Notes under the pieces: model-generated
The model's database searches: none
Told to the model about the DNA's origin: nothing
The model's input: only the letters and a program-made list of their open reading frames with translations
In this document: positions 1 to 64,000 of the stretch, piece after piece
How the letters are laid out: each line of letters opens with the position of its first letter
Numbering within the stretch: the stretch's first letter is position 1
Position numbers and translations under genes: made by a program
NCBI GenBank assembly: GCA_021613535.1
Contig: CP075495.1
Location: forward strand, 4,154,001-4,218,000
Length of the DNA stretch: 64,000 nt
Direction of reading: 5' to 3'
Source of the DNA: Adineta vaga
Lineage: Eukaryota > Animalia > Rotifera

Positions 1-455
1 AATCATTTGTACGATCAATCTCAAGGTAGAATTATCCAACTGTGTAAATGTCATCAACTTACTTAAAATAGTTAAGAGTACATTAATTGATAAAACTTGA
101 TCAAAATTTTGACATAAATATCTTCCACTATCTTGACCAACGACAGACTTGATAATTAAATCATATTTACCAGTAATTTCATATTTCTTCTTATCACCAG
201 ATATCTCTGTATTAACGGATAGAACAACACCATCTTTTGACCTATGTAATTTACCGAACAATCCAAACAAGAAAGGAAATATATAGTTATGACTACTGAC
301 CACATAACACGATCTCGTTCTTGTAATTGTTCAAAATAACAAGTAAGTATAACATCACGTCCTTGTTTTTCTGCAATTGTTCTTGTATCAACTATTCTTG
401 ATGCATGAATCCATTGAATAATAATAATAATCGATAAAAAGACTAAACAAATCAT
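1..455 (-). CDS. Secreted/cell-surface Ig-domain protein (lachesin/IgLON/DIP-like); 3' part runs off the window
   Basis: Signal peptide MICLVFLSIIIIIQWIHAS. Exon 455-301, GT-AG intron 300-242 and exon 241-63 give an Ig domain: VILTC...VMWSKDG...YDLIIKSVVGQDSGRYLC. Next donor GTAAGT at 62. Confidence 0.8.
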
Positions 456-834
456 TGATTAACAAACAATATTATAGAGAGAGAAAAAAACGGAAAATGA
501 ATCATCATTGTGTTAAATCTTACCAAAGACTGTTATTTGATACATTTGTTAGATTGAATTGAATACGTTAATCTGAATGCGAAGTGTAGAGATGAAATTT
601 TATTATGTTACGTCAAGTTAAAGTTCAACATAAGAATCTTTTATGTATTCGCTTTTGCTTCACATCTTTCGAATCACCGAATAGAAATGAATTTGTAAAT
701 AAACTAGATGACGACGAGCAAAAAGGATCAGGTCGATTGAGAGAGGATAGAAATAATTATGATTTCTTCGCCTTCTATACCAATAATGAGTAAATAGACA
801 TGCGGATGGTAAAAGAAATGAATGAACGGACACC

Positions 835-916
835 ACATCCTCCTCCTCCTCCTCTTCTTCTTCTTGTTCTTCTTCCTCCTTCTCCTCTCATCTCACGCTC
901 TCCTTCTCTATCTCTC
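835..916. repeat. (CCT)n/(CTT)n/CT-rich low-complexity tract
   Basis: Read directly; it lies upstream of the Ig gene and explains the spurious Pro/Leu-rich ORF 800..1111. Confidence 0.7.
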
Positions 917-2772
917 GAAAGAGAAAGCAAGAAAAACAGACACATCCATTATCTATGTATAGAACTCTTTAATTCCATTTTTACAGTTGTACATATATTT
1001 AAACTCATTTGTCATAATCATGTAATCATCATAGACATCCATACTAGCACTTGTCTCGTGAGTTTCAATTCTATCTTGACGATTGAGTTGTTCATGTTTG
1101 TCAAACATTAATTTTCCTCAAGATGTTCAATGTATTGATTTCCTTGAGCTATATATATTTGATTTGATTTAATTCAATAAATAAAGTGTTAGAATTGTTC
1201 ATCACAAGATGATTTACTTTTTTTGTTAATACAAATCAAATAAAAAAATCTTTACATTTGTTTTATACATATTTTTAACAAAGACGAATTCTTGTTATTT
1301 ATATCACACCTTTTTCTTCTTCTTCTTCTTCTTCTTCGATGAACTTCATTGAAAAAGAAACGATTAAGTGACTATATGTATAGCACAGTATGTGGCTTCC
1401 TTATTCCTCTAAAAAGCTATTCTCAGTCTATCTATGACTTTAATTATAGTCTGTACAATTGCTTAAACTTTTTTTTCTTTTTTTCATCGCTATATCCGGA
1501 TTCATCTTTGTCTTTCTTATGCTGACCGTTACGAAGACGCCGGCAGATGAGTGATTGAGATGGTGTCATTTCCTTGTGCAATCTTCTACTTATAGATTTT
1601 TGATTCCTATTGATGTATAAAGAGAAAGAGAGAGAAAGATGCAAAAGATTACAATGAGTATATGATAGATGTTTATTTATGTTCATCAAGGGCAGTAAGA
1701 CGATTGCATCAATTTTCTCTTTTTTCTTGTTTATTTTTTTATTATTATGATATTGATACGAAGGATGAACCTGTAACATTCAATGATGAAGAAGATGTTT
1801 TGTGGGAAGAAATAAATATCAATTAACTGTATTGTATATGTATATAGTGAGATCTAATATGATTTCCTAGAGATATTCAACACCAGAGATTTGTTTCACA
1901 TGAGTATGTTCTAGTGAATCGTTGTTTCTTTTTGATTTGATTAGTAATGAGATTATCTTTGATGTAATCTTATATATTATGATAGATGTCAAAGTTCAAT
2001 GTCTATTCTATGGAGATTTTCTAATAGTATTATATCTGCATAAGATCAACTTGAATGATAGTCATCATCAACTGGAACAATAATTGAACATGCAATGTGC
2101 ATATATTATAACAGGACAGAACCTTAACAAATTGATTGTATAAAATGCAAACGAAATGTATAAGTTTCATGTAGAATATTCAATAGCTAATCTCATGGTA
2201 AATTAATATTTTTGATCGTTGATCAATTATAACTGAGTCTAAATATTTCAATTCATTTGCCTTTTTCCTATATAGATGTCTCGAGTAATTAGAAAATTCT
2301 ATTTATATTAAAATGAAAACCAATCATTCCAATGTTAACAGATAAATGTTATTGACATTAGCGTTTGAATAAATTAGGACTTGAAAACTTGTAAGATTTC
2401 ATATCCGATGAAGGAGATAGAAATGCCTGAAACCATCTAGAGAAGATTGTTTATGACTGTTCTTACAATAATCTTACGTTAGTGCAAATCGTATAAAATT
2501 TTGAACTTTAATATATATTTTCGATTCAACTATGAGAAAATCTCAAATGAGATATCACAAACCTGTTAACGACAGTTAGAATATGCATTTTTCTGAGAAA
2601 TGACAAGATAACATGTATTGACAAAATATCTCTTTCTGGTATTCGATTTAAAATCGAAAGTATTTAGTTTATTTTCCTTTAATAAACTAGACATACATTA
2701 GTTCAAACTACAAAAACATAGCAAACATGCATAAACATATAATTTGAGAATCTAACTCGGAGATGATAAGTA

Positions 2773-3959
2773 CTATGAGATAACATTTGTTGTGAGTTGC
2801 TGTTGATTTAATTGTTGTTTCAGTTGATGAGCAAGACGAGCTAAATGATCATTACGTTCACGTAAATATTGAATTAAATCGCCTTGTTTTTCGAGAACAT
2901 TTTCTGTATAAGTTTCATCACTAAAATAAACGAATATTTCTTTTAATAAAAATCAATTTCAATCAACAACAAACCGAAAACCAATTTCATTGGCTGATGT
3001 TTGTGGTGTAATAAAAGTTGAAAGTAAGTCATCTTGTGTAGCATCTGGACGTGCTCGTTCTTTATTAAATTTAATTGTTATAACTTAAAAACATAGAGAC
3101 ATTAGAGAAGGAAAGATATATATATATATATTTGTAATCTTACCAAGATAACAAAGAAGTACAATCAAGATGATAATTACTTCAAGAGTAGTAAGAATTG
3201 CAAGACAATGCCACGGTTGAACTGGCAATATTAATGATTGATAATCTTCAAGTAATTTGATCATTGCAACCAGAATCGCATTACCTTGAAAGAAACTTGA
3301 AATATTGTAATTCAAGATTTATTTTTAGTACCTGTTGAAATAACAATTAATGGTGTACGTCTTAAATTTCTTGTTCGACGATAGAATTCAAGATATCCAT
3401 ATTGACGAGATAAATCTTGATAATAATGATACAAACTAAAGAGATTATTGCAAAAAGAAAAGAGAAAAATTTCATTCTATATGTTCATTCTCTTTTTTCT
3501 CTTCGTTAAGAGTCATGGCTTTAACATACCGATCAAATATGACACTAATAATATAAGAACCGGCATGTATATACAATGCGATATTGTATGGCGAATGATT
3601 ATCACATATTTGTTTGATATTTTTATCATAACATAGAAATGGAAATAGAACAATAACGGTTTCGAACATAATCTAAAAATGCAGATAAAGATTTCATTTT
3701 TACTAAAAATTTCCTCTTACTGTAAATAAAATATGAATAACAATAAATATTGTCGTTGGTATTCGTCGATAGGGTTGTTCTGTCCTCACAATTAAGGGCA
3801 GAGTATCGTTTGTAACATCATCATTTATGTTCATTAAACGATCTTCAAATGACATGCCCTAAATAGGAAAAAAAGGGATAAGTTCATAATACCATACATC
3901 ATAACAATGATTCAACATACTCCTCCATGCCGTCCTTGTTGAACATTTAAACTAACCAT
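2773..3959 (-). CDS. TMEM192: Transmembrane protein 192 (lysosomal), multi-exon
   Basis: Spliced product MVSLNVQQGRHGG...YGYLEFYRRTRNLRRTPLIVISTGNAIL...FNKERARPD...ENVLEKQGDLIQYLRERNDHL matches remembered TMEM192 motifs. Stop TAG at 2775-2773. Confidence 0.85.
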
Positions 3960-4036
3960 CTGAAAAAGAAAATCGAAAGAAAACGAAAACTATTTTCAAT
4001 GAAATAAAACACTCTGTAGTCTTTTTTTTCAAATCA

Positions 4037-4787
4037 TTAATCCCAACCCGAATCCCATGAACTCTCTGTTTTGTTTTCAATTTCTTTCAATGGTGGATCA
4101 ATATATGGATGTTGTTCAACATATTCTATTACCGTTCCATTCCACTTTAGTAAATCTTTTAACCATTTTCTTAAATATCCATTTTCAGCTAAGAGATCAT
4201 CTTCATAGATTCGTATACTATGATTATCATCATATAATTCAAATAATTTCCATGTACGAGGATGTATCGATGTATTTATAGGATTATCGCGGACTTTTAA
4301 TTTATTATCATCAATTAATAATGTATTATCACTTAGTTCACGATCACTGGGTTGATTAACTAACCAACGTTCGTTAACATCTACTGCTTCCCATACTGAT
4401 GTTAAACGTTTATAGAAGGATCTCATTTTTCGGATCTGTTGCTGTCGGATCTTCTTCAACAAAACAATGTTCTTGATTCCACCAAAATAATAATCGATCA
4501 CGTTCATGTTCTTCAGGAAATAAGGATTCAACAATAGGAGCAATATTATGCTGTAAGACAGATGACCAGATAGCCACATGGAAATTTTCCATTAACCAAT
4601 TGAGAAATGATTTTATATGTGGACGAAACCATACAGCAAAATTACCTTTCTGTTCAGGGCGAGTTAAACGATCAAGCTGATATTGTTCTTCGAATAGACG
4701 TTTACATTTAAAATAATCATTTTTATAAAGACGATGAATGAGAAGACCATTGAGATCAAGAATTATTAAACGCTTCAGTTTGGACAT
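4037..4787 (-). CDS. Intronless NIF/FCP1-like HAD phosphatase, split by a 1-bp frameshift at about 4426-4430
   Basis: LIILDLNGLL (motif I variant), RPHIKSFL..FHVAIWSS and WNQEHC in ORF 4410-4787; FYKRLTSVW and NTLLIDDNKLK..NP.NTSIHP in the overlapping frame. Removing one A from an A5 run joins them. Confidence 0.8.
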
Positions 4788-5137
4788 CTTTGGGAAAATA
4801 TTTAATTTTAGAATGTAAGGTGATGGAATGAAAGAGAAAAAATGAATGAAACTTCTGTCTGTGAATCATTGAGAAAATATTCATTGGTCAAAACTAGAAA
4901 CCAATCAATGAAATCATAGATATCAGTTTGTAGAAGAAGATATTGCGAATAAAATAGTTTTGATCAAATGATTTAGAATATTTTTTCGTTGGATTATTTT
5001 ATATGTGATATCCATTGAGTATGATACGATAATTTGATCAGTTGTTTGAATGACTAATGATAAAAATCTATGTTATCATCGTTACTTCTGTTCTTTTTTT
5101 TTCATTTTCGAGATCTTTGAACTTACGGTAAAGGAGA
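4788..5137. promoter_or_regulatory. Probable bidirectional promoter between the NIF-phosphatase/TMEM192 unit and MFSD1
   Basis: 350-bp gap between divergent start codons; opposed CCAAT boxes (ATTGG at about 4883, CCAAT at 4901). Confidence 0.45.
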
Positions 5138-7009
5138 ATGGATAATTCAACAGCTATAAATAATGAACGTGATCAATTAGTTAGTCGACAAGCAAACACC
5201 AGTGGATTACTCAATCCACGTGGACCATATTTGAAATGGATTGCTGTATTCTTCATGTGCTTTCTATCATTTGGTAAAAGACAATAATTCTTGTATGAAA
5301 ATAAAAACTATGTTTCAAGAATCTCATTTTAGGTTCATATTATTGTTATGACAATCCAGCTGGTTTACAAGATGTAATGAAGGATGATTTGAAAATCTCT
5401 TCATCGACATTTACATCTTTCTATTCGTGGTATTCATGGCCGAATGTTGTGTAAGTGATAAGAATTGTTTCAAAGAATATATATTCGATATATAAATTGT
5501 CAATAGACTTGCTGCTGTTGGTGGTATTTTAATCGATAAATGGCTTGGTGTCGCTCGTGGAGCAACTGTCTTTTGTGCTTTTATACTCGTTGGACAAGTC
5601 ATTTTTGGTCTTGGTGGTTATTTTCGTTTAATATGGTTAATGAATGCTGGTCGATTTATTTTTGGTATTGGTGGTGAATCACTTTCAAGTGCACAAAATG
5701 CATATGCTGTTGCATGGTTTTTTGGAAAACAATTGAATTTTGTCTTTGGTCTACAACTTTCATTTGCTCGAGTGGTTTGTATCATATTAACAATTTTATG
5801 ATCGATAGAACAGTTTTTTTTTATTCACATTTCTTTCTTACTTACAGGGAAGTTTGGTAAACATGAATACAATCCATCGTATTTATGATTCGCTTGGCTC
5901 AGATTCAACCGGTCCACATCGTATTGGTACTACACTTTTAATTGCTGTATCGACTTGTATTGTTTCATTGGCTTGTGCATTAATCCTTTGGATATTAGAT
6001 ATTCGACGACGAAAAGTAGTTCAAGAAGATAATCCACCAGATCCAGGTTTGTTTTGTTTTCTTTTAAATATATTATTCATTCTGTTTTATTCTATCTCTC
6101 TTTCTAGATGATGAATTTCATATTCGAGGTATATTATCTAGCGCTTAACTGAATGAAAAAATCAATGATCAATGTATGTTTTTTTTGTTGATATTTAGAT
6201 ATTCGTCACTTTTCTGCTTCACTCTATTGTGTATTTATTATTTGTGTATTCTATTATGTTGCCATATTTCCATTTATTGCTGCAGCACAATTACTCTTCG
6301 AATCGAAATATAACTTATCACCTGCTTGGTCAAATGCTTGTAATAGTTTAGTTTATTTCATGTATGTTTGTAAAATGAATGATTAATGAAGTCTAGACGA
6401 AAAATATCATTTTCAGGTCAGCTATACTTTCACCACTTCTTGGTTATGTTGTCGATCGAACTGGTAGAAATCTTTATTGGTTAATGGGCAGTATAACAAC
6501 AACTATTATTGCACATGCTCTTCTTGCATTTCTTTTCGTTCATCCAGTTGTTCCTTTGGTTTTAATGGGTATCTCTTATTCCATCTTAGCTGCATCATTA
6601 TGGCCCATGGTTGCCTTTCTTGTTCCAAAGAAAATGTTAGGTACAGCTTATGGTTTTATGCAATCGATTCAAAATCTTGGTCTTGCTGTTATGTAAGTTT
6701 TTTTTATACACATTTATGAACTTTCGCTTTATCATATTCATTCTTAGGAATATCTTTACTGGTTTAATTCTTGATAGTTATGGTTACTTTATGCTTGAAA
6801 TTTTCTTTATCATCTGTCTTGAAATTGCTCTATTAGCAGCTGCATTCCTTTACGTTTATAATTCGATTAAGAAAGGTATGCTCAATGATTCTCCCGTTGT
6901 TCGACGTGCTAAACAAGCTGAACTTGATGCAAAAAATAATACAACAATAAGCAATATAGTCGATTCACCTGTATCATCTGAAGATGACAATAAAGTTTCT
7001 TATTCTTAA
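5138..7009 (+). CDS. MFSD1: Lysosomal MFS transporter MFSD1, multi-exon with a microexon of about 21 nt near 6109-6129
   Basis: FMCFLSFGSYYCYDNPAGLQ, YSWYSWPNVV, GRFIFGIGGESL, ASLWPMVAFLVPKKMLGTAYGFMQSIQNLGLAV; canonical GT-AG introns. Confidence 0.92.
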
Positions 7010-7198
7010 TCAATTATATTGAATAACGATTCAGAATGTCTTTCAAAACATTAATTTTTCTTTTCTTCTTATTGTGATTTATTTTAAACATTTGATTTTT
7101 ATAGAAAAAAAGAAGCATTTACAACGAAGTTTCGAATGATTATAACCTATTTTGAATACAAAAAATAAAATAGATTTTAGATTATACGAAGAGAGAAT

Positions 7199-8832
7199 AT
7201 GCTCTCGGCACTACGATCAAGACTACTGTATCAGAAGTGTTGGTCAATTCCTCATACAATAAAACTTTTCGAACAACAAACAATAAAACTAAATCATCGA
7301 ACATTCACATGTTCTGCTTTATATTTTCAAAAATCATCACAAACTTCCAATGAAGCTTCGTCATCATCATCAAAACTATCATCAGTAATGGGTGATCATG
7401 AAAATAAAACACCATTTATATTTTCTAAAACATCAACTGATCCAAAACATACAAAAGAACAAACAGATGAAGAAAAACGGGAACGTGATGCCAAAGCAGC
7501 ATGGGACATTCGAATGTTAAAATATACTGGTTATTTTCTTGGTATATGGTTAGTTTCAACCGTTGGTTATATTATTCTTGTTTGGGGTGCACCACAAATT
7601 GATCAAGAAGGAAATATTATACATGATAAATATTCCGAATTGCCAACATGGCAACAATATGTGAAACGATCATTTCGAGGTATTATCGATTATTGGCAAA
7701 CAATTAAAGATCCAACTAGTGATAAACTTTTACCTGAACCATTACCAGCACCTTATCAACCATTATATACATTAGTTATTGAAATGTCAGGAGTATTATT
7801 ACATCCTGAATGGGCTTACAATACAGGCTGGAGATATAAGAAACGACCAGGATTAGATTATTTTATTAAAGAAATTGGTTATCCTATTTATGAAGTAGTT
7901 ATTTATACAAAAGAAACACCATGGGTATGAAGATATCTAGATATTGATTTTTAGTTCAAACAGTGCAACAGGAGGTTAGATCATCTGGAACTTTATTCCT
8001 TCAATGAAAAATAATTTCTTCGTTTAAAATTTGTGTTAGTACTAAATAGAATCAAGGAGAACTGCTATTTGCTTGTAAGATAAGATAAGTTGACGTCTTT
8101 TTGTCCTCTACCTGATTAACAACATTTTGATAAAATGTAACGATATAAACATCTTCTACGATCTATGAATCATCTGAAATGTTTTTTCTAGGCTGCTCAA
8201 TCTGTTATTGAAAATATGGATAAAGAACATCGTATAATGTATCGTTTATTTCGTGAAAATACGCGTTTCATCAATGGAACACATGTTAAAGTAAGGAAAT
8301 TTGTTTCTATTTTTATATTTGAATAAAAATAAACGAAATTTTCTATTTAGGATCTTTCATGTCTGAATCGTGATATTAAAAAAGTCATTTTCTTAGATTG
8401 GGATGAGAAATCTTATCAATTACAACCAAGAAATGCTTTACATCGATTGAAAAAATGGGATGGAGAAGATGATGATAGACAATTACTTCATTTAGCTGCA
8501 TTTTTAAGAAGTTTGTTCATTGAATTTTTCTCTCCCTCGAAATTAATTTCTTTGTCATTATATTATAGTGATTGCAGCCAGTGGAGTTGAAGATGTTCGT
8601 GATGTACTTGATCATTACAATCAAGAATCTGATCCAATCGAAGCCTTCTTATTTCGACAACAGAAATTACTAGTATGATCAAGATAAATTTTGTTTTCTA
8701 TTCAGATAGGCATACGTTTTATTATTTATTCAGGAAGCTGAAGAACAAAAACGACAGGCAGCAGCTGCAGCAGCTAACTCATCTGGTAAACAATCGAAAG
8801 GTTTATTTGGCAATTGGACAAAACGATTCTAG
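7199..8832 (+). CDS. TIMM50: Mitochondrial import inner-membrane translocase subunit TIM50
   Basis: Presequence-like N-terminus, one [54 protein letters not shown], later [14 protein letters not shown] and [11 protein letters not shown]. Stop TAG at 8830-8832. Confidence 0.93.
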
Positions 8833-8949
8833 GAAAATCATCATTTCATATTATTTTCTTTTTCTCTTTTTCACTCTCGCTGTGCTTCCATTATCTCAAA
8901 ACAGTTTTTTGTTTCTTCTGTTGTGTTTATTTCTAGATAGAGAGAAAAA

Positions 8950-11900
8950 ATGAGTGTGTTAGAAATTCATCATGAATTTTTCGATATTCAAACACGAAAT
9001 GTTGAACAGCTTTATCAAGCCTTTTGCAATCATGTCTATTTGGGTCAATGGGAATTTGCTCGAATATGTTTACAAATTCTATTTCACAAACGATTAGAAT
9101 TAAATCCTAATTTAGAAGAATTATTAATCGATATTATACGCAATCCGACAACTTATTGGTTCGAAACGACGACAAAACGTTTAGATAAAATTCAGATTTT
9201 CTTCTTTCATTTTAGTACGGGATCAAAATCAATACCAACACCTTTCCATTTTGCTCTGCTATTAGTTGAAGAATGTCGTGCCAAACAATATTTAGATATC
9301 GTAAGTAAATTTTCAATGTTAAAACCTAAATAATTGTATGCGAATTTGTAGGCAATTGTTGATTCATTGAAATATTATGCAAATTTTCAATTTCTCTTAG
9401 CTGTAGGTGATATTCAACCAAGTGCTCAAGTTGTTCAAGTATGTAAAAATGATTAGAAGAACATGAGTCTGTTTCAGTCATCATCTTTATTCTTTAGGAT
9501 TTTAATCATCTTCATAAGAATACAGATGCTACTCCTTCCACTCTTTTAACTGATTCTATGGCTGATTTTCTTGTTGATTTATGGTTATATGAAATTCCTC
9601 GTGTTTATACTCTCGTTCGTATATATCTCTATTCATCTATTCCATCTATACATATTTGGTTAATACAAATTCATAAACGTGCTCTTGATCTCTGTTTACA
9701 ACAATTAAAAAGTTTAAATAATGAACAACAAAAAACGAATCTTATTGATTTACTTATATCATTACATTTCTATTCATGTGAAACAAATGAATTTCGTGGA
9801 ACAATACGTGATACATTGAAAAAAATCGTTATTTATGCAACTGAAGCCAATGATAATAATGGACAATTGTTTAATTTAAAAATTTTATATCGTTCAGTTT
9901 TAACCAACGGTCATTTAGCACGTTTCATCAGTGATTTAGAAAGTGATTATCGACGAGAATTATTAAATAATGAAACAATTATTATACATTTTCTGAAAAA
10001 GAATTCATTTGAAAAAGAAGATTTCTTTTGGAAAGAACTTTATTTATATTTAATTGAAAATAAATTAGATTTAACATCTTGTGTTCTTGTAAGTTTTCTC
10101 AATTTTTAAAATTTCTAATGCAATGTTTACATTTAGAATGATGCCATATCAATGATGCAAAATCGTGATTATTCATCATTAGATCAGTTATTAAATATAA
10201 AACAATTATCATCTTTACATCTCTATATATTTCTTCTTGCATGGACACATGTTCGAACAATTAATGATGCACTTGTTTTACATGGTTCAATCGATTTAAT
10301 CAAAGATAAAAGTCCGATGTTAACGAAATGTTTAAATTTATTTTCATCACATATTGAATTTATTACTTGGTTATACAATGCTCGAAAGTAAGTTGAAAAA
10401 ATGTAAAGAAAAATCAAAATTTCTTTGATATTTAAATTCATTCATTCGATTAGAATTGATTTGTAAGTATTCATTGCTCTGATTCGACTAAATGATTTGA
10501 AAAGAAGTTGTTTCTTGTATAAATAAATAGAAAAAAACCAAATCATACGTTGATTTTATTTAAAGGTATCATGATGGTGTATCACCTCTACCAAATATGT
10601 CGGATCTATTAGCTTTATGCTACAAACAAGTTCACCATTAGCATTAATGCATCGATATTTGGATATGCAAACAATTGATTCAACGCATCTTTTAGAGAAA
10701 TTAGAAAAGACGTTAGTTAATATCGATGATGAACATGAAAAACCACCAATGAAACGTACATATCTTATACCAATTATAATAAGATGATAATTTCAATTCA
10801 TATTATTCTTTATTTTAGGTGTTCGATTTATTGATAATCCAACGAATCCATTAGATACTGTTGGTTTATCACAAACAACAGCATCAATGATATTTCTTGG
10901 TTATCTTTCTATAAATAGTGTTATTCAACGTATTTTATCAACTGATACTCATCTTGAAGCAACTGATTTATTTTCTTTAACAAAAACATATTTAAGTAAA
11001 ATCTATCCCTTACGTTTTCGTCTTGAATTATTAGAAAATATCTTTTCATTGGTATTTATTCAACAAAGTGAATTGAAAATCGATGAAACAATTGAAATTA
11101 TAGAACAATCTGTTAATACACAATCATCATCATTAACAGCATCAGATAAATTTCTTTCTTCATTACAAAGCAATTTAACAAATGATAGTTTTCATACATC
11201 GACAAATGCTAGTATTAAAACACAATTATCAAGTCGAAGATTTGATAATGACTTAGATGAAAATACCGAAGATAATGCATCAGTCTGTAGTAGTTCAATG
11301 AGTTCAATTGGTGCATCACATCATCATTCCATATATCGATCAGGTTTATTAATAAGTCAACATGTACTTCATCAATTATTAACATTAATACGCGATCAAT
11401 TAAGTGAAGCTCGAACACTTCATCAAAAAATTAAAGATAAAGCAATTGATCGTGAAACAGTCGATGGTGAAACGGCGTTAGATAGATGTTTTCTTGGATG
11501 TTCAATTCGAACTAGTGAACAATTTCTAAGTCGAGCATCGAAATTAAGTAATATTGTGAGTGAAGCATTATGGAGATATCAATTATTAACAACAAATGCA
11601 AATGATTTATTACTACAAGAAAATAAACATGATAGATTAGAAGCTCAAGATGATTTAATTTATAATCCAACAATAAAAAAACTTCTCCTTCCAATTCGTA
11701 AGAATTCGAATGAAAGATTTTTTATTCAATATCTGTTTTCTTCGTTTATCTATTTAGCTGTTCATCGACATTCACATCGACGAAAACGTCGATCACGTCT
11801 TTCAGAAAGTAGTGCATCAAGGTAAATTCGATTATCATTTGAAATTAATTAATGATATTTCTCGTCTTTCTAGTATTGCTTCATCATCCCATTCAACTCA

Positions 11901-14900
11901 TGCAATAAAAAATACATCAACATTAGTTGCACAAATACTTTCAACACGTGATAATCTATTAGCTATTTGTTTAAAAGAAGGAAAAATTACTGAAGCAAAT
12001 GAAGTTATTCGAGTAAATTGTAATCTTATCTTTTCACAAATCAAATGATTTTCTTTTTTAGTTATTTAATATGCAAGATCATCCTCTTGCTGTTGAAGCT
12101 AAATTTAGTAAATTATTTCATGATACTGTTATACAGTTATCAACAAATCATTCATCTTCAACATCATCAATTGATAATTCATCGATCAATTCTTCTTTAG
12201 CCGGTTTAGCAATATTAGCATCAACTGCTCTTGGTCATTCTTCCGTTCAAAATGATATTAATCCATTATTAGAAGCAGCACAATCTCCTCATGTTTCATC
12301 GACATTACCAACATCGAATTATTTCGATCATGAACATTTTCTTTCTTTAACTTTATTTGATCTTGCTATGAATGCACCAACAATGACAATAAGTAAAACA
12401 TTACTCGATATGGCACAACATCATTTACCTATTCCACGTCCATTATTTTCTTCGAATTCTTCGACACATAATAATCAAACAAATAAAAATTCATCAACAA
12501 GAATTAAAAGTTTAAATGAAATGATTAATACTTATAGTCAACTAGCAAATTCATCAAATGGATCATTTCATGATCTATTACTTGATGTAACAATACCATT
12601 AGATGGAGTTAAAGCAACGAAAACAATTCAATATTATAAAAGACTTGATGAACATTGTCGACAATATTATATAAATGAACAAAATGCTTTATCAATTGAA
12701 GAACAAGTGAAAATTACTGGTGAATTCTTTGAAAATGATCCACAAGCTAAAGTCGATTTAATTGCATTTATCAGGTAATCTTTAGAAGAAGAAGAAGAAG
12801 AAAAAAACACTTTCCGTGACTTGAAATTTCTTTTCTTTTAGAAATACATCCAATACATCTAAATTATCTTCTTCATCTTATGTAAATTATTTTTCAATAT
12901 TTCATACTTATTTACAAAATTTTCGAATACTTCTCGATAAATTTCCTGTTCAAGATATTTCCAGTGATATTGATCTCTCCAAACATTCACCATTATCCCT
13001 CATTCATCGTATTGTCGCACGATCAACTGATATTGATTTAACACAATTACAATTGATGACATCAAAATTAAATATTGATATATCACTTGCTGTTAGTTTG
13101 AATATTATTCGTCCATTATTTGTTGATAAAACCATTACAACATCAACATTATCATCAAATCGACGTACAACATTATTACAACAACAACCTATTGATATTT
13201 TTTCTTATCGTCAACGAACGATTCAACAACAACAATCATTTTCCATATCGACGGAAAGTGCCAAAAAACAAATTCGAAAATCATCAACATTTCTTAAACG
13301 TTTAACAAGTAAATTAGATGATTTTCAAAATGAACCTCAATTATTTAATGAACATCCTGAGAAATTCATACGAACTTTACTTACCAAATTATTAGATTCT
13401 ATTCGAAGTTAGTTTTATAAATAAAACTCTCGAACTTCGAGAGATTCTATCAATCTATTCTTATTTGTTTTTTGTTTTAGAACTTCTTCCAGAATCGAAT
13501 CATAATTACATGAACATTGAACATGTCGAAAAGTTACTTGCAATCGAAGATTATGATGATATTTTGAATGCTTTACCTCTATTATCCTATTTGGATCTTG
13601 ATCGTCTATTGACCAATGAAGAACGTATATGTTTTTTTGCAAATTTATATAATTTTTTGATAATAATCTCTCATATTGAACTTATTCGATCATCAATAAC
13701 ACAAATTTCAATAACAAGTACAACAAATATCTTTCGTAATGATTTAGAACGTCTTCTATTTCTTTTAACAACACGTATTGATGTTGGACAATTAAAACAA
13801 ATATCGTTATACGATATTCGACATTATATTTTACAACAAAATATACTTAATAATGGACTTAAATTTGATATTGATTCCAATGGACCTTATCATTACTATG
13901 CACCTGATATTTCTACTGATCAACATATAAAAATTGGTTTACTATTAAATGATTGTATATTATCATCAGTACCATTTATTATTCTAACACCGGAATTATT
14001 TAATGAACAATTACAACGATCGATTCGAGATTTTATTGATAAATGTGTAGTGATTAAAACGAATGAAACAGATCAATCTCTTACTATTATTTTACCATAT
14101 ATTCTTCAGATACAATTTGATCAAACTAAAGATGATATAATTAAATTTATTGGAGAATATTCATCGAATAATGAAGTAGTATGTGCTATCAATGGTAAGA
14201 TTCATTGACTTTCCTATAGATAAACACAATGATATTCTTTTAGAAAAACGTACGATAACAATTGAAACCATTTCAAATCGAACTGAATTTGCAATCAATT
14301 TTGAATATCATTCCTATTCAACACAATATGAAAAACATCAACGTCGTCGTCGAACAAGTTCTCTTCCATCATCTACATCAATTACGACCATATCTTCGTC
14401 TTCTTCTTCTTCAATTGATTTTCTTCCTTCGACAACAAGTTTACCGAATCATTTAATTGATTCTCGTACAATATCATTCGTACAAGAAAAATCTCCTGCA
14501 TTAGGACAAATTCTTCAAATCTACGTTCAATCAGTTGTTCATAATCAAGCAATTGAAAATGATAAAACACCTTTGAAAAGTTATTTTACAAGTTTATTAT
14601 TATCTCCTACATTAATTCAATCAACATCATCAATTGGAGATGAATGGTTTCGTTCAATTGTTTTAAATGATTTAACGTATCAACATGATCTTCTTCTCTA
14701 TCTTTGTTCATTATTATGGAATGATTCTAAATATCTTGAAATTGTTCAATTATTTGATTCATTATTACCATCTTTTATTGTTCATTCATCCTATTGTCAA
14801 ATACTACGTGATCTAGCTTTATTAGAATTAATTAAACAAACATCTGAACCTGATCGTGCTTATCATTATGTACGAAAAATTCATGATTGTCATCTATTAG

Positions 14901-17900
14901 TTCATGCAACTATTACTTATCTACCACGATTTGATGGTCCAACATGTTTAAAATTACTTCAATTATGTTTAACTTCATGTAAAAAATCTCATCCAGATTA
15001 TGTTCATTGGATACAAGAACGCTTAAATATCATGTATATTTATAAAACTCTTTGTCTTGGTGCATTAGCACAATTTAATAAATGTATGGAAAAAATCTCT
15101 AAAGAGGATGATCGATTGAATATATCAATTGATGATATGGCAATAAAAAAAACTTCCTCGAAATGTTTAACATGGCAACGTGCTGAAGAACATTCACAAC
15201 TTGACCCATTAGCCGTTGTTAATATGTTTATCTATGAAAAACAATTCGATGCAGGACATAAATGGTTAACATTATTAAATAATCATGTTGATGAAAGTAT
15301 TATTAATCGTGTAAGATATAAATTAGCTGAAGAACATATTCATTGGTTATTAAAAGAAAATGTTGATAATGGATATCGTATTTTACAAATTATTGATACA
15401 ATTACAAATACAAATGATAAATGGCATTTATGTACAGATTTAATAAGTGATTTATCAAAACAACAATTCGTCACATATACGAAATCAATGCCATTTTGCA
15501 AATTATTTATTAAATTTCGTTTGATACAATATATGTTAGGACATTTTGATGAGAAATCGAATTTTTTTCAAGGACAATATGAGCGATCGAAATTATGTAT
15601 ATTAGCTATGGGTTTAGCAATCTTTTTCGATTTTATACCATTTGGCCAGACAGATTCTTATGTCCAATTAGTTGGACAACCATTACTTATTCTTGAACAA
15701 TTACTAATGAATAGTTCAACAGATATAGCGAAAATAACAATTGAAAAATTGAAAATTTTGATTGAAAGATATTCATTGGAAAGTATAATAAATATTCAAC
15801 AAATCGATCAATTAATTGAAACATATACGAAGAAAAGTGTTCGATTGGACGTTGTACAACATAATGAAGAAACAACAATAGCACCAGTTGAGAATAAGTA
15901 AGTATAGATTTAAACTAGAAAATCATTGGTTCTTCAATTTATAAGATGAATGTTCGATTGTACAGATAATTCTCTATGATATTTTCTTTTCAGGCCGATG
16001 CTTCCACCACAAATAAATGCCCAACTTGAACGTCGTCGTCCTTCCTTAGTTCCATCTTTCAATACTAGTCGCCGAAAGAGTTCTCATGATCTATCTCCAT
16101 CAGGTCGTCGAAATCAAAGTGGCGGTACAAGTAGTCTCCTTAGTACCATACGTCATCGTATGTCACCAAAAACATCTATATCTTCTCCAGGTGCACCAGA
16201 TCATGATGCACATTTATCATCACCTTCGACAATTGGATCATCACCAAATACGAATAGTCCACCAATGTCAAATTCAATTCCGATCAAATCACAACAACCA
16301 TCAACAAATTCATCATCCTTCTTTGACTATATATCAACATCATTCTCCAATAAACCTAGTATTAGTGAACAAACAATGAAACCATCACAAACAACTGACT
16401 ATACAATGCCATTAGCCGTTCCAACACGAAAGTTATGGATATCAGATGATGAAGTAGCTGTTTGTATGTGCTGTAATGAAACACGATTTTCAATGTTTAA
16501 TCGTCGTCATCATTGTCGTCGATGTGGTCGTGTCGTATGTAAACCATGTTCACAACATACGACTATGATTAATGAACGTTCTGAACGAACATGTAAAGAT
16601 TGTTATCAATATATACAAAATAATCCAGCAATACCAATAAATTCACGAGCAGAAACAAACAATCCAACGAAGAAAAATGATAATCCTCGATCGTATGTTT
16701 TTCAAATTCTTTCCTATTGAATTTTCTTTGAGAACTGAGTTCAATGAATAAGTTCTAAATCATGAATAGATTTGAATGATTAATTAGATGATACGAAACT
16801 AGATTTTCTGTATGAATTCGTTTTTATTTCAGTTTACCACGATCCATCAATTCATTCAAAAGACAATCGATTAGTCAACTTTATTTACCCAGTCAACGTG
16901 ATTATGGAAACACATCAAATCAACTTTTGTTAGGTACATCATTAGCTAAAGATACTCCAAGTATCTTAGAAGAAGACTTATCATTAGTAAGTTCAAGTTT
17001 GTCAACGACTAGTCCATTATTGAAAGGTAATAAATTCAATGGTCTATCTTCAATTGATTCACCACAAAAACAAGATCAAACTTCTGATATACCAGCTATT
17101 CCTATCATTTATGATCAAGTTCAATATCAATTAACTGGTACAGCGAATGATGAAATCTTACGTAACGATTTTCATTATGATCAATCTCCAAGTATATCTT
17201 TATGTTTATCATTAATTGAATTACACTCGGATCAATATGCCTGTGGCAAATTATTAATACAATTATGTGAATATCTATCTGAACAACTTTCAAGTAAACA
17301 ACGTAATAGTGAAATTGATTATGGTTTAGTTTTAAATATTATTAAAAATCTTCTATTTACGGCAAAAATGAAATTAATGACTATACAGGTAGATGATGAA
17401 CAACTGGGTGAACAACAAAAATTAATAGCATCATGTGATATGTATAATAATTTAGTTGATATTCTAAATCGATTAAATATGGCTAATTGTTCATTACCAG
17501 CTTTGAATGATCTTTTACAACAAGATACATTACGCAAAATTCGTAATCAATTAGTCGATGATGAAAGATATCAATTAGCAATGGATATTTCTACAAGATG
17601 TAATTTAGATACACAATCAATTTGGTTTCGATGGGGAATGGGTATGTAGAATAGTTACTATAGATTACATGAATATTCTGTTTTAATGATGAATGTTTTC
17701 GATGATTTATTTTAGCTTATCTACATATTGGTCAATTTGGTGAAGCTCGTGATAAATTTGAAAAATGTCTACAGAAAACAAATGAAACAAATGATTCAAC
17801 ATCCATACAACAACAACGTGGTGGTGTAAGTCAAGAAAAATTACTCAATGATATTATATCCTATCTTGAATCATTTCGTTCATTGAAATTTTCAATGAAA

Positions 17901-19359
17901 TTTCAATATCTTGCTGAACAACAAATGCGACAAACTGGACAAACACGTGCTAGTTTAAAATATCTCAATAGTCTTTCGACAATTCCTCGTTTACCTGATA
18001 AATCTACGCAAGGTTTGAATATTCTTCTATCTAATTCTAAATGAAATTTTCTTTTTTTTTCAAATTAGTCATTGAAAATGAAATTCTATTTTACTTATCA
18101 ACATATAGTGACGATGCTCATATTTTGGATTATTACATTCGTCATGAATATTATACCCAAGCATTTGAATATAAATGTTCATTAACATTATTTCGTGATC
18201 ATATTTATCTTCCATTATTAAAACGTAACAATATTAAACATCTATTTCATTATATTTCATCACGTAATAGTACTTTATTAGCGCATCATCTAAAATTTGT
18301 ATGTACATATTTAAAAGAACAAAACATGCTTCATTCATTACAGCAATTACAATTATTTTTAAATGATTTTATTAATGCAGGATTTACATCTGTGAAATTA
18401 TTTACGTTAAATCGAACGACATATTTAGATCTATTTGAAAAACGTTTGAGTTATTTACAAAAAAGTTTAGAATGTTTTCAACAAGCAAAAGCTGATTCAG
18501 AACAAACAGCGATCAAAATGCAAAAGTAAATCAAAATGAGAAGATAGTTTAATTCAACTCCTTACAGAAGAGAGAGAGAGAGCAGCATGATTTCTGTGTC
18601 CAATGAAATAATCTTGATTGTTTTTTTCTTCTAGTACTAAAAATAAAATTGAACTTCAACTTGAATTAACTCGTCATATTTATACGCAATTAAAACGATT
18701 GAATAATAATGGATCAACTATATTGCCTAATTGTCCAACATTATTCGATGGAAAAGAAGCGATTATCAAACTTATCATCGGTTTATTAATGATGTCTGAT
18801 ATAATGTCTACGACTTTTAGTTTAATTAATAAAATAATCAATGTAAGATTTCGATTTTCACCATTTTTTTGTTTCATTTTTCTTTGATTTCAAGGAAATG
18901 AATGTTACACCAAGTGAAGTATTTCTTCCATGTGCTGAAGAAATAGGTAGACGTCATGATTATCGTATTCTTCAACAATTACTTCAAGCCATGCGTGAAA
19001 ATGGTTATAATGATTCGAAATTACATGATGAAATTCTCGAAACTTGCATTCGTCAAACTGGTTCTGATGTTGAACAAGTAAATTGAACGCAGAAATTCGA
19101 TGTTAATTTTCTTTTCTTTTTTGTTTTAATTTGTTAGAGTAAAGAACAAGATGGTTTAATACAAATGATAAAAAATGATGATACTCGTATCAATGTTTGC
19201 ATTGCTGTGGGCAAATTACGTGCTGCTTATTTAATTGCTATTCGTCTTGGTAAAGAAGAAAAAGTTCGTTTAATTCGTGATGATGCTCATAAAAGTGGAC
19301 AAACAGCTGTTTATGATATATGTAAAAAATGGTTGGAAAATCGTGCTAGTGAACAATAA
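8950..19359 (+). CDS. ZFYVE26: Spastizin (FYVE zinc-finger protein 26), large multi-exon gene with one apparent frameshift at about 10615
   Basis: N-terminal LGQWEFAR; PLLILEQLLMN; FYVE WISDDEVAVCMCCNETRFSMFNRRHHCRRCGRVVCKPCS; RNDFHYDQSPSISLCLSL; C-terminal GKLRAAYLIAIR...ICKKWL. Confidence 0.9.
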
Positions 19360-19598
19360 ACATTGAAATAAATCTCTAGTCTTTCTTATTTAAAACTGCA
19401 ATGAATGAATATTTCCTTCTTTTTATTTATGCCTGTGATTGTAGTATTTTCTTTTTTAAATAGGTGATTCTTCTTCTTTTTTAACTTTACAGTAATATCA
19501 ACTTTCTTTTCTTTAAAGAAATAAAACACGAAATATGTCTTTCTTTTTTCTCTAGTTTATGTAATCGATTTAACTTTCACATGATCCTTTTTTTAGAT

Positions 19599-22354
19599 AT
19601 GTTAGCGGATTTCTTAGAAAAAAATGATATTAGAATATATAACGGTAAGTTTCAATACAAAGAAAATGATAGATATGAGTGAATATAATGATCTTGTGTT
19701 TTTTTCTTCTTCTTAGAATCTATCAATTCGGATCAAATTAATGTACTGAAAACTAGTTTGAAACAAGAAATTGAAGATAAACAAAGTCAAATTCATCAAT
19801 TCTATACAAATAAACTTGAAGATATTACGAAAATCGATGAACAAACAGAAAAAATCATTGATCAATGTGAACAACTCGAATTGAAACGTAAAGAATTAAT
19901 CGAAAAAATCGATGATTATTCCAAACTTGAAAATCATGCTCGACATGTCAATTCAAATTATTATCAAGTTCAACATTTAAATCAATTTATCGATGGTATT
20001 AAACAATTGAATCATTTACAAACTCAAATACAAGGTAATCATTAGTCTTTCTCTCCTGAAACATTCTCTCTCTCTTTTTTTTGTTTTTCAATAGAATGTC
20101 GACAATTATGTAAAGTTGGTGATTTAAATCAAGCAAAGATTTCTTATAAATCTATCGAAATTCTTCTCAATGATGAATATTTATTTCCAACAACATCTGA
20201 TAAAATTCCTCAACAACATCATTCATTATATGAAACATTTCAAAGATCTGCAAGACAATTACGTTCAGATATTTGTCAAACACATCATATTTTATGGAAT
20301 GATGGTGTTGATCGAACGATTAAAAATGAATTCAAATTCAATTTAAAGTATCTTGATCAATTATTTCAATGTATTTTCTATGATGATAAAGGTGAAAAAG
20401 TATTAATGGAAAAAAATATTCAATCATTTGCGAATTATTGTCTTCAAAGATTTATACAAATTTTAGTAGAAAAAAATAGGAAATTAAATATCCAAGTTGA
20501 ACCAATGCATGTTACTGTTCAGTTAGAAGATGAAGAAGATGAAGATGATAGAAATGATATTGAACAATTGAATTTAACATTGAATTATTTAAAAGAATTC
20601 TTTCAAATATTGAATACGTATTTATTATCAAGAATAATGAATATTCAAACAACAAAAGATCAGTAAGAAATGATTGGTTACAAATAAAAGACTTGTTTTT
20701 CATATATATATATATGTATGTTTTAGATCAATAGAAACAATTTCATTGATGTCAATTTTTTCTACAACGATCAGTAATGATTTCATCGAACTTATACGTG
20801 AACATCTTTTAAATATAATTCCAAATGATTTTCAATATATGGAAATATTTCATTCATTATTACAAACAGTAAATAAATTCGAAAAATATTTGATTGAAAT
20901 CAAATTTTTTTCATCAAAACAAACTACGAATATACTTTCATCTGTTGTTGGAAATATTGAAGAATCAATTATAAAAAGTCGTTGTCGAACATATCTTAAT
21001 CAAAGTCGAGAATTATTACAATCAAATACAAATCTCAATACATCATTTAAAACTATTGAAATTGGTGATAATGAACAAATATTTCAAGAAACTCAACAAG
21101 AAAAAGAACGATATCAAAATCAAACATCATCAAATATTCTCTCATCAAACATTAGTCTAGATGAATTAGATGCAAATATGTTTCGATTTCCTCGTACTAC
21201 GATTGTGTAAGAATGAAAATTTGATGAGAAAAATTTTCTTATTTTCTTATATTTTCAGAGAACATGTGTACAATTATATGGCATTTGTTCGAAAAGTTTT
21301 ACAAGAAGCTGATCACGTTGACAACTATGGTGCACATCTTTGTGCAACGGCTAGAAATATGATGGAATTATTTCATGTTATCTATGGAAATTTACGCGAG
21401 AAAAAAGCACAAGAATTTCCATATTTGACCGGTAAGATCTCGAGATAATCGGATATTCTTTTTTATGATTATTTCTAATATATACGAAACAAATGCAATC
21501 ATTTCTCTTTTTGATTTCAGCATTGCATTTTAATACATATATGTACGTGGCACATGAATGTCTTCTTCTTGGTGAAGAATATTATCATTTAAAAAATAAA
21601 ACAGGCGATGGTCAACCAATAACATTTGTTGATTATGTTGCTATATTTCGTAATCAAGCAGCAAATTTACTTAAAACACAATTAGATACACAACGAGATC
21701 TGTTAACATCTTTCATCAAAGAAATTGGAGGTTTGATTGAATAATTCTGTTTTTTATATTCACGACTTGTTTCTTTTTACAATTCAAATAGCATTTCATA
21801 GTATTGCTGATGAAGGAGAAAATCAAGATCGATTGAAACGGGCGATTAATAAATGTACAATACAATTGGAGAATCTCTCTCGTAATTGGCGTGATGTCTT
21901 TTCACCTCACGTTTATTTTAAAGTTCTGGGTATGACTAAAACGATAAGAAATGTCTTTTAGATTTGTCTTCTTTTTATTTATGTAGGATATCTATGTGAT
22001 CATGTTAGTCAACTTCTTATTAAAGAAACTTTATCACTTGAAGATATTCCTGAACAAGAATGTGAAATTATGGTTAATGTATTTACGCAATGGTCAACAT
22101 TTTTACAGAATATACTTGTAAAAGATGAAATTAGTCCTGGTTTAAATATTCTTGCACGTCTTGCACCTAATCTAACAAGATTTAATGAATTGTGTCTTGT
22201 ATTAAATAGTTCATTGCAGACAATTGTTGATCGATGGTTTAATGGTCAAGGACCATTAGCAAGTCAATTTACTGCTTTTGAAGTTAAACAACTTATTCGA
22301 GCTCTTTTTCAAACTTCCGAAAGACGAACAGCAGCACTTGCTAAAATTCAATAA
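19599..22354 (+). CDS. ZW10: Centromere/kinetochore protein ZW10
   Basis: MFRFPRTTI, ALHFNTYMYVAHECLLLG, FNELCLVLNSSLQTIVDRWFNGQGPLASQFTAFEVKQLIRALFQTSERRTAALAKI is the ZW10 C-terminal signature. Confidence 0.9.
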
Positions 22355-22467
22355 AATATTTTTCTTTCATCTCTCTCTCTCTCTTTGTGTGTACGTAGTT
22401 GTTTGCTTTGGGAAGAATGATCTTATCTCTTATATTTTCATAAAATTTATTCTTTTTAAGATAATAT

Positions 22468-23134
22468 ATGGGATCTCGACAGGCAAAAACACGAAATAAA
22501 AAAGGTGTCATCTATTCGAAAGAAACAAAAGAAATAGTTGATTGTTTATTTTGTCGTATTGTACATGGAGAATCACCAGCAAATCAATTATGGTATGCTG
22601 ATGATCAGTGTGCAGTTTTTATTCCCAGAGGACCAGTTGCACGATTACATTTATTAGTAGTACCATTAGAACATATTCAAAATATTTCAACTCTCACCGA
22701 AGAACATAGATCACTACTTGAACATATGAAAAAAGTAAACATACGAATGAAATGATTAGAAATGTTGGAGAAGCCTTTCATTGTAGGTAGCAATCGAACA
22801 ACTTCGTGTTCATTCTCAATACATTGGATCTAAGAAATCTCCATTAATGCCGCTTGCACCACCACCATCTCATTACGCATTTAATCGAGGAAACTTACCG
22901 GTACTGTTTCCAGCTACTGAATCTTACAACGATGAAGAAACACCTATGGATGCTTCATTCGATCTTTGTTTCCATCGTCCACCTTACAATTCAATTGATC
23001 ATCTTCATCTGCATGCTATTCAAAAACCTTTTCGAAGTGTGTGGAGTCATTTTATGTTTGCAGAAAATTTTCGTTGGCATGCTTCACTAAGCAGTGTTCT
23101 ACTCAATCTTCCATCAACAAAAGCTAAGCTGTGA
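22468..23134 (+). CDS. HINT3: Histidine triad nucleotide-binding protein, HINT3-like (2 exons)
   Basis: DCLFCRIV, HLLVVPLEHI and FHRPPYNSIDHLHLH (HIT motif); intron at about 22735-22786. Confidence 0.8.
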
Positions 23135-23287
23135 TTTTGTGGTTATTTATTTTTATCGAAATAAATATTTCAAATGATTTTATATCTGTTGAAATCAATA
23201 AGATGATTGTAAACAGTTAATTTCTGTTAAGAATTATATCTTCGTAGGATTTATTTTATTTTCCTTTTCTCATACGAACATGAAAAT

Positions 23288-24549
23288 TTAATTCATTCTT
23301 GGACGATTGATTATTTCACGAATCCATTCGATATAAGAAGCTGTTTTTGTGAAAACGGTTGGAAAAGCTTGTTGACCACATCCAATAGCATAACTAACGA
23401 CACCAGCAACATACCAACGACCATTCTTAAAATAGAGTAAACCACCACCACTATCACCTTGACATGATCTAGACGATGAAGAATAGATTCAACTGATGAG
23501 TAAAACTGAAATTAATAACGTACCCATGATCTCTTTCAGCAGGTCCTGTATGAGCAGTACAAACTTGATTTTGTGCATCATAAGCAAAATACATAGAACA
23601 ATCGGAGATAACACGAAGACGTGCTTGAAGGAGTACAGGACTTGAACTATTCCACATTTGATGTACAGTATTACCCCAACCAGCGACATAAACAGCCGCA
23701 TCAAGTGGTGGTTCAGCAATCTTATGAAATAATAGAAAAGCGATATTCTTCATTAAAGACAAAACTTACATTATCAATAAGACAAATTGGTTGAACATCT
23801 TGTGAAAATGTAATTGGCGAAGCTAATCGAATAATTCCAATATCATCTGTTGAACGTGGTTCATCATATGATGGATGTGAAACTAATTCAGCAATAGGTA
23901 TAAGTTGTCCTGATGATAATCGATTATGTGCACCAACTCGTGCATAATAATTGCCCAGATCATCTGAATAATCCAAACAATGTGCAGCTGTTAATATATG
24001 CCATTGATCAATAATAACACCACCACAATCATGTACATTTTTATATTGTAATGAAACAGCCCATGGAAGAGAATGTGGTACAGCTTCAAAACCATTCACA
24101 ATTCGAAGTGGAGAATTTGTATGTGGTTGACGATATGTTTGACCACATTGTTGAGATTGATATCCTTGTTGATTTGGACAACAAAAACGAACGCTATAAT
24201 CAGGGCAACGTGATGTTGGTGTACCCATACAAAAGACACCATTATTATTAATTAATGTTTGATAGAGTGATGTATTATTATTTGATTTTCCCGAAACTGA
24301 ATATTCAACATTCGAGATTGTATCACATCGAGTAGCTTCAGGATTTTGTTTTCTAATAACCGATATATCTTCAATATCATTACCATTTGTTGTTCGAGGA
24401 TTTTGTGTATTGAACCATGGTGTCCATGATGATGTTTTCGGATCACATTCTTCATCGATAATTGATGAAAGTTCTTGACTACCAAAAACTTTGGAAGAAA
24501 ATAATACGAAACAAATGAGAAATGAATGTGATATTGATAGCATGATCAC
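23288..24549 (-). CDS. Secreted S1 serine protease with an N-terminal mucin-type WxxW Cys-rich module (3 exons)
   Basis: Signal peptide; WTPWFN...GNDIE...C.DYSVRFCC; activation site R|IVNG; triad TAAHC, DDIGII, GDSGG. Stop TAA at 23290-23288. Confidence 0.9.
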
Positions 24550-25742
24550 TGTTTTCTATTTCGCACAAGTTTGTCTATAGATTGATATCAAAATTTAGCA
24601 ATGGTTTATATGCAAAAAGCTTCTCAAAAAGTACCTAAAAATATTCCATTGCTTTCTTTAGATTAGCATAGGCTATTCGATTGTTTTCGTCGATAGATCA
24701 ATGAAATTTGATAGTAATATTTATTGATAGAAAAAATTGAAATTAGCAAATTTAATTGAATTTAGCATTTTGAAGGCTTGTCAATATACAAAAATCACGC
24801 CCATACAACTGAAAATCATTTTGTTTTATCGAATGAGTAAGACCATTCATTTACTCTCAGCGTCTTGAATTTCTCATGGGAATATTAACAAACGGTTGTT
24901 TATTATAGGTGAAATTTACGTAGTCAATGCAATTTCTTTATGACGATGAAGAAACTGATACGGAAGTGATGCATGAAAAAATAATTGGTTGATTACCGTT
25001 TTTAGTTAGATTATTTATCATGCTGTCACTGCGGGCAAATTATATCTATTTTCATCTCTCTATTAAAATCCCAATGACAGCTATCATGATATACAAATCC
25101 TTTCATTCCTATCTACATTCTTCTTTTACTTCCGATTAATCTCCTTGAGAAATAATTTTGAAGCTATTAGTTTAGCTGTATTTATTCTTCTTATCGGGCA
25201 ATATTATTGATATTTTACTTCAATTTCTTTCTAATATCGTTCTCATTTTTATCTTGCACTAACATGAATACAATGTATAAGTTTTGTTGCATCACTCTCA
25301 TTAACAAAAAATGTTTTTATTCACTTGTGTGTCATATCTAATGTCAATTGTGTAATAACGATCTAGTTTAAATATATATGCTAATTCATAACCTTGTTTT
25401 TTGCTATCAACTATATCGTGAAAATAATATTTGACACAGAATGACGATATATAAAAGGGTAATATTGAAAAAAATCGTAAGCGTGAAAAATGAGTTATTT
25501 CAAATGATCAATGAAAAATATGCATTTCATCGAAAACATTTGTAAATTTACAATCAAAATTGTTTCCTATGACAATAGCAATTCATCAGAAAAATTTGCG
25601 CTTTAGTTGAAGTGATGATTCATTGTTATGATATTAAACTAATGTAAGTAAAGAGGAAGAAAGAAAGAAAGAAAGAAAAGAACAGAACACACCAGAATAT
25701 TTCTTTTTATAAATATAAAGCAGTGTATTATTCTAACTTTGC

Positions 25743-25770
25743 TGACTCATTATTAACATAGCATATAAAA
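25743..25770 (+). promoter_or_regulatory. AP-1 site (TGACTCA) followed by TATAAAA upstream of the MAPK phosphatase
   Basis: Exact TGACTCA at 25743-25749, TATAAAA at 25764-25770, and a CRE-like TGACGCA at about 25921. Confidence 0.4.
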
Positions 25771-26036
25771 TAAAGTACTCAAAGTAATATTTAAATAAAT
25801 CTTCTTCTTCTTCTTCTTTTGTTTCTATGTTCTTTTTGTACAGTCATCGTGACACGATTTGAAATGTTTACAACCGTTGTCTCCTTATATATTTGTATGT
25901 ATTTAAGATTAGAAATCATATGACGCATATGTACTTATATAGAAGTGACCATTCTTGTCGTACGCCGATGAATAATCCATCTGTTGTTGTTTTTTCTTTC
26001 TTTTAGATCATACTTTCATTTATCTTGTATTCGTTC

Positions 26037-27547
26037 ATGGCTACATGTCTAATTGAAGACGCACGATTATCCACGATCTATTATCAAAGAGCAAATTCAA
26101 TGGAACAATCGACAACATCATTCAAACCAATTGATCAACGACGTCAAGTGAATTTTCATTTCGATTCAATTTCAATGAATGCATTAACTTTATTTAAAAA
26201 TCAAGATTTTACTAAGAAACGACAAATTCATCGAAGTAATACATATACTAGTCAGAATAATCGAACACGAATACTAACAGACAACAGCTGTATTTCACAA
26301 GCTGTTTCAACAAACACTAATGAAAGTAATTAAAAGATATATTTATTGTCGATCATCTTTTAGTTTATTTCTCCATAGATACAGTAAATCGACCGAAAAC
26401 TTTGTTTCTAAATGAACGCATTCCATTTCTTCGAACTTGTCTCAGTCATCCAGCAACATCACCAAATGATCTATTTCGAATCAATGATGATGATGATGAT
26501 GATAATGATAATGATTTATTTTCCTCGAAATTCAGTTCATTACCTATTCTTACATCTCCACCAACTAAACGTTTACGTCCACAAACTTTACAATTTACAT
26601 CAACAGAACAATCTGATCCTGTATTATCTACAACAAATTCTTTCTTATCTATTCGTTACCTTGATTCATTAGAATTAGCAATGAAATTAAAATCTAAATC
26701 TTCAATGCTTATTTTTGATTGTGGTTCACCAATTCGTTATAGTGATAATCATATTTGTAATTCTGTACTTCTTCGTGTATCAGATAAAATATCACGTAAA
26801 CGATTTAAAACTAATCCAACAAAACAATTACCAATTGATATTTCACAATTAAATGAATGTCATTCAATTATTTTTTATGATGATCATAGCAATACAAATA
26901 ATACAAATCTTTCTGTGGGAATTAAATGTGCATGTGAAGAAATTCAACGTTGTCTTACAACGAAATCTCCTTCAATTTTTATTCTGAAAAATTCCTTCGA
27001 ACATTTTTCTAATCTTTATCCAAATCTATGCAAATCTTTACAATCTTCATGTGATACTTCATCATTAATAGTACCAGACATTATTACTCCAAATATTGAT
27101 TTTTCAAATTGTCCGATGACACATATTATTGATGGATTATATATTGGAAATGAATCAAATGCGAAAAATCTCGATGAATTATCTTCTGAAAATATTCGAT
27201 ATATTGTGAATGTTACATCTCACCTACCTTTATATTATTTCGAACAATTTCATTATCATCATATTCCCGTTGATGATACACAAAAACAGAATCTATTGAA
27301 ATATTTCGATGATGCTTATCAGTTTATACATAGAGCAATAGAAAATCATGAGAAAGTTCTCGTTCATTGTGTTGCTGGAATAAGTCGATCACCGGCGATT
27401 GTTATCAGTTTTTTAATGCGTTATACTCAGATGAATTTGAATGATGCTTATGAATATGTTAAAATGAAACGTTCAATTGTTTCACCAAATTTAAATTTCA
27501 TGGGACAATTACTTCAATATGAAAAACAATTACGCGAACAAAATTGA
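26037..27547 (+). CDS. DUSP10: MAP kinase phosphatase, DUSP10/MKP5/puckered-like (rhodanese plus DSPc domains)
   Basis: Kinase-docking motif DKISRKR, IVNVTSHLPLY, active site VHCVAGISRS, SPNLNFMGQLLQYE; one intron at about 26327-26378. Confidence 0.85.
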
Positions 27548-28403
27548 GTCATTACGAAAAGAAGCAAATAGAAAAAAAGAGAAAAGTAGCAGATATTTTT
27601 TTCTTTTTCTTTTTATGGATATTGTTTATAATTTCTTTTCTTTTGTTAAAATTTCTTGTTTCAGTTCTTTCCTCTTTTTTTCTTTCTTTCTTTCTTTTCT
27701 TTTTTTATTTATTCAGAAATTCAGCGAAGAAATTAGTCGACTTCAAAATGATGATTTAGTCATGAAAAAACAATAACGCAATTCTCATTCTTCATACCGT
27801 AATACGTAATTATTCTTAGTCATATGATGTGACAATTACGTTTCAAATCTTGCAATTTTGAAAAAAAACAATTAACTCACTTTTAACGTCGTTTATTTAT
27901 CATGTGTTATGAGATTCTGAATCAGTGGACTACGAGATAAAAATACCCAAATCGTCATCTATATGATACTCGGATATGATTCATTATTTACGTATTTATG
28001 GACAAGATGAGATTGACAATGAAAAATTTGAGAAAATATGAATCATATTTGATGATATGGATGTCTTTTCAATCGAACTAAACATAACTGCAATAATCTA
28101 TTGAATTCCTTTTTGAAGAAAAGATTATTTTATTAATGATCATTTTCTTCTATCAGAAATGCAATTGAAATGACGATGTTTCCTATAAATTTTTAATTCC
28201 CATTACAATAATTGTTGAAATCGATTTATCTTTATCTGGTAATTTCTGTTTTTTGTTTCTTCAAAAATTTCAAGTCAACTTTAAACAAAAATAAAACGAG
28301 AAATTCGAACTTTTTTTTATCAAGATTTCACCGAAAGAAATATGAAGTTTGTTATACATAAGAGATCAACTCCGATTCACCCATATTGATTTTGTTATTT
28401 CTA

Positions 28404-31400
28404 TCAATTTCTATTCTGTAATACTAACACTTGACCTGCATGTGTTATATTAAAAGCAGCCGATTCTGGTATGTAAAATGGTTCACCATCCATTTGTGCT
28501 GTCATCGGACCACATGATTCAATACGTAACTGATCGCATTGTGCAATACGTATGCCACGAAATCCCATATGTATTGTAGCCATATGTGTTGTACTTAAAC
28601 CGACTACTTCAATTTTTTTATCACCAAAATCTTGTCGTTCAAAACGACTAGCTGAAGTATTCATCGTTGTTGTTGATGATGTATTAAATTGATCATTTGA
28701 ACATTCATTTAATGTAATTACTTCATAAACATCATGTGCATTTGCGGGTAAATCATTTAATTCAACTGAACCTGTTGAAATTTGTTCGAATGAATCTGAA
28801 TCTTTTTGTATGGATGTAGGAGGTGATGAACATGAATTATTCGATGATTTACCCCATGGATTTGTTCCGGATGCGTAACCAGGTATATTTAAAACAAGTA
28901 ATGTGTGACAATTTTTAATTTGTTCAGTTAGATTTTCTCCATCGCATATTAAACGTATATATGAACTTAAATTCCATAATTTTGAACGTGCAAAATCATT
29001 TAAATATTTACAACTTTCATTTAAATACATTAATTTATTTTTTAATGGTGAAGAAAATTTTCTTGGATTCCGCGTACGTCGATGATGAAATTCTAAAGCA
29101 ATAGCTGCATCTAAACCAAAACTCATATAATTTATAAAACGACTATTTGGTAATGTACGATGATTTTGATATGAGGCACGAGTTGTATCACGAATAAACT
29201 TCGGTTGTGTAATAAATGATAGAAATGTTCGTCCAATATTGTTTGAAGTCGTCGTCGTCGTCGTCGTCGTATTAGAATTAGTTGTGCTAACGGTTCAAGA
29301 GTAACTTGCCAGCGATCAAGTGCTATTGATTTTGCATGTGGGATTTGAATTAAAGTTGATAATAAACGTTTTGGATCATACTGTTCACCCCAAGATAAGA
29401 CACGAGAAAGATCATTACCTGTTCCTAATGGACAGATACAAACAGGCGGATTATTTAAAGATGGATAGATTTCAGCTAAACAACTTAATACCCAACCAAC
29501 AGTTCCATCTCCACCAAAAACACATATACGTATATTTGATAAAGATGAATAGATATCTAAAGCATCGATGATTGTTCGATCATTTTCAAGAAGAAATACT
29601 TGACGTGGATTTAGTAAATGTAATAGTTTACGATAGATTTTTTCTCCACTTTGTCCACCAGAACGTTTATTAATAAATAGAAGTAAAGGTGTATAGTTTG
29701 TTCCACGATCATTATCGTTAAAATATTGTGCACGAAAAAGTGGAGTATAACCAGGTAAACGACGTATCCATTGTGGTCGAACGATGATCTGTCTAAAATA
29801 CAAATTCAAGACGATTATTTTTACTCAATTTATTTTCATTCTTATACCTAAATACACCATAATCACATTTATTTCTATCTTCATGATTAAATATTTGTTC
29901 CCAACATCGTCGATGATAACCACGTGAACACCATAAACATTGAAGGCCACCAGTTGATCCAGATAATTTTGGACTATCTGGTATTGGACTTTTCGAATAA
30001 GTAATACCTTTCGTCATAATATCTAATGTTGGCATTGTCGATGGTCGATTATTTCCACTAAAGATTGGATTCGACATTGATTTACGTTTACAAAAAGTAC
30101 AGGGTTTAGAAAGTACGGATATATTCGACCAAAAATGTTGATCAGATTTATTTGGTTCATCATTATCATCAAAAAATGATGGACGACATGATGGCATTAA
30201 ATTCGTTTGAATTGTTGAGAGGTTCGATAAGTGATGAGTATGTACAATAAGAAAACATGATTCACATTGAACAAGTGCGAGAAGAAGTGATGGTTTAGGA
30301 TTTTTACAAGAGAAAAATGAACAGGCTGGTGATGAAGTTAGATCAGTGGGAATATATGGATACCAACAATGTGATGTTGAATATGTTCGATCTGTCCAAT
30401 CAACACCATAAGACATTGGAATGTTTGTTTCGGATAATGGAGGAAGAAGAAGAGGTGGAGGAGGAGGAAGAGGAGGAGAAGTTGATGAAGAATTTGATGA
30501 TACAGTATTACTAAAATATAAAAATGAAATTATCTTCAATTTATTCTCGATGACAATCAAATTTGAATAAAAAATGATAAATTAATACATATATTCATAG
30601 TTTATGTTCGCCTTTTCTGTCCTACTCTTCGTCCTCTTTTTCTTTCGCTTTGACAAATATTGCTTTTACATTAGAAATTCAATAATATTAATTGATCTGT
30701 CAATTTATTCTTCTCATCAAGACAACTGTTTTGTTAGTTTATTCCTCGAAGTTGACAGCCAATTTTCTTTCTATTTACTTCTAATACATATATGCATTAT
30801 ACACATCATAGAACATGTCTCAAAGAAGACAAGTAAATAGCATGTCAAACAAATATTTTTGCGATATGTATTGATTATTATTATTGTTGAAAGAAAGACA
30901 AAATTCATGGTAATGAATTTAATATTTACTTTTTCAAATCGAATATCGATCCATCTGGCATTTGATCTGGTGTAGCAGTCATATAATCGGTGGATGATGC
31001 ATAACGAAAATTTCGATCATCAATACCATCGTCGTCGTCATCATCATCGTCGTCATCTAAATCGTCATCGTCATCATCGTCATCTGAATGAGTTTTATTT
31101 GGCGGTGTTAAAAATAATGAACGATGATATTTTGAAGATAAATGTTCAATAGGTGTTGATGGTAATGATATTGATTCAGTTCGATCTAATTTCTTATTTT
31201 GTATTTCTATTATATGTTTATTTGTATCATTATCTATTCGTCGAAGATCACGTTCAAGTATTCGATGATTATTTTCATGTGGTTTTACTAAAGTATCACA
31301 ATCACGTGCTTGACTAATTAAATCGAAACTTGAATGAGCATTTATATTTCCACAGGTTGATATTGGTTTTGATGATGAAACATTTGTATCAATACATGAT

Positions 31401-31459
31401 GTATATTCAAGAAGTTTATGAGGTGAACGAGCTATCGGTGGCGATGTCGATTCGGCCAT
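28404..31459 (-). CDS. Diacylglycerol kinase (two divergent C1 domains, DAGKc, DAGKa); frameshift at about 29282
   Basis: PLLLFINKRSGGQSG, GGDGTVGWV, PLGTGNDLSR, NYMSFGLDAAIALEFH, AQMDGEP; C1-like His/Cys patterns in ORF 29793-30560. Confidence 0.88.
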
Positions 31460-32838
31460 TCGTTTTTAATCACCAAAGATAGAAACTAAAATATGCGCGG
31501 AAAACATACGAATATTTTGCTTGATCGGATGAAAAATAACAAGCCAGAACAAGAAAAAGAAAACATGTCAATGAGACAAAAAAAAGCGATCAAGATTTAT
31601 CGGAAACTCTAGGGTTGTCAGTCATTTCCCTTTCATCAATGCTTCTGGTTAGTTATACGATTATATTATTCTACTCGTCAACAGCCTGAACATCTTCATT
31701 GAATATGACAGTTATTTCTTTTCTTTCTTTTTGTCTCATTTATTTCTTCTTTTTGCTAAGGCATGATGTCTGCTATGTCATCAACATCGTTAGTTTACGT
31801 TCGTGTTGACGATCGATGAAGACGATGATATAGAACGACTGGCACATTTGTTTTTGACAAGAAAAAGACAACAATAACGTTGTCTTTTATTGTCAATCTC
31901 ATTTCCACTCCTATTGTGTGTGCGTGTGTTATATGCATATTAGGCACACAAATGAGATAAATCAATGAAGTCTATTGTCGGTTTTGTTTTTCCAATGAAT
32001 CCATCTAATCAATTTATCAGATCTGAGAAGAGTCAACGTGTAAAAAAGCTTCCTACTCTTGTTTTTTCTCTTATCTCTCTCAATTAAACAATACGTACAC
32101 TTGAGATCAATTAATTTCTAACCACAATCTTTCTTACCTGTCTTCGTTTGAGAACATTTTGGAATTTGTCTCATAAATAAACTCATAATAATTACTGCAT
32201 AAAATGTAACAATATATTCGTATAAACTAGCATGAATAAATGCCAGAAGTTTGTTGTTATTTTCTCCTTTTTGACAAACACCCAGCACCCAAACGCACAC
32301 GCAGTCAAAGCGAGAAAGAAAAAAAACCTATGTTATCAAACGGAACCCATGGATTTCTTTCTTTTTTTCTTCTTCTTCGTCTTCTTTTTCTTATTCTTTC
32401 ATTTTTGCCTCAGTGCTGGCAAGAACGAGAATGCATATACTGTGTTGTATGCGTCGACATTTATTAAAGGAAAAGAAAAAAGAAAGTAAAAGGTGCATGA
32501 ATGTTAATGGAAGTTGAATATGACAAAACATGCAAGTGGAAAAATTCATGTTTTTTTTCTCTACTAGTTATGTGTCTTGTTTTACTATTTTGTATTCGAA
32601 ATAATCAGTTAAAATTAAACTAATGAAAACACAATCGTTTCTCCTGACAAATAACCCACGTAGTTACACTTCACAACAGTGATTTTGTTGAATATATACT
32701 ATGTAAATATGTGAGGAAATAAAATATTAACAAAATATGTCATTCGAAACTCCCAAAAGGATTATTAGTCATAGATTAAATGGCGTTTATTTTATATTTT
32801 TCTTTATAATAACAAAATAGAGGAACTAGAAGAAAAAA

Positions 32839-33648
32839 TCATGAAGTTGTTGTTTGTTGTGCCATTTTCCTGAAGATCATTGCTTCGAAATCTTCTAAAT
32901 CAGGTTTTGTTAAATCAACAAGATTAGCTGATGGCTTCGTTGTTGATGTCGATGTCTTGTTTTCTTTTTGAAGTTTAACTGAAGCAAATGGTCGTTCAGG
33001 AAACCCTTTTTCACTTTCAATAAGTTTAGATATATGATTATCATTAAATTCAATTAATGCACGTTTAGGATACAAATTCACTATTGTTGTTATGGTACCG
33101 TATTTGCCAAAAATGTGTCTTAATTCATCGTCAGTATAGATTGCTGTACCAGGAGAATATTTAATAATTAGATTTCGATGATTAACTGAAAGTTTTTGTT
33201 TGTCATTTTCGATAATTTTAGAAAGATTTTCAAGTTCTTCATCAATCAAATGATTTCCTTCACGTCGCAATCGTTCAATTTCTGCATTTAATCTGTCATC
33301 AGTATATTTATCTGGTGTATATTTCGTGGTTTGTGCTGCTTTTTGTTCATTTCGTTCGAGATCTTGTTTGAATTTTTTACGTGTTTCATCCATTTTCGAT
33401 AGACGTTCTTGTTGAGCAATTTTTTGTCGTCGTGATGCATCATAAGCTTCGCGAGCTTGCTTATCAGCTAATAAATCTGATGCTCTTTTGATTAATAAAA
33501 AATGTTCTTTTTTTTCGTTATCATCAGGAAATTTATCTGGATGACATTTTAAAGCTTCCTTTCGAAATGCTTTCAATATTTCTTGATCTGTACATGTATC
33601 ACTAACACCAAATAATTGGTAAAGATCCATTTTTGTTAAATCATCCAT
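32839..33648 (-). CDS. DNAJC17: DnaJ homolog subfamily C member 17 (J domain plus degenerate RRM), intronless CDS
   Basis: J domain with HPD, RKKFKQDLERNE, EIERLRREG, ELRHIFGKYG, DLEDFEAMIFRKM. Confidence 0.88.
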   Translation of the reverse strand: MDDLTKMDLYQLFGVSDTCTDQEILKAFRKEALKCHPDKFPDDNEKKEHFLLIKRASDLLADKQAREAYDASRRQKIAQQERLSKMDETRKKFKQDLERNEQKAAQTTKYTPDKYTDDRLNAEIERLRREGNHLIDEELENLSKIIENDKQKLSVNHRNLIIKYSPGTAIYTDDELRHIFGKYGTITTIVNLYPKRALIEFNDNHISKLIESEKGFPERPFASVKLQKENKTSTSTTKPSANLVDLTKPDLEDFEAMIFRKMAQQTTTS

Positions 33649-33782
33649 GATTATATCTGAAAAAGAAAATAAATATGATTATATATGTTTGTATTTATCT
33701 TAAGAAAAAAATGGAATGATTAAATTAAAGTTTTCACGAACAAAAAAAAAGAATAGCATAGTTTTTCTTTTGGTTTTGTTTA

Positions 33783-36700
33783 TCATTCAATACCAAAACC
33801 TTCACAATTTTCAATAGCAAGAAGTAATTTCTCTTTGAGAATTTCACGGGTTGGATAAGGCGGTAATAATAATTGATTGAAACTGAAATTTAAAAAAAAA
33901 CACTGAATCGAATGAAGAAAGAAATAATATTCAGCAAAATTGATATACATACCAAGTATGTGACATAGGCAATCTAAATTAGACAATGATTGAAAATATC
34001 AACTATTTGTAAGAATGATTTTAACTTACAGTTCATTAACTTTGCATCGATTTGAAGAGACCTTGGCAATTTTAAAAGTCATTTCACTTAAACCTCCGAT
34101 TGGCATTCGATCACTACCGGTAACAAATAGTAACAAACGTCGTTGTTTCTCGGATGACATTTCTTCTACAACTTGCCAAAACCATCTGAAATAATTCATC
34201 GAAAGAGAAGATGCATTCATCAAATAGATTCAAAATCGTACTTAATGAAATTTTCGTTTGGATGACAGTTTTCATATTTAGTAATTTTCGCTAAATTACT
34301 TAAATTACATTGTTGCATTCCACAAATTAACATTTCTAATTCTTCAGGTACAAGTAGAAGAAGTGCATTCGACGAGCAAACACTATGAAAACCATAATAA
34401 AATGCTTCAAATTGTTGAGATATATGTTTATTGAGATAAAAATCAATCAATAAATCAACATATTCAATTCGATTGTCATTTGTAACATTGATTTCTGATC
34501 CATTGGTTTTCAATGAATAAACTAATGTTGCATCAAATTGTGCCACAGATACCTCAAATGTAAGTCCAAAATCTTCTTCAACATTACCATCATACTCAAG
34601 TAAATATTGAAGACTAGTAGCAATATCCTATTAGATACCAAATCAAATCAAATCAAATCAATCATTTTTACTTGAGATCATACCGGTCGAATTGTTCGAA
34701 AATCAGCCATTGTTGGTTTAATCATTCCGACTTTAATTTTCGATATATTTATCACTGGTTCATGTAAAAATGCTGGTGTTAGAAGTTTTTTATAACATGC
34801 TAATGGAAAACGTATATCAAGTATAATAGCATTATAAACTGCTAGACCCATTAAAACGCCAACTAAATTAAATTCAGGAATATTATCAGTTGATGCCCCA
34901 TTAAACCAAAATATTCCTGATGATTCGTAAAATACGAACATACCTAAAAGGAAACATTTTCAATTCAATATCTCAATGAACAGACTATTTAACTAACCAT
35001 AATCAGGTTGGAAGATTTGTCGAAGTAAAAGAAGAAACCATTCTTTTGTTAATCCGCCCATATCAAGGCCATGTTCACCAACGAATGTAACACGTAATTT
35101 TTTCTTTAAATCTGCACGTTTTTTTGTTACCTGTTGAAAATTGATAAGCAACGGACATAATCGATGATGAAAAATAATAATCAAACATACTTCAGCAAGT
35201 GAATCAGCTACTAAATGTGCTCGTCGAATATAGAGATTTAAGAAGAGCATATTTAAATTTGGTGATTGTCTACTTTGAAATTTTTCGATCATACTTCGCT
35301 AAAAATAGAGTTTAAATATTCGAATGAGGAAGACAATTTGATTGAAAAAGAAAACATACTCGTGCATTAAGAATCATTTGTTGTTCTGAATCTCGTTTTA
35401 ATATAGTTCGTTTAGCATTAACACTCAATACAAATGGATATTGACAAAATGTAAAACTAAAAGAAAGAAATAAAACAAAATTTAGTTTTCTCTATTGTTT
35501 CATTAAATAAGAAATTATATAAAACAATAAAAGCAGAAGAACTGAGAACATTTAACGATCACATTGATTTCAAGAACAAAGTATGTCTAACCCTCCTATA
35601 ATTCCATGTGATTGTCGATGTTTCCATTCGAAATAATCACGTTCTCCATCGACATTATTTAATATATCTATAGCCATTTCTTGTAAAGGTATAATACGAC
35701 CATTTTCTGTTTCATTAGCACAATCTGTTCATATTACAGACACAAAAAGAAACGTATATAGCAAAGATTTAATTCTTTTCAATGTGTCTTTATGAAATGA
35801 ATGCAAAATAGAATAGAAAAAATATTGATTCCTAACTACCCTTTCGAGTCTTTTATCCAAAGATAATATTCAAATTCAATATCGATACCATCCAGTAAAT
35901 CAATGATAAATTCATGATAATTTATCAATTTTCGATTTAATTGTTCATTAGTTACATCTTTCATTGAATGAAATGTTATTTTTGTTTTCTATTCTCATTC
36001 TCGAATTCAATGAAACTTACTAAATAATGCCAATGTTCGAATACCACATGGAATCCACCAACCATTGACTAATGGTGATGTCGAATTTTCTGAACGTGAT
36101 GGAAATACATTGATAGAAATGAATGTTTGTAATCGACGAACAGCTGATCGAAACATATTAGCAGGTATTCTAAAAGTAAACAGTAGATAAATTGAATTAT
36201 CTTATATAAAATCTTACGTTTTCAAAAGTAATATGATCTCTTGATGTTCACGATCAGCAAAATGTGCAACACGACGTAAGACATGTGCAAAAATATGATG
36301 ATTCGACGTATCATCAAAAACCGGTGTCTAGATAATTAGATTTAAAATAAAAATGACAATTGAAAATTCATACCAGAATAAGAATTGTATAACCTTTGAG
36401 AGTATTTTCACTTGCACTAAAAATTAACAGCAAAAAATAAATAACAGTTGATGTTTTATTTTCGAAAAACTATATGACGTATGTCAACATGTTCCAAAAT
36501 AAATAATGATGTTGATGAACTATATGTTGGACAAAATTGCTATGACACACAACATTTACTTTTATACTTTTTTGTTATCTTTTTGTGCTGTGTTATTATT
36601 CAACTTTATTTCATAATTTTATGCATGACGAAAGTGAAATTATCATTTACTTTCTTTTCGTTTCTATTTACTAATACAATGAAACCTACATATAGTGGAC

Positions 36701-37755
36701 ACCATCGAGACTTTTCAAAAGTGTCTACTGTAGAAGAATTCTCTGATAATATTTCTGTTTTATTGACAATTTCAGTATGAGACAAAACTTTGTAGATGAG
36801 TAGTTTTTGTTAGAGTACTTACCGAATTTCTCTTATACAACATGATGCAATTGTTTTCAAAACAAACCGAAATAATTTATCATTATTTGTAAGAATATAA
36901 TCGTGAATGATTTGAAGATATGTCCAATCGATTTGTTTTGGATTATTAACCTAAATTCAAAATATTTTTATCAAATATCACAAACTAACTTTTGTTTCAT
37001 CATACCAATGTCAATGTTTGTATCATATAATCAAAACTCATATAAAATTTCGAAAAAAATGCATTTATCAGATCACTATCAGACTTTTCTTCATCAATTA
37101 AATTTCTATCAATCATAAATTTAAAAACTCTGTTAAACTTAAGACAAATTACTTACTGGAAACTTTCACAATCATAAATCTTTAATGGCATTGTTGCTGC
37201 TAAGATCGGCAATGACGTTACCGAAGTGAGATTCTCTTTATTCATCTGTAAATAAATAGACATGTTGAATAATAATCTTGAATATTCGTGCTTACTTGTT
37301 CAGTTGTTTGTTGTTGTTGTTTATTTGCAATCGGTGGCATTTTCACATTTGAAACTGTTTGATCGTGTCCATGACGGCTCGTTACTCCGTTGTTATTAGT
37401 AATATTTGGTCGTCGTAGAATAACTCGATTAAATGTCCGATTAAAACGTGAACGAAGACTTGAACCATTTTCACTATTATCGTCTCGTGTTCTTTTCTAT
37501 AATCAGAAATAAAAGTTAAAGTAATCTATTTTCAATAGTTATACTATAGCTATAACTTACATGAAGATCTTGTCTTAATTGTTGTATATCTGGAAGATTA
37601 TTGGGTCGTATGAGAAAGTCTCCACAAAATGGACATAAAATTCTTATTCGTCCGTTACACTGTGGATCAGATTCAATATCGAGTTGACATCGATGACAAT
37701 GTGAAGTAACAGTTGGTATTAAAGCAGACGAGTTTCGACGTATTGAGCTTGCCAT
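33783..37755 (-). CDS. HECTD2: HECT E3 ubiquitin ligase, HECTD2-like, multi-exon with mutually exclusive exons
   Basis: FCQYPFVLSVNAKRTILKRDSEQQM, ADLKKKLRVTFVGEHGLDMGGLTKEWFLLL, catalytic LPMSHTCFNQLLLP (Cys codon split by an intron), GFGIE stop. Confidence 0.88.
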
Positions 37756-37974
37756 ATGAAATTTGTTTTCTTTGATAATAATGACAAGTAAGGAAGCAAT
37801 CTCTACTTTTTCTTCTCACTTTCTCTTCCATTGGTTCGCATTGATATCCAATAATAAATTTACATGATTGACAATAATTTCCTCTTCTCTTTTCTTCTTC
37901 TCTTCACGATTTTCTTATCATTCTACCTATTGATTTAACAAAAATAAGAAAAGTACCTTTATTCAATCGGACGA
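37756..37974. promoter_or_regulatory. Probable bidirectional promoter between HECTD2-like and HRD1
   Basis: 219 bp between divergent ATGs; ATTGG at about 37830 and CCAAT at about 37848. Confidence 0.45.
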
Positions 37975-40228
37975 ATGCCGCAAACAATATTAATAAAAGC
38001 ACAATATTTAATTTTACTTAGTTTTTTATTAACATTTCTTGTTATAACAAATGCATTCTATACAAAAAGACAATTCTATCCATCGGTTGTCTATTTAACA
38101 AAATCGAATACAAGTCTTGGAGTAAGAAATCCTTGAATTTTCCGTAAGATAAATGAAGTTTTTCGGTAGGTTTTGTATGTTCAAGCATTTGTATTTACTG
38201 TTTTGTTTGGAAAACTTATTCAACGGATATTTCTCGGACAACTTCGTGCGATTGAAACTGAAGTTTGTAAACAAATACTATATTGTTTTCATCGATCTAT
38301 TTATGTTCTTTTTATTTCTTTTTAAGCATCTTTATGATCGTGCATGGTTTTCTATTACAGAAACATTTTTAGCATTAGCTGTATTTCGTGATGAATTCAG
38401 TTCCCATTTTATAGCTTCATTTGTAATTTTGTTATTTCTAAAATGTTTTCATTGGTTAGTAGAAGATCGTGTAGATTATGTAAGTTAAGATTATTCTCTA
38501 TTTTATACAGAAAAAAAGTAGATTCTGATTTAGATGGAACAAAGTCCTGTACTTGGTGTGACATTTCATGCACGAATTATTAGTAGGATACGAAATATCT
38601 ATGTGTTCGTAAAGGAATGTTTTTATTTCTAGGTCTTCTAAGTGTTTTATTCTTTTTGGATTATTTATTTATATCATCAGCCTATGCTTTTACATCATCG
38701 AAAGGTGCTTCTGTTCAAATCGTTTTCGGTTTTGAGGTATGAAACAAAGAAAAATTACAATATCGAGATATTGATGATTTTTTCATTGTACTATATTTCA
38801 GTATGCTATTCTACTTCTTTCGGTTATTTCTACTGGAATGAAATATATTCTTCATTTCATTGAAATTCGTACCGGTGAACAATGGGAAAACAAAGGTGTT
38901 TATATGTTGTATTCCGATTTAGTCCTTGGATTTACTCGTCTTACATTATATATGATATTTATTGTAGTCATGATGAGAATTCATACATTTCCATTATTTG
39001 CTATTCGACCCATGTTTATTGCCGTTAGGTAAATTTTCTCCACTATGAATATTCTTTCTATATTTTATCTATTAGAGCATTTCGAAAATCATGTACTGAT
39101 GTTTTGGAATCACGACGTGCTATTCAAAATTTAAATACCATGTATCCTGATTTAACAGCTGAAGAACTTGCAAATGTTACTGATACGACATGTATTATTT
39201 GTCGCGAAGAAATGCAAGTACAACAAAGTATAAAACGCCTGACTTGTCAACATGTTTTTCATAAACATTGTTTACGGTCATGGTTTCAACGACAACAAAC
39301 TTGTATGTGTTTTTTATTTCAAGAATTTTTCTTTCTTATGTCATTTATGTATTTTTCAAGGTCCAATATGCCGAACGACTGTACTACAACCTGCAACTCG
39401 TCGACCAACACGAGTCAATGCTCAACCAGCAGCAGCAGCAGCAGCACCACCACCACCGCAAGCACAGGGACAAGGACCCGTAGCCTCCAAATGGAGCTAA
39501 CTCATCGCCATCATCATCTTCTGCTTCAGCATCACCATCTAGTTCAAATATCCCTTTCAGAAATACAACTAATACCCAAATACCTCCTCCAACTACCAAT
39601 ACAATTGGTAGTGGAATCTTTTCACAAATGCCAATAGGTGGTGTGTTTCCTATGGTATTACCACCTTTTGGTAAATAAAACAAAAATTTTAGAAGAAATT
39701 ATCGTGAATGAAATATTTGTTTATTTAGCTTTTCCTCCACCACCATTACCGCCAGCAAATTTTACGGGTATGTCGGAAGAAAGCATTCGGGCAATGGAAG
39801 GAACTGAATTAGCTCATGTTCAAGCACGTATACAGTGTTTACGTAATGTTAGAATACTATTAGATGCATCCATGATACAAATGCAACAATACATGAATAT
39901 TGTATCAACACAAAGGTTTGTTTTTCTTTCTAAAAATCTTTTCTTTGGAGCAGAATTTATCTGTATTTTTTAATAGTAATATGGATAATGGTACTCGTTT
40001 ATTAAGTAATCTTAGTACTGATCTCGATCGAACGTTTCCATCATCCAATCAATCCAATACAACCGCCTAGTAAAGTGTTGCTTATATTTCTATCTATTGA
40101 ATTTTAATAACACTGACTATTTAGATGCCAATGAAAATGATGCTGATAAGATACACTGCCACTTATTAGACTATTATGAAAAAAGGTTATCTCCAAACAG
40201 TAGTGATCAAATTCACAACGAGAGTTAA
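37975..40228 (+). CDS. SYVN1: ERAD E3 ligase HRD1/synoviolin; frameshift at about 39483; 3' end uncertain (stop at 40070 or 40228)
   Basis: QFYPSVVYLTKS, AWFSITETFLALAVFRDEF, KCFHWLVEDRVDY, WENKGVY, RING-H2 [56 protein letters not shown]. Confidence 0.93.
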
Positions 40229-40470
40229 ATAGATATTTATTCATATTCATATTCTAAACAGTGTCCTCTATTCACTTCTACTTAAACCTTTTCTTCTTTC
40301 TCGTTAAACCCTTTGTTCATTGTATATATACATATACGAACAAAAATGTTTCTAAAATAAAATATGAATGAAGCAACTCATCTTTATTGTACAAAGAAGT
40401 ATATACATATATTTATCACTGTTAAATGATACCTGACAGAAAAAATACAAGATATTCTATTGTTAGTAAT

Positions 40471-41886
40471 TCAAAATTGTTGTTCATGAGCTTCAAATGG
40501 TTGTAAAGCAAATTGAACAATTGATTCAATGATCCATTCAGGATCAAGAAAATATACACCATTTGAACGAGATAATTCAAATAGTTGTTGTTGATTTGTT
40601 GAAACAAATGGACAGAATTCATCACAAAGTACAATGGTTAATATTGAATGATCACTGACTGTCGTTAAAGGAAATGTGTCGAGACTAGAACCATGACATA
40701 ATTGTATCAATGAAATTAATTCAGTTTTAGACTAAAAATAGATCAATAGTTTTCCTTGATATCAAATAAGCGAACATGAACTTACCATTTTATCTTGACA
40801 ACCATCACATAAAATAAAAAATTGACAATTTTGAAATAATTTAACTTGTTTTGCTAATCGACTCTTTCTCATTCCATCATGATATTCTCCAAAAGGGATA
40901 TCACCACGTATTTCATAATTCATTTCATTAACAATTTGATTTTGTTTTAAACATTCATTAATCCATTCATAACTAAGAACATATAAATGACGAGCAATGG
41001 CTTGAAATAATTTCATAGTTAATGGACATAATAATGGTTGTTCTTCATTTCCAATAATCAAATGCGTTGTTGAATCATCAACTTGTTCAGATAATGTCAT
41101 TTGATCAGAATAATTGCTTACGAATTGACGAAGATTCATCTAGAAAGAATGCAAAGAGAAATGTTTTATCAAATGTTTCTCTTAGACTTTTTTTTACATA
41201 CAATTTGTGCATTATTTAAACAAGAATATGCAATAATAATTTCCTTATCAGTCAGATCTATTACTTCGATTGTTTCCTCGTCTGATGAAAATGATAAACC
41301 AAGTATTCTCTTCAAATCGTGTAAATCATCTTCTTCGTTTTGTTTTTGTCTTTTTCCATTAATTTTCACGGGTAATTTATGTTCTTTACGCATTTTTACA
41401 CGAGCATTCGTAAACCAGATAGTGATTTGTGCTGAAGTCATTTTAGTCTTTTTCATTAAAATTTGTTTCTCGTTTTCAGTTGGATCTAAATGTCAAAATC
41501 AAATATATTAATAGAAGAAAAAGTGAGCTACAAAACATACATGGATGATTTTGATGTTCATACAGCCATTGTTTTAAAGGACCTGTAGAATTACGTTCAC
41601 GACCAGTTGTATTAAATAATGTTGATAATTTACAATTTTCTTTAACATTATCTGTCTCCATTGTTGATGTAACTCGATTATCATTGCTACTTGATTCCGT
41701 ACATTTTGTTTCCTTCCCAATTGAATCTGTTTTTCTCAGAATTTTTATGCCCGTTAAGTCATTTTGATCCGTCATTTCACAAGATTGTTGATTGAGCATA
41801 TCGATTAATGATGAACCAGATGATAATACAGAGATATTTATAAATGAATTATTCGATGTTGATAGATCAGAATATTCTGATAGCAT
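40471..41886 (-). CDS. TALE (Iroquois/Mohawk-like) homeodomain fused to BRCA1-type tandem BRCT repeats, 414 aa, 4 exons
   Basis: Exons 41886-41541, 41485-41202, 41139-40786 and 40731-40471 join in frame (1245 nt). PLKQWLYEHQNHPYPTENEK...WFTNAR; THLII...TMKLFQAIA..VLSYEWI..YEIRGD; WIIESI. Confidence 0.88.
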
Positions 41887-41946
41887 TTTCTTACGAATTA
41901 AAATGTTGATTTCGAATGAATAAGATATCCTAAATTTGCTAGACAA

Positions 41947-41964
41947 TATATATATATATATATA
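41947..41964. repeat. (TA)n microsatellite
   Basis: Read directly from the sequence. Confidence 0.8.
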
Positions 41965-41994
41965 ACATCGACTGATGCATCTGACTCAGATATA

Positions 41995-42270
41995 CACTGT
42001 TCAATACAACAATGAAATGCCGACCGTAGTGAAAACGGCGGTCACCGGCAGATATCATCGACGGGCATTATCAAAGATTAGCAATTTCAGAAGAAGAGTA
42101 GCACGGACGGGTCATGACCGTCAGGATAATCATAGCATAACCTGTAAATGAGATTTGTCTTGCTAGGACTATGATTTGTATCAATCATCTCTATTCATAG
42201 AATCCTTTATGCATAAGAAGAATTACTTCTTATCGTATTTAAATGTTGTATGTTGAAATCAGTGGTTTTT
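41995..42270. other. GC-enriched structured element (candidate ncRNA or MITE-like relic)
   Basis: Imperfect terminal inverted repeat 41995-42011/42244-42264 enclosing four hairpins, followed by a T5 run on the + strand. Confidence 0.45.
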
Positions 42271-42583
42271 CATTTCCAGAACCTGTTCCGAGTGAATTCA
42301 TGAATGAGAAATCTCTTCATATTACTGATTAATCAAAATAATTCTCTTCTATATTTGATACTATTCGTTGAATGAAATAAGATGAAAAGGAACAATTAAT
42401 TGATGAAACATGATAATGGCTAATTGGTTCATCTACTTGGGTTATATGTCACATAACAGAACATATCTTTGATTAACTTTTCATACTTAACAAGATGATC
42501 TATTTTAATCTAAATTGGCTTTCCACTTCGATAAGAATAAAACTGTTCGAAAATAGTTCCATTTTCAGTTCGAAATTAAAAAA

Positions 42584-43132
42584 ATGCATCGTTCTAAACA
42601 ATCACGTAAACGTCATCAATCTTCATCTTTTATTAAATTTGTTACTCGTATTCAAAATACATTTTCTACGAAAAATCTTAAATCATCTACTCCAGTTATT
42701 TCACAAATGCAACCAGTTCATCCTGTAAATTCTACTCCTGTAAGTTTTCTACGATGAAAAAATTGTGTCGGTTTTAAAACATGTAATATTTATTTTTAGC
42801 TTCCAACGTTTCCATCATTTTCGAATCATCCACGTTGTCGATTATCACAAATACTTTATGATCCATCACATCAAGTGGAATATTTAAGTGAAATCGAAGA
42901 AAAAACCACTTCGAATTTTTCGGAACAATCACTTGCTGTTGATGATAACGATTCATGTTATGATTCAATGAGTGAACATCGAAATGATCGATTTAATTTA
43001 TCACAAATGAATGTTAGTACGGACGAATTAAATGATCGTGAATCTAAACAAATGAAATTACTTAAATTACCTTATTCATTGGAAAAAGCTCGTTTCCATT
43101 CAACTGCTATCAATGATACAGGCAATTTCTAA
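42584..43132 (+). CDS. Small Ser-rich orphan protein (about 160 aa, 2 exons)
   Basis: MHRSKQSRKRHQSSSFIKF..., donor GTAAGT at about 42740, acceptor TTTTTAG at about 42799, in frame with ORF 42875-43132. No recognisable domain. Confidence 0.6.
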
Positions 43133-43680
43133 ATTGTGTTCTTGAATTTTTTGTTTTGTCTCAGAATATTTATTTATTCATAATAAATTATTTCTTTGAT
43201 CCCAGGGGTCAGTTGATTAGAATAGAAATCGATTTTCTCTTGTGAAAAAGTAAAATTATTTGATGAAAAGCACAATTCCAGAGACGTTTTTATTTATAAC
43301 CAGTGTTAAATAACCGTTGAACGGTGTCATATGTAACGATTATTGATTAATGTTGAGGGAAAGGATGGAATGAGTTTGAGAGAGAAAAATGATAGGCAAG
43401 GCATGTGATTATGAAATAGAGAAAGATCAAAGGAATGATACATGAGCAGAAAGGAAAAATATGCTGATGATCAGAAATTAATTGTATCACTTGAATGATG
43501 GAATAGTTCATGAACAATTCTTAAGTGATTGTTTTCATACGTTTTTACTGATACAGTGGAAGAAACCGTAATAGACATTATTGTGAAAAAATTGTGTTAA
43601 GAATAAAATGGTTCTGATGTGAACGTATATTCAATAGATGTCTGTCAACTAGTGACATAGGATACTGATTGGTTCTAATC

Positions 43681-45084
43681 ATGGAAACCGATGACTCATT
43701 GCTATTGGTACAGAGTTGTTCTGTCAGTTTACTATATAACTCAATCCTTGTCAGATCGATGGAGGAGCATGTTGCTGATGAAGATGACAAGGTCGATGCC
43801 TCTGTATCATTGCTATCAGAAAGTTTTTTAACTTCCGTTTACGATGTTACTCGTGGAATCTTTCGTCATTTACCTGTTCGTTCAGTTGATTCTTGTTCAT
43901 TAGTATGTCAATCATGGGCACAAGTATCTCGTTTAACTAAATCACATCGTCGTACCATTCATGCACTAACTTATCCTCCGAATCCATGTTCAACAACAAC
44001 AGTATGTTCAAATCTTTTATACGATTTCGATCAATATATAATTTCGTATATAAATAATATTGTATGGTCAATTCCAACATTAGCATTAGTTGTATCAACG
44101 AATATTTTAGCAAGTAAAGGTTTTTATTCATCCCCGAATTCTCCCTCGCCATCGAAACATACCGAAATAGGCAATCATACACGAATTACTGAACGTTTCG
44201 ATATATCTCAAGCATTATCAAGACATTTAAATAAATCATGTAAAATGTTAATGATTGCTGCTGACGGAATTATTGCATCAACAGAGAATAATCAATCGAA
44301 TGAAATTGAGTCAGGTAATCGATATTTACTAAATTCGAAATTGTTTTGTTTTCATTTGAATTATTTTTCTTCTTCTTCTCAAGATGATGCAATTGGAATC
44401 TTATTTTTTCCACATTTTCCTTCTGATGTTCTTGGAATTTATCCATTTGAAATACCATCCAATGCTCAAATTTCGTCGGATATGTCTCGTGCTGAATTAC
44501 ATCGTTTTCTTGGTTCAGTACCCGATGATGTTTCTATTCGATGTGTTATTTTTTTCTTTGTTCAACGTCAGTCTCACGCTGTTGATTGTATAAAAAAATT
44601 ACTCGAATATTATTCATCCGAAATTGCCATTATCGGTGGTTTTGTTGACAAATTTAATTATGATGATCGACAAATTCATTCAACACGAACATCATATGAT
44701 GCATGTGGAATTGTGATTACCGGAGATAAAAAACGCTTACATATTGGAGAGATTCTATTAGAAAATGATATACGTACACGTGAGCAAATACATGATAAAT
44801 TAAAAAAATTAAAAACGTTAGAAAGTGATCATTCTATATCATTTGCAATACAAATCAGTTGTATTGCACGTGGTTCGAATTATTATAATGATGAACAGAA
44901 TGTTGAATGTTCCGAGTTCCGAAAATTATTTCCCAATACACCATTAATTGGTGTATTTGGGAATGGTGAACTTGGACATGATTATTTACCAAATACAAAT
45001 CCGATAATGACAAAACAAGCAACTGGAAAAAATTTATTTCGAGGTTATTCATCGGTATTTACTTTGATCTCTTTACATCTCTGA
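43681..45084 (+). CDS. FBXO22: F-box only protein 22-like (F-box plus FIST-C domain)
   Basis: F-box IFRHLPVRSVDSCSLVCQSW; C-terminal SCIARGSNYY..NVECSEFRKLFPNTPLIGVFGNGELG. Probable 69-nt intron 44315-44383. Start ATG at 43681 or 43759. Confidence 0.85.
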   Translation: METDDSLLLVQSCSVSLLYNSILVRSMEEHVADEDDKVDASVSLLSESFLTSVYDVTRGIFRHLPVRSVDSCSLVCQSWAQVSRLTKSHRRTIHALTYPPNPCSTTTVCSNLLYDFDQYIISYINNIVWSIPTLALVVSTNILASKGFYSSPNSPSPSKHTEIGNHTRITERFDISQALSRHLNKSCKMLMIAADGIIASTENNQSNEIESGNRYLLNSKLFCFHLNYFSSSSQDDAIGILFFPHFPSDVLGIYPFEIPSNAQISSDMSRAELHRFLGSVPDDVSIRCVIFFFVQRQSHAVDCIKKLLEYYSSEIAIIGGFVDKFNYDDRQIHSTRTSYDACGIVITGDKKRLHIGEILLENDIRTREQIHDKLKKLKTLESDHSISFAIQISCIARGSNYYNDEQNVECSEFRKLFPNTPLIGVFGNGELGHDYLPNTNPIMTKQATGKNLFRGYSSVFTLISLHL

Positions 45085-45239
45085 ACAGTATTTTTTACAG
45101 AGAAGATTTATATATATATATGTACATATTGACATGATTTGTTTTGGTTTTTTTCTTCTCATTTTGTTTCGATTGTATAGTAGCAATATAATCAAAATAG
45201 TTTCGTTTTCTTTATTTGAAAAATCTTTTTTTTAGATAT

Positions 45240-47100
45240 ATGAGTTCGAATAGTCCGGTGGGGAATATAAACGTCCACATAAACATTTAAATTACATTCC
45301 ATGGGAACCAAATCGAGCAGCAGTATCAAGGATAGAACAAACTAAACCTGTTCGATCAATGCCCGAACAATCAATTTCAACACAATTATATCGATATCAA
45401 AATACGAGTAAATCTCCATCACCAACTACGATGATGGGAAAAGAAACGATCAATACTGGAAATCGAATTAAACCAACAGCAACTGTCGAACCATTCCAAG
45501 CATCGATCAATGTCGATGAAATCCTTTATGGTATCAGGTGAGAAATGATAAGATCATATCTATGGTAGCAAACAGAAGTATGCCGCATACTATTCTGTCA
45601 TTTATTGATAGGAACATTTGTCGATTTAAAATTACTCTAGTTCTCTACTATAAAATTATCGTTGTCAGAGGCGATGTCTATTGAATATAGACTTGAGAAA
45701 AAATAACGCATTAACTTATAAATATACTGAAATACTATGAGAGAATACAACTATGATTTCAATTGACTTTTTGTTTTTGAGATTTTTCTCGTCATAACAA
45801 CACACTTAATAGGAAAGAATAGAATAGGAACAGCTGTTGCCAAGACATTCAAGATTTTGAACTTAAGATAAATGTGAATATGTGTCAATGGATCTTTGAT
45901 TAGGTCTCCAAGTCCAACAAATCACATCTCTACAGATTTGAATCTCTCCAGTGATCAACAAGAACTTAAAAATGAATTAGAACGTACTCAAGAAGAAAAT
46001 GCTGCTCTTAAACAACAACTTGAAATTCAAACACAAGTACGAATGATCTTAGAAAAACGAATATTCACAAACATTAACATTCTTCTTTTTTTAGGTTAAT
46101 GGTGAACTGAAAAAATTGTTGGTTGCATCGGTTGGAACAGATTTTCAATATCGATTAGAACGACTTCTTCGGTAAATTTTCTATTCATTGATGTCTTGTA
46201 GAAAAAAAAGCAATATATATATTTCGTTTTTGTAGAGATAAATCTCGTTATGAACTTGAAATTCAAGTTTTAACAACAAAAATCAATGATTTACTTGAAG
46301 AAGTTGAAAAACTGACAATTCAATGCGATATTCATCAAAGTAGATCAGCAGCAAGCCGGTAATATTTTCATAAGAACATTAACATCATTGAATAAAAATC
46401 TTCATTACTCTTCTCTTCTTGTAGAGTTTTGATTGACGAACTGAATATGCATAAAAGTTTATTGAATGTTCAATATAATGATTGTTCAAATGTTATACAA
46501 CGTTTACTTGCTGAACGTTCTAAAATAGCCAAAGAACTTATTCAAACTCATAGGTAAATATATCTTTCATTTCATACAGATCTAACATCTTCCATTTATT
46601 TTAACTAGTTATTTATCATTATTAAATGAAGTAGCTTTAAAACATACTCACAAACATCTATCTGTTTCACCTAAATTTGATTTAATTCAACTTTCATCTT
46701 ATTTACAAATATTAGCATCATCATTATATACTTATCTCAAACAAAAAGTTTTTCATCAACAAAGCAATCAACGACAAATGAGTATACAATTAGAATTGAC
46801 AGAAACGGAAACTTGTGCACTTGAAGTAGATATTTTTTTGCCAATTTATATTGAAGAATATTTGATTTTGATCGATAAATTTAGGTTTTACAAAGTCATA
46901 CATTAGTCTCGTCATTACAGACTTCAAATAATTCTATTGAAAAAAGTTTTAATAATATTGAACAATTAGAATCAATGATTAATCGTTTGAAATTAGTGAA
47001 CAAAAAAAAATCTCATGAACGTTTTCATCCAACAACACGTTATGAAAATTTAACATTAAATTGTTGTCGTGATTGTTCAGGAGAGATTCATATTGTTTAA
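45240..47100 (+). CDS. BLZF1: Golgin-45 (BLZF1); apparent frameshift just after the ATG
   Basis: LEIQTQVNGELKKLLVASVG, C-terminal RFHPTTRYENLTLNCCRDCSGEIHIV*, N-terminal YIPWEPNRAAV. Confidence 0.85.
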
Positions 47101-47776
47101 TGGTACCTGATTTTTCTTGTGTCTTTTGGTGAACTATTTTCTTGAAATAAATTTATCTTTCGTATCTTCAGTTTCTTTTTATTAGAAAACAAAATCAAAC
47201 GAATTCATATAGTAAACCGTTCAAACTCTCGTGAATATAGATAGTTTCCCATTCGCTTTAGCTCCAACTATAGAACACTTTTTTTCACATATTACGTGAT
47301 CAATATTTTAGAATATTCATTAGTTTGTCTTTGAACTCTTGTCCGAATGAATTAAGATAACCACATTTCATTCTTTCTTTTATAAACATATCACTAGATA
47401 ATAATAGTATGGAACGGTATTATCAATGGTTATCAATTACTTTAGTTAGACATTCTATTTGACAAATACATTTATTTTTAGAACTAACACTGTTTTTACA
47501 ATCAAATATATCATAAAATCACACATAGAATTCTTAGATACATACTAGATGACGACAATAGAAGGAGAAGAAGAAGAAGAAGAAGAAAAAAACACATTAG
47601 ATAGTTTCTTTCTCATAATCATTGAATGTCTCCTCGGGATGGTATATAGGATGAGTACCAAACGTGATGATTTCAATGGATTAATAGAGTTATGTTAAAT
47701 CAGAAAATCGTATAAATAAACTCGATTTTGAATTTCTATTCCATACCAATCATCTTTGAACGATAGAAGAATAAGT

Positions 47777-48346
47777 TCACGATTTCGATGTCATATTAAA
47801 TAATTTAAAACGCCATTTTATTGGCATTGGTGATGATACTGCTTCTGGGGTTGTTTTATCGAGAAGTGTTTCTTCTTCTAGTAGATCAGTTTGTGTTTGT
47901 TGTTTCAAAAGATTACATACTTGTGTTGAATTAGATTTATTTTCGGATAATTTGTCTTCATCATCTGTATTGGATAAATGACCAAATTTTTTTGATAACA
48001 TATCGATCTTTGCTCGTAAGATTTGATTTTCATTATTTAATTGTGATACTTTAGTTTCTAAAACTAGATCATTCATTCGTCGTTTTACACGTGAACGTTT
48101 AGCCGATAGATTATTTTTCGATCGTTGCGACCAATAGATTGGATCTTTTTTATCATCGGGAATGAAGGCACGTTTTTTTCGACGTGATTTATTGTTCAAT
48201 AAAACATATTCTTTTCGTTGAAGATCTGGACTAGAACATGATGATGTTGATACTGACGATAGAGATGATGGAGATGTTGTTAAAGTATTTGAATAGGAAT
48301 GAAATTCATTCGAATTGTTCAGTTGTAGTGATGATGGCGACGACAT
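47777..48346 (-). CDS. NFIL3: bZIP transcription factor NFIL3/E4BP4/vrille-like
   Basis: RRKKRAFIPDDKKDPIYWSQRSKNNLSAKRSRVKRRMNDLVLE followed by a leucine zipper; the NDLVLE hinge is typical of NFIL3/vrille. Confidence 0.8.
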   Translation of the reverse strand: MSSPSSLQLNNSNEFHSYSNTLTTSPSSLSSVSTSSCSSPDLQRKEYVLLNNKSRRKKRAFIPDDKKDPIYWSQRSKNNLSAKRSRVKRRMNDLVLETKVSQLNNENQILRAKIDMLSKKFGHLSNTDDEDKLSENKSNSTQVCNLLKQQTQTDLLEEETLLDKTTPEAVSSPMPIKWRFKLFNMTSKS

Positions 48347-48841
48347 ATATTGAAATTATTTCGTATAATTTTAATTTATGATATATACTAGTCATAAAAA
48401 TGAGTAAGAGATCTCGAGACGAGAACAACGACAATCTACCCGCCCGATCGTTCAATAGTGCGTCGTCTGTCTGGACATTGAGTATTGCTCTTTCTTTTTC
48501 TCCTTCTCCTTCGTCTTCTATTCTTTTACAATGACCAGACATTGATGTAGAATGTCTACCTTGAGTGAAAGAACGCGAGCCAAACGGAGCACAAGGAGGG
48601 AGGGCAGCAGACACATATACATATACATAGACAGAATGAATTGATGGCGAGACGATCGTGTCATAATAAACATACACATAGTTTGCACTCGATAGAGTGA
48701 AAGAGAGAGAAAAAGGTCAAGTATAGATTTGTCTCTTTCTTTTCTCTTTCTATCAATGAATGGCTAATGAATTGTTCATAATTTTAGATCTGAAAAAAAC
48801 AAGAATCTCAACAAAAATATTAGAAAAGAAAAACAGAAAAT

Positions 48842-51315
48842 ATGTCTTCAACAATGGAACAAAAAATGCAAACAGTTCTAGTACGACAAAAAATGAGTAC
48901 TCTGGATGAAGAAGGAAGATTGAGACAGGTATATCGTAGAATGATCATTAATAAAACGAAAAAACAGAACGCATGATTGGTTTATAATTTACGCAAAACA
49001 AAAAAAGCTGAAGTATTGAATTTGATCTCTTTCTATAATTAGTTCGATATACGTGAAGATCCTGAACAAAAAACTAAATGTGATCAGACAATGGAATTAT
49101 TATTAGCCGCTGGCTATTTTCGTGTGCGGATCAAAGGATTGTCTGAATTCGATAAAGTAGTCTTTCATTTTCTTTTGTCTATATACATATTTGCATTCTT
49201 TCCTTTCATAGGCAGTTGGTGGACTTGCCTGGAGCATTCAAGCTTGTAATTTCACTGTTGATATAGATGTTCTCTATCAAGAAAGTGCTACTCTTGGACA
49301 AAAAATGTATAAACAAATACATACTTGATTGAAGAAAAAAACCGAACAACTTTTCTTTTTTTCTAATTAGAGCATTAACAGAACGTATTGTTGTGGTTCT
49401 ATCTCGTATGAAATGTCCACATGCAATTGAACCACATCAAATTCAAGGTGGAGATTTTATACATATATTTCCAGTTGTTCAATGGCTTGTCAAACGAGTC
49501 TTTGATCGACGTGCTGAAATTGGTGATTTTAATCGAGCTTATACATTAAATCAATATGAAAAACAATTCAGTGAACTTCCAAAACAACAGCCAACTTCAT
49601 TCTTCAAAGAAAATATTGAATCTATTCGAGTAAGATAATCTTTACCTTAATTTCGAATAAATAAAGACAAAGAATTCATTTATAGATTCGTCATCGACCT
49701 AAACGTCGTTATCGATGTTTAGATAATAAATCAAAACGTTTAACAAATGCCGATGAACGTCATAAACGTATACATTCCACACTCGTAGAATTCGGTCAGA
49801 TACATCAATTACTTCCATCATCTGATGATAAAGATAAATCTCCACAAGACATCAATACACTCATAAAAAACATGGTTGATGAAAAAGTATAGAATTCAGT
49901 CTTTTGAATAAGAAATAATTCTATTTTTTTGTTTTAGTCAAAAATTACTACTCAAAGTGTACATATATTAGTCAATCAACAACAAGATACTCTTCGTGAA
50001 ATAATTGAAGATTTTGAAGAAAAAGTAAATGATTCTAACAGTAAATTAATCTAAGAAATGAATCGATTGTTCTTTTTTTTTTGTTAGGAAAAACTACGTC
50101 TTCAAGAAGCATTTTTATCTGAAAGTGGTCAACAACAATTAGCAATTCGTACCTATAAAGTACAAATGAATAAACAAACGGAAAGATTAAATCACCTAAA
50201 AATTGAAATTGAACAAGCAAAAAAACAGAAAGAAGAAAAAAGAAATCAAGCACTAGAAGTAAATTCGTCAATATCATCTATTTATCTTTTATTCGTTGTT
50301 TTGTTTTTTTGTCAAGATTAAACAACAACATGAACAAATCAATGAAGAACTTGATCAAATTGCTTTACAAACCAAAGAGATTAATCCTGAGTAAATTAAT
50401 TTTGCTTGTAGAAATATTCAATTTAACCTTTTGAATCTTTCTTAGATCTTTAAAACGTGTGGAAATTTTAGTAGAAGAATATGAAACAGTAAAAAAACAA
50501 GAAAGTGAACGTCGTACAACATATAAAAATGAAAAAAGTCAAATTGAACAAGAAATTGAACAATTAGAGATTCGTTTACAGACACCCATGGATACAGATA
50601 CAACAGAGAATGAAAAATTCCAACAAATTGAAGAACAACATCAATTAGTATCTACTCGATTACAGAATCAACGACTTATTTTAGTAAATTAAATACAATA
50701 TTTTAGAAAAAAAAAGTCCAAAGATATTTATCGTATTATTTCAGGCAAAAAAGATTCGTGAAATATCGTCAATTACTCGACAAATCGATGATATACCAAC
50801 ATCAATTGAACTGGCACAATATCGTCAAGCATTTTTTCAATTATATAATCAAAGTGCAGTTCTCTATCGACAAACTAAACAAAATTATACATTATACAAT
50901 ACATATACTGATATGATTGATTATATGACAAAAGAAATTACATTAATCGAATCAATTTATCAAGGTTATCCTCAGTAAGTTTAATTAAAAGTAATTTTAT
51001 CTTGGCATTCCTATTGAATTCTATTAGAGCAGTTCAATCTCAAAATAGTAAAGAACATTTTCTTAAACAATTAGAAGGTATTGTTGAAAGTGTTCGTCTC
51101 AATCGTATTAAAATCGATCGACGTCAACAAGAAGAAAAATTCAAACGTGATGCTTTAAATATTCAATTAGCACAATTAGTAGATAAAGCTAGACAATATG
51201 CAAAAGTTTTCAAAGATTTTCAAGAAGTAAAATTTATTTATTGAATTGATAACATTATTTTGTTTTATTTTAGGCAATTCAAGAAAATGAATATCTTCTT
51301 TCCACATCAAAATAA
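48842..51315 (+). CDS. CCDC93: Coiled-coil domain-containing protein 93 (CCC/Commander complex)
   Basis: [76 protein letters not shown]. Stop at 51313-51315. Confidence 0.92.
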
Positions 51316-51375
51316 ACACTAGTCTTGTTGTTGCTATTATTATTATGATTATTCTATTTTTTAAATAAATAAATT

Positions 51376-51807
51376 TTACACATCGATTTTTTCAGCTTCA
51401 CATTGATTTTTGTTTTTAATTTCTTGAATAACGCGAAAGGTTATTATAATTGCTGGTATTAAGATAATCAGATGTAAAATATCAAACAAAATTATAATAT
51501 ATCGATAATAGAGAAGAATTCGTACAGTAACATCAAATGATGTATAGAAAAATTTTGCAATAAGAACATAAGCAGATATTTGAATGACTTGCCATACCGT
51601 TTGTTTTCGATAGAGAATAGTTAAACACCAAATTAATACACCAATTACAAGAATACAATAACCAACCCAATAGATTGTATAAGCAATTTGAAATCGTAAT
51701 GGAATTGAATTGAATGAGAGACGTGAAATATGAATTATTAAATGAGGTATATAAGTCAATGAACTGCATATGTGAAAGAAAACTAGACAAATACGATAGA
51801 AATCCAT
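51376..51807 (-). CDS. Small intronless 4-TM membrane protein, paralog 1
   Basis: 143-aa ORF with four hydrophobic segments; shares N- and C-terminal patterns with the adjacent ORF. Confidence 0.65.
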   Translation of the reverse strand: MDFYRICLVFFHICSSLTYIPHLIIHISRLSFNSIPLRFQIAYTIYWVGYCILVIGVLIWCLTILYRKQTVWQVIQISAYVLIAKFFYTSFDVTVRILLYYRYIIILFDILHLIILIPAIIITFRVIQEIKNKNQCEAEKIDV

Positions 51808-52312
51808 TATGAAATGCTATTCGAAAGGTTGTTGACTTTGTTTTTTTCAGAAATAACTAGATAAATGTCAAAAAAGAAATATGGAATATATATTATATTA
51901 TCTTTTGTTCGTAATTAAAGAGTAGTAATTACAGAAAGAATATCAGAAGAAAAATAACTTTTCTCTTCTATATATACATTTATAACATTGACAAAGAACT
52001 ATTTTGGTAAAACTATTCTCGTGATAGTTTGTAGACCTTGATTTTTAGTTAATTGCAATCGTCGTATAATATTATCAAAATGTCTTTCGTAAACAAAAGT
52101 AATCTGATTAACTCATTTTCATACAATTATATTCGTAATTCAACAATCCATCGATTAAATATATGCAATAGTTTGAATTTCTCTTTATATTATTTTAGTA
52201 AAACTTTGGTACATATAAAAAAAGAACAAGAGATAAAAGAAAGACTACAATGCCTATAATTCATTCTTTTTAATTTTCTCCCTCATCCATCATTAGCATT
52301 TAATTAACGTAT

Positions 52313-52801
52313 TCAAACAAGTGCAAGTTCTCTCCCATCAATTAATTCTTCACTAACTGCTGTTGAAAGTAATTCTAAATGAATTAAATCTTTTTCTTTC
52401 TTGGAAATATCTTTCGCCAAACGAAATGTAAGAAAAATTGCAGCAAAAAATGTCCAAAAGTGAATCATATCAAATGCAAGTTCTTCTACCGAAAGGGAAC
52501 GTTTTCGAATCGCATGTTGAATAGTCACAGTAAGAACTTGAAATAATTCTCCAATTAATAGAATTCCACTAGCACGAATAATACGAGCACCATATCGTTG
52601 ACTATACCATAGAACAAAAATACACGACGAATGATACAATGCTATTGAAAATGAATGATTCATATATGTAACTGTTAACGAATCATGTTGTTCAATATGA
52701 CATCCATCAATGATTGCTGATGGATGTGGATAAAGATTATAGATAAGTAAAATTGTAATAAACACATGTAAAACAATTAGAATTAAACGAATATGTTCCA
52801 T
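52313..52801 (-). CDS. Small intronless 4-TM membrane protein, paralog 2
   Basis: Probable start MEHIRLILIVLH at 52801; AFDMIHFWTFFAAIFLTFRLAKDISKK resembles paralog 1 LFDILHLIILIPAIIITFRVIQEIKNK. Confidence 0.65.
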   Translation of the reverse strand: MEHIRLILIVLHVFITILLIYNLYPHPSAIIDGCHIEQHDSLTVTYMNHSFSIALYHSSCIFVLWYSQRYGARIIRASGILLIGELFQVLTVTIQHAIRKRSLSVEELAFDMIHFWTFFAAIFLTFRLAKDISKKEKDLIHLELLSTAVSEELIDGRELALV

Positions 52802-53494
52802 CACGTATTTTGTTAGTGTATCTTTTATTCTTCTTCTTGAATATTTATAATATCGATATGTGAGATAAGAAAAGAATTTTATCTTTGAAAGAAAAAGGAT
52901 CACAGACATAAATTACATTCTTTTACAAGTAAGAACGACCATTTCCATGATTGCATTGTCAGAGAAAATTAATGAATCATGTGATTTCTAATATACGTGC
53001 AAAGATAAGACGACGAACATTTATATTCCTAGAAAAGAACAGATTTCGTAAGAAATTTGTTATTCATATGATTATATTTTATTTTGAAAGCAAATCAAAC
53101 GAACTGTATCAATTTGCATCTTATTTTTGTATTCATAGAAAAGAATTACTTGCTATACAAAGTGTTCTTTTTTTTACATCATTCATCTATTAATACCAAC
53201 ATACGAGAATATTAAGATGTTATATCTGCGTAAAGTTCGGATGCGTGATGAAATCTATACATATGTTTCGTTCTTTTCAATTTGTTCAGAAGTATTCGTG
53301 TTGATTGTATGTAATAAAAACATCAAGATAGATATCTTTAACGTGACAATTGATAGATTTGATCAAACCTGTTTGATATTTTAATTGGACACTAGAGAGA
53401 CATGTCACGATGATAATGACAACGAATGAAGAAGAAAAAAGTCTCGTACATTTTCATTAATATCATTACTTTGTTATTCAAAGTATAAAGCGAT

Positions 53495-56400
53495 ATGAAA
53501 TTCTTGGTCAAAGAACCAACATATCCTTTATATAATAATGATAATAAACAAGAACAAATGGAATTTCTTCATAGAAAATCATCAACAGATGAAAAAGGTA
53601 AAAGATTTTTTTTTTCAAAATATAAGAGATTAATTTTAACAATTTGTTCTAGAACATTCATCATCAATTGAAACTCTAGAAAATGTTCTTGCTAATCGAT
53701 TTTTTTCTTCGAAAAAATCCGACAATCTTCTAAGCAATTATCTTAATACTTCGCTTAATGAAAAACAATTCAATCAATTTTGTTCTTCATTATCAAAGAG
53801 AATACAAACATGTTCTCTTTCCAAACATACTACCATGGCTATAACAGCAATAGCGAATTTTTCAGAAGAACAAACGAATAGTATTGACTATGAAAATACT
53901 TATTTATCTTCTGATGAAACAAGTCGATTAGATGATTTGTCATCATTGACAACTATTACATCTAATTTATCAAAAGAATTTAATAGTTTAGAACAAAATA
54001 CAAGTATTTATGCTGATACAACAATTTTCAATTCAGATATTGATGATATTTCAGAAGAAATTACATCAGATGGAAACTTAATGTAAGTTGATTTTCTATT
54101 TTTATGTCAAAAAAGAAATCGTTCAAAGAACTCAGTATAATTTATCCTTCGTTTTTCTGCGTGACATTTTCTGTCAATCTCATTTACATTGTGAATAACG
54201 ATGTAGATTCTATTATGTAATCTTTGTCAACAAGATCAATACTAGAAGGGTTTCTTCATAAAAAAGCACTTCGTTATCGAATCTAGAGTACTATGCAGAA
54301 AACATAGAATGAATTGATATCAATCACTACGGTGAAAATTATATTGATCGAAAATTCATATAATAGATTGTGCAAATACAATAATCTTTATTTCAAAGGA
54401 CAACATTATTAAAGTGTTCATCTCTAGAAAATATTTGAGAACGAATATAAGAAGTTAGTTTGTGATTCCTTGTGTCATAACAGTTCAATGAATAGTGTAA
54501 ATATATCAGTTACACTCTTTCACATCACTAACTTCCTCATTGATTTCTTCACATTTTTTTGTTTGTTTATTCTTAGAAATTCCGATACACAAACTAATGA
54601 TGAAGAGATCCTTTCAATACCAATTCATCTACGTTTAACGGATTCAAGCTATGCCGGTTTGGTTCATGCTATGAAATATACTATTGTCACAGAGGAAGAA
54701 GAATATGATGATGATAATCAACAAACTCTTTCCGATTATGACAATGTTAGCCGTTATTCTGAAGATAATACGAGGATAAGGTCAAATGTAGACATTGTCT
54801 CGTTAAATGTATCGATGACATCGACTATGCAATATAATCATTGCTCTACGATGTGTCTCGGTGAACAACTAAATAAACAAGAAAAAATGAGCACAAGTGA
54901 ACATGATGATAGCGATGATGATGATGATTATATTATCATCGATCAACAGAAACCAGTTGTTCAATTTGCAACAATGAATGATGAAAGTGAAATTGAAACG
55001 GAAGATGAATATGATCAAAATTTTGAATCTGCAAATTTATTTGATAATGAACCATTGACAACAAGTCTATCGGATCAATCACAAGATTTCGACGATCCAA
55101 GGTTAGATTTCAATTTATTTATTTTCTATTAAAAAAAGATTCTCTTTTCTTTGTCTCAATTTCGATGAACTAATTATAGAAAGAATATTTCTTTTTTTTT
55201 CTACTACTTCTTGTTCTTCTTTTCTACTCAACTTGAAGAGATCAAGGTTAAAGAAACAATCAGTTACTTTTAAAAAAGTATTTATTTCTCGTATTATGCC
55301 ACTAAAAGGAATCCTTGACCAACAATTAAAGTTTTTCTTTCAATCTCAACAATTACATGACCGCAGCAAAAAAAAACTTCAGATTTTAATCTTTTTTTCC
55401 ATCTCTTCTAAAATTAAAGATTTGTCTTTGCTACATATTCGTTCAATTGAACTGTGTATCAATGATTCTCTACTTCCTTACTCAAACGACAGCATCATTC
55501 TTCATTTTTCTTTCTTTTATCTTGGTATACATCTATAGAAAGTAAGCAACGTAAGAGCTTCTTCGCTTTTTCATTGTATACTAGTACAATTACAACTAGG
55601 AATGACGTAAGACGTAGAATAAAACTGCTTCCCCCTTCATTTTTTGTCTTCACACCTCTTCGCTCGACATATTATTGCAGGTGTTAACGAGGGAGACAGG
55701 CACATTAATTTTTATACTCAACACATTAAGCTTGGAAGATGAACATCTGTATAGGAGTAGAATTCTGACCGCTTTATCTTCTTTCTTCTTTCTCAGGAAA
55801 AAAAGAAGAAGAAAAGACATTCGATAGGTCAATAGTAATAGAATGAAAATGAGACTGAAAGTGAGAGAGAATAGATCAGGTCATCATTTTCTTTCTTTAA
55901 AGGATGTCAAACAGTTTATAGTACTCGAATAAGATGACATTTTCTACTTAGTTTCTGTCAGTATACACAAAAGTTAGTTCATGCACAAAGAACATCAAGG
56001 TTTTATTTCACCTGTCAAACTAGAAAATGAATTGTAAATTGAGAAGATATATATCATAGAAGAAAAGTCAGTTCATTTTACAATTCTTCGTTGGAATCTA
56101 GATGAAGCTTGACAGATCGATTTATACATTCAAAACATTTCTTTTGATCTTAAATGAATCGTATATATATATATACATAGATAGACACTACACGCAATAT
56201 TTATCTTTTAAATTAAATGTATCTAAAGTTCATAGTCTTCGCATATCTATTTTATTATAATTTAGTAATTTTCTATCAATAAAAGTTTATTTATTTATCT
56301 AGATATTCATCGGATGTGATACAAACAAATCATACAAATGATAATCTCGATGAAATAAGTACAAGTTTACGACACGAAGCGATTTCAATAACTAAAGTTC

Positions 56401-59400
56401 GTTGTAAACAACGTGATTCTTGGATACGTTCGCCACCATCTTTGAAAGATAATTCATCAAATCTGATTAAATCATTTATATCAAAACCTTCAGGTGAGAA
56501 GCAAGAAAAATAAGTGTCCATTTTTACAAATGGATGTTATAAGACATCCATTATTTCATAATGAGACACGCTTAAATCTATATGCACATTTCTTCTCTCC
56601 CTCGCTCTCTGTCTTTCTTTCTCTTTCTCTTAACTATTTGATTCAATTTCGAATAGTATTGTACAAAAAGAAGAAGAAGAAGAAGAAGAAAAGTTGAACT
56701 TATCGATTACTATCATTTTAGTTGATGGAACGAATGGTGATTCAACGTGTTCGAATTCAAATATGAACACAGTTACATGTACTAAAACAGCAGTTGCAAT
56801 GGCATTACACAAGAATTCAATCGAGTATGTATACATTTTCTTTCTTTACCTATCTCCAACTGAGACACTTATAGTATGCGTCGTTGATCTGAATGATTCA
56901 TCTACTTTGATTTTATGATTTATAAATAAATTAACTAATCTTTCTTTTTTTCTTTCTCAGGTATAATAAAATGGAGAAAAGACAGACTGAAACACCTTCC
57001 TATGGTTTCTTGCAAGTGAATCATGATCATCGTTTGATCAAAACGGATGAGTCAATAATGTCACCAATGTCAAAGACAAATAACATTCATGATAAAGGTA
57101 TAATATTGTAAAAAAGAGTCTTTTATATGCAGTAGTGGCAGCAGCAGCAACAGCAGTTTCTTTTTTTCTTCCTTCTATTTGACGGGCAAAATGCAAAAGA
57201 CCATGACGACGGCCGTCCTCTTACATCGTTAGTCGTCAGTCGTGATCTCTCTCTCTCCTTTTTTTTTCAACAAAAAAAAATGAAGGAAAAGAATGAATGT
57301 TATAAGAATAAGAAAAAACAATCAATCTGTAGTAGGTGTTGTTGTCTACACGTATATATATATATATATATTTTAAGGTAAAAAAACGCAACGTACATTT
57401 AATTTCTCTTCTTTTATGTTTATATAAATAGACATATATACTTATATATTCATAACAAAGTACAATTTTCGCTTATCGATCGAGAAGAAAACACACGTTG
57501 AATGTAAAAAAAAAGAAAACAGACGGATTTTCTTTTTTTTCTCTTCCTTTTTATTACCAATCTTCGTGAGTAATCACTATCGATATTTACTCAGTTTCAA
57601 AGCACCTGTCTATTCATTTTTTTATCCTTCTCATTGATATATACATATATATATATATATCTTTATATAAATTGCTTCGAAAGAATTTGGCACGTTTTCA
57701 AATGTTCATCCAATTAACAGCAACTTGTTGAACTCTTTGACATGGATAATGTCAATTCGATGCATTCGTATTTGATGTACAAATAATGAATTCGCTCGTT
57801 TTTCTTTCTTTCTCTGAGATTCGATGTATTTGAATTAAGTATATGCACGTCTTTTTTTTCCTTCGTCTTCTGGTAGACATCTATTGACCTATACTTGAAT
57901 ATAAATCATGATATTTTAGATGCGTTATCACCAAGTAAAAAAACGGACAATTTCTATTTAATCCATCATCAATCTTCGTTAATTCCAATAAAAGATTTAT
58001 TAAATCAAAAAAATCTTAATACAAACATTGAAATCATTGAAATGGATGAACAAGAATGTATTCTGGAAATTGTCGATGGTGTTGTTACATTAGTACCAAA
58101 AGATAAATCAAACTTCTCCACAATAAATACAGATGATGAGAAATCGGATGAAAAACAAAAAGATTCTTTTGAATATGAAACAAGTAATAATTATGGTAGG
58201 AAAAACACGTTCTGTTTTGCTATGATTCTTTTTTACAGGACAAAAGAGAAAAGGAACTAGAATGAATAAGTAAATTATACCATAGGAAAGAAGAAGGAGA
58301 GAACATCTGTTCAACAACAAAATGTATGTGAACAGATGCAGACGAAAATTAAAATCACACTATTAAAAGATAAGAAGGATTACATTACCTATTTTCTTTT
58401 GATAAAATATAATCGAAATTTGAATCCAAGATAAATCTCTTTTTTTTTATTTCGATTAGATTCTCCTAAACGTACGGAACGTTCATCATCTGTAACTTCA
58501 TCGATTTCTACACCACCACTATCAGATCATGAACTAGAATCGGAAGATAAATTATCCATAGCATCCATATCGAATCAAGAAGGAAATGAAGAAATTCAAG
58601 AACCTTTTATACTTCGTCGTGATATCCAATCAGAAACTCCTCCACTTCAGTCTCAACTTGAACAATCTGTTGATTTATTGGATCTGTTTTCGACTCCACC
58701 TGTTCCATTATCAAAGTCTAATGCGGAGGATAATAACCATAACAAATACACGAAAAATTTACTCGATGATTCTTTATCATCTACTTCATCCTATGAACAG
58801 AACGATGCAAATCAAAATTCCAATTCAGATTCATCTGAAAGAGAAAAAGTACATTCACCACCACCATCACCATTAAACAAACAACGATCGAAATCACCAT
58901 CAACATCATCATCATCGATCTCCATAAAAGGTAAAATATCGAAAGCATCAGAATTTACTTGTTCTTTTTTTCCTCTTCTTGTGGATTATGACAATGAAAA
59001 AAAGAGTATAATATTTTTACAAGTTAACTATGAAATTGAAGAAGACATGTCTAGAGATTCGTAAATATTTAACTAAAAACTCGTTATTTCTAATGAAAAA
59101 TAACCTTCATTTCTTTTATTTTCAATCACCAACGAACTTCATGTTTATTTTACTCCCGAGATTTCGTGACAAGCATTCGTATGCTTAAACGAATCACAGA
59201 CAACCTCTCTGGTGAATATCTTTAGTTTTTAATATTGTAGGCTTTTCTTTCTTTAATAAGACGATTGTTTCTTTTCCACAAAAGATATTGAAACGCTTAA
59301 GTACACAAGGAGATTTCTTTTGTTTTCAAAAAGGTTGTTCTTTCTTTCGTCCTTTTTTTGTTTTATTTTACTCGATGTAACACTTTTAATTGTCGTTCGA

Positions 59401-62400
59401 TGTTTATTTAATCTTTCGGCCTCGCATTGACATTCTTCTTCTTCTTCTTAAGTATCAAGAATATAAATGAAGAGGAAGTTAGATTGCGATTGATAGTACA
59501 ACTCGTTTCGGAAGACAAACTACTCTATTGAATCTTTTGTTTATTAAACAATTTCTTTTCGTTACTGTTGTTGTTCTTGTTGGTATTTTAATCTCTTATG
59601 CATGTGTGTACAGAGAACGCAAGAGATTGTTCATTAGGCTATTCTTTGTCTATTACAAAGATTGCTGACCTAACTAGTGGACAATTTGGTAGGTGTTAAC
59701 TTAATTGTGTCATTGTCCTATTCATTATTTCTTCTCTTTCAATGGGGTGTAGCCATTCAATATAATTCGATACACAGCTTGAGACATTACTTGATTTTAT
59801 TGAGCTAAGCTTTTTTTTTCTTGATTTGTTTAGACGAAAATTCTCCAGTATCATCAACAACAAATCAAATTATTCAACCACTCGAGTCTATTCCAACAGT
59901 TGAAACACCTTCATTAGTGACGACGAACCCGAAGTTGAATATTCACTTCCAAAAAGTGAACCACCACCTGCTGCTAAACCGATCAATAAAGCTCGTATAA
60001 ACGAATTTGCATCACTTCTCTCTTCATCCGTTCATTTAACTCAACTCCCAACAATTAAAAAACAAGAAACACAAAGAACAAATCCCGTTGTCAATCGTCC
60101 ACCACCCTCTCCATCACGTTCTGACGAACAAAGTTATTCTTCAATACGTTCAGCTACAGCAAGTGATCGAGACGAACGTGAATCTTATCATACAGTGAAA
60201 TCAAACGATACTTCTCAAGAAGGACAAACGAAAAAACCAATTGATGCACGTTATAATGAAAAAATTGATGATCGAAATTCTATACAAATAAATACATCAA
60301 ATATCAAAGCACTATTTGAACAAAAAATATCAGATACAAACAAAATTTTATCACAATCTAATGAACATTTATTACATTTAAACGAAACAAAACAACAACA
60401 ACATAAGAAAGTACCAATTAGTTACGGAAGTTTAAGACGCACTTTACCCGTTAATCCACCACAAACAAATCAAGTTACACCTCGACGACAATCTTATCAA
60501 GATATGTTGAATTCAAATAAATATACTGATCATATTGTAGGCACGAAAGATGTGGTTATTGAAGATAAACAGGTAAGAAAATGAGAAGGAAAAAGAGAAC
60601 ATACATGATAATATTCATTCGATATGAAATAAGTTTTCTCTAATAGTAATATATCCTTTAGAACTTATGTGTTTTCTATTTTTGATGAAAAAAAAAACTT
60701 GTCTAGATAGTCGAACATATAATATTAAAAGAAAAAGAAAACATATATTTATAGATAGGACACATAGTTGAAGAGTAGTAGAATCTTTCTTTAATATGGC
60801 ACTAAAATATTATTGATGTGTTTGCAATTTTCTAAGAAAATACATGAACGAAGAAGGAAAGAATTATAATCTTTGGTGGTGGGGTTGCAAATATATTCAG
60901 GTTGGTATTTATTAACATAAGGGAAGAACATACAAATAGAGAGTTGAAAGTTTAGAATACTAAGTAAAAAAATGATGTCCTAGAAATAGTACCATCTATT
61001 TTTCTTCTAGCCTGAACATGGTCATCAAACTGCACAATACGGTAATGGTATTCGTCGTCATAATACAGAAGAAATCATTCGTCCAGGCATAGTCTCTTCA
61101 AGAACATCACCTGATTCCACATCTAATAGTCATCATTCAGAATCATTAATTGCTCGTGAAATTCGAGAAACACAAGAAAAAGAAGAAGAATTAAAACGAC
61201 AACGTCGAAATTGTGGTTTACCAGAAGATGTATCTAGTTTATTAACATTAGCAAATAATGATCCACTTAAACCCGATGCTTCATCATCAACATCCAGCAA
61301 AGCGCCTGTTAAAAGTAGTTCATTTTTATCCAATTTAGATTTTTTTACTGCAAAAGAAAATAACGTTACTAATGGCTCAATACCATCTCGTCGTTCAACA
61401 ACATCAATTACTAATATTATCTATGATTCACAGGGAACTTCAACAAATGATGATTCAAAACCAACGACAAATATTGTCTCACAAGAATTAAATCGTTTTA
61501 ATGATAGTGGTATACCAATCATTCGTACAAGTTCATCAAATAATTATATTCAACGTTCATCTTCAAGTCAACAGATTCTTGCAACACAAAATACAAATAA
61601 TATTATTCAACGTGAAATTGAAGCAATTCGTGTTAAAGAAGCTGAATTACGTCAATTAGGTCGAATACAACATACAAGTGATGAACATTCTGATCCAAGA
61701 AATTATCAAGAACATGTCTCAACAATACCTAAAAGTCAATCAAGTAACACATTATCAACTGGAAAAGTTAAACGAGATACAGAACGTACTCATCGACCAA
61801 TAATTGCAACATCAAATGGATTTCTACAACCAAAACCAACTACTAACACTGCATGTAAGTTATTCATAATTGGAATTGTTTATAACGAATGAAGACGACT
61901 TTCTCTTGATTTCTAGCAATTTCATCTATACGTGGAAGATTTCCCAGTCCAAATCCATCAGCACCAATAATTAGTTCATCAAATAAAACTGCTGATTATT
62001 CGAAATTATCATCAACGGATCGACTTCAATTAGAGAAACGTGAATGTCAAGAAAGAGAACAAGAATTAAAGTAAATAATCTTTCTTAAAAGATTATAATT
62101 CTAAATATGACTTCTATTTTAGAAAACAACGTCATTCATTAAATGGTGCAACATCATCTGTAAATGGTGATTCAGGCAATGCATCACAAGAAGAACATGA
62201 AGATGAACAAGAACGTTATTTTGATAAAATTGAACGATTGAAACGAAAAGAAAATGAGGTAAAATCTGTCTTTTTTATTCTAATCATCGAATCCGTTTTT
62301 TCTTCTTCTTGCATTTATAATAGAAAGCTCAAGCACCACTAGTTCGCCCAACAAAAAAATTGGATATGTCACAAAGATGGGAACAAATGTTAACGAATAA

Positions 62401-62452
62401 AACTACTCAAAGTACAACTGGTGATGATCATAATGATGACGATGATGATTAA
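53495..62452 (+). CDS. Large low-complexity protein with MISP/PALM2-AKAP2-like repeats; probably several first exons; frameshift at about 59914
   Basis: Phase-compatible exons from 53495 onward; repeats ESLIAREIRETQEKEEELKRQR, IIQREIEAIRVKEAELRQLGR, LQLEKRECQEREQELKKQR; terminal QRWEQML. Linking the 53.5-56.5 kb exons to the 3' part is inferred. Confidence 0.6.
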
Positions 62453-63558
62453 GCTAAATTATAACTTGGTTTTTTTCTCTTCATTTTTCTTTCTCTTCGA
62501 TACATTTAAACATACGGGTGCTCTTGTTGAAGACAAACGCTCTTATAGTCATTCCATTGATTGCTTTGTTTGTTTGTTTGTTTTTTCTCTTCTTCTCTTA
62601 GTTTGCAAGTTTGAAATCAGTTTTCTTTTGTTCTTCTTTTACTGTATATTTCTATTCGCTATTAAACTTGTAATCAACATCATAACATGCATATATATAT
62701 ATATATATATTTACAGCAGAAAAAAAAATATTATTATGTTCGGAATTATGTGTTGTTCTTGTTGTATGGTATCGAATGTTTTTCTTTAGTACTCGATAAT
62801 ATATTTTTTCGCTTTCATATGGCTTTGTTTTGCGAAATATTTTGTAGAAATTTAAAACATCAGACATATATATATAATGCCTACTTGTCAAATGAAGAGT
62901 GAATAAATACATTATAATTAAACAGAGTTGAATGATTAGGGCTTCGTATACGACAATATTTATTTTTTTTGATCTTGTATCCTACGAATTTCCATCAAAA
63001 TGCCTTTTTTTAATATAAGTTGGTGCTAATTTTCAATCGAGTAACTACGACTATAATAATTTCTCTATTGAATATGATAATGCAGAAAAACTAATGGATA
63101 TATAAATATAACTCACATGAGAATCGTTGCTAGCCAAGTCTTGATTAAATACGTCAGATCATGATATTCATTTTTGAAGAAAAAACATTTCCTTTATACT
63201 ATTACTCAAGAAACTAAGGGCAAAGAACGAAGACAAACGATTTAAATCAATGTAGACTTACATAATTATTTCATCGTGATATTTCATGACTTTGAATGAA
63301 GTTCTTATGCTTAAAAAATAGACCGTTTTTTCATTATCTCGAATAGAACAATTAATAATCAAACGTAAGTTGAACAGCAGAGCAACATCTAACTATGACA
63401 TCATTCGCAGTGTTTGTCGAATATCTACAAATGTTATTTGTTCATGTCTCCGATAACAAATTGAACATCATCTTTGTTGTCTCTATTGTTCTACTTATAA
63501 TCAAACACATAAAAAACATCGCTGATACTCATTTCATTCATACTTCAATTCATATAAG

Positions 63559-64000
63559 ATGATGTTCATTGTAACTAATCTTCTAATATTATTTCTTGCC
63601 TTTCAAATCATCACTACTGATCGAGCTATTCGTCGTTTAACTTATAAACTCGATAGTGATATAACTGGATTTGTAGGTGATAATATAATTAATTATGATT
63701 TAACACGAATTGATTCCAGTAGTCCAATGTCAATACTTGAAATTGAAACTGAACAATGGGTACATGATTGCTGTTTTATGATTACTTCTCAACCTGTTCT
63801 TCGTATTCGTTTAAAACAAGATAATAATTATCCAAAAATTACTGCTTATTTACGTCTTCGTACACCACTTTCATCAATCATAATGACAGGTACAGGAACT
63901 ATTTCTACTACGAATGCCATACAATCGGATTCATTAATGATCGAAATATCAGGTACTTGTAAAGCACAATTGCAAGTAGAAATCACTTCGAAACTTGATG
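63559..64000 (+). CDS. Secreted protein with DUF2807/GIN-like beta-repeat, truncated by the window end
   Basis: Open frame missing from the ORF track because it has no stop: MMFIVTNLLILFLAFQIITT...LSSIIMTGTGTISTTNAIQSDSLMIEISGTCKAQLQVEITSKLD. Confidence 0.6.
   Translation, partial: MMFIVTNLLILFLAFQIITTDRAIRRLTYKLDSDITGFVGDNIINYDLTRIDSSSPMSILEIETEQWVHDCCFMITSQPVLRIRLKQDNNYPKITAYLRLRTPLSSIIMTGTGTISTTNAIQSDSLMIEISGTCKAQLQVEITSKLD

What the first reader, a model, noticed from the sequence alone, without database searches (positions are those of the whole stretch)
40471..41886. TALE homeodomain fused to BRCA1-type tandem BRCT repeats: candidate phosphorylation-sensing DNA-damage transcription factor
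Seen: four exons with canonical GT-AG sites splice to an uninterrupted 414-aa protein. It has a Ser-rich N-terminus, a TALE homeodomain (PLKQWLYEHQNHPYPTENEKQILMKKTKMTSAQITIWFTNARVKMRKE, closest to Iroquois/Mohawk), a short linker and two BRCT repeats. Knowledge: the repeats follow BRCA1 specifically (THLII..C..TMKLFQAIA...VLSYEWI...YEIRGD...G...H.G...R; terminal WIIESI). Equivalents of BRCA1 S1655 (IAYSCL), T1700/K1702 and F1704 (TMKLF) and M1775 (DKMSKTEL) appear kept, while R1699 is Leu. There is no RING. I know of no characterised homeodomain-BRCT protein. Inference: domain shuffling coupled a pSer-X-X-Phe reader to sequence-specific DNA binding, which could matter in a desiccation- and radiation-tolerant animal.
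Basis: partly seen in the sequence, partly recalled or inferred. Interest (0 to 1): 0.92.

Follow-up and report, generated by a model that had tools for sequence, protein, structure and literature searches.

The report
Homeodomain fused to BRCA1-type BRCT repeats
This is a real, conserved gene of bdelloid rotifers that joins a DNA-binding homeodomain to the phosphoprotein-binding end of the breast-cancer protein BRCA1, a combination not described in the literature I searched and whose function is untested.

Summary
Four minus-strand exons with GT-AG introns of 55, 62 and 54 nt give a 414-aa protein. It is identical to GenBank 'hypothetical protein I4U23_007089 [Adineta vaga]'.

Pfam finds a TALE homeodomain (Homeobox_KN) and BRCT repeats. 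Solved-structure searches put the repeats with BRCA1 (E 3e-21) far ahead of BARD1 (1e-5). The BRCA1 phosphoserine residues are kept (S203, T251, K253), as are F255 and M328. R1699 is an invariant Leu and G1656 an invariant Cys.

The architecture is not a model artefact:
- The chromosome-5 ohnologue has it.
- A longer paralogue family has it.
- Adineta, Rotaria and Didymodactylos orthologues have it.
- Two intron-less, transcript-like public contigs encode the whole fusion in one frame.

No RNA evidence was obtained for this copy itself. Every homeodomain-BRCT protein found with a named source is bdelloid. No paper describes the architecture; one supplementary table files two such genes as 'BRCA1', expressed but unchanged after irradiation or desiccation.

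The most likely role is a transcription factor whose BRCT pair docks phosphoproteins. The pSer-x-x-Phe specificity and the DNA-damage role are unproven.

This scan also noted the same family at three other places in this genome.

The parts
41541..41886 (-). Exon 1 (codons 1-115 plus the first base of codon 116). Holds the disordered Ser/Thr/Asn-rich N-terminus, the conserved KLSTLF motif, and the homeodomain N-terminal arm and helix 1.
   Evidence: The start codon and N-terminus are shared with orthologues P0157, P0159 and P0160.
41614..41625 (-). Codons 88-91, S-T-L-F. This is an S-x-x-F motif, invariant in all short-form family members, four residues before the homeodomain.
   Evidence: Searches show the conservation. 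Any role as a BRCT ligand is inference only; complex prediction gave no answer.
41373..41613 (-). TALE homeodomain, residues about 92-153, split by intron 1. Helices lie at 102-110, 119-129 and 133-149. W139, F140, N142 and R144 are invariant.
   Evidence: Homeobox_KN scores 36.3 bits on exon 2 alone. The best solved matches are PKNOX1, TGIF1, MEIS and PBX1, aligned without gaps. Model pLDDT is 70-84.
41486..41540 (-). Intron 1, 55 nt, GTATGT...TTTAG, phase 1, inside the homeodomain.
   Evidence: The intron-less contig L010 aligns to the window on both sides of exactly this gap.
41202..41485 (-). Exon 2. In one open frame it holds homeodomain helices 2-3, a basic stretch (KINGKRQKQ), an acidic Ser-rich linker and the first strand of BRCT1 (IIIAYSCL, with S203).
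41140..41201 (-). Intron 2, 62 nt, GTATGT...TCTAG, phase 0.
40786..41139 (-). Exon 3. Holds the rest of BRCT1 (TTHLI, CPLTMKLF with T251, K253 and F255), the inter-repeat linker (YEIRGD...HDGMRKSRL) and the start of BRCT2 with M328.
   Evidence: BRCT scores 35.8 bits.
40732..40785 (-). Intron 3, 54 nt, GTAAGT...TTTAG, phase 0.
40471..40731 (-). Exon 4. Holds the remainder of BRCT2 (PEWIIESIVQF) and the TGA stop at 40473-40471.
   Evidence: BRCT_2 scores 20.5 bits on this exon alone and 58 bits in the whole orthologue.
40501..41243 (-). Tandem BRCT module, residues about 197-405, including introns 2 and 3.
   Evidence: phmmer against PDB gives BRCA1 at 3e-21 and BARD1 at 1e-5. The top 28 Foldseek matches are BRCA1 BRCT, E 7e-15, TM 0.61. 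Model pLDDT is 70-90.
40383..40388 (-). AATAAA, about 85 nt after the stop codon. Likely polyadenylation signal.
   Evidence: Read directly from the sequence. This is inference with no read support.

Best explanation
The locus is an intact, selectively maintained gene found so far only in bdelloid rotifers (Adineta vaga I4U23_007089). Its product has four parts in order: a disordered N-terminus, a TALE homeodomain, a basic and acidic linker, and a BRCA1-type tandem BRCT at the C-terminus.

Proposed mechanism. The homeodomain places the protein on specific DNA sites. The BRCT pair, tethered there, docks a phosphoserine-bearing partner. It would then act as the effector or co-factor-recruiting domain of a transcription factor.

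Shown: the gene structure, both domains, their conservation, the BRCA1 affinity, and retention of the phosphate-contacting residues.

Inferred: DNA binding, phosphopeptide binding, the identity of the partner (RNA polymerase II CTD and checkpoint-kinase substrates are candidates), and any link to DNA damage or desiccation.
For: Gene and domains:
- The model equals the GenBank record.
- Homeobox_KN and BRCT score above Pfam cut-offs even on single exons.
- The whole orthologue scores 64, 57 and 58 bits.
- Exon 2 alone carries homeodomain helix 3 and BRCT strand 1 in one frame.

Conservation:
- The ohnologue on chromosome 5 has the same architecture. Chromosomes 2 and 5 are homoeologous (PMC8494291).
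- A long-form paralogue lies at C2:7.21 Mb.
- Orthologues exist in three Adineta species, at least five Rotaria and Didymodactylos.
- In the tree, the C2-type and C5-type clades each hold both Adineta and Rotaria.
- The homeodomain is 69-92 % and the BRCT repeats 38-75 % identical among short forms, against 8-37 % for the N-terminus.

Transcript-like evidence in relatives:
- Contigs L009 and L010 encode the entire fusion without introns.
- L010 aligns to the window on both sides of exactly intron 1.

BRCT function:
- BRCA1 is by far the best solved match, over both repeats.
- S/T203, T/S251, K253 and M328 are conserved in all 15 aligned sequences.

Precedent:
- BRCA1 BRCT repeats tethered to DNA unfold chromatin and belong to its transactivation domain (PMC2150890).
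- A solved BRCA1 BRCT complex with a Pol II pSer5-CTD peptide exists (9qpx).
Against: - No RNA read or junction was obtained for this copy. The runs laid were DNA-like contigs, colinear through the introns.
- The homologue of R1699 is Leu and that of G1656 is Cys throughout the family, so phosphopeptide binding or its specificity may differ from BRCA1.
- The model's confidence is below 50 for residues 242-253, which include T251 and K253.
- Homeodomain position 54 is Val, where the solved TALE domains aligned (PKNOX1, TGIF1) have Arg. DNA specificity is therefore unknown.
- This ohnologue evolves faster than its chromosome-5 partner.
- Allelic differences in the 2013 read contigs are 13 synonymous to 9 non-synonymous, only weak evidence of constraint.
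Confidence: 0.55

Rival explanations
1. DNA-repair scaffold rather than transcription factor. The family would be what bdelloids use in place of, or beside, canonical BRCA1. The BRCT pair would bind phosphorylated repair factors of the CtIP, Abraxas or FANCJ type, and the homeodomain would serve as a general DNA or chromatin tether.
For: - The BRCT pair is nearest to BRCA1.
- No BRCA1-like RING lies near any of the 18 BRCT loci in this genome.
- Moris et al. file homeobox-bearing genes under 'BRCA1', homologous recombination.
Against: - The homeodomain keeps the base-contacting N142 and is the best-conserved part of the protein, which suits specific DNA binding.
- There is no RING and no coiled coil.
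- The filed genes do not respond to irradiation or desiccation at RNA level.
- The RING search was generic, so absence of canonical BRCA1 is not shown.
Confidence: 0.15
2. Self-regulated phospho-switch. The invariant S88-T-L-F91 just before the homeodomain would, once phosphorylated, be bound by the protein's own BRCT pair. Binding could be in cis or head-to-tail between molecules, and would mask or reshape DNA binding.
For: - The S-x-x-F motif is invariant in all short forms of both ohnologue types, while the sequence upstream of it is not conserved.
- The hydrophobic +3 pocket residues F255 and M328 are kept.
Against: - The motif may simply be an extension of the homeodomain arm.
- The long forms lack it.
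- The R1699 equivalent is Leu.
- Complex prediction gave no answer, score 0.02, which counts neither for nor against.
Confidence: 0.12
3. The BRCT pair is a phosphorylation-independent interaction or nucleic-acid-binding module, and the phosphoserine pocket is vestigial.
For: - G1656 is Cys and R1699 is Leu in all members.
- The model's confidence is low around the T251/K253 loop.
Against: The Ser/Thr, Thr/Ser and Lys triad is conserved across short and long forms, which otherwise share only about 36-51 % identity in the repeats.
Confidence: 0.13
4. Annotation artefact or decaying gene. Either two neighbouring genes were merged by prediction, or this is a pseudogene copy.
For: There are no RNA reads for this copy. 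It is the faster-evolving ohnologue.
Against: - One exon spans both domains.
- The frame is intact and the splice sites canonical.
- The same architecture recurs in at least nine named bdelloid species, in paralogues and in intron-less contigs.
Confidence: 0.03

Closest known systems
BRCA1 C-terminal tandem BRCT (human and rat; PDB 1jnx, 1l0b, 1t2v, 4u4a, 9qpx)
   Same: Both BRCT repeats align end to end: E 3e-21 by sequence, and the top 28 Foldseek hits. S1655, T1700, K1702, F1704 and M1775 are kept. In BRCA1, DNA-tethered BRCT repeats unfold chromatin and form part of the transactivation domain (PMC2150890).
   Different: There is no RING and no long central region, and the protein is 414 aa against about 1800. 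R1699 is Leu and G1656 is Cys. The module sits behind a homeodomain. This is not a BRCA1 orthologue.
TALE-class homeodomain proteins (PKNOX1, TGIF1, MEIS1/2, PBX1; possibly Iroquois/Mohawk)
   Same: Homeobox_KN scores above its cut-off. There is a gap-free alignment over 50 positions to PKNOX1 and TGIF1, including the three-residue loop extension. WF-N-R is present in helix 3.
   Different: None of the companion domains of these classes was found by Pfam. Position 54 is Val, where aligned PKNOX1 and TGIF1 have Arg. No known TALE protein carries BRCT repeats.
MEIS2 with PARP1 (a TALE homeodomain protein binding a BRCT domain in trans)
   Same: A TALE factor brings a BRCT-bearing protein to a promoter. 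MEIS2 binds the BRCT domain of PARP1 in pull-downs (PMC5584172).
   Different: There the two domains are on separate proteins, and the BRCT is a single PARP1-type domain. Here a BRCA1-type pair is fused in cis.
Other bdelloid BRCA1-type BRCT proteins (for example P0008 with Alba, P0022 named C2H2-type, P0009, P0011)
   Same: They belong to the same bdelloid BRCT clade (SH-aLRT 97, 70 rows), and the BRCT pair is C-terminal.
   Different: Their N-terminal parts are different or unrecognised. Only the short clade (SH-aLRT 100) and the long clade (SH-aLRT 98) carry the homeodomain.

Membership tests
TALE-class homeodomain | Match to Pfam Homeobox_KN (PF05920) above the gathering score | tested here: met
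   36.3 bits against a cut-off of 24 on exon 2 alone. 64.4 bits in orthologue P0001.
TALE-class homeodomain | Three-residue extension between helices 1 and 2 (63-residue domain) | tested here: met
   Gap-free alignment of residues 98-147 to the PKNOX1 and TGIF1 homeodomains. All of the top 20 solved matches but one (an engrailed chimera) are TALE proteins.
TALE-class homeodomain | Helix 3 with W48, F49, N51 and R53 | tested here: met
   W139, F140, N142 and R144 are invariant in 15 sequences.
Iroquois / Mohawk subclass | Groups with Irx or Mkx homeodomains in a tree with curated references | not testable with these tools
   No Irx or Mkx sequence could be fetched. The region search returned only the family itself. 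The Atlas gave only generic Homeobox_KN clusters at 0.79 or less.
BRCA1-type tandem BRCT | Two consecutive BRCT repeats | tested here: met
   BRCT scores 35.8 bits on exon 3, and BRCT_2 scores 20.5 bits on exon 4, below its cut-off. Whole orthologue: BRCT 57 bits in two stretches, BRCT_2 58 bits. The model shows two beta-alpha repeats at 198-285 and 315-401.
BRCA1-type tandem BRCT | Closer to BRCA1 than to other tandem BRCTs | tested here: met
   BRCA1 at 3e-21 to 4e-18 against BARD1 at 1e-5. Foldseek ranks 1-28 are BRCA1. More than 60 of the 150 best representatives carry an N-terminal RING, and the named ones are vertebrate BRCA1.
BRCA1-type tandem BRCT | Phosphoserine pocket S1655, T1700, K1702 | tested here: met
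   S203, T251 and K253 by alignment. The three positions read S/T, T/S and K in all 15 family sequences. G1656 is Cys.
BRCA1-type tandem BRCT | +3 Phe read-out: R1699, F1704, M1775 | tested here: inconclusive
   F255 and M328 are kept. R1699 is an invariant Leu.
BRCA1-type tandem BRCT | Binds pSer-x-x-Phe peptides | not testable with these tools
   This needs a binding assay. The complex prediction gave no answer.
BRCA1 orthologue (KEGG K10605) | N-terminal RING that pairs with BARD1 | tested here: not met
   No RING by Pfam on any exon or by pattern in P0158. None of the 70 rows in the bdelloid BRCT clade is RING-labelled.

The most novel reading that the evidence does not exclude
Bdelloid rotifers turned the BRCA1 phosphopeptide-reading module into a lineage-specific toolkit. 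It was duplicated many times and bolted onto sequence-specific nucleic-acid binders (TALE homeodomain, zinc fingers, Alba), possibly in the absence of a canonical RING-BRCA1. Checkpoint-kinase signalling would then be wired directly to defined genomic sites. In the short homeodomain form, the protein's own invariant S-x-x-F motif would act as a phosphorylation-controlled latch on DNA binding.
Probability: 0.12. Interest if true: 0.85.

Novelty: new variant of a known kind. Interest (0 to 1): 0.6.

Why it matters
Both domains are textbook, but I found no description of their fusion. My searches found it only in bdelloid rotifers, animals known for repairing shattered genomes.

In effect it is a natural version of the laboratory 'DNA-binding domain plus BRCA1 C-terminus' reporter construct. 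It offers a small, tractable system to ask two questions: what a BRCA1-type BRCT pair does when parked at specific DNA sites, and which phosphoproteins it reads when R1699 is replaced.

It also corrects an annotation habit. Members of this family are being counted as 'BRCA1' in bdelloid DNA-repair inventories although they lack the RING.

The wider expansion of BRCA1-type BRCT genes in bdelloids deserves a dedicated study.

Tried and rejected
- Reads. The only holders of the stretch were 2013 runs whose contigs run straight through the introns, so they are DNA-like. One 249-nt contig of another organism, guessed as RNA, also includes 31 nt of intron 1. There were no joints. This is neither support for nor evidence against expression of this copy.
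- Complex prediction of the BRCT pair with residues 72-103. No answer, score 0.02. Not evidence either way.
- Homeodomain subclass. The region search returned only the family itself. The Atlas gave only generic hits for the homeodomain and nothing for the whole protein. Iroquois/Mohawk is left untested.
- Mapping the window gene to the FUN identifiers of Moris et al. 2024. FUN_007089 and FUN_026206 are absent from the held, truncated tables. I therefore cannot say whether FUN_020908 or FUN_007433 is this gene, its ohnologue or the long form.
- Search for a canonical BRCA1 RING in the genome. There were 62 generic RING matches, the best at 2e-8, none next to a BRCT locus. Inconclusive.
- Allelic synonymous to non-synonymous count, 13 to 9. 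Too few sites to weigh.
- Merged-gene artefact. Rejected; see the rival explanations.
- Joined model. The joined exon model was not typed or sent to any search tool. Searches used single exons by reference, and the identical public record P0158 by its id. The exons were joined only inside a local script, to check length, frame and identity.

Full report
**What is there.** On the minus strand of the window, four exons are joined by GT-AG introns of 55, 62 and 54 nt: 41886-41541, 41485-41202, 41139-40786 and 40731-40471. The donors are GTATGT, GTATGT and GTAAGT. The acceptors follow pyrimidine-rich tracts and end in TAG. The frame is open for 414 codons. The genome is a 100.8-Mb, six-contig assembly, and the window is C2:4154001-4218000. 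A protein search returned 'hypothetical protein I4U23_007089 [Adineta vaga]' (P0158, UJR25739.1), and a script showed it is identical to the conceptual splice. That annotation was made with funannotate, PASA and RNA-seq input (PMC8494291). This fits the model but does not prove it.

The joined model was never typed or sent to a search tool. Where a full-length query was needed, I used the public record P0158 or its orthologues by id.

**Domains.** Exon by exon, Pfam gives Homeobox_KN at 36.3 bits (cut-off 24) and Homeodomain at 29.1 bits on exon 2. It gives BRCT at 35.8 bits (cut-off 21.3) on exon 3, and a sub-threshold BRCT_2 at 20.5 bits on exon 4. In the full-length orthologue P0001 the scores are 64, 57 and 58 bits.

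Against solved structures, the homeodomain matches almost only TALE proteins at the top: PKNOX1 at 2e-11, then TGIF1, MEIS1/2 and PBX1. The alignment has no gaps through the loop that defines the class. The BRCT region aligns over both repeats to rat and human BRCA1 (3e-21 and 5e-19), against 1e-5 for BARD1.

An AlphaFold model built on a 15-sequence family alignment has a three-helix homeodomain (pLDDT 70-84) and two BRCT repeats (70-90). The N-terminus (1-98) and linker (153-195) are disordered. Its 28 best Foldseek matches are BRCA1 BRCT structures, followed by BARD1 and MCPH1.

- S203 = S1655
- T251 = T1700
- K253 = K1702
- F255 = F1704
- M328 = M1775
- L250 = R1699
- C204 = G1656 (an additional change)

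No RING was found.

**Is the fusion real?** Several independent lines say yes.
- Exon 2 alone holds homeodomain helices 2-3 and the first BRCT strand in one open frame.
- The chromosome-5 ohnologue (I4U23_026206, P0192; locus L002) has the same order of domains, with two extra introns. Chromosomes 2 and 5 are homoeologous.
- A longer paralogue at C2:7.21 Mb (L007) also has a TALE homeodomain ahead of BRCA1-type repeats. It matches the 828- and 952-aa proteins of Didymodactylos carnosus and the 733-aa proteins of Rotaria.
- Full-length orthologues carrying both Pfam domains exist in A. steineri, A. ricciae, R. sordida, two Rotaria 'Silwood' isolates and D. carnosus.
- Two short public contigs encode the entire fusion in a single uninterrupted frame with short flanks: L009 from a Logan assembly (1348 nt) and L010 from a JGI sample (1426 nt). 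L010 aligns to the window on both sides of exactly intron 1, with the 55 nt missing, and it carries AATAAA near its end. These behave like spliced mRNAs of relatives. I could not check the library type.

For the window copy itself I obtained no RNA evidence. The runs that hold it are DNA-like, colinear through the introns and without joints.

**Conservation.** Among short forms, the homeodomain is 69-92 % identical to this protein, BRCT1 52-75 %, the inter-repeat linker 54-95 % and BRCT2 38-75 %. The N-terminus is only 8-37 % and the inter-domain linker 20-67 %. The base-contacting and phosphate-contacting residues are invariant or conservatively swapped (S/T, T/S) in all 15 aligned sequences.

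A maximum-likelihood tree of BRCT pairs gives these groupings:
- All bdelloid proteins fall in one clade (SH-aLRT 97, 70 rows), beside RING-bearing proteins whose named members are vertebrate BRCA1.
- The short homeodomain forms are one clade (SH-aLRT 100). D. carnosus branches first, then a C2-type and a C5-type clade, each holding both Adineta and Rotaria.
- The duplication therefore predates the split of those genera.
- The long forms are a separate clade (SH-aLRT 98). The backbone between the two is weak, so one or two fusion events remain possible.

This gene belongs to the faster-evolving C2 type.

**Range and prior knowledge.** An exhaustive HMMER search of 1.84 billion representatives with exon 3 found 426 hits. 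Among the best 150, only bdelloid proteins have a homeodomain. A profile search with the family alignment found Homeobox_KN plus BRCT only in bdelloid proteins or in unnamed environmental ones.

Full-text searches found no paper on a homeodomain-BRCT protein. The DNA-repair survey of bdelloids does not mention BRCA1. Table S8 of Moris et al. 2024 lists FUN_020908 (BRCT, Homeobox KN, BRCT_2) and FUN_007433 (Homeobox KN) as 'BRCA1', K10605, under homologous recombination. Their mean counts are 245 and 316, with no significant change after desiccation, X-rays or Fe ions. Their best outside hits were bird and insect BRCA1, not Brachionus, which hints that monogononts lack a close relative. I could not map these identifiers to this locus.

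This scan's own notes record the same family at three other places in this genome. One of them lies at the position of the long-form locus L007.

**How it most likely works.** Shown: a nuclear-type DNA-binding domain and a BRCA1-type BRCT pair on one conserved polypeptide, with the phosphate-binding triad kept.

Inferred: the homeodomain targets specific sites, and the BRCT pair docks a phosphorylated partner there. Two precedents fit. BRCA1 BRCT repeats tethered to a lac-operator array unfold chromatin and belong to BRCA1's transactivation domain (PMC2150890). The structure library also holds BRCA1 BRCT bound to a Pol II pSer5-CTD peptide (9qpx).

The invariant Leu at the R1699 position and the Cys at G1656 argue that the +3 read-out may differ from BRCA1. 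I therefore do not endorse pSer-x-x-Phe specificity.

One new observation bears on the mechanism. All short forms carry an invariant (K/R)LS(T/S)LF, an S-x-x-F motif, four residues before the homeodomain. It could be an in-cis ligand and a phospho-switch. The complex prediction gave no answer.

A DNA-repair scaffold role is a live rival. A role in the damage response is not supported by any data I could reach.

**Verdict.** This is a new variant of known kinds: an undescribed domain architecture found so far only in bdelloids. It is present in databases as unnamed proteins and is sometimes mislabelled BRCA1. Interest is moderate to high, pending transcript confirmation for this copy and any biochemical test.

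Noticed in passing
Genome-wide, e.g. L003 (C6:12279340), L004 (C1:2802935), L005 (C4:11598675), L006 (C2:4684886), L008 (C4:11975454): At least 18 six-frame matches to the BRCA1-type BRCT exon in A. vaga. Bdelloid BRCT proteins form one clade of 70 rows. Varied N-terminal partners are seen: Alba in P0008, and 'C2H2-type' by UniRef name in P0022. This looks like a lineage-specific expansion of the BRCA1 BRCT module.
   Followed up: partly
Genome-wide: No BRCA1-like RING match lies within about 20 kb of any BRCT locus, so a canonical RING-plus-BRCT BRCA1 is not evident in this assembly. The RING search was generic, so this remains open.
   Followed up: partly
L007 = G000:C2:7214094-7217336: A long-form homeodomain-BRCT gene (orthologue of D. 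carnosus P0006/P0166), with a second BRCT gene directly downstream (match at C2:7217380-7217634). An earlier scan note reads Cys3His repeats in its N-terminus. I did not test that.
   Followed up: partly
window 41614-41625 (minus strand): An invariant S-x-x-F motif (KLSTLF) directly before the homeodomain in all short-form family members. It is absent from the long forms.
   Followed up: partly
window 41938-41972: A (TA)n microsatellite about 50 nt upstream of the start codon. Read contigs break there.
   Followed up: no
Moris et al. 2024 (PMC10809525), Table S8: Homeobox-bearing genes FUN_020908 and FUN_007433 are filed as BRCA1 (K10605). The listed 'BARD1' (FUN_018514) carries RRM and ankyrin domains only. 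The homologous-recombination inventory of A. vaga may need revision.
   Followed up: no
window 40200-42200, runs X2, X4, X5: About 40 single-base differences and four one-base insertions between the window and the 2013 read contigs. Within the CDS there are 13 synonymous and 9 non-synonymous differences. They are probably allelic or strain differences.
   Followed up: partly
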